Assembly: GCA_002104905.1 (NCBI GenBank)
Contig: MCFE01000406.1
Coordinates: forward strand, 1-64,000
Source: Basidiobolus meristosporus CBS 931.73
Lineage: Eukaryota > Fungi > Basidiobolomycota
Reading direction: 5' to 3'
DNA length: 64,000 nt
Below, in pieces: positions 1 to 64,000 of the stretch. A model generated the notes under the pieces. It worked only from the letters and a program-made list of their open reading frames with translations. It did no database searches and was not told where the DNA came from. Each line of letters starts with the position of its first letter. Positions within the stretch are counted from its first letter, which is position 1. The position numbers were made by a program, and so were the translations under genes.

Positions 1-272
1 GTTGACTCATCTGGTGCTGTCTCATTTTCACGAGTTGATACGATGGGTTCTTTCCGGCTGATCTTCTCAACTCCATCTCTCAACATTCCTAAATTTGTCT
101 AGAGAAAAGTCAGAACAATTTGTGATAGAAACTTCATATGAGAGAATAGTCCGACCGAGATGCTTTCACCCATTTTACTGATTATCCCTGCCAGGGAATT
201 ACTTGAGTTGACGCAAGATTGAAGTTCAGCCTCTTGGGTAAGTATTAATTGCTCTGTAGAAAGGTCACTCAT
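1..272 (-). CDS. Possible 5' part of an unidentified gene running off the left edge
   Basis: ATG at 272 gives MSDLSTEQLILTQEAELQSCVNSS...KM. A GTGAAA donor near 168 and TTTAG acceptor near 89 continue it as GMLRDGVEKISRKEPIV, open to base 1. No recognisable homology. Confidence 0.25.
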
Positions 273-1439
273 TACGGTGGACACACTGAGGTGAATTGTA
301 CAAAATAAAGATCTACATGAGTCAAGCACAGGAAATGTGGATTATTTAAACTTTGTGAGAATCACCACAGCGTACAGGCGTCGCAAAGTGTATTGGTGTT
401 TGTACTAGCATTGCATTATATACCAGTCATCATTGATGCGTAGCTTACATCACGCAGTCATGATTGTGGGCTATAAAGTACCGATACCTACCGTAACTCC
501 ACATGGGCTGCACTAAGAGATAGAGAGGGGCAATAGCCTCAGAGGTCTTGGCCTTATGACGTGAAGCCTGATGTAGTGATTATGAGATTTTCATCATGCA
601 CTGTGTGAGTAAATATAAACCACTTTCTAAACATGCAAAGTTTTAGAACAATTCAGAAAGTTATATGTCGTGCAATAATGTCTAGAAGCAGAGTAGTGTC
701 ATACAGACAGGAATGGTCTATATAAGGAAGTTTCGTTGAAATGAGCTTATGCCTTAAGCAGCCTACTTCAATACCTAATACTGAAGTCATGTATATTGCT
801 ACTATTTTAAAGAGAGTGGATGTATTTGCGATGTTGAATTCTATCTGATCAAACATTCCCAACCCTACATTTTATTTGCTACCAACTTTGTGACCATGAG
901 GAACTCTTCTGCAGAATATCTCCTTCATTCAGATGCGGACAGGGATTCAATTCAAGAGCCTCACATTGATAAGCATTACTCCAAGAAAGATACTATCTCA
1001 GGGCTCAAAGATAAAATGAGTGGTTCGATTACGGTGTGTAACTGGTGTTACTGCAATTAACTTTTTTGCTCAGTCCCTAACCATCAAATTAGTCTAGCGT
1101 CGGGTCGATTCTTGGTAACGACACTATGAAGAAGAATGGGGAAGTTAAAATTAGCAAAGGAGAGGGGAAACTAAAGCAATGTGGAATGAACCCTAAATTG
1201 CCAGATGGTAATCATGATGGCTGCCAAAAATTAGGCCCCGAGGATGACTTTCATGTGTACTATACATGCAGTGGAAGACCCAATCCAGGTGACATGGCTT
1301 AGAAATGGAGTTAACAGTAGTGATGAATACTCGTTGGTAAGATATCACCGGAGAATAATTCCAATTCAGGAATTGGTTTTCTCACAAACAAACTAACAAA
1401 ATAACGCAGAATTGTAGAAACACCCAAAAGGTATAAATG

Positions 1440-2880
1440 TAAAGCTGTTTAAAAGCCCCAAACTTTGCATACATTATCCTGGAACCTCACCCAGTGAATT
1501 GATAGCATTTTTTTGATTAAATGCCACAAAAATATATAGGCTAAATTTCAACTAAATAAGCCAACGATGAATACCACCTCTTGAATAATAAAAACAGATT
1601 AATTGAATGTAAAAGTAGTACCTATACTTTTACATAGTCTTGGAAAAACAAACGCGTAAAATACGTTTAGGAAGGTCTTAAGAACATGTGTGCAAAGTTT
1701 GGGGTTGTTTGGACAACTTATCAATTTTTCATGTTCTGGGTACCTGATGTTTGTTGTAAAAATTCGTAATTGCACCTAACTATTCACCTAACTTAGTCAC
1801 TTAGATCATTACCTTCAAACCCTAGAGAATACTGACCAAATTCCTTGTCGAGATTTACTTAGAATATTTACCCAGAACATGAATATTCTCAAAGTTGCCC
1901 AAACAGCCCCAAACTTTGCACACATGTTCTTGGGACCTTCCTAAGCCTATTCTATGTGTTTGTTATGCCAAGACCATGTAAAAGTATAAATACTACTTTT
2001 ACATTCAATAAATCATTAAGTGAAAACCACATAATATACTTGTTCTCCCAATCACTTCCAATATCTCCAAAACTCTTGCAACAATATTTTGGTGAATTAT
2101 TCAATTGGTAAATCCTAACAAGGAATTTGGGCAGAATTCTCTGATTTTTAGACCATGATCTAGGTGACTAAGTTAAGAGAATATTTAGGTGAAATACAAA
2201 ATTTACTACAGGGACCACATGCAAATCTCTATATCCTGAGGACATGAAGTATGCAAGAGTAATGAGGCACTATCAAATTAAAATGTATTATTCTCAGTAA
2301 CAACTGTATAGCAAGTAAAATGGGAATCTGGAATTGGTTTGGGATTATTACAAAGTTTGAGTGAAACTCAAATCTAATCTTGAATCCAAAGCTTTAGTGA
2401 AAGCAATTATGTATGGGAAGTTTGTTGAATTGGTGTGATAAGTGGAGTGAGGCTCTTGTTATCATCAAGCAACATGAGTATGACTAGACTGTGTGGGATC
2501 TTACAAGACTTACCAAGTGCTTAAGAGCATCATTTCCATTGTTGAGGTTATTGTAAGTACTCAGTTAACACTTGAACCATTCATATGCCTTAAGATCTAT
2601 TTAGCTTATCGCTAAATTATGAATTATTTACTTATAATTTGGTTCGTAAGCTAATTCTTGGAATTAGTGAAGGCCTGGATATTATCAAAATTTTCAAACT
2701 CGCCCAAAAGCCCCCAAACTTTCCACACAACTTCTTGGGACCTTTCTTAAAGCATTCTTATCATCGGCTTCACTAAGTTCTCCTAGAAGTGTGTATATTT
2801 TATTTGAACTCAATAAAACAAGTGAATATCATGTAGTTCTTCTAGTTCTCCAAATCACTTCCAATACTGCCTAGAATCTT
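1440..2880. repeat. Degenerate AT-rich repeat cluster with nested inverted copies (foldback/MITE- or satellite-like)
   Basis: 1602-1742 is the reverse complement of 1869-2009, and 1756-1858 is the reverse complement of 2108-2206 (both roughly 80-85% identical by eye). The core motif GCCCCAAACTTTGCACACA recurs in diverged form near 1455, 1907 and 2710. Confidence 0.8.
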
Positions 2881-5711
2881 ACAGTAGAAGTGAGATTTGT
2901 GAGACAAGAATGTGTGAGGTGTACAATAAAATTTTGTCAGAGATTGATTAAACCTCATTGCATTTGCTATCAGTTTTCATATCTCTACTTTCCAACACCA
3001 TGCAGTAATATGCTCTGGGAATTTTTTCCCGACTTTTAAAAAGCCGTCACAATTTGTTGGTACCAGGTGTTGTTAAAATATATCTATGCTGTTTTTACGT
3101 GATAAATCACAAACCCCCGTAAGTCTTTCGTCATTTCCAGATTCGCCTTGCAGCGTGAGTGCTGGGAAGTTTTTTGATAACTTTACAGAGGGCCTCAGTG
3201 TATAAGTATTTTCTTAAACAAAGGTGTATTATTAATTATTGTCAATTTTCTGGTAATCTGGAGCATTTGTACTTGTCATTAATTTTCAAGTGGCTTGCCA
3301 ATAATGATTGAAAGCCTCTAAGCCTGATATGCCATATGAGCATCTGTGGTAATCTTATTAAACTATGTAGGCTAATGTGCACTTACATTAATAGCCTAAT
3401 CTATAGATTTCATGTATCCACCACTGTTGCTTACTAACAAAGCTAATGGTAGTACATGACCATAGTGGTACTAAATTGGTGAGTGTGAGAGAGAAACTCG
3501 ATGTCAACGTTTCATCATTTTTGAAAGATGCCGCATTTTTCAAGTAGCTCCCAACTTGCAAAAACGCATAATTGCCAGTGCTAAACGGCGTTAAATGCAT
3601 GTTTTTCATCTTGTCATATAGCTATTCATGTTGCGCAGGCTAGATCGCTGAAGCAGATATCAAAGCTGAACCTTGAAACAGTTCATACTTGCAGTTCTTC
3701 GATGAACATGGAATTTGCTGTTTCAAAAATGCCGGTAAAAGGGCTATAAATAAGTGTTGGAATAGTCACAAGCGGAAGGTATTCTCAAATTACTGCCACG
3801 TTGAACCTGGATTTAGCGTAATCAGATGACCTACTATACACAAAATACTATGTTCAGCTGACTGCATCCATAGGTAACTAATACACAAAACTCCCCAACG
3901 GACAGGGATGTTTGTATGTCATATGGATCTCTGATTGTTTTATCATTTGAAACCAATGTTTCTATTTATTGGATGAAACTGAAAGCAAATGCTGGGTGAA
4001 CGTAGCTGTCGTAGACCGTCTACACGACGGAACTTTTGAGGATGCATCATATTACCAGTGCTTACTGCTCCCTAATTTCAAAACACATGACGGTAGAGTA
4101 TGTAATTAATACTGGGGTCTCTCAAACAGCTGTTGGGTACTAGGGACACCACCCTCATAAGAAAGCATTGGTCTGAGAATCGGCATGAGCTGCTTTCTTG
4201 AATGATGTGCTCTGCTCCATACAATGAATACCTAATTTAAATGACAGGGTTTGCAGAAAAGCACCTGAGTGGTGGTTTGCATTCCCTAATAGAACGCAAA
4301 TTTCTATCGCTTAGAGTATTCTCTCAGACAATATCCGAGCAATATATTTGGTTTAAGATAAAGTAAGCTTGGTTCGATATTGAGAATACCCATCCACTAA
4401 TACCCACAGCCTGCTGGGTTGCGCAAGAAATATTTCCATAGCCGTGAACAGACAAAGACATCAAACGGTTATACTGAAACCTGGCAACGCTACAAATCTG
4501 GCACACAATGACATCATAATGCCTTGACATTTCCTATTTTATAGTTGAGTTCTCCACCGAGGATTTGCTCACCAAATATGATGAAGCTGAAACTTGCTCA
4601 TATGAGTCGAAATCACTGAATATGTCCAATCTGTTCCTACTCATCAACCAAGCACTGGCCTATCGAGTGCCGATTGAGACGTAGCATTTCGGGTGTGTTG
4701 CCTTGATCCTTCTCGATACGGATCGAAATGGCAAGTTCTCACAGCGAATTTGATCGCCTTGATTGGGTGGTGTATGCGTCGTACGCCATTACTGCTTCGT
4801 CCCCAGATCGTGAATCTGGTGCAAACAGAAATCGCTCCTCCCCCCCAAAAACAATCAATTTGTAGATGAACAGGCTCACATGAACGATATCCCAGCCCCT
4901 AAGATCCATATCATGCTCTTACGAATACGTAACTCACATGAATCTTTTTTGCTGACCCGCACTCGCCATACCCCCTTTCCGTACATTGCTTCTAGTTACT
5001 GCGTTCCATCCGTACTCTATTCAGGGAAAGAGCACCGAGGCTATAGCCTGAACTAATCATGACTTGGCGTATGGATTTTCTAGAGTGATATTTGGACATT
5101 TCTAGCCGAAGTGTGGTACATATATGGAAGTTGGAGCGGATCGTATTCTTTTACTCAGTTGTTCGACTGCTTTAAATAACTGAATGTAGCCATTATTGAT
5201 TACAAATATAGACTATGTGCAAAATTTGTATTGCAGCTCATTGACAATAAAGTTTAACTACAGGCCATACATTCAACAAACTGGTTATTAAATTATCCGC
5301 CGAACAGAGTGATCTGAATTGCCATGAAAGTCATCCATATTAGGATGTCATCATTACCATCTTGTGCATAGGATTCAACCAGTACTTGGGCCTGTCCTTA
5401 CCCTTTTTTTGCATGTTGATTTGAGAAGGCTTTGTAAAGTTACTTCGATTAATTCAAAATATTCCGTTTCTACCCCAGTAGCCTCTTTTGTTACTTTTCT
5501 ACCCAACTACTCCGTGATATTTTTCTGATAGAAGAGTCTGGCTCTCACTCTAAACCTTCATATCGAGTGCTAATATTTCATAACACTCATACGGGTTATT
5601 TGTGTAAATTAATCCTTCCGAGTAGAGTAATCCTATCTTTATACCTCTTCAAAACTTACACACATTATCGTAAATCCGGTTTGCCACAACTTTGAAATCC
5701 ACTCTTCTATA

Positions 5712-8700
5712 ATGACAACAGATTTCCTACGATGTGTGGAAACTGTACTGACCTCCATGACTCGGGGTAATCTTCAAAACCACTCTATTGTAAACGCTGG
5801 CACCACTGCCTTGGAGAAGCAAGTAGAACTCGCTCTACTGCAGGTGATACAGCGCCAGAGTCACCTCGAGAATCAAGTAGAAAGGTACCAACAATTACTT
5901 GGCCACAGTTTGGATATGGAAATGTCTACTGCAGATGGCACCTCTCACGGGTTTTTAGCACTGGAAGCAGCTCAATTAGCCAAGGACAGCACTGATATAC
6001 ATGCTAGTCTAAGGCAAGCTGAGCAAATTGCCTTTCTTCCACACACACAGTATTCAGCTTTCTTTCCCAATCCTGAGGACCCCATATATTCCACTTCCTT
6101 TCCTGGTGAACATTCGGAACAAATCAAAGGTTGTATCGAAGAGTGTACTAGTGTGGCGGTCGCCATCACTAACGGAGACCTTTCCCAACGTGCTACTTGC
6201 CAGAAGTTATCTGGACCAGCTTTGAAATTGCAAACTGCCATGAACAACATGGCTGAGAAATTAGAAACACTCTCCGCAGAGGTACTTCACGTGCAGCATG
6301 AAATGGCCGAGATGGGGAAGTTGCGTATTCAAAGTGAAACTGAGAACTGGAGTGGCTCTTGGAAGGAAATCATGATCAATATCAATCGAGTGGCTGCTAC
6401 ACACTCAGCACAGGTTCGTGATATTGCGGAAGTATGTACATCGGTAGCTCAAGGGGACCTTTCGAAAAAGATCACAGTCGACCTCAAAGGCGAAACGTTA
6501 TTGCTGAAAAATACTATCAACACGATGGTCGATCAATTGAATTCGTTTGCCTCGGAGGTAACCCGTGTTGCTCATGAAGTCGGTACTGAGGGAAAACTGG
6601 GAGTTCAAGCGGATGTCCCAGAAGTCGGTGGAACATGGAAATTACTAACAGACAATGTTAACCTTATGGCATCCAATCTGACGGATCAAGTTCGAGATAT
6701 TGCAAATGTTAGCAAAGCTGTGGCGAAAGGTGATCTATCGAAGAAGGTTACTGTGAATGTTAAAGGAGAAATGCACGGGCTAAAGACCACGATAAATACT
6801 ATGGTCGATCAGCTGCAAACATTTGCCACTGAAGTAACTCGAGTGTCACTTGAGGTAGGAACTGAAGGAAAACTTGGAGGACAAGCGGTGGTCAAAGACG
6901 TCGGAGGCACTTGGAAGGACCTCACCGACAATGTAAACTTGATGGCCTCCAACCTTACCGATCAGGTGCGAGATATCGCTAACGTGAGCAAAGCCATTTC
7001 CGTTGGTGATTTGTCAAAGAAGATCACAGTGGATGTCAAAGGAGAGATCTATGAGCTGAAGACGACGATCAATACTATGGTGGACCAGCTGCAGACGTTT
7101 GCATCGGAGGTGACTCGAGTAGCTCGAGAAGTCGGGACTGAAGGAAAGCTCGGAGGACAAGCAGTAGTCAAGGATGTTGGTGGTACATGGAAAGATCTTA
7201 CTGATCATGTAAACATGATGGCTTCCAATCTTACAAATCAGGTTCGAGATATTGCGAATGTCAGTAAAGCTGTGGCGAAAGGTGATCTATCGAAGAAGGT
7301 TACCGTTGATGTCAAAGGTGAGATCAATGAAGTAAAAGTTACCATCAACACTATGGTGGACCAACTGCAGACATTTGCCTCCGAGGTAACGCGAGTGGCT
7401 CGAGAAGTAGGAACTGAAGGAAAGCTTGGAGGACAAGCGGTGGTCAAAGACGTCGGAGGCACTTGGAAGGACCTCACAGACAACGTAAACTTGATGGCCT
7501 CCAACCTTACCGATCAGGTGCGAGATATCGCTAACGTGAGCAAAGCCATTTCCGTTGGTGATTTGTCAAAGAAGATCACAGTGGATGTCAAAGGAGAGAT
7601 CTATGAGCTGAAGACGACGATCAATACTATGGTGGACCAGCTGCAGACGTTTGCATCGGAGGTGACTCGAGTAGCTCGAGAAGTCGGGACCGAAGGAAAG
7701 CTCGGAGGACAAGCAGTAGTCAAGGATGTTGGTGGTACATGGAAAGATCTTACTGATCATGTAAACATGATGGCTTCCAATCTCACTGCCCAAGTACGAG
7801 ATATTGCTCATGTTAGTAAAGCAATTTCAGTCGGGGATTTATCAAAGAAGGTTACCGTTGATGTCAAAGGTGAGATAAATGAACTCAAGATGACGATTAA
7901 TACGATGGTTGATCAGCTGCAAACATTTGCGTCTGAGGTAACGCGAGTAGCTCGAGAAGTAGGCACCGAGGGGAGACTTGGAGGTCAAGCAGTTGTCAAA
8001 GACGTTGGTGGAACCTGGAAAGACCTCACCGACAATGTGAACATGATGGCATCGAATCTTACAAATCAAGTTCGAGATATAGCAAATGTGAGCAAAGCAG
8101 TTGCCCGAGGCGATCTCTCCAAGAAAGTAACAGTGAACGTCAAAGGCGAAATGCTAGATCTAAAGAATACTATCAATACAATGGTGGTACAGTTACAGAC
8201 GTTTGCTTCAGAAGTTACGCGTGTGGCAAGAGAAGTAGGAACCGAAGGCAAACTAGGAGGTCAAGCAGTCGTCAAGGATGTTGGTGGTACATGGAAAGAT
8301 CTTACCGAAAACGTCAACATGATGGCATCCAATCTTACAAACCAGGTTCGAGATATTGCGAATGTCAGTAAAGCTGTGGCGAAAGGTGATCTATCGAAGA
8401 AGGTTACTGTGAATGTTAAAGGAGAGATCAATGAGCTCAAAATGACAATCAACACTATGGTGGACCAACTGCAGACATTTGCCTCCGAGGTAACGCGAGT
8501 GGCTCGAGAAGTAGGAACTGAAGGAAAGCTTGGAGGACAAGCGGTGGTCAAAGACGTCGGAGGCACTTGGAAGGACCTCACAGACAACGTAAACTTGATG
8601 GCCTCCAACCTTACCGATCAGGTGCGAGATATCGCTAACGTGAGCAAAGCCATTTCCGTTGGTGATTTGTCAAAGAAGATCACAGTGGATGTCAAAGGAG

Positions 8701-11700
8701 AGATCTATGAGCTGAAGACGACGATCAATACTATGGTGGACCAGCTGCAGACGTTTGCATCGGAGGTGACTCGAGTAGCTCGAGAAGTCGGGACTGAAGG
8801 AAAGCTCGGAGGACAAGCAGTAGTCAAGGATGTTGGTGGTACATGGAAGGTCCTCACAGATAATGTCAACTTAATGGCATCCAATCTCACTGGCCAAGTA
8901 CGAGATATTGCGAATGTCAGCAAAGCTGTAGCCCGTGGTGATTTATCAAAGAAAGTTACGGTAAATGTCAAAGGTGAAATGCTCGAACTCAAAAACACTA
9001 TCAACACCATGGTTGATCAGCTGCAAACATTTGCGTCTGAGGTAACGCGAGTAGCCCGAGAGGTCGGTACTCAAGGAAAGCTTGGAGGACAAGCGGTGGT
9101 CAAAGACGTCGGAGGCACTTGGAAGGACCTCACCGACAATGTGAACATGATGGCATCGAATCTTACAAATCAGGTGCGAGATATAGCAAATGTTAGCAAG
9201 GCTGTCGCCAAAGGGGACCTTTCTAAAAAGGTTACAGTGGACGTCAAAGGCGAAATCAAAGAGCTGAAGGTTACGATCAATACTATGGTGGATCAACTGC
9301 AAACCTTTGCTTCGGAAGTCACGCGTGTGGCCAGAGAAGTCGGAACTGAAGGAAAGCTCGGCGGACAGGCTGTTGTTACTGACGTTGGAGGTACTTGGAA
9401 AGACCTAACCGAAAACGTCAATATGATGGCCTGGAATCTGACAAGTCAAGTTCGTGATATCGCCAACGTTAGCAAAGCCGTCGCAACTGGTGATCTGTCT
9501 AAAAAGGTCACAGTCAATGTCAAAGGAGAGATACTGGATCTCAAATTAACCATCAATACTATGGTGGATCAGCTACGTACCTTCGCAGCAGAAGTGACTC
9601 GTGTAGCGAGAGAAGTCGGTACAGAAGGTAAACTAGGAGGTCAAGCTGTCGTTAAGGACGTTGGTGGAACTTGGAAAGACTTGACTGAGAATGTAAATAT
9701 GATGGCATCGAATCTGACAGCTCAAGTTCGAGATATAGCAAATGTCAGTAAAGCTGTAGCCCAGGGTGATCTCTCTAAGAAAATTACTGTCAACGTCAAA
9801 GGAGAAATGCTGGATCTCAAAAACACAATCAACACAATGGTCGACCAATTACAGACATTTGCTACCGAAGTCACAAGAGTCTCACTCGAAGTTGGAACCG
9901 AGGGTAAACTAGGAGGTCAAGCAATCGTTAAAGATGTTGCTGGAGTATGGAAAGAGCTCACTGATAATGTGAATATCATGGCTGAGAATCTTACGGGACA
10001 AGTAAGATCGATTGCCGAAGTGACCACGGCAGTGGCATGTGGTGATTTATCCAAGAAGATTAATGTGGACGTCAAAGGAGAAATCTATGAGCTGAAAACA
10101 ACTGTTAACTCTATGGTAGATCAACTTCGAACGTTTGCTGCTGAAGTCACTCGCGTTGCTAGAGAGGTAGGAACTGAAGGTAGGCTTGGTGGTCAAGCCG
10201 TCGTCAAAGACGTTGGAGGAACTTGGAAAGACCTAACCGATAATGTCAACTTGATGGCTTCCAATCTAACGAATCAAGTTCGTGATATCGCCAATGTTAG
10301 CAAATCGATTGTACGTGGCGACCTATCAACCAAAGTTACCGTCAATGTCAAAGGTGAAATGCTAGACCTCAAAGATACAATCAATACTATGGTCGACCAG
10401 CTGCAAACATTTGCTACCGAAGTCACCAGAGTTTCATTGGAAGTGGGGACTGAAGGCAAATTAGGCGGTCAGGCAGTTGTAAAAGATGTTGCTGGTGTAT
10501 GGAAAAATCTCACTGATAATGTGAATACAATGGCTGCCAATCTTACTGGACAGGTTCGCTCAATCGCCGCCGTTACAACTGCAGTCGCGCGAGGAGATTT
10601 GTCGAAGAAAATTTCAATTAACGTAAAGGGCGAGATCCTGGAATTAAAAGACACCGTTAATTCCATGGTTGACCAGTTGCGTACTTTCGCTGCTGAGGTT
10701 ACCCGTGTGGCGCGCGAGGTTGGAACTGAGGGTAAATTGGGGGGACAGGCCGTTGTCAAAGATGTCGACGGAACCTGGAAGGATCTAACTGACAATGTCA
10801 ATTTGATGGCCTCCAACCTAACCGCACAAGTACGTGACATCGCTAATGTCAGTAAAGCCGTCGCTTGTGGTGATCTCTCGAAGAAAGTAACGGTGAATGT
10901 AAAGGGCGAAATGTTGGATCTGAAGAGTACTATTAATACCATGGTAGATCAACTCAACTTGTTTGCCGCTGAAGTAACCAGAGTTGCCCGAGAAGTAGGA
11001 ACAGAAGGAAACCTCGGAGCTCAAGCCCAGGTCAACGATGTCCTAGGCATTTGGCAAGAAATCACAAACAACGTGAATACAATGGCGGCTAATCTAACTA
11101 CCCAAGTTCGAGCCTTTGCTCAGATCTCTGCAGCAGCTACTGATGGTGATTTCACCAGGTATATTACTGTTGAGGCGTCTGGTGAGATGGACTCTTTGAA
11201 GACGAAAATCAACCAGATGGTCTATAATCTTCGTGAGAGCATCCAACGAAACTTGGCTGCTAGGGAGGCTGCGGAACTGGCGAATAGAGCAAAAAGCGAG
11301 TTTTTAGCCAATATGTCGCATGAGATTCGTACTCCTATGAACGGCATCATTGGAATGACAGTGCTGACACTAGAATCCGATCTTACTCGCCAGCAGAGAG
11401 AAAATCTTACTATCGTAAGCCAATTAGCCAACTCTCTATTGACAATTATCGACGACATCCTGGATATTTCCAAAATCGAGGCTGGAAAGCTTGTCGTTGA
11501 GCAAATCTCATTCTCCTTAAGAAATTCGATGTTCAGCGTACTCAAGACTCTGGCAGTTAAAGCTCATCAAAAGCGGTTAGACCTCATCTATGATATCGAT
11601 AAGGATATTCCCGATCAGCTTATCGGGGATCCTCTTAGGTTACGGCAAGTTATCACAAACTTGGTGGGAAATGCCATCAAGTTTACCACCGAAGGACAGG

Positions 11701-12794
11701 TGATATTACAAGCCACTGTCAAGGAGATAACCGATGGAAATGTGATCTTGACCTTTTGCGTAAGCGATACCGGAATTGGTATTCAAAGCGACAAATTCAA
11801 CTTGATTTTCGATACCTTTTCGCAAGCCGACGGCTCAACCACTCGAAAATATGGCGGCACTGGACTGGGCCTTTCTATTTCCAAGCAACTTGTCCAACTC
11901 ATGGGCGGTGACCTTTGGGTCAATAGCGTTTATGGTGAAGGAAGTGATTTCTATTTCACCATTCTATTCAAACGTGGTGCGATGTCACTAGATCTCCTGG
12001 AGCAGCGCATTACAATGTTCCGTAAGAGATATGTCCTATTCTTAAACACAAAGAATCACCCCGACAGTGATGAGGTGCTTTGCATGCTCAAAGGGCTACA
12101 TTTGAGGCCTGTTAAGGTCTCTTCCGTCAAAGAAGCTGTAGAGATTGCTAGCTCCTCGAAACCGGATACTCCTCTATTTGAAATGGTTATCGTAGACGAC
12201 TTGTCGGATGTCGAAAGAATCCGCACTCACCCTTGCCTACGATATGTGCCAGTAGTCCTATTGGCAATAACCATGCCGATGCAATTGAAGATGAAAAACT
12301 GTATCGATATGTTGATCACTTCATATATCAACCTGCCTGTAACTCCTCCTGAATTGACGAATGCGCTAATGCCAGCTTTGGAATCCCACATTGCGTTGAC
12401 GACTGAAACTAGTGGCAAAAACCTGAAGATCCTTCTAGCAGAAGATAACTTGGTTAATCAAAAGCTGGCTGCCAAAATACTAGAGAAGCATGGACATGAG
12501 GTGACCATTGTGTCCAATGGATTGTTAGCTGTTGAAGCGATCGAAAACCAGCGATTTGACCTGATCTTGATGGACGTTCAGATGCCGATAATGGGTGGTT
12601 TTGAAGCCACAGCACGGATTCGTGAAATGGAGCGAACCACAGGAACACATATTCCTATCATTGCCCTTACTGCGCATGCCATGATAGGAGATCGGGAGAA
12701 ATGCCTCACAGCTGGTATGGATGAGTATGTCACGAAGCCGCTGCGCTTTAATGAGCTTACCACAACTATCAACAAATTCCGTAGTATACCATAA
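5712..12794 (+). CDS. NIK1: Group III hybrid histidine kinase (NIK1/OS-1/COS1 family), poly-HAMP + HisKA + HATPase + receiver; intronless, 2360 aa
   Basis: H-box [17 protein letters not shown]-box [11 protein letters not shown]1 VSDTGIGI, F-box FDTFSQAD, G2 [10 protein letters not shown]-terminal receiver LAEDN...LMDVQMP...TKP. N-terminal repeats [19 protein letters not shown] are characteristic of group III kinases. Confidence 0.97.
6550..11240 (+). repeat. Intragenic tandem array of 17 x 276-nt (92-aa) poly-HAMP units
   Basis: EVTRV..EVGT occurs 17 times. First and last copies (~6556, ~10975) are about 16 x 276 nt apart. GGACAAGCGG anchors at 6879, 7431, 8535 and 9087 are spaced by multiples of 276. 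Confidence 0.95.
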
Positions 12795-13306
12795 TCACAA
12801 TTTTGGATATATTTATCGAGCATGGTGTCCTTCACACTACGATGTCTATTTTGCTCCACGAAATGCTACTTTGAATCTGCGATTTTTTCCGACTAACCTG
12901 CCCAATTTCGCTCTTGGGAAGACCACTGGGTATGAGATTTAGAAGGCAGATGTTAGTTTGTTATATATATCATCATTGTAAAATACGCAGGTTAATTGAG
13001 CTTCCAAAAGTAGCGTATCACTATGAGAAAAATAAAGATAATATATAAAGCTGTCGTTACTGAATACAACGCACTCGATAAGTATATATTGGTGTATAGC
13101 GGGGTGATTTTATGGCTATATAAGACACAAAAGCCGGCTAATCCATGAGCTTCTTGCAATAATGATATTTATTGTAGCTATTAAATTCATGTTCACTAGA
13201 GCGCGAATATTTAAATACAATTGAAGTAGTACGGAGAGTTCAGTCAAAGAGTGAGCTGATGAGGTGAACACCGAAGTACACTATCTACATGGCTTTGGCG
13301 GTGGTA

Positions 13307-13566
13307 CTATAAATGAGGCTCACGTCGGTGCTGAATTATTACATACCAGGCATGAGCAACACCTGCAATATCACAAAGTCTAATGTTAGTTGCAAATATC
13401 GAAGTTCGCAAGTGCTCTGTTTACCTGGGATCCATCCAAGAATAGTAAGTCCAATGTTAATCCAGAAATCCACCTTAATGCCACGCTTTAAAAACACAGC
13501 AACGGGAGGAAGGAAGAGAGCAAGAATTAGCTCAAGAATTTCATTAGAGGTCAGATTTGCAGCCAT
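13307..13566 (-). CDS. PMP3: Plasma membrane proteolipid 3 (Pmp3/RCI2/UPF0057 family), 1 intron (13363-13424)
   Basis: Spliced product MAANLTSNEILELILALFLPPVAVFLKRGIKVDFWINIGLTILGWIPGVAHAWYVIIQHRREPHL carries the family motifs LPPVAVF and NIxLTILGWIPG. GT-AG intron with CTAAC branch site. Confidence 0.93.
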
Positions 13567-14073
13567 GATGGTTTAGGAGAGAATCGTGCGTTAATTATCA
13601 CAATGATCTTGTCAAAGATACATATATATACTTGTTTTGAGCCCTATAAATTATCATGTGAAGTCATGATATACGTATATACTCTGCACGCATTGGAATA
13701 CTTCAAACATGTGAGGAAGACTTCCAGACCTGATTGGTAAAGCTAGATATAATCATAATTCTGGAAATGATTACACCTATCTAGCCAACACTCATCGGGT
13801 ATTGAATATCTTAATTGTGCAACATGTTTGTCATCATAATGACAGAATCAATGATGTGTTAAGACCATTAGAGCCAGAGTTGCGTTAGGCATTACAGTAT
13901 TGTATTTATACCAACAGCTGACAACATCAAGCAGAGCTCTTCTGCTCATAATGAACATACGTCAGCATCACTGGGATCATAGAGTCCGAAGTATCCTTGC
14001 AACAGCCTCAAATTGTGTTGAAATTGGATCGTCTTATGTGTGGTTCACATATGCAATGTTTATTACTGTCTGC

Positions 14074-14847
14074 TCAACTAATGTCGAGGTATATATACAG
14101 AAGAAATGATATAAGAAATGAGTGTAACCATGAACCTGATATCACGCCAGCATCGTTATAGCAGGCAGAGCATGATGCTAAAAATGAGGTTAGCCAAAAG
14201 CGATAGCAAAAGATCAAAAATGAAGCAACTCACGCTGCCAGCCGGTAGGTATGTACATTGCGAATGGCATGTTCAGTGGATAGAGTCTTCCAGGCTCTGG
14301 ACCAGCGTCCAGCCCACGTTCATCAAAGATTCTCAAACGGTAATCATTACTCTCAACAAGTGGGGAAGCCGTTTGGGGCCAACTTGAGGTAACCCATACA
14401 TATTCCGTAATAGCCCCACTTATGTTTAGTGCCAGGGGATATTCCACTCTCTGTTGCGGTCTTTGAATGACGATACTAATGTTTTTTGGTGCAATTCGCA
14501 GGTTCTGGTCATATTTCCATCGAAATGTAATATTTTCACCAACCGCAAAATAAGGTGGGATGTCAATGGCTGGGTTAGGCGGGTTTAGCATAACAATCAT
14601 CCCAGGCGATCCTGTTGGTGATACAGAGTCGCTAGACGAGGTTCCAGTGGGGGTAGTTATATTGGTGCTAACCGATGGAGTTACAGCATTACCCAGCGTT
14701 GTGTTTTGCGTGAATGTAATAGAGTCTATGTCATGCCCAAGGCTCAGTATGCTATGGAAGATGAACGATAATTTATATTTTACCTTGGCAAAGAATATGC
14801 GCGCATGATAATAGGAACAAGGTGCAATCTGTTATTCTAACCCTCAT
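14074..14847 (-). CDS. Secreted/GPI- or TM-anchored fungal protein of unknown function (DUF7137-like), 2 introns
   Basis: Signal-peptide-like exon MRVRITDCTLFLLSCAHILCQ, a Ser/Thr-rich linker, a beta-rich domain (YFAVGENITFRWKY...YRLRIFDE...FAMYIP), then a CxxC (CSAC) and a hydrophobic C-terminus. Family name recalled from memory. Confidence 0.7.
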
Positions 14848-16674
14848 GTAGTGCGCTAGTTCGAAGCTTTCAGAATGGCAAGAGGTTTACACCTACAAAA
14901 AACTGCTCGCCTCGATGGATTTCAGGCTTATATTGATTTGATAGTCAAGCTATCATTTGTTAACAGCCTAGCTGCAATCATTTGGTTGGTAGAACTGCGA
15001 TATGGCTCTAGATCTGCCAAATAAATAACAAGCATCACCATGAAGTCATTAACGATCTCAAACATCCCAAGGCGATGCTAACAAGACTGCATTATTTAAC
15101 TTCTGTTGAGCCACCATGGGTGACAACGTTTCAGTGGATTATGAATTCATATCTAATTATCGATTAATCATTAAATATTTGAATCAGCATCTGGCTAAAG
15201 ATGACAATGGGCTCTTCCAAACAATTGGCCTGCTGGTTGCAGAACCTCGACGGGATTGGGCCTCCAAAAATCTGACTCATGCGCACGCTGCTTGATTTGT
15301 TTGGCTCAGTTCGATGATGAAGATTCGAACACTACCTGACAGCATCGATAGAGAATTTCGTTGGCGAGATGGGTGCCAGCATGGTGATGGAAAACCGCCT
15401 AGTGCCGAAAGAGCAATCTGGCGCTCGTTAGATTCCTGATGAGTAAACTGATCAATAGTTGGAATTGGACCCTTTTCCTTTGTTAGATATCAAAATGCTC
15501 CATTACACTAAATCTGCCTTCAATCCGGCAACTTCAAGTTTGATTCATAAAATTGACACGGAATTTGTCATGTTAATGAGCTGAACTTCACCATCCGGTT
15601 CCCACATCTTGTGAATCAACCCATCGCATGCGAGGCATATAAACACTGTTTTGAGGTGAAATGTTTGGAGTATACTCTGAATAAAGGTGGTTCATTTTTC
15701 TGTCAAATCCGCCTAATTTGATTGTTTGAACAACCCTGACAAAGGTTAAATACTTCACTTTGTTAAGTCTTATTGATCTACACCACTTGCATATCATCCC
15801 GATCGACCAACTCTTCTCTGACCGAACTACCAACAACAGTAGTATTCATGCTGCTGCTGTATGTACTGGATGAATACCCTGTAAATTTGAAATCATCCAG
15901 TAAACTGTACTGGGAGCTACATGAGTCTCCTAGACTTTAATGATGACAAGGTTTGCATGAAGTGATCCCAATCAATGCTGGTGTTATGACTTCGCAGTAC
16001 TGGAGGTGAGAAATAGGCAAACAGAAAGTAGTAGATGCCAGCCTGATTATGCACGAAACCTTTATCCAATGATATTCGGATGGATTGATCTGTTGCATTG
16101 CTTGATTTTCTCGTAGATTTTCTGCTTGTGTATGATAGGTAGCTCCAATACATCATTGCTGGTATGCAGAGCACTAGACATCTGGTATGTGCCGTTTCTG
16201 TATTACTCCATTGGAGTTTGATGGATGATGTGCCATATGGTCCTATTCCCCGTAAGTATGAGGCTCTATGACTGTGCATATGAATACTTGATCTATTAGG
16301 TGTAAAGAGCCGTGCTTTTTTGCATCTACGCTCTTGGTATTACACCGATGATACAATTCTTCGCTTTTCAACTCGCCATTTTAATGTATAAGCAATCAAT
16401 ATATATATCGCCGCTCTACATTCTGCAAATACTTCGGTAATGTTGGGATACAATCTAAGCACAATCCTGTAACACGTGCTACTTTACCTCCTAATAATTC
16501 TTCCAGATCATGCAATCACTATCATACTGATATCAGCGGCTATTTAAATGGCTCCGCCCATCAAGCCCACGTCAGATATTCGTGACTGCTTATTACATTA
16601 GCCCAAGTGATTATAGAATCGTATATATTCAATTTCTTCCCAATCATCCACGATCATCTTTACAACTGATTAGA

Positions 16675-17399
16675 ATGCCACACTTGGACGATCACCCATT
16701 CCTTGCTGATCAAGAGAGAACTATTCGTATGGGCCTGTTGCAAGGAACAGAGACTGTTACCAAGACTGCTAAAGGAATATGGCATGATTTCAAAGTATAA
16801 ATATCCATTCTGCTTATTAGTCGTCAAGGATTCTAAACCGAAGTATACAGGATTTTATAGATAATGGAAATGTGTTAGGATTGGCCGTTGGGCTGGTTAC
16901 TGGTGGCGCCTTCACCAGTCTGATTAACTCCTTGGTCAGTGACATAATTACACCACCCTTTGGGCTCCTGCTAGGTAAGTGCTCCATGTACAGTTTTTTG
17001 TGTGCTCCTGAGAGTAACCTCCATTCCTAGGCAAGGCAAACTTTGAGAATCTTTTCGTTATTCTGAAGCATGGAAATTCCATAAATCAAAGCTACGAAAC
17101 CATTGACCAGGCGCAAAAAGATGGTGCAGTAACTTGGAATTATGGCCGTTTTATCCAAGTTATAAGCAATTTTATTATACTAAGCTTTTCACTCTTCTGG
17201 GCTGTGAGATGTATGCTCGCCTTTATTTCGGATGTTGAATCCTCAAACTAACCCGCTTATAGTTTTCCAGATTTTTCAGAAAGATGAAATCATCAAATCT
17301 CAAGTGAACTGCAAATATTGCCGCAGCTCGATCAATAAGAAATCAATACGATGTAAGTTTTGCACATCATGGCTTGATGAACGTGAGCAACCTCGGTAG
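16675..17399 (+). CDS. mscL: Large-conductance mechanosensitive channel (MscL family) with C-terminal CxxC..CxxC; 3 introns (16795-16850, 16975-17030, 17211-17262)
   Basis: Spliced: ...WHDFKDFIDNGNVLGLAVGLVTGGAFTSLINSLVSDIITPPFGLLLG...NYGRFIQVISNFIILSFSLFW...CKYCRSSINKKSIRCKFCTSWL. This matches the MscL S1/TM1 (FxxFxxxGNVxxLAVG) and TM2 (YGxFIxxxxNF) motifs. Only exon 1 appears in the ORF track. Confidence 0.9.
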
Positions 17400-19042
17400 G
17401 GTTGTCTCCAGCTGCCTTGCTTGGCTATCCCCTGCTCATTCTAAAGTGTGGAATCCTACTGATATGTTACCCTGTGAATTCGAATATGCATCAATGTATA
17501 TAAATATATACCTTCAGCACACTGCTATATGCTATTAAACTATGTACTCCAATTAGATATCATAACTGCAATTAGTGAGGCACATCTGACCTGTTTGCGG
17601 ATATTTTCTACTCAATAGCTTGAAAGCTAAGGATACCTATCAAACAGTAGGAAGCTATAATACCGGTGAATCTACAAACGCCTAATAGATCTAAAGCTCT
17701 GTCCAATGTCATCCACACAACTGCAGTGCAAGCTTGGCAACCCATAAGAATGGTCCAAATCACATTTTATGGAAGGTAACGTAATTATTTGAGTATGCAT
17801 TCTGCATCTGGATGCTCTGAAACGGCCACTTCTGATCCATCATGAACGCTTACTTTCTGATGAATCCAGGGATCAAGGTGGATTCACTTTATATAATATC
17901 AAATGGTATTATTAGGAGCAGTTTGGATCCTCATGTCTTAATGACTGCCGCTTGTGAATCACCTTATATGCCCTCAACCTGGAACAGGCCGTTGCAATAG
18001 CCCGAATAAAATCTCATATAATATTTCAGTTACTGACTATACATGGTGATTAAAATAGCACTTGAGGGATATGGCCTAGTTGCTAAGGAGATTTGTATGA
18101 ATGCCAGAAACCCGAGTTACTGAGAAAAAACACCACCCTGCACTGCACATCCCATTGAGCCTCTGGTTTCCCTTATATAGCAGGGTTAATATTACTACAT
18201 CTTATCACACATCAAGACGAGGTGACTGCTAGATGCTAATATCAAATACCCTTGATGGATACGAATTCTAAGTACTTGTTGAGCAGTCATCGCCTCTTCT
18301 CCCTGTGGCCTTGCCCCTGAGATAGTCCAATGGATACTGCAGTGGATGTTCTCTAGTGTTTGAGTTCGCTATCATTGAATGGTCGACATTTACCGGTTAC
18401 TTTAGCATTAAACCATAGAAATCCATACTTCGGCGGAATATTTATTGAGATAGTATATTTTTATTGTTTTTTGAACAGACCCCATATCCCCGTATCAGTC
18501 CCCAATGGCAGCCTCGCAGGGTGGTTTGTTTTTTTCGCCATCAACTGATCTCCAAATTGAGATTCCACGTTTTGATAGTCAAAGGTAAACAAGTCCCTTC
18601 ATGATCAAAGATCGAACCAATTATCCAGGCCATCTCCAGGTTATATTTTGCGATAGAGGTATACTCAGCATATGTGATTCAAGAAAAATTGGATTTGTCT
18701 TCCAAGTGGATCTTTCAAGGAATGAAAATATTGGTATAGTTTTTTATTATGATCACCAAAGTATATGCTTACACCGTGATACAAGTCAGTGGTGGTTTGT
18801 ACTACAGGGGTCGAGCCCACTTTATTTTAAATAGCTCCAACACTGTAGTTCATCATTATTTTCCGAATTGGTCCAACGTCCAGTTTACTTCAATCGATCT
18901 TACCTGCATCCTTCCACAGATTTTGCACCGCAAACCACCACTTCAAGCGTTTCGTTCATACGGCCTCGCTTACAATTTGACTCTTGTCTAATACCCAACG
19001 ACACTACATATCAGCTGAGAGCACATATTAAGGTATCTCAGT

Positions 19043-20373
19043 ATGCCATCTAATCTGCCAAAGAAAGGCCACTCTGGCGCACCAAAGAGGAGTGCAAATG
19101 CTTCGATTTCTAAAATTGCCGAGGCTAGGAAAACTTCGGGCAAGATTAGCAAGAGCATCCTCTGCGATATGACCAACAGACAGGTAAATCCTCGCCTACG
19201 CCTAGGTGACTAAGATTGGCCCACTAACTTGGTAAGCTCTATTAGACGGCAAAAGTGTTTCCGAACCAACACGGGGACGACGGTAGCGCTGAAAATAGTG
19301 AGCACGCAACGATCACTGTTCAAACATCGCGCAACCCTCGGGCGGAAAACTATGATGACTCGAGTATTCACTCGACTGCACAGCCTTGTGATGCCTTGAT
19401 GGATATGGACCCTGATGCTGGCCATGATCCGTTCAACCCAATTATACAGGACATCGAGGAAATGGATAAACATGACATAAACATGGTAGCAGAATATGCG
19501 GACGAAATTATCGAATACATGAGAGAATTGGAAGTAATGCTGATCCATACAATTTCTATGTATTCTCCACGAAATCTAAACTTCCCTTTCTAGATCCGGA
19601 TGTTGCCTGACCCTTCTTACATCGAGCGCCAGCCCGAGTTAAAATGGCATATGCGTGGGATCCTTTTTGATTGGTTAGTCCAAGTTCACGACCGTTTCAA
19701 GATGCATCAAGAGACCTTGTTTCTATGCGCGAATTATATCGACCGATTTCTTTCCGTTAAAGAGATTTCGATAGACAAGCTACAACTGGTGGGAATCACT
19801 GCACTCTTCATCGCTGCAAAGTACGAGGAGATAAGCCCACCCACCATTAGTGAGATGATATTTATGGTTGATGGGGCTTTCTCTGTTGACGATTTGAAAA
19901 AGGCAGAACGGTATATGATGAACATATTGAACTACGAACTGGGCTATCCAGATCCGCTGAGCTTTTTACGGCGGATATCTAAGGCAGATCACTATGACTC
20001 CTCTATTAGAACTCTAGCAAAGTACTTAACGGAAGTCACCATCATGTATGAAGCATTTATCCAATATCCCTCATCAAAGGTTGCTGCAGCCAGTTACTAT
20101 CTTGCTATGGGGTTGTTGGACAAGGGAATTTGGGTAAGCATCAATGTTACACATTTCCATGCCGACGCACCTAACTTTTTTTCCACCGCCCAGACCAATT
20201 CTCATGTACATTATTCAGGCTATACAGAAATGGACTTGATATCCTGCGCACTTCAGCTTCGTAGTCGCCTCCCTCATAAACAAAACCACGAGGCCATGTT
20301 TGTCAAATACCACTCCGAAAAATATATGAGCGCTTCAGCCTATGTCGAAAACGTATTCACAAATTATTCCTGA
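19043..20373 (+). CDS. G2/M B-type cyclin (Cdc13/NimE/Clb-like), 3 introns
   Basis: Cyclin box MRGILFDWLVQVHDRFKMHQETLFLCANYIDRFLS...LQLVGITALFIAAKYEE, preceded by VAEYADEIIEYMRELE. The start codon (19043) is inferred from an in-frame spliced upstream exon. Confidence 0.92.
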
Positions 20374-21327
20374 GGGCGCATGAGGGAATCCACCCTACCC
20401 CCTCTAATATTCTCCACTGTAATGATAGATTTACCTTCCCTACCCCGAACTAGGTAAATGCACAGGCCCATTGTTGATTTGTATTTAGGTATAGTAATGG
20501 CATATCTTTCTTCTGTGTATAAATTCGAGTAGTCTGTACCGTCAAGCGTTGTTATGAAACCTAATCTGTCCAGAAACGGGTATTTGTACGAATCCTTCAT
20601 GATTACAGGCATGCAACCTTGAGGTGTCACATCATATATTTCTTTGGATCTTATTCAGCGAAATTTTTTTCTTTGCGATAATGGAATACATATAAAAGTA
20701 TTTGAAATATCAATGATGTTAAAGTAGCCCTCATGGCGAACAGGCTTCGAACCGCAACGATTACTTCAATTGTATTGGTGCATTCAATGCGCGTAAAGGC
20801 GTAGAAGGCGCCGGAACTCCACCCTTCAATCAATCACATACCTTTAGTAAAACTTTAACCTGCATTTTCCTATATCCCTCGGGCCACCTGTGTCACAACA
20901 TTTATTTACTGAACACCAGGCTTAGCCATATATGGTATATAGAATGAAAGTCGATATTTGAAGAGAGCTCCGTATTTCCTAAAGCAGCCTGACTAGATAA
21001 TGCAGGGATTTTCCTCAAACTGACCTGAACCTGCACAAGCAGTATAACCTGTTCTCATAATCACTAGATAATTCCAATTCCAGGCTGACGGCCTACTGCC
21101 TCAGCTTTTATGTAGATCAACATAAAAAAGCGAAGTTGCTCTATGACCACCTAACCCATCATCCTGTCGCGATGGTGATGATCACAATGTGGATGCCGAT
21201 TATTTAGTGATTAGGCTGATTATCCGATTTAAAATTGTTCCCAAATAACTCATAATCACTTGGTGATACAGTAGTCACCGATATATGATGAGAGAAATTC
21301 TATTTTATTAAGCCGTGTTATAACCTC

Positions 21328-23316
21328 ATGTTTAGACTCGTAAGAAACTTTCGTCATGCCAATGCATGTCCTAGTCAACGTACGTTCCTTGGGACCTTTC
21401 GTCCGAATGTTGATCGCACCATGAAAATTTCAGAAAAAAGTACATGGACAAGAGGAAGCCCCAATAGTTCCCGTAATATTGTGGAAAATTTACTCTATAG
21501 AAATTATTTTACCTGGAAGTCGGGCGGGCATTTTGAAGACACTATTTATGCTTTATCTTCGGGTAGGGGCAAGGCGGGGGTAGCAGTAATACGTGTCTCC
21601 GGTCCTGACGCATCCAAGTGCATAGAGAGGTTGACGAGACCCTTTAATTCTGTAAAAGCAGAGATGGAGACCCTGCCTCCTAGTAGAAAAGCAGTGTTCA
21701 GAAAAATCATTCATCCTTCTACCGGTGAAATTTTGGACCATGGGCTTGTACTTTGGTTTCCAGGTGAAAATTTGACCCTACATATCACACTGTACGAGTC
21801 CCCATAAGCTAACGATATTTTTATACAGGTCCGAATAGTTTTACAGGAGAAGACATTGTTGAGCTTCAGGTTCATGGCGGAAATGCGGTTGTTCAGGGGA
21901 TCCTAGGTGCACTTGGAAAACTCCAAGATTATCGACCTGCTGAGCAAGGAGAGTTTGCTAGAAGGTGATGATTGACTACACCCATTTCACAGTATCAAAC
22001 AGTATACTCATTGCCCGAAAGAGCTTTTGAAAACGACAAATTAGATCTAACGGAAGTAGAGGGCTTAGCCGATCTTCTCAACGCTGAGACTGAAATACAG
22101 AGAAGGTTGGCCTTAAGACAAGCCGGGGTATGGTAGCTTGAGCTTCTGACAATCTTGTTTTCTTAAAATAATGTTTTCAACTACTAGGGTGCACTGAAAG
22201 GACTGTATGATAGCTGGCGTTCTGACATAATCAAAAACCTGGCTTTGGTTGAAGCTATTATTGACTTTGGTGAGGATGAAAATATTGAGGATGGTATTTT
22301 TAAACAAGGTAACGCACCTCATGACTGCACTAGAGGAACCTGTCTATTAATATTTATTTATCAAGTGTACGATGCAATCTCTTCAATGTACCTTTCTATT
22401 ACCAACCACATGAACGATAATCGCAGAGGGGAAATTCTTAGGGATGGCATTCATATAGCTATCCTTGGATTGCCAAATGCGGGCAAAAGCAGCTTTCTGA
22501 ACAGAATAGCTCAGCGTGATGTTGCGATCGTTTCACACATCCCTGGAACAACAAGAGACATCGTTGAGACCACTTTGAACATTGGTGGATATCCGGTAGT
22601 ACTGGGTGACACGGCAGGGCTTCGGGACACTGATAACCTCATTGAGGCGGAAGGCGTTTTTCGAGCGAAAAAGAAAATACAGCAGGCAGATATCAAAATT
22701 TGTATCATTGACAGTGCTATGCTAGTAGGTGACGAAGCTAAAGTGAACCTAAAGAAGTCGTTGGGTCCTATCGTCACGGATGAGATTGATTCAAACACGC
22801 TGATACTACTAAATAAGTCGGACGCAGTCGAAACAGCAGATGGTATCCGAGAGCTGAAAGAAACTATCATAAAAGAATTAGGTTCCTCGTTTATTTGGGA
22901 GGTTTCTTGCAAGACTGGAAAAGGAATTGACACGTTTTTGGGAAGCTTTGCAGAAATTCTTGAAAGCAGGTACAGTACTTGTAGAACTTGCTAATAGTTA
23001 CCAGAGGCTGATTGGACTATTGTTTTGTAGTTACGGTACAATGGTTGCTGAAAGTCCCCTCATCACCCAAGCAAGGCACCGAGTGCATTTAGGTGATTGC
23101 ATTGACGCCATAGAGAGATTCCTTGGTATGTAACACTTCAAATCCAATCGTATCTTCAACCATCTAAATATCTGATTCTTCAAAGGACAAGATGATATGG
23201 TTCTGGCTGCTGAAGATCTCCGGCATGCTGCTAATGCCATGGGAAGGATCACTGGTAGGATAGATGTTGAGGAAGTTCTTGATGTCATTTTTAAAGAATT
23301 CTGCATCGGAAAATAA
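21328..23316 (+). CDS. MSS1: Mitochondrial tRNA modification GTPase MnmE/TrmE (MSS1/GTPBP3), 6 introns
   Basis: [58 protein letters not shown]-loop [25 protein letters not shown], and terminal FCIGK. Confidence 0.96.
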
Positions 23317-23455
23317 GGCCAAATAGAACCGAACAGACTTCGAATAATAGAAACGGTCGTTTTTACTAAAAAACTTACTATATTAGATACGAATAAATAT
23401 AGCGCATCATTTATATTAAAGCATGAAGGTTCTACTATATAATTCAATGTGTGTA

Positions 23456-25005
23456 CTATAGGATATATCGGAAGTTCGAAACAGCCGACAATCCAGACCC
23501 TGGAGCCTTTTCTGGAGTAGCGTTCTCGGTTTTTCGATTTTGTTTACTCAAATAACATCTTAGCAGGAGTGAAACTGTGGCCGTTAAGCATAGCATGCAT
23601 ACATTGGTGGTATGACTTGGTATGTAATGTGGGGCCTCTTCTTTTCGGTATAACTGGCCTGCAATCACACCACCAATGTTGCCTAGTGAGATTACCAAGG
23701 CTGTTGCAGTTGCAGCTTTGGTGGATCCATGGATGTTGTTACTAAGCCAGCCGAGCGATATCGGGATGCAGGAAAATACTCCTATAGTTGCTATAGAAGC
23801 AGCTGCATAGAGAGCCTTCGTGTCGGCCAGAACAAGAAGCAAAAAATAGCCAAGTGCACCAAGTAGACTTTGGCCAAGCACGTGATAGCCACGCTCCTGA
23901 CGGTAATCTGAGTGGAATGCCATTGCAATTGTAAATATGAAGCCAAGTGCGTACGGTGGCGCAGTTAGAAGCTGAGCAGTAACGTTGGTAAATCCGAGGT
24001 CACGAACGATGGTAGGAAGAAGGAATGCCAAGGAGTAGAGCGGAAGGACAATCCCGATAAAAAGTAAGGCGTACATCCAGACTACAACATCAGTAATTGC
24101 CGCTATAAATTGCTGTTTATCTAAATGCGAAGTCGATACAGTCCCTTGTTCTTGAGTGAGACGAAGTTCGACCAGTTCACGCTCTCTAGGGGTCAGCCAC
24201 TTGGCTGTGGATGGACTGTCAGGTAATAAAAACCTGGAGGATTCGTTAGAGAATAATCGTGCATCAGGTTAGATGTGACTTCTTACCAAGTTGTAATGCC
24301 AAGAATAACGGTAGGCGCTCCCTCAATGATGAAAATCCATTGCCAACCGGAAAGCCCAGAAGAACTATCAATGTGGGTAATGCCATATGCTAGAACGCCA
24401 CCAAAAGCGCCAGCCAATGTGGCAGCTGAAAAGAATAATGCGACTCTGGAGCATTGCTCCTTACGAGTATACCAAAACGTGAGATAAAAGATGATTCCGG
24501 GAAACAAGCTTAACAAATGAAGTTAACACCAAAACACAGAGTAGAGTATACATCCTAACACCAACCCTGCCTCCGATAACCCAAGAAAGAAGCGGCACAC
24601 CATCATTCCGGCGAAATTCTTCACTGCGGCCATAGACATGGTACACACTCCCCAAGTAACCATGATTCTGGCAATCCAGTGAGAAGGAGAATACTTCTTG
24701 AGCAATAGATTCGATGGGATTTCAAAAATAATGTACCCGATGAAAAAGATCGATAGGCACCAGGAGTATTGACTTGAAGTGAGACCAATGTCAGCTTCCA
24801 GATTTGCTAAGCGAGCATTGCCTATGTTCACACGATCCAAAAACGAAAACAGATACAGCAATCCGGCGTATGGCAATATTCTTGCGTCGATTTTTCTTAG
24901 CAGGTGTGCTTCCTCTTCTGGTGTCCATGTGTTCTCTTGAATCACAATCTCTTGTGGGGATGTCCTCATTTTTGTTTCTTCCTCTCTGAGCTGGATCTCA
25001 GACAT
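23456..25005 (-). CDS. MFS transporter, anion:cation symporter family (Tna1/Dal5-like), 2 introns
   Basis: LRKIDARILP...FLDRVNIGNARL...FFIGYIIFEIPSN...EAGLFPG...WQWIFIIEGAPT; exons join in frame. Confidence 0.93.
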
Positions 25006-25850
25006 TGTAGATTCTATATCTGCTGGCAGGAGAAAATGATAAAATTATAGCGGTTTTGACGTATTTATATCATGGTCAAACCAAGCAGCACACACTAGTA
25101 TTATTGGGAAATATTTGCATGTAGCGCGCAGTATATAAAAGGGAACAATGTAGTGTGTGCTTCTGCATAATGTTGGGTTATAATCAAACAGTTGAAAGTC
25201 AATGTAGTGCGGAATCACACTGAACATGTTTTAAGGGGGTGACGTTGCAGCTAATACTGTATTGCCTAAAGCTTGAAATCTTATGAATCTAGCTACCATA
25301 TGCCTTTATATGCCTATGTTATATACTGTTTAATTTTAGATTATCCGTTAGATATCTTTCATGTAAAGTCTTGATTGTTTACATACAAACAAGTACGATG
25401 ATTCTTTAAAGGAGATTACATTGCTGGATATTACCTAAAATTGGGAATGATCGTCTTGCAATTTGCACGTTGTACTTACACCTTCAGTTACCACCTTTGC
25501 AGGTCCGGCAGTTCTCGTCTTTCGGGTAGACAATCTCGCATTCTATTCGCATCTCTTGGCTACCTAAATCAATCAAGCTGTCAATCTTAAGTACGAGTAA
25601 ATTGATACACTGCAAGCCTGGTGACAGGAACTATTCTCTGGAACGCTATTCGTTAAAACCAGTTATTACCACACTGCATTCCAGTATCCGAGTGCTCTTC
25701 CGGCCAGCCTATACAATTGCCATAGTCTATCTAAACTGTACCAGCAATAGGCTCTATTTGCCCAGTGGAGTATGCATGGTAAAATGAAGCCAAACGAGAT
25801 TTTATAATACAGTTTCTTCGGGGTCGCTGGTGACTGTTCAGTATCATTTA

Positions 25851-25870
25851 ATATATATATATATATATAT
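25851..25870. repeat. (AT)10 microsatellite
   Basis: Direct reading of the sequence, just downstream of the GNAT stop codon. Confidence 0.9.
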
Positions 25871-25946
25871 ACCGATTCTTGTAAATTTCATGGGTGGCAG
25901 CATATCTCTGTAATATATGCTTATATATTAAAAAGTATATAGAAAT

Positions 25947-26558
25947 TCACAGAACAAACATCGACCCGTCTTCCCAAAAGAAGCATACTTGGAGATAAAT
26001 ATCTGAAGCAAAGGGTTTTTTGACTCTACCCGCTTCAACACCAGTGAGTTTTTTGCCATAGAAATGCTGGGCTCTTAAATTTTGACTAATGGTCCACACA
26101 CAGAATTTCTTGGAATCCATCAGCTCAAACATCCTTTTGACTGCAGTGCACCAAAGACTTTGTGCCACTCCAGTGCCATGGTAATCTTTCGAGATATAGA
26201 AAACCTTCACTTCACCGGTGTTCTTTGGATCAACAGCAAAATCGGAGAAATTGGAGCGAACGGGACCAACATCGATCAGACCAACGACCCTGCCATGAGC
26301 AGTAGCAATCCAGGTGGTGTCTTGAGGATTCACCCCATTGAAGTGGCTTTCCAGTTGTTGGCATCGATTGTGGCACCACTCAACAGAATTCAAACTATCC
26401 AACAAGGCATCAGGGACAATCCCTTTGAAGGTATCTCTCCAGGCTTGCATATGCATCTCTACAATAGAACTTGCATCTTCTGGTAAAGCCTGTCGAATGG
26501 TAACCTCTGATGGTAGCGGACGGAGGGAGATAACAGGGTCTAAGGAAAGCACACTCAT
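25947..26558 (-). CDS. GNAT-family N-acetyltransferase, intronless, ~203 aa
   Basis: IRQALPEDASSIVEMHMQAWRDTFKGIVP, acetyl-CoA motif A FYISKDYHGTGVAQSL, motif B VWTISQNLRAQHFY. First ATG at 26558. Confidence 0.85.
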   Translation of the reverse strand: MSVLSLDPVISLRPLPSEVTIRQALPEDASSIVEMHMQAWRDTFKGIVPDALLDSLNSVEWCHNRCQQLESHFNGVNPQDTTWIATAHGRVVGLIDVGPVRSNFSDFAVDPKNTGEVKVFYISKDYHGTGVAQSLWCTAVKRMFELMDSKKFCVWTISQNLRAQHFYGKKLTGVEAGRVKKPFASDIYLQVCFFWEDGSMFVL

Positions 26559-26910
26559 TTTGATTAATACAGGTATCATGATCACAAACAGCTTATATAC
26601 TATCAAAATTCTCCCACCTTCTATGCATCCTTGTAATGAAAACTGCGGATGTTGTCGTGTGATCAAATTCGAGCGTCTTGTGGGATAGGCTGATATTGTC
26701 ACAACATCTATTACTCATAGTTAGTACACAAGACAGTGAAAAACGAATCAAGCAAAAAAGACATTCGAGGTTGCTCTTTCAAGTGGTCCCTTTAATAATA
26801 TTAATATAGGAATCAACAATATGCGGGAATCGTTAAATTCGCCATGTTCCACAATGATTAGAATTCGAAGTTGATAAATCCCATAGCCAAATGCCGGCTG
26901 AAGGGATTGC

Positions 26911-28127
26911 TTAGTACAGTGGAGTGAAGGGTACACCGGATGGCTGTAGCCAATTATCATCAGCATACTTGGCTTTCATGTCGATTACATGGAATGTGTA
27001 GATGTATCTCGAGTTCGCTGATAAATTTGGAGTAGACTTATGAACTACAGATCCATGTAGGAGAACTAGTGAGCCTCGACCAACGCTTTCCGTAACGAAT
27101 TGATCATCTGGGAACTCCAATGATTGAACCTCTCCGATAAATTTGGTTCCACCATTTTCGGCATCGCGCACGAAGCGGCGGCGCAATGGTACGTCTGGAA
27201 AGGAAATCAGTCAGCATGGAAACTCGAATGTGCTAGAAAGACGCTTACTCTTATGAGACCCAGGAATAAATGAGAGGGTTCCATTACTGGGCGTACAATC
27301 CTCCAAGGCAAACCAAAAGCCTCTCGCGGTCGGTGGGTCAGTATAAAGGAACTCAGAGTCCTGATGTGAAGGGACTATTGCAAGAGATACCATTCAATAT
27401 CCAGCCGTGGAACCCAACTTCAAGTATATTCACCTTTCCCCCCAATATACGGTTGCTTCAGAATCACCATTGATTGCAATACCACGGGCTTTTCAAAGTT
27501 GAGAGCCCTGGCGATGGCCTGTACACGCTTGTCCAGAGTAAAATCTCGGAATACCTGATCGTGCATATGCAACCCTATATAGCTCGACAATTTAACGGAA
27601 TGGGAAATCCTTGATCATGCTTTCCTAGTTACCATGACCAATTTTGTTGACAGCCTTCGATTTATCTCTGTTCAAGGCCCCGTTTTCGTCAAACGCTGCT
27701 TCCTCAAAAAAGAATCGTATCTTATCCCCAGAGGTAAGGAAATAATCATCTCCAACATGTTTATTCGTCTGGAAGCGCTCGAAATTAGTACCCTATTGGC
27801 CTGCCCTCAGTAAAGACTTACCTCTCCAGTAGAGAACTGAGTCATTGGATGGCCTGCCAGGTCAAATTCATTTAACAACTTGTCAGAGCGCTCTTTCAGC
27901 TCTTGGGCTTTTTCAGCGGTGAAGAAATTCGGGATGACAAGACTAAACTCGGGTTAGAATAAACCTTCACCTATAAATGATTTATCACGTACTATCCATC
28001 TTCGTCAAACTGAGAAATAGGTTGAAGGACCAAGTCGTTAATGGTAACATCTTTAAAGTGTATAGTATAGCAACTTTACCTTGGCTTTTAATTCGGGGGT
28101 AAAGCTAAACTCGGCAGCAGCAGACAT
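26911..28127 (-). CDS. Phytanoyl-CoA dioxygenase-like Fe(II)/2-oxoglutarate dioxygenase (PHYHD1-like), ~6 introns
   Basis: Spliced [28 protein letters not shown]...[15 protein letters not shown]...VNKIGHGLH...[10 protein letters not shown]...[11 protein letters not shown]...[23 protein letters not shown]...[10 protein letters not shown]...RYIYTFH, with the HxD...H facial triad. Confidence 0.93.
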
Positions 28128-30175
28128 ACTAGATGTAATGGCAGAGGGGTAAGGTGAAGTGACTATGAACTGAATGATCCACTTTTGGAAAATCAAAAGT
28201 TGTGACTATTAACACAGTAAGCTTGCGTCAACGAAATATATTTATCGAGTACCCTAGGAGTGCGATAAATATTATGTTCTTCTGCCAAGATTTAAATACT
28301 TAAATAGCCGAATATGACTCGTGAGAATATAGCGATAGGAAATGTAATGTATGTGGGCTTGAAGCACCAAGGTGTGGGAATATCACTAAACTTAATTTTG
28401 TGGATCGTTACAAAATTGGTAACTTGGCATTGCAAAAGACGGGGTTTGGAAATTATACAAGCTTTTGTAACGCAATAGTATAAACTCTGAGCCATAAATT
28501 ACAGTGACCATATTACGATAGTGAGATACTTCATGTTTAGGTTAAACTTTGAATTGCAGTTATTTATCAAGGTTGTGGAAAAATTCCAGATTAATGGAAG
28601 TAATATAGAGCTACAGCCTCGAAAGCAGTATTCCTCTCTGAAAATCTTCTTCTCATCACCCTTTTAACAGGCCTCGAGTTTGAATTACAGGTATTTGTCA
28701 TTAATAGTAGTTGATGATCATGGCTGTATTTGTATATCTAATACTGTGCAAGTAACGACTCGTGGTGAATGAGGGTTACTCTCAGTGCTACTACTATGTG
28801 TAGGAAGGAGCATCTCTTGGCATTGGAAACTTCTACAATTCAAAACGCGAGGTAAATAAATGCCGATCTTAGCAAACATATTTACTATATACTAGTTGCA
28901 TATATACCCCTTTCCAATTGAGTTATTCGTCTCGCATTGTGACCGGTACTTGACTAAGCAGAGGCGAAGATCAGCTCGTTGTACAGATTAGGATATCAGT
29001 TGGCTTCTCGGTGAAAGACCTGAATGCTGTCAATTATCGAGACATAGGCAAGCTATAATGACTGAGCGTTAGAATTGGCATTCCATCAGCAGTTTCAATC
29101 TTCAGTAATCCAACAAAGACCGTTCTCGACGAACCGATATTGGAAACAAGACCGTTCTTTCCAAGCCTGGAATAATACAGATTGTCCGCTTAATAATAAT
29201 TGGTGGCGAGAACGGGGATATCGGCCCCGATTAGCCGAGCTTCGGCCGACATTTTAAAAGTGCGTGACATTTGCTTCTCATGGAAAATCAAAAAGCAGTT
29301 GAGTACTTGAGCCTATCAGGGCCGAATCCACCTTACTATACAAGGTTTGCTGTCATGAAAGTAGCTCCTTATGATCATGATGATGTAACAAAATAAAGTA
29401 AATAGTGGCTGATGATGAATGTTAATCATCTTCGTTGCTCGTAGAGATGTTAGATGAGCTTTTCGTAAATTCAATCAGTCGCTCAAGGCGCGCTTTCGGA
29501 ATAATAATAAAGCAGGAATATGTCAACCAGGCAAGACAAAGTTGGTCCTAACAAGTATTGGTCACAAAGATTATCGCGATTTCTGGTAAGAATGACAGAT
29601 TTACCTAAACAAGAAAGATCTCTCAATGGCTTTCAGAACCTCACGAGTTGATGGGGGATTTCGTTGACGGATTCTACCGGCTCAAATGGAGTCTTGAAAT
29701 CGGGGTTGAAATCATAATTATGTGGTGCATCAATCTTGGGATTGCAATACATATGGGCAAGAGCCTCCTTGTAAAGTATTGTTTGGCTCATATTGCAATC
29801 ATCCTATTGGAATATATCGACCCACCCAAAAGTAAGCTGGGGTGAATTATATCGATTCTAAAATAACGTATCTGATTAGCACACAACTGATCGTGATTAC
29901 TCATGATGGAAGTATTTCGGCAACTCTGAAATATATGCGGCCTCTCAATAAATATAAATCATCCGATTTTCCGCTGCAGCGGTTCCTATTCTTGCCATTT
30001 CAACTGATTCATTGTTGAAAAACTTATCACAATCTTATTCAGTTTCTAGTTACCTGTAACCAACATTGTTGTGTCTCTTCTGTTATTTGGGTTTGTATCT
30101 TAGCATTTTGTAACTTGCCCAATAGAGCCCACCAACAATACTTGTGAACATATTTGGGTTGCATTTCTTATCCTT

Positions 30176-32513
30176 ATGCTATTATCATCACCAGAGGCCA
30201 GCTTCTCCAGTGATCACAACACATATAAGAAATCTCGAACTAGTCGTGCTTGCGATATATGTAGAAGAAAGAAGGTCAAATGTGATGGGTTAAAACCTTC
30301 TTGTTCTAACTGCAGCACCCTTGGTTCTAAGTGCACTTACCTTGATAAGCCCAAGAAACGTGGCCCACAAACCTCTCAACCAAAAGCTCTCGAGGCACGC
30401 TTGAAGCATCTAGAGAAGTTGCTCACCTCACTTGTTGATCAGGGTGGTTCACTATCAAGTCAAGTCACTAATGAGTTGCGTTCCATCAACTCTTCACAGA
30501 CGGAGGAGCCAGAGGTATGGTAGTAGGTGTCGATTCCAGGTATTCACTGCACTAATCATCTTTTAGAATTCAAGCGAAGAGGAAGAGTCAAACCCCGAAG
30601 AAGAGGATCGTCCAACTCATTCAGATAAAATCTTACCTCACGATATCTCCTATCGATATGCCGGAAGTAGCTCTGGAATGTACTTGCTTAATGGGGAAGG
30701 AACAAACCATTCTGTTCATGATATTACGAAATTCCTCCCTGAAGTTTATGACGATCTTCCCAATTTGCCCGAAACTTTCCCCCCACCTGATTTAAGCGAG
30801 AAGTTACTGAACAATTATTTCCGACGGGCTCATCCGTACCTTCCAGTATTTCACATAGACGGATTCATGAAGAAATACAGGGAAGGAACTGTTCCTCCTA
30901 TTCTTCTTAACGCAGTGTATGCCCTGGCTTGTCTTCACTCGGGAGATTATAATCTGTTCCCAAGCATCGAAGCTTGTAACAAGTACGCCCGAATGTTCTT
31001 CCGTCGTGCCAAATCATATCTTGATTCGGAATACCATTCATCCTCTATTCCTGTGATTCAGACCTTGTTCTTGATGACATTCAGCCCAGTATCGGGGTGG
31101 CTTTTTCTAGGAATGGCCATTCGAATGGCCCAAGACTTAGGCTTGCATAGAAACATTGAGTCTCAAAACATGAGTTTAACCGAAAAAGAGGATCGCAAGT
31201 TACTGTGGTGGTGCTGTGTCACTATGGACCGCTTTTACAGCTCGGTACTTGGAAAGCCCATGTCCGTCACTAATTCCGATTTTGATACTAAACTCCCAAT
31301 GGAGATTGCAAGCCCAAATTGTGAATATTCCTTGCCCAGCCCAGCGGTGTCACTAAGATACTTCACTCATCTTATTCGCTTGACGAGTGTTATCAATCGA
31401 ATTATGAGAGAGGTTTACGGAGTTGAATCTACCGCATCCAACCAATGTGGAAAAATTCTATGGACTTTGAATCAGGAGCTGAGAGATTGGGAGCAATCGC
31501 TACCTGCTGAGTTCAAATACGACTTCTCGAAACCAATAGCGAACAACGTACATACTGTGCTACTTACGTTCTTTTGTCAGTATGGCTATATTCTATTGAA
31601 CCGCCCCTTCATTATGAAGGCCGGAAAGCACAAGAAATCGACAGCACCAGATCCGGCACTCCAAATCTGCTCGAGAGCGGCTAGTATTATGACCTTTATT
31701 TTCTTCCATACGCCGAATGGCTATAAGTTGCATGGTGTCATATTCAAAGTATCTTTCACGTTTGCGGCTTCTATGATTCATCTGATTAGTACGCTTTCGG
31801 AGAACGAGGAGATAGCGCGAACAGGAAAGGTTAATCTGTCGTTTAACCTGCGCCTTCTTCAAGAATACAAAGAAGTCTCAGCAGGGTTCGACCGCTGCTT
31901 CAAATTTATGAGCGAGATCGTTGAGAATCGTAATTTCCAAAAGGTCGATGAACTTCCTGCTGAGCCAATATTGCCACCCCCTGTCATCTTCTCACCCGAT
32001 CTTACACACAAAACCCCGAAACGAAGCGATTCTGCTGCGATTTTAATTATTCCGGAAAAACAATTGGATTCACCAGTGCTCAAGACCTCAACTGCCCCCT
32101 CACCAGCAAACTCAATGGCGAACTCGAAGCCACGCAATGCGTCCCCGCTGGAGCACAACATGAACTCGCTCACGCCAATGAACGTGAACCTAGATCAAAT
32201 CAATATAACTGACCCGATCTTCCAATACAACTCTTCACAAGCAGGCCAAGTGGCTGGCAATCTGTTTACGCCAGAGTCTTATCAGAGTTCACTGAGTTAT
32301 ATGAATCCGCAAGGAGAGATGCGCTCCATGGCAAACAACACTGTAGCAATAGGCCCCAATACTATCTCGGAGGCATACATACAGCAAGATTTTACGCCTG
32401 TAACTTTCATTGGAAACCCCCAGTTCTATAGCAATCACCAGATGGACATTAACATGCAGGAGTGGAACAACTATATTGATCAGTTTTCCAACTTTACGCC
32501 CCCTTCTATGTAA
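30176..32513 (+). CDS. Zn(II)2Cys6 transcription factor with fungal-specific TF (middle homology) domain, 1 intron (~30515-30567)
   Basis: ACDICRRKKVKCDGLKPSCSNCSTLGSKC binuclear cluster, and GMAIRMAQDLGLHR...RKLLWWCCVTMDRFYSSVLGKP. Confidence 0.95.
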
Positions 32514-33107
32514 TTTTTACCCAATTCAATTCAATGGCTCATCGAGTATTTGTATTAAAATTTTGTGTATCTCTTTAATTGGTAGTCTAATAGTTGCATT
32601 CTCCTACGTTCACAGTATTCATCCAATATACTACGTGTATTTGCTTCTCTGGGCGGAGACCCATTTTTGCCTCATGATCGACGCTGAGCATCATCCAACC
32701 GGAGCACATGCTCATGTCTTCAAATTTAGGTAAAAAGGGACATGATGTGCATCCAAAAAGCCATCGGATCATCCAAATCTGAGACAATGGTATGTATATA
32801 GTAACAATGTCTTGGTCTTGGAGATACATATTAGACAGCCCTTGGAGAACCAACTGATCGGTCATCTCCCAACATGCAATATTGGTAGTGGCTGCAGGCA
32901 TCATTGGGTGGACCTGAACCAAGCACAGGCGACCCTACAGATATGCCTTCGAGATTAATAAATGCATGCATATATCCAGATGAAGTAAGCATTTCAGACA
33001 TGGTGTAGTGTAGAATATCGTTTATCAGAGTATGGGATACAATCTTTTCAAGCATTACACAAAAATGAACAGAAAATAAAGAAAAGGCGAGGATTAACAA
33101 AAATTTG

Positions 33108-34574
33108 CTACAGTGTGTAGCTAAAGTCAGGATGCCTGTCGCCACATAGTTCTATTCCTCCATGTCTTGCAACCTCCTTTTCCTTCTGCTCCTCAGTCAA
33201 GTTGGCGCGACGTCTATTCTCTCTCGTGAAGATGACCCTCAAGAGAATTACGAGTACGGTTTGGATTCCCACGCATGAGACTGCAATTATATTCCCTCCC
33301 AGATACTTGGGTGGGTCATAGTAGATCTGCCCACCAATTGCACCACCAATCGTTCCAACGGAGACAATTGCTGCAGATGCTACAGCCCGGCGAGTTAATC
33401 CCCCAAAATTGTTGTTGAACCATGCTATCTTCACTGAGACGTTCGCATACACACCAGCAGTGATCAGGATAGCGCCAAAATAATGGACGCCAACGAGTTC
33501 ATCGTTGACAAGTATAAGTAGTAAGAACCCGCAAATAGTCACCAGATTAACAAACACCATATGCAGACTGCGCTCAACAAAGTGATCGGAGCTGATGCAG
33601 AGGAAGATTGTTGCAAAAAATGCAACTGCGTAGGGAGGGACGGTCATTAACTGGGATTTCACCGTAGACCAGTGGCCAAGGCCATTGACTATAGAAGGCA
33701 AAAATAACGTGACGCCTTGGAGTGCAATGGTTCCGGTTATATATATGACCATATAGGCATATGTTTTCCAGTCTTTGAATACAGACCCAACTTGTGCCCA
33801 AGACCATGAGTGGTCATTCGCCGCACCAGCGTCGGTGGCTAATCTATTGATTTCGTAGGCGCGTTCGTTTTTGTTGAGAAATTTCGCGGTTTCCGGTGAA
33901 TCTGGAAGGAAGAACCAGCACAAGATCGCCAGCACCACGGTTGGCAACCCTTCGATCAGGAATATATATTGCCATTCCGCCAGGGAACCCTTTATCTGGC
34001 TAATGCCGTAGGCTATAAGACCACCAAAGGCACCAGCCAGTGATGAAAAAGACCAGAAGAACCCAAGTCTGACTGCTTGCTCCTTTCGCGGGTACCATAG
34101 AGACATGTAGTAGATCACACCAGGGAATAGGCCCGCTTCGAATGCACCCAAGAGAAATCTACAAATCGCCAATCCAGCAAAACTTTGGATGCCGACCATT
34201 GAGACGGCAACCACTCCCCAACAGAACATCAGGATTGCAATCCATTTTGAGGCCCGCCATCTCCTTAATACGATATTGGAAGGTAGCTCAAAGATTACAT
34301 ATCCAAAGAAGAAAATAGATAGGGCCCACTGATACTCCAGGTGTGACATGTTGAGGTCTGTCTCCAGCCCACCAAGCTTCGCGTTGCCAATGTTGGATCT
34401 ATCGAGGTATGAGAGGAGATAGATGATACATAGTAATGGTAGTAGAGTGAGGTCGAGCTTGCGCATTAGTTTCTTATGTACAACCGCGTTCTCTTGATGT
34501 TCCGGGTTGGCCTTCTCAACATCAACATCATAAATGGGCTTTTCAAGGCTATGCGAAGTAGCAGTACTACTCAT
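33108..34574 (-). CDS. MFS transporter, anion:cation symporter family, intronless, 488 aa
   Basis: MRKLDLTLLP...YLDRSNIGNAKL...FFGYVIFELPSN...EAGLFPG...WQYIFLIEGLPT; about 12 hydrophobic segments. Confidence 0.95.
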   Translation of the reverse strand: MSSTATSHSLEKPIYDVDVEKANPEHQENAVVHKKLMRKLDLTLLPLLCIIYLLSYLDRSNIGNAKLGGLETDLNMSHLEYQWALSIFFFGYVIFELPSNIVLRRWRASKWIAILMFCWGVVAVSMVGIQSFAGLAICRFLLGAFEAGLFPGVIYYMSLWYPRKEQAVRLGFFWSFSSLAGAFGGLIAYGISQIKGSLAEWQYIFLIEGLPTVVLAILCWFFLPDSPETAKFLNKNERAYEINRLATDAGAANDHSWSWAQVGSVFKDWKTYAYMVIYITGTIALQGVTLFLPSIVNGLGHWSTVKSQLMTVPPYAVAFFATIFLCISSDHFVERSLHMVFVNLVTICGFLLLILVNDELVGVHYFGAILITAGVYANVSVKIAWFNNNFGGLTRRAVASAAIVSVGTIGGAIGGQIYYDPPKYLGGNIIAVSCVGIQTVLVILLRVIFTRENRRRANLTEEQKEKEVARHGGIELCGDRHPDFSYTL

Positions 34575-36059
34575 TTTCTAAGGGAAGATGAAAATATGAT
34601 GAATAATGTGAAAGACTTGGGGCCTGGTGCTTTTATGTAGCCGGAACGGTGAAAGGCTGGCTTCGTTACTGTCAAGATCTCCGTATCTTGAACCAATCCG
34701 GGAGAAGACAGTTACAAACCATGGGAAAATCAGCTAGATGTCGATTCTATAGAAACTATACATTAATGCAGGAGCGCTCTATGATGCCTAGCGATTTGGA
34801 TGCATGAATCTTTCTAAGACTTTTGGACGATTATGGCGAAGGCAATCAGCACAACCAAGCCATGAAATTACTATGACTTGAGGTCAAAGTCGATTTGTCG
34901 AATCTGAGACATGTCTACAGGAAAAACTTTCAACCATTATATTGTAGTCAACGGATAGGCGTAGCAAATATCATGAGCTAATCTGCCAACACAATTGCTT
35001 TCTATACATATCCAGTCGGCACTAGTGGGCTCACATGATGTTACTTACTGTATTCATACCTCTGTTACTGGGTGTTGGGTACTCACGTCGTACTCGATGA
35101 TTGCTGGGATAGTGGCGGACGCAATACACATGACAAAAGTACTATAACGATGACTCTCCAAAATCCATCGTTTTGGGTGAAAAGGCTGACAATATCCCAA
35201 ACAAAGATATTAGGGAAGGGGAAAGTCGGACAGTGACCAATGGTAGCTCTATGCTCTCCCGACATCTTGCTTGAATGCATGGATTTCGGTAGGCTATAGC
35301 CTGCGATTTGTTGTAACTATTATAGTTCTAGTGCTTGAGCAATCAGTAACCAGGGCATTGTCTTTGCCAAGCAGCCGGTTTCAAAGAAATCTTTTTCGCA
35401 TCAATATCTCCAAACTGGGAAAAGTATGAATCCCGTTAGCAGCCAACCCCTTGCCTGTTGACTGAGGAGCTTGGCCGATGAGCTGGATGGCGAAATATCA
35501 TTGAAAATCCGAACAAACAGCGACGTAGTGAATTCGGTTGAATATTTTCCCTCAAATCCAGCCCACCGTTTCCATACTATTGGCCTTATATAGCAACGTA
35601 GCTATTTTTGCCACACTACATGACCTCAAATATGAAACAAACGTTGGGATTTAATACTTGAATTCACTGAAACCACCACTGATTAACCTGAGATGTTCCC
35701 CATATGTAATCCTATCAGGAATAGAGTTGCCCCCCCCCACTGCGATCAGAAAAGAAAATTAACGATTCAATAGTGGTTAGTGGGTTCCCCACAAGGTCTT
35801 ACCTATATATGCACATATATGCTAGAAAGGTGGGCCTGATTAAATTATGCATGACTTTTAAAGGTCATCAATAATAGCGCTGCTTGATGTCCTAAGCCAT
35901 TGGGACTCTGATGGGGATTTTTACGAAGAAATTTACTGATCTGTTAGGATTGGTAAATCCATTGTTCAATTACATCCACTGAGGTGTAAATGAGCACTGG
36001 TTGGCAAATCTGCCTTTTTACTCTGAGTGTCCGTAATTACCGGCAACATCACTAGCTTG

Positions 36060-37353
36060 ATGAGTGATACGACTAAAGCTCCGAAATTCAAGTCTAGAAG
36101 ACAAGAGAAATTGGCTTTAAAGAATGCACAGAGCAACAAATCCTATGTTAACCAGACAGCTTTTAGAGCTATCGAACGAAAATATCGCACACGTTTACCG
36201 CCACCAGATTTCAGTGATGTCCTTGACTTCGCAAATCTTGAGAACAACACTCCAGAGAATTTAGATAAAATCGTGAGACTTGAACTCAAGCATAGCCTTG
36301 CACAACTATCACCCCTATTTGGGACAAACGAGCATAATCAGGGCAGACTTTGCTACACCTTAAAGGACCATCCTGGTAATCTCCCCCGTGGTTTTACTTG
36401 TACGGTCTATTCGGGCATTCTAACCTTTCCTTTCTCCCTCAGGACTTGTCGTCATACCTCGAGCTTTTGCACCAGACGCCCAAAGAAATGTTATTAAAAG
36501 CTGCCTTCGGGAGCATGCAAAGCATCCAAATTTATCCAACTTGGACGCACACTATGATGTCCCGGACGCTGGAATTTGGAGTTTATATCAGAAGTCAGTC
36601 AAGGGCGAGATTACTCCTCAGGATGCCATATATTATGTTCCTCTAAAAGAAAAATCGGACGACGAGGATGAAGTAGGAGCGTATGGTGATGCACCAAAGG
36701 ATAGTAACCTTGCTGTCCTTCCGCCTTTTCAACTAGTTCGTCGACTCCGATGGATTACTTGTGGGTACCAATACAATTGGTTGGACAAAACCTATGCCCT
36801 TGAAAAACGATACCCATTTCCGGAGGATATAGGTGAAATTGCTACAGCAGTAACGAAAGCAATTGAAGGGGTTGGTTATACCGGAATAGACGGCCAGGGA
36901 TACATAAATCAATACGAGGGAGACAAATTTTCTCCAGAGGCCGGAGTCATAAACTATTACCAACTGAAAGATAGTTTAATGGCACACGTTGACAAAAGCG
37001 AAATTAATATGGATGCGCCTTTGATTTCATTCAGGTATGGCTCAGCCTATGTTTTCTTGACTCGCGAATGTATGCTTAATTGTGTTTTACTTGGATCCAG
37101 TCTCGGGCATTCATGCATTTATCTTTTAGGAGGCGCGACGCGTGATATCACCCCGGCTGCCATCTACCTACGTAGTGGGGATGTATTAGCTATGTGCGGC
37201 CCTTGTAGAGGCGCATTTCATGGAGTTCCACGAATCCTGGAAAACACTTTACCAGATTACTTGAAGGTACATCCTGACGACCCTGATTGGGATATCTATG
37301 CAAGCTTCATGGATGAGGCAAGGATTAATGTGAACGTTAGACAAGTTTTCTGA
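36060..37353 (+). CDS. AlkB-family Fe(II)/2OG dioxygenase (ALKBH1/Abh1-like), 2 introns
   Basis: LRWITCGYQYNW, PEAGVINYY...LMAHVD (HxD), LRSGDVLAM...FHGVPRI, RINVNVRQV. Confidence 0.92.
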
Positions 37354-37979
37354 TGACTACCGTGCATTTTGAAACGGCAGCTATACATACATACAACAAG
37401 CATTGGAACCAGATGTCCGGTAAATAACCAGGATTTCTTTTGCGACACAAACCAATATGGTGATAGACAAATCATTCACAAAACATCATATCATAGTCGT
37501 ATATGTATACCATTTGGCATATAAATTACGGAACCCCGTCCTAGAATAAACGTTGCATCGTTCGTTTACCCTTTGCTGCTGATATCATTCTCGAATTTGT
37601 TTAGTGAAAAGTGATTGCACTCCCTAGGAAAATTGGGGAGACGCTCATCACAAAAACGCCCAAATATCAGGTAGATTAGGTTCGCAGCTGATTCCAGTAC
37701 ATCCTCATCCAGCAACATGCAGCTATCCTTAGATTATGCGGTAACGATGTTTGTTGGTGGATAACATTCAAGATATGCATCTCATACCAGGCCATGTACG
37801 CTATCCCTAATTGTGTCTCGAGGTTGGAAAAGCCCCTTTCGAATTAGCAAATATTTGAACTGTTTCCAGAAAGTACCAACATATTTAATCGTTGTTGAGC
37901 AACCCCGCTTTCAAAGCAAATTTATTCCTGAAGAATACAAACAAATGCCATCATTCCGAATAATGGCGATGCTTGGTAG

Positions 37980-38683
37980 TCAATGACATGCATAGTGAAT
38001 CATGAATGCAAGGGATGCGATAGTTAGGGTGGAGACGCTCAGTCGAGTAGCAGCATTGCCAATTATAGTGGGGGTTTTCCCTGGTAATCTGGGTGTGGTG
38101 GTTGCAGTGATGGGTGCAACGGACGATGGAGAAGTTGGAGAAGAATTATTTGAAGTCAAATTAGATGAAGGAATGATTCCCATTGAAGAAGTAGAATTGT
38201 AGCCATTATTGGTATCTCCAATCGCTCCATGTGGCGATTGTGGTGGAGGTGGCTGGGATTGCGAGGCTTGGATTTCGAAGTAATGAGAGTACGAGGCATT
38301 GGGACCCGACCCCAAGCGAACAACATAGAGTTTTCCCGGAGCTAGTGTTGAAGGGACCATCCATTTATATGATCCATGCTTCATATAAACACCTCTGGTA
38401 ATTGTGGTGATTCTGTCTAAGTTATCTGCCTTTCCAAACATCAACGTAACATCAAATTTCTCATCAGCAACGGATCCATTCACTTTTCTCCTATGTTGAC
38501 AACTGTTAGCGTATCACGTAAGCTATCTGCTAACCCATGGATGTGCCCTTACCACTGGATAGTCGTATTTGTGCCAAGCGTCCACCGGGTACCGCCTACG
38601 GGGTTTGTAACAAACAGACCGGCAAAGGCGAAGGAGGTAAGAGATGCAACAGAGGCTAGAATTGTAAAGATGTTTAAGCGCAT
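37980..38683 (-). CDS. Kre9/KNH-like Ser/Thr-rich, probably GPI-anchored cell-wall protein, 1 intron
   Basis: Signal peptide MRLNIFTILASVASLTSFAFA, domain TNPVGGTRW...TTIQW...GSYKWMVPSTL...YVVRL...YSHYFEI, S/T/P-rich tail and hydrophobic C-terminus. Confidence 0.85.
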
Positions 38684-40467
38684 TGAGTGGGAAAAGAGAA
38701 GAGCGTGTTGATGAAATTTGAAAGATCCAATAATAGCGGGCATCCCCCGAAACATATATTTATATACAACCCCAAGATCGATCTGTCATGAACATCAGGT
38801 GCAGACTTATTAATGGACGCTGAACACATGCAGCGTGAACCCAATTTGTGTGTGTGCATTCCATGCAATTTTAGACTGCGAAGTAGAGTCGACTGTATCA
38901 GACAATGTTTACCACACCCTGGTCCCGCACTTGAAGTAACAATAGGAATTGTGGACGCTAGCGAAGCTGTCGGTAACAGCAATTTGGCTCGATACATGTT
39001 CTGAATGGTAGTGATAACACCTCGATTTTGACATCTTGACAGCAGTCCCGAAAGCATAATGGAACCTAGCTACTTCTCGCAAGTAGCTGAAGAATGCATA
39101 TTTAAATGGATTGTATTGATTAAATGAGTAGTTTCCCTCCCATCACCTATTGGCCACAGGAGCATTCCTGACACTCCTGGGAGGTGATGGTAGAGATTCC
39201 ATTATAAACCTTGGCATTTATAGTACGTTTCTATACTTTGGTGGTAATGCAACTTCCAATTGATTTGCAGTGCCAACTGCATTTTGATTTAGGTCTTTAT
39301 TAGATGTGGTAACTTTTCATTAAAACGACAGTTGGATGCAATTAATACCGGTTCTCGGGGCAACGATCAAGCGTACATTGTATTCCAGTAGCTGCAAACG
39401 AGAATAATATGACTCTTGAACCTTCGGATATACCAGAATGTGAGATCACATCATATATGGTATGTCAGATGATGTCTCCAGAGGTATTTACAAAGATATG
39501 CGATTCATACGAGAGTGCAGTTAGTAATGAATATCGGCGGATGTGGAGAAAATGAACGGTAGAAATCCCATCTGTTGTGTCTATAAATTATCTACATGCA
39601 GCAATACATATTCTGCACTGGCTACCATTGGCTTCTATATGCACATAACATTCTGCTTATCACTCATGCCCTAAGCCTTGGCTATTACAGGTGTATGATG
39701 CTTTTATATGGCAAAAAATGTAATTTGATACTCTACCGCGGGACAGCGAGGGCTTCAAAGCTATGGTAACAACTGTACCTTTGTTGCTCCATTTGCTATA
39801 CTTGTACTGTGGAACTGATACTGCTAGTATGACATTTGATTATCTACTGTGGTGGCATCCTAGTCTCCATCTGTGGCGTCTTGAAGGTTACTGAATCCAT
39901 CTTACTTAATCTCATTGCTATACCATTCGTCCGCCAGCACGATTCAGTATTGGATCCTGGACTAGTCTTGGAAATATATATACAACAATAGATTACCTTT
40001 GACTCTAAATCAAGATGTTGTAGTTGAACCCTCAGCAAATAAGTCGTGGTAGTGCCATTCACCATCATAAATTCTGAATTTGTCTGGTCCATCTAGAGAG
40101 CATTGGCTGCCCTAGTACTATTCAAAACAAGCCACTATTCTATTGAAAACGTGCATTTGAATTCCATGCCAAAATATGTGCTCATTCGCTAGATTATCAT
40201 GTCGATCTTCAGTCGGTTACATAAAATTCATTGCTGAAACTTCACGACGTTTGTAGCACACTTATCATTGTAAGATCTATACTTGATTTGTATCTGTGGG
40301 TTCAAAATCCTTCTACCTCATTTGTAGATTATCACATCTACGTATTCGCACGGAATTGATTCGATGAAAGTAATTTTCAGGCTGATTCCCTCCGCTTTAT
40401 AAATGTGTTCACCATACCGCCTGAAACATACGAAGTCTACCTCGGCTTGTTTGTGAGTTTGAAAGAA

Positions 40468-41061
40468 ATGTTGGCAATTACCAGTAAATTATCCTTGGCT
40501 ACTCGCCGCGTTGCCACTCCTGTCTTGAGCAGGTTCATGAGCGTTAAGCCTACCAGCGTTTACTCCGAAAATGCTCCTGCTGCTATCGGTCCTTACTGTG
40601 AGTGGACGCTCTCTACTATGCCTAATAGTCTTTCTTCGAACTAATGTCTGGATTTCTCTACCGAAGCCCAAGCCATGACTGCCAACGGCTTCATCTTTGT
40701 GTCTGGTCAACTTCCAGTTAACCCCAAGTCCGGAAACATCGAATCTAACGACGTAAAGGAGCAAACTGTAAGCTGTAGAACCTATTGGTCTCCTACATAC
40801 CCCCGACTAAAACAAACTTCATTGCAGCGTCAATCCCTCACCAACATTCGTGCTATCCTTAAAGAGGCCGGTGCCGACTTCAGCAACGTCTTGAAAACCA
40901 ACGTATTCCTGAAGGACATGAATGATTTCGCCTCGATGAACGAAGTATACGCTGAACTTATGGGCGAATCCCGTCCCGCTAGAGCCGCCGTTGAAGTGGC
41001 CCGTCTCCCCAAGGACGCCCTTGTTGAGATTGAGTGCGTTGCTGTTGTCAGCAAGCAATGA
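40468..41061 (+). CDS. RidA/YjgF/UK114 2-iminobutanoate deaminase (Mmf1/Hmf1-like), 2 introns
   Basis: [11 protein letters not shown]...FIFVSGQLP...[21 protein letters not shown]...[24 protein letters not shown]. Confidence 0.95.
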
Positions 41062-41546
41062 TAGATTCCCCAAATTTTCCACCCATTGCAACATGCCTCA
41101 TTCATATACTCTATATATAAACTGCCATTCCAATGTATTTCCTTTCTTTGTGAAGCCTACGGTTTTTGAGAGGGTGTGTTCATAGAAGCTGGTACTTAGA
41201 CAGGCTCATGGGGGATGTATATTACACTGGTTTACTGATGACCATTAGCGGAGGTATTTGTGGCCGTGTAATGGTGTGTTGTTGAGTAGGCCTTACCTCG
41301 CGGCAAGTCGCAGAAACATGCAGAGATGCAGCTATCGTTCTCAATTGACCATGAACATGTAGACCGGATAATCAGAAAAAATCGACTTTTCAAGCTGATT
41401 CAATCAACCAATACCATTGGCCAGAATGGTATGATTCCAGGCCTGTTGGAAATTGAGGAATAAAGTGTCTGAAGCTTCTCTCCCCGAATACCTCTCTCTG
41501 GGCGTTTAGACCGTTTTAGCAAAGTCGACCACGAACGAACTTCAAC

Positions 41547-42306
41547 ATGGTGAGTTTTCATTCCACAAACCACTTTCGCCCGCTTGCTGAATGAGTATTT
41601 GGAATATCATTCAAATCCCTGTTTCGCCCAAGCGTCGACTGTGGGTTAGCTGCAGGTTTCATCAATTATCACTTTCGCATCCATACATCCCTTTGATACT
41701 ACTGTCCGTACCAATTTTGTTACAAAGCGTCCAATACCATTCATAACGCACTGGACTAACTCTCTAGTTGTACAGGCCGTAGAAGCATCCTCCTCTACCA
41801 ACCCTATGCGTGAGCTACGCATTGAAAAACTAGTCCTTAATATTTGCGTCGGAGAGTCTGGTGATAGACTTACCCGTGCTGCCAAGGTGTTGGAACAATT
41901 GACCGGTCAGACCCCTGTCTACTCTAAAGCTCGCTACACTGTCCGCAGTTTCAGCATCCGTCGTAATGAAAAGATTGCTGTCCACTGTACCGTTCGTGGT
42001 CCTAAGGCTGAGGAGATCTTGGAACGTGGTCTTAAGGTCAAGGAATATGAATTGAAGAAGTCCAACTTCTCTGCCACCGGTAACTTCGGCTTCGGTATTC
42101 AGGAACACATCGATTTGGGCATCAAGTATGATCCTTCCATCGGTATTTATGGTATGGATTTCTTCGTTGTCCTAGGCCGTCCTGGTTTCCGTGTTGCCCG
42201 CAGAAAGAGATGTCAATCCAAGGTCGGCTTCTCTCACCGCGTCACCAAGGAAGAGACCATGAAGTGGTTCAAGCAGAAGTATGATGGCATCATCTTGAAC
42301 AAATAA
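41547..42306 (+). CDS. RPL11: 60S ribosomal protein L11 (uL5); first coding exon is the ATG only, intron 41550-41775
   Basis: [34 protein letters not shown]...[31 protein letters not shown]|GTGAGT donor and TACAG acceptor restore [14 protein letters not shown]. Confidence 0.98.
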
Positions 42307-42818
42307 TTCCCTATTTGATCTCTATTCTTTTTGAACAAGATCAATTAAATAAACTAATACCGACCTAGAAAGACTTAAACGTATGTTCTTAGCCTAACCA
42401 TCGTCAGTGCCACCAGTAGGAAAGAGTGGGGCCCATTGCATACCCAGCTAAATTCCAAAACTTCATGGTATACGAAGTTATTTGCGCTCAACATTTGTAG
42501 CTACGCAGTGCTTCCTCCCCAAAGCATTAATCAGTCGTCTCTGATAGACATCCCACGCCGTACCAAGCTATTCCTCGCGTGGTTAAAATACAAACGTACA
42601 CTGCCATACTCGACATCATATCCAAATAATGATTAAGCATATTGTGAAATGTTACGGGTTTATGTGCCATAGAGAGTAGCGTGTGACATGGAGAATGTAT
42701 ACGATATCTTGAAAAGGGCAGAAAGATAGAGGCGTATGAATGAAAGCCAATCTTGTGAAGGATTGATGACAGCTCAGAACAAGATAAGCTTCGCAACGAA
42801 GGAAGCGAACCGTATTGT

Positions 42819-43291
42819 TTATTCCTGCTTAGCTTGCTTCTCCTCAAGCTCCTGCTTGCGCTTTAACTTCTGCATATTTCTAAAGCGGCGCATGTAACTA
42901 AAACAAAAATGAATCAGAGAGTTCCCTTCCGGTGAACAAGGCATCCCGCACAGAATCACCGAATAAGTGCTGCAGTCACGGGTCTTTGATAAAAGTTGCA
43001 CTTACTCGTCATATTGGCACTTTTCATAACCATGACGCTCGTCCTCACACTTCCAGGGAAGGTACCAAGAGGCTTCACGGCATTTGTTCAAAGGAATAAG
43101 AAGATGTGCACAGCTATCACGGAAAGCCAAAGGAATGCGCGCATCTGCCATTTCTTTTTGGGTGGCAATCATTGGTGGGGGTGCCTCTAGAGTGAAATCT
43201 TTGAAGAGGATCGGTGAAGTAGGCAGGTCAGATCACATTAGGGATTGGGTTATATCTTGGGGATGCACTAACCTTCAGCTTCAGTAGCCAT
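42819..43291 (-). CDS. NDUFB7: Mitochondrial complex I accessory subunit NDUFB7 (B18/NB8M), 2 introns
   Basis: Spliced ...PPPMIATQKEMADARIPLAFRDSCAHLLIPLNKCREASWYLPWKCEDERHGYEKCQYDDYMRR..., the twin CX9C B18 signature. The main exon is absent from the ORF track. Confidence 0.95.
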
Positions 43292-43701
43292 GTTTATATA
43301 AGTACTTCACAAGCAACTGACGACAAACAGGTGAGGAAGTATATATGGTTTAGAAACTTTCGGGCCTGAGGCATGAGAATCTAGTATGGAATTGGCTACA
43401 TGTTGGGGTCTTTTGGGGTAAAGGCCCCCTTCATTTTTCCAGATGCAAGAAATCTATATGCGGGGTAATAAAACGTGTATTAAACAAACGGTTTAATGCG
43501 ATCATAACTTCATGGCTAGATACTTCATCCCAATACTAAATTTGTCGATTTATTTGAACACAGCTTTATGTTAGATTTAAATAGACCATTATCAAGGACA
43601 GGACGGTTAAGGATTATGGAGACTATTATCTAGGGACACCGTAGCAGCTTGCTCAAGGGGTTATATAGTAAATATCTACCGAGCATCGAGTGTATTCCAC
43701 G

Positions 43702-45489
43702 TTATAGAATGTAGATAATTCGCTTGTTAGTAATAAACATACGCAATGTAAAGTCAATTATCAGCCACTTGAACTTAGAGTGACGAGGACATCCAATTCC
43801 TAAAATGTATCGAGTATTATATATCACCATTACGGGTACAATAGGTATTAGAGATGTGTACCTAGCCAATTCATTTTTCATTAAAAACGCTATGGCAACG
43901 GTAGATACAGAGGCTGACAGTGCCAGGACAGCAAGGATTCGATTGGCATTTTTGCCAAGATAATTGTGACGGGGGTCTCGCTTTTGGGCAGGAGGAAGCG
44001 GTTTACTGAGTATCTTGCGAACATGCTCTACATTTGGTTGATCGTCAATTCCGAGGTTTTCCCAATTCTTGCTATAAGTGTTGACTACAGATCTAAATAG
44101 AGCTACGACGTAAGTATTTGGCCTCAGTTGACGCGAAAGGGCCTTACCGCTTGGGTAGCTCAAGTCCAGCAAGCGCTTGAAGTTTACTTGGTGGATATTT
44201 CGCTAATAAATCCAATGTTTTTGATAAAAGTGCATCTACGTTTGCTCCTTGTGGGAATTTGGAGAGGAATGTATGGACCATCGCGTATTCACATTCACAA
44301 TCCAGAAGCTCATCTTTACGGCTTAACACAACCTTGAGGTGACAGTTAGAGTCAAAGAACAGATCAGCCAACAGCTTAGTCACTCACACTAGCAGCAAAA
44401 TACACCGGCGCTAATGGGTTCACCGAAAGAAAGAAATCGAACAAACGTGTAACTTTGGAAAAATCATTCAAGTCGTGGCTGCACCATGTCAGAACCCAGC
44501 TGAGACAGAAATATGGTGGTGTCTCCGATCTATTATTCACGCTGTTAAGAGGGCTTCAAGCATGTTTGGCTAAATGATTCACTTTACTTTAGTAAGAAAT
44601 TGCTGACTTGCGAATCTTCTTGCGCCAAAATGGTTTGCATCAAGGCTAGTTGGCTCATCACCGGCTCCAAGGAATCAGACATTGCATCCGTGTAGTTGAG
44701 TTAAGAATCTTGTCTAATATGGGAAATAGCAACGAGGAAGATTATACGAAACGAAAGGATATCTCAGGAAAAATAGTGCCATATTCTGGGCCGCTTCAGC
44801 AGCCTTATCTGGTCCCAAGACTAGAAGCAGACAGGTACATATGTCATGAAATCCCTAAAAGCACTGCAAATTAGAACAACAACAGCATAAATGACCAGTA
44901 TAATATCGATTGACATGCCTGGTAATAAGATAGTTCAGGATTGTTCCTTAGGACCTGGGTTATTACCGAGGTAAGTTCTTTTCGTTTTTCAGCTCGCCAC
45001 GTCTGTCGAGTATCCGCTAGATAATATTTATCAGCTGAAAATCTCCAACAATTAACAGAAAAAGTAATACCTGTGGGCAATTTTCCTAAAGATCTTTTGA
45101 CATCTAAGTCTACTTGGGATTCATCTTTATGGGGCATACCTAAGAAGCATACAACGTTACAAAATTTCCTTTTGGTAACTAATCTTCCAACGAATTACTT
45201 ATTGTAGAATTTATCTGTGTTTTATCGCAGTGAAGAATCAGAGGCCTTGATCGAGAAACCGTTATTGACGAATCGCGTATGAAACAGGCTCACATAAGAA
45301 CCAGTACCAAGATAATCTTCGAAGCCCATCATTTAGTAAACCTGGCCCAGTTGTCGCCAGCATCTTTAAGCTAGCAATATCTTTGTTGCGAATAGCATCG
45401 TTTATTAGTCCTACTCTCAGCTGTCGTTTATCTCGAGAGTTCTTGGAAGTATTGGTCCGATGGAGGGTTTTTTTCCTATGCTTAACCAT
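43702..45489 (-). CDS. TBC-domain Rab GTPase-activating protein, TBC1D20/Gyp8-like, with C-terminal TM; ~8 introns including one AT-AC and one GC-AG
   Basis: GLLNDGLRRLSWPLIL, QVDLDVKRS (Arg finger), LSYYQGFHDIC (Gln finger), FLRDAM, PYFCLSWVLTWCSHD...VTRLFDFFL, ECEYAMVHTFLSKFP, hydrophobic tail. Confidence 0.92.
44690..44762 (-). other. U12-type (minor spliceosome) AT-AC intron, 73 nt
   Basis: 5' site ATATCCTTT, branch site TTCTTAAC (44707-44700) about 10 nt from a CAC 3' end. Removal gives LFFL-R-DAM in frame; retention causes a frameshift and an in-frame TAG. Confidence 0.92.
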
Positions 45490-46321
45490 TTGTAACTTCA
45501 ATATGATGGCACAAGTTGCTTTTGGTAAGTCAAACTGTATTCTTCATTGACAACGTTCAGGCAAGAATGCATTATGGTGGAGGAATTGCATATGATCTTC
45601 CATATTGCGCATAAATTAATTCGAATATCGTAAGCGGGAATGCTTGGCGTTAACCACGAAATTATCCAACTTAATCACCAACCGCCACCTCATCAATGTT
45701 CATCGATATCTCTGCAGGCCAGGGCTGATTTTAAATTCGATGCAATGAACCAGAGCAGAAACATTGCAAATTTTGTATTACCAAGACCGTTTCCCTGTGG
45801 CAAACGGATCTTGCTAATCACCAATCTCCACTTTCCCAACTTTCGTATATTCGCACAGCGACCATATCCACTCATCACGGCGCATACATATGAGACATGG
45901 GTTTCTTCCAATCCTTACAATGGGTGTCCTATATAAATATACCAGAACATCAGGCCCATCCATGCAGTGCGTGAACTAGTACCTTCTATTTGGTACTCTC
46001 GGGTAACCTAAACTTTAACAGAGTTAATCAATTAGTAAAAGCCTGTCCGGCCATTGGCTGGTGCGCAATACCTTGGAGCTCACCTATGCGAATGAAAATC
46101 CAGGATTCTTCAGAGTACGCCATTGTGAATAGGTTTAATAAGCTTACTATATTAAGCATGAATGGGTGTTCCTGGTACATTTGCCCTCCGAGGTAACACC
46201 GACTTGTTCTATATTTATGAGTAAGCTATAAAAGCCAATTGCCAAACCACTTTTGTTTAAGCTTTATATTGCCCACAAATCTGGTCGCCAGATTGATGGG
46301 AAGAACCACAATTAACCAGCC

Positions 46322-48595
46322 ATGTTTTCCATATTACCCCTATACAAAAGTGAAAAAACCAACGTGCAGAGAACTTGTCAGTTTCCAAGGCCCACCCGAC
46401 GATACACACAGCTCTTACTGATTGGAATTGGAACCTTTTTTGTATACATTGTATTCCGTCTTCTCACACCTCATATTAGCCCCAGCCCGAGCTCCTTAGT
46501 ACACAACTCGGAAGAACCATTAGATCCCAACTGTCCTGGTATCTTTGCCTCCAACAACTCCCATGTTGCTCGATATTCCACCTCTTCAGGTGGCAGTTGC
46601 TCTGCTTTCGAAAATCTTGAACACTACAATCTATCTGAACAACGACGTGAAAAGATCAAAGCTGGCTTTCTTCATGCTTGGAACAACTACGTGGAAAAAG
46701 CAATCGGTTGGGATGAAATATCACCAGTTACGGGAGCACCTAATAATAGGTTACTAGTTACTTATCTAATGACCGTCGAAGCAATATCGACTAACTTATG
46801 TTGAATTTTTTTCCGCACAGGTTCAACGGGTAACGACTAAAATGCTCAACTAACCCTCCCCAACTGGTGCCCAACTGACGCATTGTTTATAGATGGGGGG
46901 CCACACTATTTGATTCTCTGGATACGATGCTAATCATGGGCTTGAGGTCGGAATTCGACCAAGTTATGCAATATGTCAAGGAGGTTGACTTTTCCAAAAG
47001 CGTAAGTAGTCTTTGCTCCGCATGCTTATGGACTGAGATTGATCTTTCCTCCAGAGCGGGGTCAACTTCTTCGAGACCACCATTCGGTATCTAGGGGGGT
47101 TAATTAGTGCTTACGAGTTATCTGGCAACCCGATACTGCTAGACAAAGCTCAACAGTTGGGAGAAAATCTTTTGAAAGCCTTTCACACGAATTCCGGGTA
47201 TCCGTACAACAATGTTGATTTTCAATCGTAAGTGATGTTTAGTAAGATCCTTATCGCTTTGGCAGCTCTAACATAGATTGTCTACTTAGCACGACGGATA
47301 TCCCATTACATAATGGAAGATGCGTATTGGCTGAGATAGGATCATTTCAATTGGAGTTTAGGAAATTAAGTGAGCTAACAAATAACCCGATATTCCTTGA
47401 AAAGGTATGGGGTCCGTTGAATTTCTTATGGGCTTGGCTGATCCACCATTTCTAGAGTCAAAAAGTGATTGATACACTGGATAAGATTGAAAAGCCTTAC
47501 CCTGGGCTGATTCCAGTTAGCCTAGACCTTGATACTGGCAAGGCACTGAAAGGTAATCCTCTGTTCCAGGTGGCAATTTTCTTAATTTTTCCCTTACCAT
47601 TGATGACAATAGATACGATCTCTTTTGGTGCATTGGGCGATAGCTACTATGAGGTAATTTGCCAGTCAATCTCTTTATTGGTGGACGTACCTAATGTAAT
47701 GTGGGATAGTATTTGCTGAAGCAGTATTTGTTGACTGAGAAGTCTGTAGACCAGTATCGGCGAATGTGTAAGTGGCCTTCTAGGCAGCTGAAAGACACAC
47801 CTATTAATCCTTTTATCCTAGATGAGTCCTCAATTGATAGCATGAAAAAATACATGATAGCCGAGGCCCGCGGACAGACCTATTTGTCGGCGTTGAACAG
47901 TCAATCGGTGATTGAGAAGTCCATGGAACACTTGGTGTGTTTGATTTTTTGATTCCTAATGCTTGCTGGTAAAGTTTCGCTAATGGGATGGTGAAACAGA
48001 CTTGCTTTACTCCAGGCCTCCTTGCCTTAGGGGCAAAAACATTGGAACGCCCGGAGGATTTGGAGCTGGCAAAGAAGCTCGTGAAGACATGCTACGATGC
48101 CTATAGAACATCCGAAACTGGCCTCGGTCCAGAAAAAGTCAGATGGCTGGCGGATTCGGATTCGGTGGAACTTCTGAACCCAGATGATGCGAAGAGAGTG
48201 CTGGACCATGGGTTTTATTCGGATATACCCTACTACATACTGCGACCAGGTAATTCTCCTCAAATAGCTCGGGAAACCATTGCGATACTCACCCCTTGTT
48301 GTCCCCAGAAACCATCGAGAGCATCTTTTATCTGTACCGATTCACTGGCGATCGCAAGTATCAAGAGTGGGGGTGGCAGATCTTCACTGCGCTGGAAAAG
48401 GTTTCCCGGACTCAATTCGGTTATTCTGGACTGAACAACGTTCATGACCCCCAATCATTGGATAACAAGATGGAGAGCTTCTTCATGGCGGAGACCATGA
48501 AATACCTCTACCTGCTATTCTCATCACCGGACCTGATTAATCTGGAGAAATATGTATTCTCGACTGAGGCTCACCCATTCAAGATCAACCACTGA
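46322..48595 (+). CDS. MNS1: Class I alpha-1,2-mannosidase (GH47, Mns1-like), type II membrane protein, ~10 introns
   Basis: N-terminal TM, then FLHAWNNY...[100 protein letters not shown]. Confidence 0.95.
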
Positions 48596-49049
48596 ACCTG
48601 AGCATGTATAGAGTGAACTTTGGATATTGTTACGGACTTTTCATATAAAAAGTACACGCGGCAAGCCCAATCGTGCCTTGTAGCTTGATCATCTAGTACA
48701 ATTCAGAAGCTCAGCCGCACCTTTGCTCCCTTGGTGCCCGGCTCGTCAGCAACAAATACCGAATCGGGGATGTTTGATGGTTTTCTATAGTTTACTGCAT
48801 GGATCAAGATTATTCACTCAGATAGTTGAGGGAGTGGTGTAGGGTTTGTAATATAGGTTAGTGGCCGGGAAAGGTGCTTAGAGGAATGCTCCACTTCAAT
48901 CTGAGTCGTATGCTCTAAAGAGTAGTCTATAGCCGAGGCCAAAAAGGGAATTGAATCGGCACGTATGGGTCGAATAATTAAACGTAGGTGAGCTATGTGA
49001 TAGGTTTGGTGAGATAAAAAGTGTAATGCGCCTGACATGGTTCTCTAAG

Positions 49050-49787
49050 CTACCAGATCTGAACCTCCTCATCAAAATAGGTTTGGTATCGTTGTTGATG
49101 TGCCTTGCGTATACCAGGAAAAGGAAAGGTGAACCGTTGGCTACTCAGTAGAATATCGATCTGAGGATCACATAAGGCGGGGGTGCGGGATGCACGCGTG
49201 GGCTGGATGACAGGCTTTGGATCGGAAATTTCACTTTGTAGCATGATGGAAAGTAGTGACACCCTATTTGGGGGCGTGCAGCTTGGTATGATCTTTTCGA
49301 AACAAAGTTCGGATTCCACAGACGCGGCCTCTGGTATAGGTATCGAATTACTGAGGTTCTGTTCAGATATCTCGTCCGAACCATGAGGTGGTCGATCATT
49401 CCTGATCTTCGATGTTTCAACCTGAGAATGTAGCTCATCAGTGTCATGTCCACTTGAGCCTGTCATGAGACTGGGTATAAGGCCAAAATCATCATACTCG
49501 TTGATGAAGCTCATGAGTTTCATCTCCATGTCCCTACCTGCGGCAGCCATAATCCGCTCGAAGCCGGTCATTGGGCCAGTCCCCTCCGAACCCACAGGGG
49601 GGTGGCTGTTGGTGGGTTGGGAGTTGGGCCGGAAACACTCCTTGTCCTGGATTGCCTCGCTTCCTTTGGACACTCTGATGGCTCCTTTGTATGGGAGCTC
49701 AGGATGTACTCCTCCTGGATAGGACTTGTTCATAGTCCCAATCATTTGAACTAACCTTGTTGCACACGCATCAGCTTTAACTACCAT
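49050..49787 (-). CDS. Hypothetical protein, low-complexity S/P/E-rich, no recognisable domain
   Basis: Uninterrupted 253-codon frame with first ATG at 49787; an acceptor-like CTCCAG near 49812 suggests a possible upstream exon. No motif recognised. Confidence 0.35.
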   Translation of the reverse strand: MVVKADACATRLVQMIGTMNKSYPGGVHPELPYKGAIRVSKGSEAIQDKECFRPNSQPTNSHPPVGSEGTGPMTGFERIMAAAGRDMEMKLMSFINEYDDFGLIPSLMTGSSGHDTDELHSQVETSKIRNDRPPHGSDEISEQNLSNSIPIPEAASVESELCFEKIIPSCTPPNRVSLLSIMLQSEISDPKPVIQPTRASRTPALCDPQIDILLSSQRFTFPFPGIRKAHQQRYQTYFDEEVQIW

Positions 49788-50834
49788 ATTCGGATCAAAC
49801 TGTAGAAGCACTGGAGAGGAGGAGGGGCGCTATGGTGCCAGAGGAAGAAAAGGAAGGGTGGATTTCTGCTTGTTACCGTGGGCTCACTCTACACACGAGG
49901 CTGATGTGTGCTACCGAACGATGGATGTATGAATAGAACAAATTAAGTGTGAAGGCGCCCAAGCAGGTTAATAAATAAGATATTGTAGAAACATTGCCCC
50001 GTTTCAAAGAATATGGGCCTTTTTGGCTACATTAACTTTAATAGCTAGCGTGAGCCGAGATTGGTTGGAGTATTGGTGCTATTGCAACTAAACCCTGTCG
50101 AAAAATTGGAACCGCGTTTCGACTTCGTAAGAGATGTGGTTACAAAATAACAATCGTGCCATTGTTTTCGGTCAGGAGAGATATCGATGCTAGGCTGCCA
50201 ATGTGAGGAGGCCTGGAAATATTGTCAAAGGGCCTCAAACAAACCGATCAACAGGGTGGATGAAGCTAGATATGGCTACGGTCCCTGAGCACGAGGCTCG
50301 ATTTGGTCTACTGACCATCAAAACCATCTTCGTTTTATAATCGCACACTAAGATAGCATATGGAGCCCAAAGCACAATTCATTTGGAGACATTCCTCATT
50401 TAAGCATGCATGGTAAGTCCACACTCGTCGCTAGGCAGAGTGGGAGCACACGATAATATGCCGAATTATTAAAAACAACAATCGAGCTCAAGAGTGCATT
50501 GTTCGCCATGATTATACAACTCAATGCTAACCCAAGTTGGAGACTGAACAGCTTTTGAGCATCTTAATATGCACAGATCCCCTATACAAAAGACTTCCTC
50601 ATGGTAGTTCGGGTAAACCTCATTGGGTGCTGCTATCGCAAAATCGGTGTATAATAGAGATGATTAGAGTGCTTTATTCCAGAATAAATGTACATAGCAG
50701 GGTATTTGAAGTGCCATTGATGGTGATTGCGAACGGGAGAAGCGAGTATTAAAGCAATCAGTACTTGATGGGCGTGAGGGACGGAGAAAACTGGCAAGTC
50801 TTCAAAATGGTATGTCAATCGTCAGGAATTGTGT

Positions 50835-52659
50835 TCAATTGTTTTTTTGGAGCCTAGCCTTTAATTGCTGCTGGTAAAGACTAGCTGGCTCCACGCGCTT
50901 TCCCATGCTCTCGTACCAACCTTCAGGCTTCTCTCCAAATGCCGCCCGAAGCTTTTCCCCTACCTGGCCCACTGCGAAGTTCTGTGCGGTGGGAGGCTTC
51001 TGAACAATGACACTCCCTTCACAGTTCCAGAGCATGTAGTTTGCACCCGACCATCCATGCCCGCTACCCATGTAGCCACGGTATTGGACAGCAATCGATG
51101 ATTTCACATTGTCAAAGAGCCCTCCAACAGACCAGCGCATGTGAGGCTCTATTCAGAAAACAGATTCAAATAAATCATCAATGCCAATAGATATGGAATC
51201 CATGTAGACGAGGACACTTACCGCTCGTAGCAATGTCCCTTTCGGACTGACAATCATGGAAAACGTTGGGGCCTGTTATTTGAGATCCAACAATAAACGG
51301 ATGTCTGGCATCAGTAGCACGACATTGTTTGTAGAGGATTCGCTCACTTCCTGCTGCAATGTAGTAGGCGTATCGATAACTACCATCAATGGAGGAGACT
51401 GGCTCGCTATAAGTACAGTCTTGCACGGTGACTTGTAGGGATGCTTGGGTTGTAATGAAGTAATCGAAATGACGTCCAGTAACCCCGCGGACCCAACAAT
51501 TCACGCAGCTTTTGACGTGCACAAATCCAAGTGCGTGGTTGTCGTCTGCTAAATAGGTCTCACCATTCTCGAGTTTTTTGGTGACGGTATTATCGTAAGC
51601 AGCAACCCCGTTGAGATATTCTACTCCGACATGCTCGAGTCTCTCTGGGTAGGTGTACTTTGCGATCCAGCCACCACCCCATCTCTGATTTATACTGGTG
51701 GTCAGAGGCGCGTCAAAAGTGATGGTACCGGCGTCGTTGTCGACTTCTTTCACTTTCCTTGTAAAGTAGAGATCGAAAGGCTTCCAGTCATACGAGTTCC
51801 TGTTGTTGGGGTCGTGCCAGGACAGGGTATCCATACCAATTTCATGGATCCAGTCCCAATTACCATAGCGCGCAATGACTATATCATCACCAGCGGCAAA
51901 CTTTCTTGAATCCTTGGTAGTTAACTGAATCTGAGTGGCACCCAAAGGAACATACTTCTGCATGATAGGTGCTTGGCTTCTACGATTCACTACAAATCTG
52001 GCTTTTGTATCGATGGTGAAGGTGTACAAGCGATCCTTGAAAGTCGAAACAACTGTGGTGTTGCCGTTCTTATCACCACGGATGATAATCCCGCTGGCAC
52101 CTATGTTGATGACCTTGTTAACGGTGAAAACACCTGAACGCAGGAACAAGGCGCCCCGATACTTGGTTTTAGGGTCGATTGGGGCAGCTGCGATTTTCTG
52201 GATAGCCTCTTGGATTCTAGCCGTATCATCACCATTGGAAGGGTCTAGAGTCTCTAATGTAGGTATGTCCTCAGGGATATCCTGCTCACCATTGTAATAA
52301 CCAACATAGGAGTAGTCTGGAATAATGTCGCCCTGGTCCGTGAAGGCTTTGTAGTTGATAGCGTTGGTATTAGTATCCACGGTTAGCAAGTTTGTCTGAC
52401 CTGCCGTTCCTGTCGGTTGCAGGGTTGAGTGCGGAACTGGGTACTTCGGTGGGAATATGGCTGAGCACCAGAAAGATTCGGAGCAACGCCAGTGTCCGTA
52501 AGATATGGCCCTTAACATGAATAGGAAGAACAAGACCACTCCCACTTGGCAACATCTCTTGACAATAGGCTTGCTATCGCAGCATTTGAACCAGATGCAG
52601 AATATGTCAGACCAGTGAAATCGTCTTTTGTTATTGATGCCGGAATATTCGTAGGACAT
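50835..52659 (-). CDS. Right-handed beta-helix polysaccharide lyase-like (pectate_lyase_3-like) protein with N-terminal membrane anchor, 1 intron (51149-51221)
   Basis: PDYSYVGYYNG...GDDTARIQEAI...YRGALFLRSGVF...ASGIIIRG; C-terminal ARHPF...GPNVFHDC...EPHMRWSVGGLFDNV...GSGHGWSGANYMLWNC...PASLYQQQL. TM segment VGVVLFFLFMLRAI. Confidence 0.8.
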
Positions 52660-53294
52660 GATGGTATACGTGGGATTAGGGAAGCAACAGAGTGAAAAGA
52701 GCAGTCTTGTGAAGACCTGTTCAAGGAGTAGGTAATGTTGAAAAAAACTGAACTCGTTATTACATTTCGAATTTCCTCGTATCACCTCCCGTTAATGAAT
52801 ATTAGAATTAATATAGATATTTGTAACGTATACTGTAGAGGCACCAATCCACTCTCGAGGCTAAATAAAGATGTGGCCAATATCGGCTGTCACTTTCTAT
52901 TTTCGCCACTCACATGATTGAAGTTGAAGGTGTCATGAGCAATATGTGGGTGCATATTCTTAATAAAGATTTGATGAAGCCATTAGCACAATTATTGCTA
53001 TTTTGTAGGCGTCATCTCCAGCCTCAAAAGAGTGCGTAGCGCAGTATCGCAGAAAAGCCGATGGAAAACTGGCCAATTTCCCTCGTAACTCGGCGTTGAA
53101 TTGAGATGTGTATTTTTTTGCGCAATATAAAGATAAATGAACATCAAACGGTTGGGGAATTGTATGGCTAACAGTAAAACGAATTATTTGCGTGAGGATG
53201 TGGTTATGTTTCCTACTAAAAATGGTTCCTTCGGTTCAACAAAACAAAGTAGAAAGCTGGAGAATGTATAATGGCCAATTATCGACGAGCGGTT

Positions 53295-54074
<780 letters not shown>

Positions 54075-55018
54075 GTTACGCTTAGTGGTATTTGAAGATC
54101 GATTAGGTAAGACAAATATTTGGGGAGTAGTTACAAACGAATCTGAGGCTGTCTGTATCTGGGTTTAGAACACGAAAAGAACAACAGAGCAGAGTGAAGT
54201 TAAAAAAAAGTGTTAAGAGGTTGTAGTTTATTTGGAAGAAACTAGGGCTAGTGTTATGCGAATATCAGATTCGAGGCCATCAACCGCTGGACCCTAGTAA
54301 ATACATGTATAGTTTATCAAATCGACTCAAATAACTAGCATCCACGAATTATTCAAATAGGCAATGATTTATCACGGTAACATCTTTTGATGGTTGACGT
54401 CTGATCTATGGCCCCTTTACTCAATTGTTCAGGTTTATGAGCTCAGCAACCCTCGTAAAACCTGATGCCGCTACTGTCTTTACAATAACCAGTCACGCTA
54501 ATTCCACAGCAGATACCAATAAAAAGCAGACCCGTCGTCGAACTTGCAGCTTCTCGGCTTGCTCAGCAGTGTTTCCATATTGGTACGAGGAATGCAGTGT
54601 TACCTGACCCAGAGACGCAACCAACCCTTACAGCTATGCTACATAGGAAGCGTGTCACCGCAGTGCACACGGGTATGTCCATCCAATTGCATTCTCGACC
54701 AGAGATATCTCAGACGCTTATAATATCTGTATAGACTGTCTGCCGATGCCTAACCAGCTGTTGAGCCTCCAAATTGACTTTATGGGTTTATTTTGAATAC
54801 ACTGCTTGGAGACAGAAATGGTAGATTATTGCAAGTTTTGGTTATTTGTTACAGGATCGCCTAGGTGTACAAAATCTATGAGGTTAAGAAGGGGAGTTGC
54901 ATCACTGGTTATCAAAAAAAATCCTTAGGCTAGATCAACCATGTAAACAAAAGGAATTGAGATGTATAAAACTGCACGGGTTAATCATCAAACAAGTTCA
55001 GACGGCTTTCACGAATCG

Positions 55019-55918
55019 TTAATTGAACTGTTTGTTGGGCTTGGAGCATGCGAAGAATTCGTAGATAAATCCTCCAACAATGGCTCCCAGAGCAGGTGCA
55101 ACCCATAGGACCCAGAAGATATGATCACCTCCGGTCCATGGGATACTCTCCCAACCAGCAATCGACATGAAAATTCTAGGACCCATGTCACGTGCCGGAT
55201 TCATGTTAAAGCCGGTCAGAGAGCCGAAGCTGAGCCCAATACCACACATCATCATACCCAGTGCCAGGGGAGTATAATGGGTTGCACCAATGTTCATGCG
55301 ATCAGTAATTGCAAAAATACAGAGTGCAAAGAAGGCGGTATCAATGAATTCGGCGTAGAAGGCGGTACCAATCGTCATATATTCCGGAAGAAAGGCCACA
55401 AAGAGACCAGCAGACTCGATATCGCGAGTTCCCTTGTCAAATCTGACGATTTGTGCATGGAAATAGGTGAAGTTCAACAAAGCGGAGCAAAATGCGCCGA
55501 AGACTTGAGCAATTATATACCATGGGACTTTTTTCCACGGGAAGCCACGGTTAACTGCCATTGAAAGGGTGATGGCTGGGTTAACATGTCCCCCAGAGAT
55601 ACCATTGCACATGAAATGCCCAAGCATGAAGGCGAAGCCGACACCCCAAGGGATAGTGTTTCCAACGATGGAGTAGCCTCCAATCTCCATTTTGCATTGC
55701 TGAACAACCCCGATGATGAAGCTAATAAACACAAATGTACCCAAGAATTCACCCAAGTATTCTCGGTATGTAGAGCGGAAGTTCCCTAAGACACCAGCAC
55801 TCAAAAACCGTTGCATGCTTGAAAGCTCCTGTACACTGACTTCGGTAGCGAACGCTTCGCCCTTTGAGTTGCTAATGCCTTGAGTAGAATCGTAGACTGC
55901 TATGCGTTCCTCGGCCAT
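55019..55918 (-). CDS. Aquaglyceroporin (MIP family, GlpF-like), intronless, ~300 aa
   Basis: EFLGT, SGGHVNPAITL and MNPARDMGPRIF (NPA/NPARD, glycerol-type), AEFIDTA, six hydrophobic segments. Confidence 0.93.
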   Translation of the reverse strand: MAEERIAVYDSTQGISNSKGEAFATEVSVQELSSMQRFLSAGVLGNFRSTYREYLGEFLGTFVFISFIIGVVQQCKMEIGGYSIVGNTIPWGVGFAFMLGHFMCNGISGGHVNPAITLSMAVNRGFPWKKVPWYIIAQVFGAFCSALLNFTYFHAQIVRFDKGTRDIESAGLFVAFLPEYMTIGTAFYAEFIDTAFFALCIFAITDRMNIGATHYTPLALGMMMCGIGLSFGSLTGFNMNPARDMGPRIFMSIAGWESIPWTGGDHIFWVLWVAPALGAIVGGFIYEFFACSKPNKQFN

Positions 55919-57379
55919 TGCTGTTTGAGATTTGTGGATGATGTTAATCGTGCTGCAACAACCTGCTTTTATATCATTTCGAGCCGTATAGCACACACTT
56001 TCCCTATGCTTCCATTTATGGCTTCTCCAATCGTATTTGTATGCTGAATTATTTCGTAAAATGAATTCGGATATATTCCCAGTTGTTGGAGAACCAGGGT
56101 TACCAAGTTAGTTCGAAAACTTGGCGAACTTTCCTTTCTTGCCACGATCTTTTATTTCTCGACCTTCCAACTTGCCAGATTTTCAATAATGGCGATTCCT
56201 GCGTATCTCTTCCTTCCTCTGAAGTAGAGCGTACTGTTACTGTTACTGTAATACTAACATTCCAGCAATTTGAATACTACCTACATACCCTAACGTGACA
56301 GTTAGCTAAAGGCTATGTGAACAGCTGTAGAATAGGAAGTAGAAAGTAGAATGATCCACAATAGACTTTTCATTCTGTTTTCGTACAATGGGTATTCAAG
56401 CCTCCGTAAGATGATTTATCAAACTGTATAGATCCCTAAATACCTCACCTCGATGGAATAGTTGCTAGGAATAGACTAGTAATAATGGAATTATAGATAA
56501 ACCCTATTCCGATCATTAGTTTTTAACTCCATGTTAAAAAAGAATTCTAAACACATGCCTACTTTTACGCGAGTAGTATAGTTTATGCTCTGGATCTGGA
56601 TTACATATTGGTATTGAATGGGGGGTTGATAAAAACCCTTCCATATATATCAATAAGCTTGGCGGGATGGAAAAATATTCTTTCCAACTTTCTTGTGATC
56701 AAGTTAAAACTCGGTTATCAACATACGAAGTTGGCCATTCAAAATTGTAAATGGCTAGATAGAAAGATTAGATCATACCAAAAGGAGATTTAACAAATAA
56801 CACCGGTATCAAATCAAGATCTGTATTCCACTGATGACATTATTCCAGAATTTTAAGGTTTCCTACAGAATGCGGGTGTTGGAGTCAAAAAAATTACTCT
56901 CAGGTAAAAGCCGATCGGCATTTCGGTTGAATTGATTTGGGATTACAGTTCGAAAAATTTTCTCTTGTAAAATTAGTTGAATTATGACTCTACGTATTCA
57001 CCCATACGGTATTCAACTAAATCTTGAGAATACGTAAAGTTAATCAAATAGTTAAATAGGAAGTCATTAATATTCGTTATTTGGCGAATTTCGTTAACAC
57101 CAAAAAGGATGCTAGTTAATATTAGAAATGATGCTAAACCATCTTTAATGCCTAAGCTCCGCTTCTTCATAGTACGATACAGTGTAGATCTATGCTATAA
57201 CATGATCACTATATCTCAACCCAGCGAAAGGGGAAGGATGCAACAGAGGAGGCGCTGGGTGATTGACGCCAGTCCTACATCCATCCCATTGATTGACGAG
57301 GTCGCTGATGGATGATGTATTGTTACAGAATTGTGATCATTGGACAGATTATTGGTTTGTAGTGTGTTTGTAAAACGAT

Positions 57380-58790
57380 GTGTCAATCTTGCTCCCCCTC
57401 CCCTACCCTGATATTGGTGACAGAGCGAGTGATTTGCCACTGGTCTAAACTGAGGCATGCACAGCTTGGATCAACCAGAGATCACCACTCACTCTTCAGA
57501 ACTAACACCCATTGCTCCCTCGTAACAACCACCCTCACCCTCACCCCCACCGTCGCTTTCTCCGTTCTCCGTTCTCATGACCATTGCCAGCCGTTAGTAA
57601 TCCAATATCTCAATACTCTTCCTGCGTGATTTCCAAGCATCGGCAAGGTATCTAGGTGCTGGTACAAGCTCCACTCACCCCTTTCCTGCGTCAGAGCATT
57701 TCTGGAAATAATGGGTCACAGTGGCGTACATCCTGATCTCTAGGGTCACTATGTGCTAATCAAGATCTCATTCCACCCTACGATTGACCTTTAACCAGAA
57801 ATTTAATCTATTCCCGAAACAATCAGATCAGCTCAGAATTGATCTGATCGAATCCCGCTGTCCTTGCATTGGTGCCTCGGATGCAGTTTGACTATCTATG
57901 TCTCCACCCAATTCCCAACTATTCTGTGCGATATGTGCTAATGATGCAAACACCAACGCCAACGCTAATGTTAGCGCCAATCCTGACGCTGGTGTTGCTG
58001 CTAATCAGGAGAGAGGGATGCAGATACTACTGCAGTGGCCAGGAGTGGTTCTCGGTGCTGATGTCTTTGACATGGGCTTGGAAAGGGGAGTGACCAAGGT
58101 GAAAGGAAGGCTTCTCTCCTGTAATCGGACCCTACCATGCATGCATCATCATTACCTCACTCATATCTCATATCTCGCATTTCACATCTCTCACCTCTCA
58201 CCTCTCACCCTACCCTTCACCCTTCGCCCTCCTTTCTCCCATGATTCATTTCCACCTGGCTGTGTCTGATAGAATATTTGCTCGCCCGCCTAGCTGCCTA
58301 TCAGCAATCTGGAATGGGGCTGATCATCCTTGTTTCACGCTGATCCAAGCTCTGATCCCACCACTGACCCTTACTCACATCCCAACTCCGACTCTGGCTC
58401 CCATCTTCCCATCCCCTTCCTTTCGCTTCCCTTCCCTTCTCTTCCCTTCGACTCGCACTCATTAATGGCTGTGGTGTGAGAGACCTCGAACGTCTCAGGA
58501 GACCCACACCGAGCTCATGTCAAAGGCCAACACTGACACTAGCACCAGCACCAGCACCAGCACCGTGCTGTTACCCTTCTTGATTAGAATCCCGGCCAAT
58601 CACGGAGATTATTTGGGAATGAATGAGTGGAGGTCGGCATCAGTGCATGGATTCGCTCAGGGCAGCCATTAAATGAGTGTGAGTGTAAGGTCAGCTTTCC
58701 ATCAATTTGACAGAATGAGCATGGCACGAAGATCGAATCAGATCTGATTGAATCTACGGATATGATGAGATAAGGGTTGAATCAATTCCA
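57380..58790. repeat. Low-complexity, hexamer-rich region with short inverted repeats (possible degenerate non-autonomous element)
   Basis: (AGCACC)4 at 58541-58564, ACCCTC/CCCTTC runs at 57530-57550 and 58200-58230, AACGCC/AACGCT runs near 57950, and a 21-22 bp inverted repeat at 58451-58471 / 58663-58684. Confidence 0.5.
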
Positions 58791-59659
58791 GTCATTATTG
58801 TAATTTCGGGTTGATGTGGACCTTTTACATACGCTATACTATCCAAAGGTTTCTTTGTAGCATGAATATATGAGCATGCGCATAATATCCAAGCCATACG
58901 CCGCCGATAAACGATCAGGGGGATTCCAAAATGATTACACCTACCACTTCAACTACATGTGAGTAACCAATGTATTACGATCAAGTTTCGCCGCCCAATA
59001 ACCTTGGTGATGGGGGTTTATCCAGTGGCTGATTTTGTACTTGTGTCTGACAAAAACCAAGGATGCATTCCATATTAGTTCTCACTAACGCTGTGCACCA
59101 ATTTTCGTACGGCATTCTACTTCTCAGAAATATTCCATGACCAACCTCAATGATGTGATACATGGGTTTCCTTTTCCTAGGTAGCTGCTCGTATATAGGA
59201 ATTCGAGATGCAAGTACGCTCAGGTAAGCGTCTACGAGTTACTAGGAATGGCATCTATGCAACTCCAATTATTGCTGCATTTTGCAGACACATTCATCCC
59301 TGTTCAACACGTGGTGGGTCGAAAGAATCCAAACATTCGCATGTTGACATTGTGTGACTTGAAATAACTTCACCATCTCAAATCTATTGATGGAGTTAGA
59401 GAGCATACAGGAATATTACAATTAATAGGTCAACCGATTCGTAATTGTGAACCGAACAATAATTGGCCATGTAAATCTATGGATATGGTGGTGAGCGTTG
59501 AAAATTGTGTTGGGTGTGCCTGGGTTATCCACAGTGTATGCGTGAAAAAAGCGGATCTTGATAATTATATACATGAGCAAAGCAAGAGAAAGATCCAATA
59601 TCAAAAAGAGAAACCAAATTATGAATGAGTGCATAAAAATTTCTGTGCTCTAGTCACAC

Positions 59660-60993
59660 CTAATGGCATTTTGCTGCAGAGTGAGGAATCTTTCGTTCCC
59701 TTAGATACGAATCAAACAGAAGTTCAAATGATTGCTCCTCATCTTTAGTGAAAGATGATCTTCTCCCGGGCATTTCTTCACCTTGATTTAGCCGGAATTC
59801 TAAGCGTCGTTCTCTAAATATTTCCTTGATCTCATTTGGTACAGATAGGGGTTTGAACGTATGAGTATCTCTAAGAATCGACCGTGAATTGTTCGAGGCT
59901 TTCGAGTCTGACTCCGAGCTTGTAATAGATTGGCTGCGCTCAACAGCTGGAAAGCCTCCATTCTCTACGGGTGGTTGTGCCGCAGTAGCGGAGATTCTGC
60001 GGTGCTGTGATGGATATGCTGTTTCACCTGTGGCCTTACGTTTTACCGGGTTGCTCTCTAAGGAGTCTTCAGAATTATGCCGACTGTAATGAAGGATCTC
60101 TTTGATCAGATTGCAGCAATTTACAACAGAAAGTACATGCAGCAACTTACGCTTTGGACCTATACTCTTTGCGAATCCGGATGCGAACGCCTTGATCTGA
60201 GAAGGATCTTGAGAGAAATGTTGATTCAGCCATCCCTGGAAAGAGTTTCGGTGGATATACTGTGAATGTATTGGAGAATACGGTGGCCAGTGGAACTGCG
60301 CTGAAGCTAATCAGACACCAATTAGCATCGAGTTATATGAGGTCTACCTACTGTATTACCTACTTGACAATCTCAAATAAACTGAACTTTAGGCGGAATT
60401 GCCCTTCCACTCGAACTGATATATCGGAGAATACGAAGAAACCACCATCTGATTGCATCGTAATACTCTGTTATTGAACGCGCATTTTGTATCCATGTCT
60501 TGACCGTCGACTTACCAGAGTTATCAACATCCTTCAGCTTGTAGAGTGAGGAAACCAAGGTGCCAGTGAGGCTTCTGGGGGAAAGCTGGGCTGTATTCGA
60601 GGGGTGGACAGGAACCAAACTCGCATACATTACAAAGTATGGGTTTTGAAGATAGTCGCTACAAGGGAAGTCAGTCATTCGCCGTAGTTGGATTCACCAT
60701 CTTGCAATTATACTTACTCGTTCTCTTCATGTCCATTTATTTTGATTTGAACAATAGGTGGTGGATCAATAGGTCTGCGGTCAACCTTTTCCTTAGAGCT
60801 ACATAAACGTGCTTGTTTAGGCTGCTGGCGGACTATAAGAGAGTAGTCTCTGCGAGTGTTCCAAGAGGGTTAAAAACACGCCGTAATGAAGTATCCGAGG
60901 CGAAGCTACTAACCCGCCTGGTTGGTATCCCAAGCTCTTTAGGTCGGGAAGAAATCGGTATCCACTGGAGGCGATGGGATGAGATTTTGACAT
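59660..60993 (-). CDS. Velvet-domain transcription regulator (VosA-like), 5 introns
   Basis: Spliced [16 protein letters not shown]...[13 protein letters not shown]...[11 protein letters not shown]...[45 protein letters not shown]...[35 protein letters not shown]. Confidence 0.93.
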
Positions 60994-63900
60994 CCTTCTT
61001 GGCGTGACGTATGAAAGGGGGACTAAGTGGTGTGGATAATCAAAGTGGTGTAGGAATCGTGGCGGTAAAATTCAATAGATTTGAGTGCGGTCCCGTTTCT
61101 TGAATGGGTGCAAATTATGTTGGAAAGAGATAGGATGGTGGCCTAGGGTTCCAAGGGCAATCAAGCGCTGTCGAATGTGAGATTTGGAGGCTCAGCAATG
61201 ATGTAGGTATAAAAGTTGCCAAAAGTGTTAAGGGGGAACGTGCGATTGATTGGCTTTATATAAAGGATGAAGCGATTATTCGTCCTACCAGAAATCCTCC
61301 GGCAAGCCGTGACCATGGAAAGTCATACATCGTAGATTATGTTGGATGGAGTTTGGCAAATAACTCAATCGATTGAATATAGTAAAATGGGGGACCCAAA
61401 TATGGAAAAATGAGAAATATTGGGTGGAATGCGGATCCAATTACTGCAGCGAGCTTCTGTTAAGAAAAATATACCTTTTTAGTTTAGGCCCATATTCAGA
61501 ACAATAATGCTGTTGGAATCCACATTAGGAACCACCAACTGATTTAAGGGTAGGCTTTGATACAGATGGTGTGGTAGAGTTATTCTGTACCACAATGAAT
61601 ACTGTCGTATCGTATAACTAAAGTGGAAATAAACCCGGTAGCCTGCTATTCGCTTCGTCAGATGCCCTTTGGTTGAGGCCCCAATATCAACCATGAAAGC
61701 GCTACATTGCGGGATGGTGCGGTGATTAGACCGCTGAAGAGCCATGGGAGATTGCATGAAGGTGATTCTGGAGCGTGAGCCAATTGGATCCAGGCGCTCT
61801 TACTCTCCCTACTGAGTTGTTCGCCACATCCAAGGCTGATTTACGCTTAGTGGTCTGAAGTTATTTACAACAATGCCGAATCTGATCCATCTCGGTCTCA
61901 ATGTGTTCTATGTGATCATCCTGTGAATCGAGTCCCTTTGACTGCGAACCCAAAACCCCTTCATAGCCTTTCTTATGGCCAAGCAGCACTTGCGCCAATC
62001 CGCTTATCGTAGCTACCACGATGCGTACGTATCATTAATCAGCAAAACTCTTCCAAGATCTGGGAAACACGAATAATCAAGCTAAGAAACGAAATTGTCA
62101 GCGCCTTCCGCAACTCTAATCCAATTGAGCTGATTGGCGAATCGAGATTCCTATCCTTCTAAGATTCATGCTTATTCTACCTCCCGCCCCTAAACAACAA
62201 GGCCATAGTCCTCGACATACATGACTGGCCCTTCCCTTCAAATATTAGATCACAACCCACCCGAATTTGACACTTGAGGCAACTGCCTGTCGCAGAAGTA
62301 GTGGGTCATGGTAGCGTTCTAGTCGCTGGTTTCAAAGCTAAGTAATGATCCTGAAAGCAAGGTGATTTGTCTCAATGATTGATATCATCATCCACAAATC
62401 ACCCGATCATCCAGTTTTCTTCGCAAAGCAAGGGATATAATTTGTCTATTTCAGTGCTATCCGAATGGCGCATATACCCCTCTCATATAAATTGCGAATG
62501 GGATCTTTCACTCTATTCTAGGCTTGGAAATGGCTGATTGCTATTGAAGCTCGACTCGTCATGAGTGTAACTAATTATAGAAGCGCTGGTAATCTACATA
62601 TCAAAAGACCAGTCTATCATCTGACAACAAGTCTTACAACCCAATACTGGGTGCGAAAGTGGCAATATCAACTGAGCTATGATAAGGGATACGCCCAAGT
62701 GAAATCAGGTTGCATTGCTCTGATGCTTATGTCAATATCGGTTTGTTGCCATCAGACCAATTAAAGAGAAAGCCAAGGATTGTACATAGAATAGTACATA
62801 ATTAGCTAGAAACCCTGAGTGGCAGCTCCAAGGATTGGTTGTAATCAAGCATTAAAGCAAGTAGGCTGACGATCTCTTTATAGTATTGGCATTCTATAGG
62901 AATCCCCATCCGACACTATGCGCCTACTGTGTGAAGAGTGCTGCAAACACATATGTATTGTTTAGGATCAACCCAGCGTTGCGGATATCCCCCGCCGCCT
63001 CTGCATACCGTGATCTTTGAATGCTCTTACCAACATCTGTCTCATTCTGATTAGATGTGGCATCCAACAAATCATGGATGTAGCCTGAGCAGCCACACCA
63101 AACAGGGTATATTGAATATCCCTCAAATCTACGTGTGGAACATCTTTGTTTCAAGGAAACCCGATTACTGTATTTGCCCTCATTTCATATTAGTCATCAA
63201 CCAGAGTTTGTACCAAGCCCAAAGATATCGCTTATACTTATCGTGCTCAGCAACACTGATCGCCAATATCTAAGATTTCGATAATCAATCCTCCGGTATT
63301 CAAGCTCTGGGCTATCATATACGGAAGTGGTTGGGCTCGGGGGATATTATATATCAGCTTACTGATAATCGTGTGGACTACTGTCTAGAGAAGATGAAAA
63401 TTGGTCCTGCTGGAATGAGGGAAGTATACTCAATGCGGAAACCGGGTTTACTCGGTCGAAAAAGAATGTCACCCATCATGCAAACATCTTGTGGGATATA
63501 TTAAAATATACCAGCTTCCCGATATTTCTCCTTGGCGTAAACCATCTTGAAAGGAGGAGCATGTAATATGCCGATGCGGCTACGGATTGACTCGATACAT
63601 CATCGTTTCTCAGAATAATGGTGATTGAGGTGAAACGAGCCAACTACTGGATTACATCAAATCACCTACTGCTTGATGACCTGCACATTGGTTCTCAGAA
63701 GGCCAGGGGATTACTTGTTTAGCCAGACCAGTTCCACCAATCGGAATACTATAATTGAGATATCCCATTAGTGACAGTACAGCTGAGGTACATATTAAAT
63801 ATAGCTAGGTTATTTTCATTGCATGCTACCACACAAACCGAGCGATCTAGACTTCGCAAAGCCAGTTGCAATCGTGATTTTAAATCAACACCACCCTTAT

Positions 63901-64000
63901 ATTCTAAATAATAAAGGCCGGTCAGTGTGGTGATAAATTACTATAACTTGGGCAAATTGCTCCAGGTGTCATATGCTTTTACATGTGAGCAAGGGTTTAG

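Follow-up and report, generated by a model that had tools for sequence, protein, structure and literature searches.

An AT-AC intron with U12-type signals, and its history across fungi, in the TBC1D20/Gyp8-type RabGAP gene of Basidiobolus meristosporus

Two published catalogues of minor introns covered Basidiobolus meristosporus. Larue & Roy (2023, PMC10639083) counted 249 minor introns in this species (0.554%), the top density among fungi. Olthof et al. (2024, PMC11347168) counted 237 and additionally reported the U11, U12 and U6atac genes together with a putative divergent U4atac. It was also reported that minor introns were biased away from phase 0 and that vesicle-transport genes were over-represented among the minor-intron genes of Rhizophagus (PMC10639083). 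Both catalogues (PMC10639083, PMC11347168) were built from annotated introns. When a first-pass annotation of the DNA analysed here implied that a minor intron in this organism would be a surprise, the implication was unfounded, since the species was the published fungal record-holder for such introns. Another close system was the RabGAP family of human TBC1D20 and yeast Gyp8, represented in the PDB by chains 4HL4 and 4HLQ. In the literature, we found no paper that ties TBC1D20 to minor or U12 introns.

We analysed a 64-kb stretch of the B. meristosporus CBS 931.73 genome (hereafter, the window), in which a RabGAP gene of this family was located on the minus strand. Its exons, which we assembled by hand, and the features of its fifth intron were as follows:

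43775..45489, minus strand: TBC1D20/Gyp8-type RabGAP gene K493DRAFT_266340, 10 coding exons, 1173 nt, 390 aa; ATG at 45489, end of the stop codon at 43775
45489-45308, minus strand: exon 1
45245-45199, minus strand: exon 2
45139-45071, minus strand: exon 3
45016-44919, minus strand: exon 4, whose last codons encode the catalytic YYQ glutamine-finger motif
44854-44763, minus strand: exon 5, starting directly after YYQ and ending at its 3' side in AG, bases 1-2 of an Arg codon
44689-44588, minus strand: exon 6, whose first base G completes the Arg codon and is followed by DAMSDSLEPVMSQ...
44529-44388, minus strand: exon 7
44332-44148, minus strand: exon 8
44092-43862, minus strand: exon 9
43799-43775, minus strand: exon 10
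44690..44762, minus strand: intron 5, U12-type AT-AC, 73 nt (from sequence, an exact RNA joint and orthologues)
44754..44762, minus strand: 5' splice site of intron 5, ATATCCTTT, matching the U12-type consensus RTATCCTTT at 9/9 positions and lying directly at the exon border
44700..44707, minus strand: branch-point sequence of intron 5, TTCTTAAC, matching TCCTTAAC at 7/8 positions
44690..44691, minus strand: terminal AC at the 3' end of intron 5 (from sequence and the RNA joint)

The spliced translation of the gene was 100% identical (390/390 residues) to the protein K493DRAFT_266340 (P0162) of B. meristosporus CBS 931.73, so the AT-AC junction was already present in the public gene model. The Pfam RabGAP-TBC domain PF00566 was precomputed on P0162, a protein identical to our model. 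Searched as single exons, only exon 7 scored against this family, with 20.8 bits, which was below the gathering score by itself. The same exon aligned to residues 200-242 of TBC1D20 (E=1e-12), and the TBC1D20 chains 4HL4 and 4HLQ (E~1e-12) were its only PDB matches at E<=1. Exon 7, used as the query of an exhaustive HMMER search, led to a 388-aa protein of Basidiobolus ranarum, Gyp8 (P0012), and the relatives returned by the protein search were named gyp8 or TBC1D20-like. Similar to human TBC1D20 and yeast Gyp8, the Basidiobolus protein had an arginine finger (VDLDVKR, of the IxxDxxR type, including DVKRS) and a glutamine finger (YYQ, of the YxQ type). A hydrophobic stretch ILAVLALSASVSTVAIAFLM near the C-terminus, read from the translation, may be a membrane anchor. 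Judging from its family membership, the product would be an ER-anchored Rab1 GAP.

Of the nine introns of the gene, seven were of the GT-AG type and short (54-62 nt). Intron 4 (44855-44918, minus strand), which adjoined exon 5 upstream, was a GC-AG intron (CAG/GCATGT...TTTTAG/GG). B. ranarum had GCATGT at the corresponding position, and a public sequencing run (X3, described below) contained a joint from 44853 to 44918 with up to 3 ambiguous letters, compatible with GC-AG at a cut of +1.

Intron 5 was in phase 2, in line with the phase bias reported for minor introns (PMC10639083), and it split the Arg codon of the FFLR/DAM segment (...ALFFL(R) / DAMSDSL...). When it was excised, the reading frame ran CTG AG/G GAT GCA ATG, encoding L R D A M; when it was retained, a stop codon followed 19 codons on. 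The LRDAM motif split by the intron corresponded to the HLRDFM of animal TBC1D20. This HLRDFM-type motif was intact in all 120 of 120 animal protein models, a count that is silent on introns. As criteria for the U12 type we used a TTCCTTRAC-like branch point approximately 8-21 nt from the 3' splice site, a pyrimidine tract not being required. Between the branch-point sequence TTCTTAAC and the 3' junction lay 10 nt (TCAACTACAC), which were not a pyrimidine tract. The branch-point sequence differed from the consensus TCCTTAAC by a single change, C to T, which would still allow pairing with U12 as a G-U wobble. The coordinates and the motifs that the first-pass annotation had given for this intron were exact.

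We then enumerated all in-frame GT-AG, GC-AG and AT-AC pairs over exon 5, intron 5 and exon 6. Among all these junctions, only the AT-AC pair 44762/44690 yielded FLRDAM, upholding the earlier observation that no GT-AG junction was found to restore this motif. The in-frame GT-AG options either removed DAMSDSLE (e.g., 44752/44665) or added intron-derived residues. Every GT-AG or GC-AG alternative that kept the frame lost or altered conserved residues; none restored FLRDAM, and none was used by the RNA contig described below. The chance expectation of the signals themselves was also assessed. The RTATCCTTT 9-mer alone was not significant (2 found vs 1.6 expected in 64 kb). The composite signal, made up of the 5' site, a suitably spaced branch site and AC or AG at the end, was observed 2 times vs a mean of 0.21 in shuffles, and a count of 2 was reached in 9 of 300 shuffles. 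The functional argument, namely the reading frame and the restoration of FLRDAM, was stronger for intron 5 than the chance test of the composite signal.

Transcript evidence came from public sequencing runs, whose assembled contigs rather than raw reads were compared over window positions 43000-47000. No run classed as RNA was found over the gene; runs of any kind comprised X1, X2 and X3. Runs X1 and X2 were genomic and probably the source of the assembly. Run X3 carried the label 'DNA?', itself a guess, and its cDNA nature was read from its coverage pattern. Over this region X3 covered only the exons of three neighbouring genes, the depth between genes was zero, and its contigs skipped all 9 introns of the RabGAP gene. 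Because of this exon-only coverage, with every intron skipped and no intergenic depth, X3 behaved as a transcriptome. One X3 contig (depth 47.6) joined position 44689 to position 44763 with 0 ambiguous letters and with 91 letters on the shorter side. The 73 nt that it skipped had the ends GT..AT on the plus strand, corresponding to AT..AC in the direction of the gene. The junction 44763/44689, for which an RNA check had been proposed, was therefore found as an exact joint. Since X3 came from the genome's own study and may underlie the public annotation, it was independent of the assembly rather than of the gene model.

The fact that this evidence came from assembled contigs, of a run labelled 'DNA?', leaves room for an artefact, such as template switching by reverse transcriptase, mis-assembly or a processed DNA copy. 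This was extremely improbable. There were no repeated letters at the joint (0), yet template switching needs them, and the contig carrying the intron 5 joint had five further joints, all at canonical introns. Moreover, the motif restored by the junction is one that fungi and animals have both conserved, and the gene models of B. ranarum, Gigaspora margarita and Umbelopsis independently used the identical AT-AC junction at FLR/DAM. Finally, the genomic runs X1 and X2 contained no intron 5 joint and held the unspliced form only. Thus, intron 5 was cut out in vivo precisely where predicted, which indicates that minor splicing works in this organism. The first-pass claim of a functional minor spliceosome was accordingly supported, both by this exact RNA splicing and by the published U11, U12, U6atac and 237-249 minor introns.

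Run X3 also contained a joint from 46752 to 46892, the two sides of which were separated by 'CAACG'. It was due to a 9-nt micro-exon, GTTCAACGG, at 46821-46829 on the plus strand, in a glycosyl-hydrolase-47 (alpha-mannosidase) gene. The micro-exon encoded part of R-F-N-G and was located between GT-AG introns 46750-46820 and 46830-46892.

The X3 contigs additionally bore on how completely intron 5 was removed. The binned depths (29.2 and 32.4) matched those expected from contig depth multiplied by the exon fraction (29.1 and 32.7), so no assembled transcript kept the intron. No contig retaining intron 5 was present among the X3 contigs, from which rare forms drop out; for this reason X3 shows the use of the junction rather than the efficiency of splicing. 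The first-pass annotation had suggested that the intron could be a rate-limiting control point for GAP activity. In this form, intron 5 would be a slow, regulated (detained) step on which the level of the Rab1/Rab2 GAP depends, a proposal that is additive to minor splicing and does not exclude it. It is established that minor introns of animals and plants can splice less efficiently and respond to the activity of the minor spliceosome (discussed in PMC10639083), and this intron has been kept for very long in several fungal lineages. On the other hand, the X3 depth fitted zero coverage of intron 5, and no contig retained it, whereas the GT-AG intron 1 (45246-45307) had such a contig: the one at 45217-45336 (depth 19.8) read through it, and the spliced contig had a depth of 13. 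This comparison was weak evidence. The rate-limiting role was pure speculation. In Rhizophagus, Larue & Roy saw no association between minor splicing and proliferation and favoured neutral persistence (PMC10639083). Taken together with the orthologues below, we considered a regulated step unlikely.

The history of the site was followed in orthologous genes, where the state at the codon of FLR/DAM was as follows:

B. ranarum (L002): AT-AC intron at the identical codon and phase; 5' site ATATCCTTT unchanged, branch site TCTTTGAC with 10 nt after it, AC end; intron body unalignable
Gigaspora margarita (L004): AT-AC intron of 93 nt; 5' site ATATCCTTTT, branch site TTCGTGAC (weak) followed by 11 nt
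Umbelopsis sp. PMI_123 (L006): AT-AC intron, 96 nt; ATATCCTTTT, ATCCTTGAC followed by 17 nt
Allomyces macrogynus (L008): GT-AG intron (GTACGC...TTAG) at the identical codon and phase
Cymbomonas, a green alga (L005): intron absent
Coemansia (L007): intron absent
Thoreauomyces, a chytrid (L009): intron absent
Dissophora (L010): intron absent
Rhizopus stolonifer (L011): intron absent

In B. ranarum, Gigaspora and Umbelopsis, the U12 signals were kept and the body of the intron had diverged, the branch site of Gigaspora being weak. Minor introns were described for Mucoromycota (Rhizophagus irregularis and others, PMC10639083), and in the orthologous genes of Gigaspora margarita (Glomeromycotina) and Umbelopsis (Mucoromycotina) an AT-AC intron was found at the same codon and phase as in Basidiobolus. 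These two introns differed from intron 5 in their length and body, and in the weak Gigaspora branch site. The simplest history is that intron 5 is old: a U12 intron was present at this site before the Basidiobolus/Mucoromycota split and was followed by several losses. In the lineage of Allomyces, either a U12-to-U2 conversion took place or the site is older still. U12-to-U2 is the accepted direction of such conversion.

The same comparison bears on the possible regulatory role. The intron was lost in Rhizopus, Dissophora, Coemansia and the chytrid, and it was of the GT-AG type in Allomyces; these outright losses and the Allomyces GT-AG intron argue against an indispensable regulatory role. A more elaborate version, in which a slowly spliced step gated by the minor spliceosome would tune the ER Rab1 GAP and the AT-AC intron would have been kept by selection since before the Basidiobolus/Mucoromycota split, appeared quite unlikely to us. 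The reading that we prefer remained constitutive removal.

Outside the fungi, the green alga Cymbomonas was the one genome in which the site was read. Several other sequences were considered in the comparison. The animal match P0159 was an intron-less transcript contig and was set aside for the comparison of intron positions; the Daphnia fragments were partially spliced transcripts, uninformative at FLR/DAM. The Allomyces protein P0055 did not include the catalytic YYQG segment, and the DNA of L008 (~806-937) encoded PFLHYYQGLHDIC... a short way upstream in a different frame; this record thus had a frameshift or a model error. A further B. ranarum contig (L001), reached via the neighbouring pectate-lyase gene, ended in repeats short of the RabGAP gene. 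In the window, this neighbour was a single long ORF of 535 aa (51178-52785, minus strand), 85% identical to a 'pectate lyase superfamily' protein of B. ranarum. Its further relatives that were found were all bacterial or metagenomic (e.g., Tepidisphaeraceae), with <=37% identity, and from these matches the ORF can be considered a candidate for bacterial gene transfer into Basidiobolus. Additionally, in window positions 1646-2084, stretches of ~160 nt matched several copies, in both orientations, in L001:15200-16160 of B. ranarum with 71-85% identity. These stretches look like a dispersed repeat family common to both Basidiobolus species.

A few animal AT-AC introns use the major (U2-dependent) spliceosome, and it is established that the type of the spliceosome is not decided by the terminal dinucleotides alone. 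Intron 5 might therefore have been removed by the major spliceosome as well. Consistent with this, the Allomyces intron at the identical site was an ordinary GT-AG intron, and no minor snRNA was located within the window: a search with Rfam over the whole 64 kb, at the gathering score and at E<=1, returned no snRNA and no other RNA family (tRNAs in the window were likewise not found). However, U2-type AT-AC introns are without the pair of ATATCCTTT and a TCCTTAAC-like sequence at the right spacing, and intron 5 had both. Both signals were kept in B. ranarum and Umbelopsis, and the 5' site in Gigaspora, with drift elsewhere in the intron. Moreover, a pyrimidine tract was absent before the 3' end of intron 5, and both minor snRNAs and ~240 such introns have been reported from this species. 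Removal by the major spliceosome was thus very unlikely.

Intron 5 was, in our assessment, very likely a genuine U12-dependent (minor-spliceosome) AT-AC intron that is constitutively spliced. The first-pass annotation was hence right to place an intron of this type in a TBC1D20-type RabGAP gene of an early-diverging fungus, as seen from its signals, its RNA joint and its orthologues. From the same observations we infer that the minor rather than the major spliceosome cuts it, with recognition by U11/U12 and catalysis by U4atac/U6atac. The steps proposed here were drawn from established knowledge of minor splicing. Namely, ATATCCTTT at the 5' splice site would base-pair first with U11 and then with U6atac, and U12 would pair with TTCTTAAC so that the branch adenosine, approximately 11-12 nt from the 3' junction, would be bulged. 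Catalysis would proceed with U4atac and U6atac. Constitutive removal of the intron would then restore FLRDAM, a conserved part of the TBC domain.

Like the catalogued U12-type AT-AC introns of B. meristosporus, intron 5 combined ATATCCTTT with a terminal AC, a non-zero phase and, 10 nt from its 3' end, a branch site resembling TCCTTAAC; it differed from them by one departure from the branch-site consensus, compatible with wobble pairing. Since the intron was correctly annotated, it was very probably listed in both catalogues, as one of the ~240-250 minor introns published for this species. A second U12-type intron in the window, of the GT-AG subtype, was located at 53891-53980 on the minus strand, in the P-loop region (GKT/T) of an ARF-family GTPase gene. 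It had GTATCCTTT and ATCCTTAAC, and its branch site was separated from the 3' AG by ~22 nt, a rather long distance. In the B. ranarum gene (L001:8468-9248), the 5' site and TTCCTTAAC were kept and the remainder of the intron differed.

It had been predicted that standard gene predictors would mis-annotate the RabGAP gene. This did not hold for the gene itself, where the model K493DRAFT_266340 was 100% identical to ours and the B. ranarum model was right as well, but it did hold for several other fungal orthologues. The models with errors at the site were P0165, P0166, P0030, P0025, P0015, P0075, P0127 and P0053. In the models of Funneliformis geosporum, Entrophospora sp. and Calcarisporiella thermophila, a read-through peptide LRYPF or LRYPL was found at the site, which is AG/ATATCCTT translated as codons. 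In those of F. caledonium, Endogone, Jimgerdemannia and Radiomyces, residues were missing at the site. These patterns suggest that an AT-AC intron may have gone unrecognised in those genomes and given rise to the errors.

Thus, intron 5 was a real but routine member of a known set. As a discovery it has little value, since minor splicing was published for this species and the public gene model already had the junction; both the kind of intron and the organism were already known. What was new here was the transcript support for this junction and the history of the site across fungi. As a warning for annotation, LRYPF or LRYPL was the tell-tale of an error in orthologue models at the site of intron 5.
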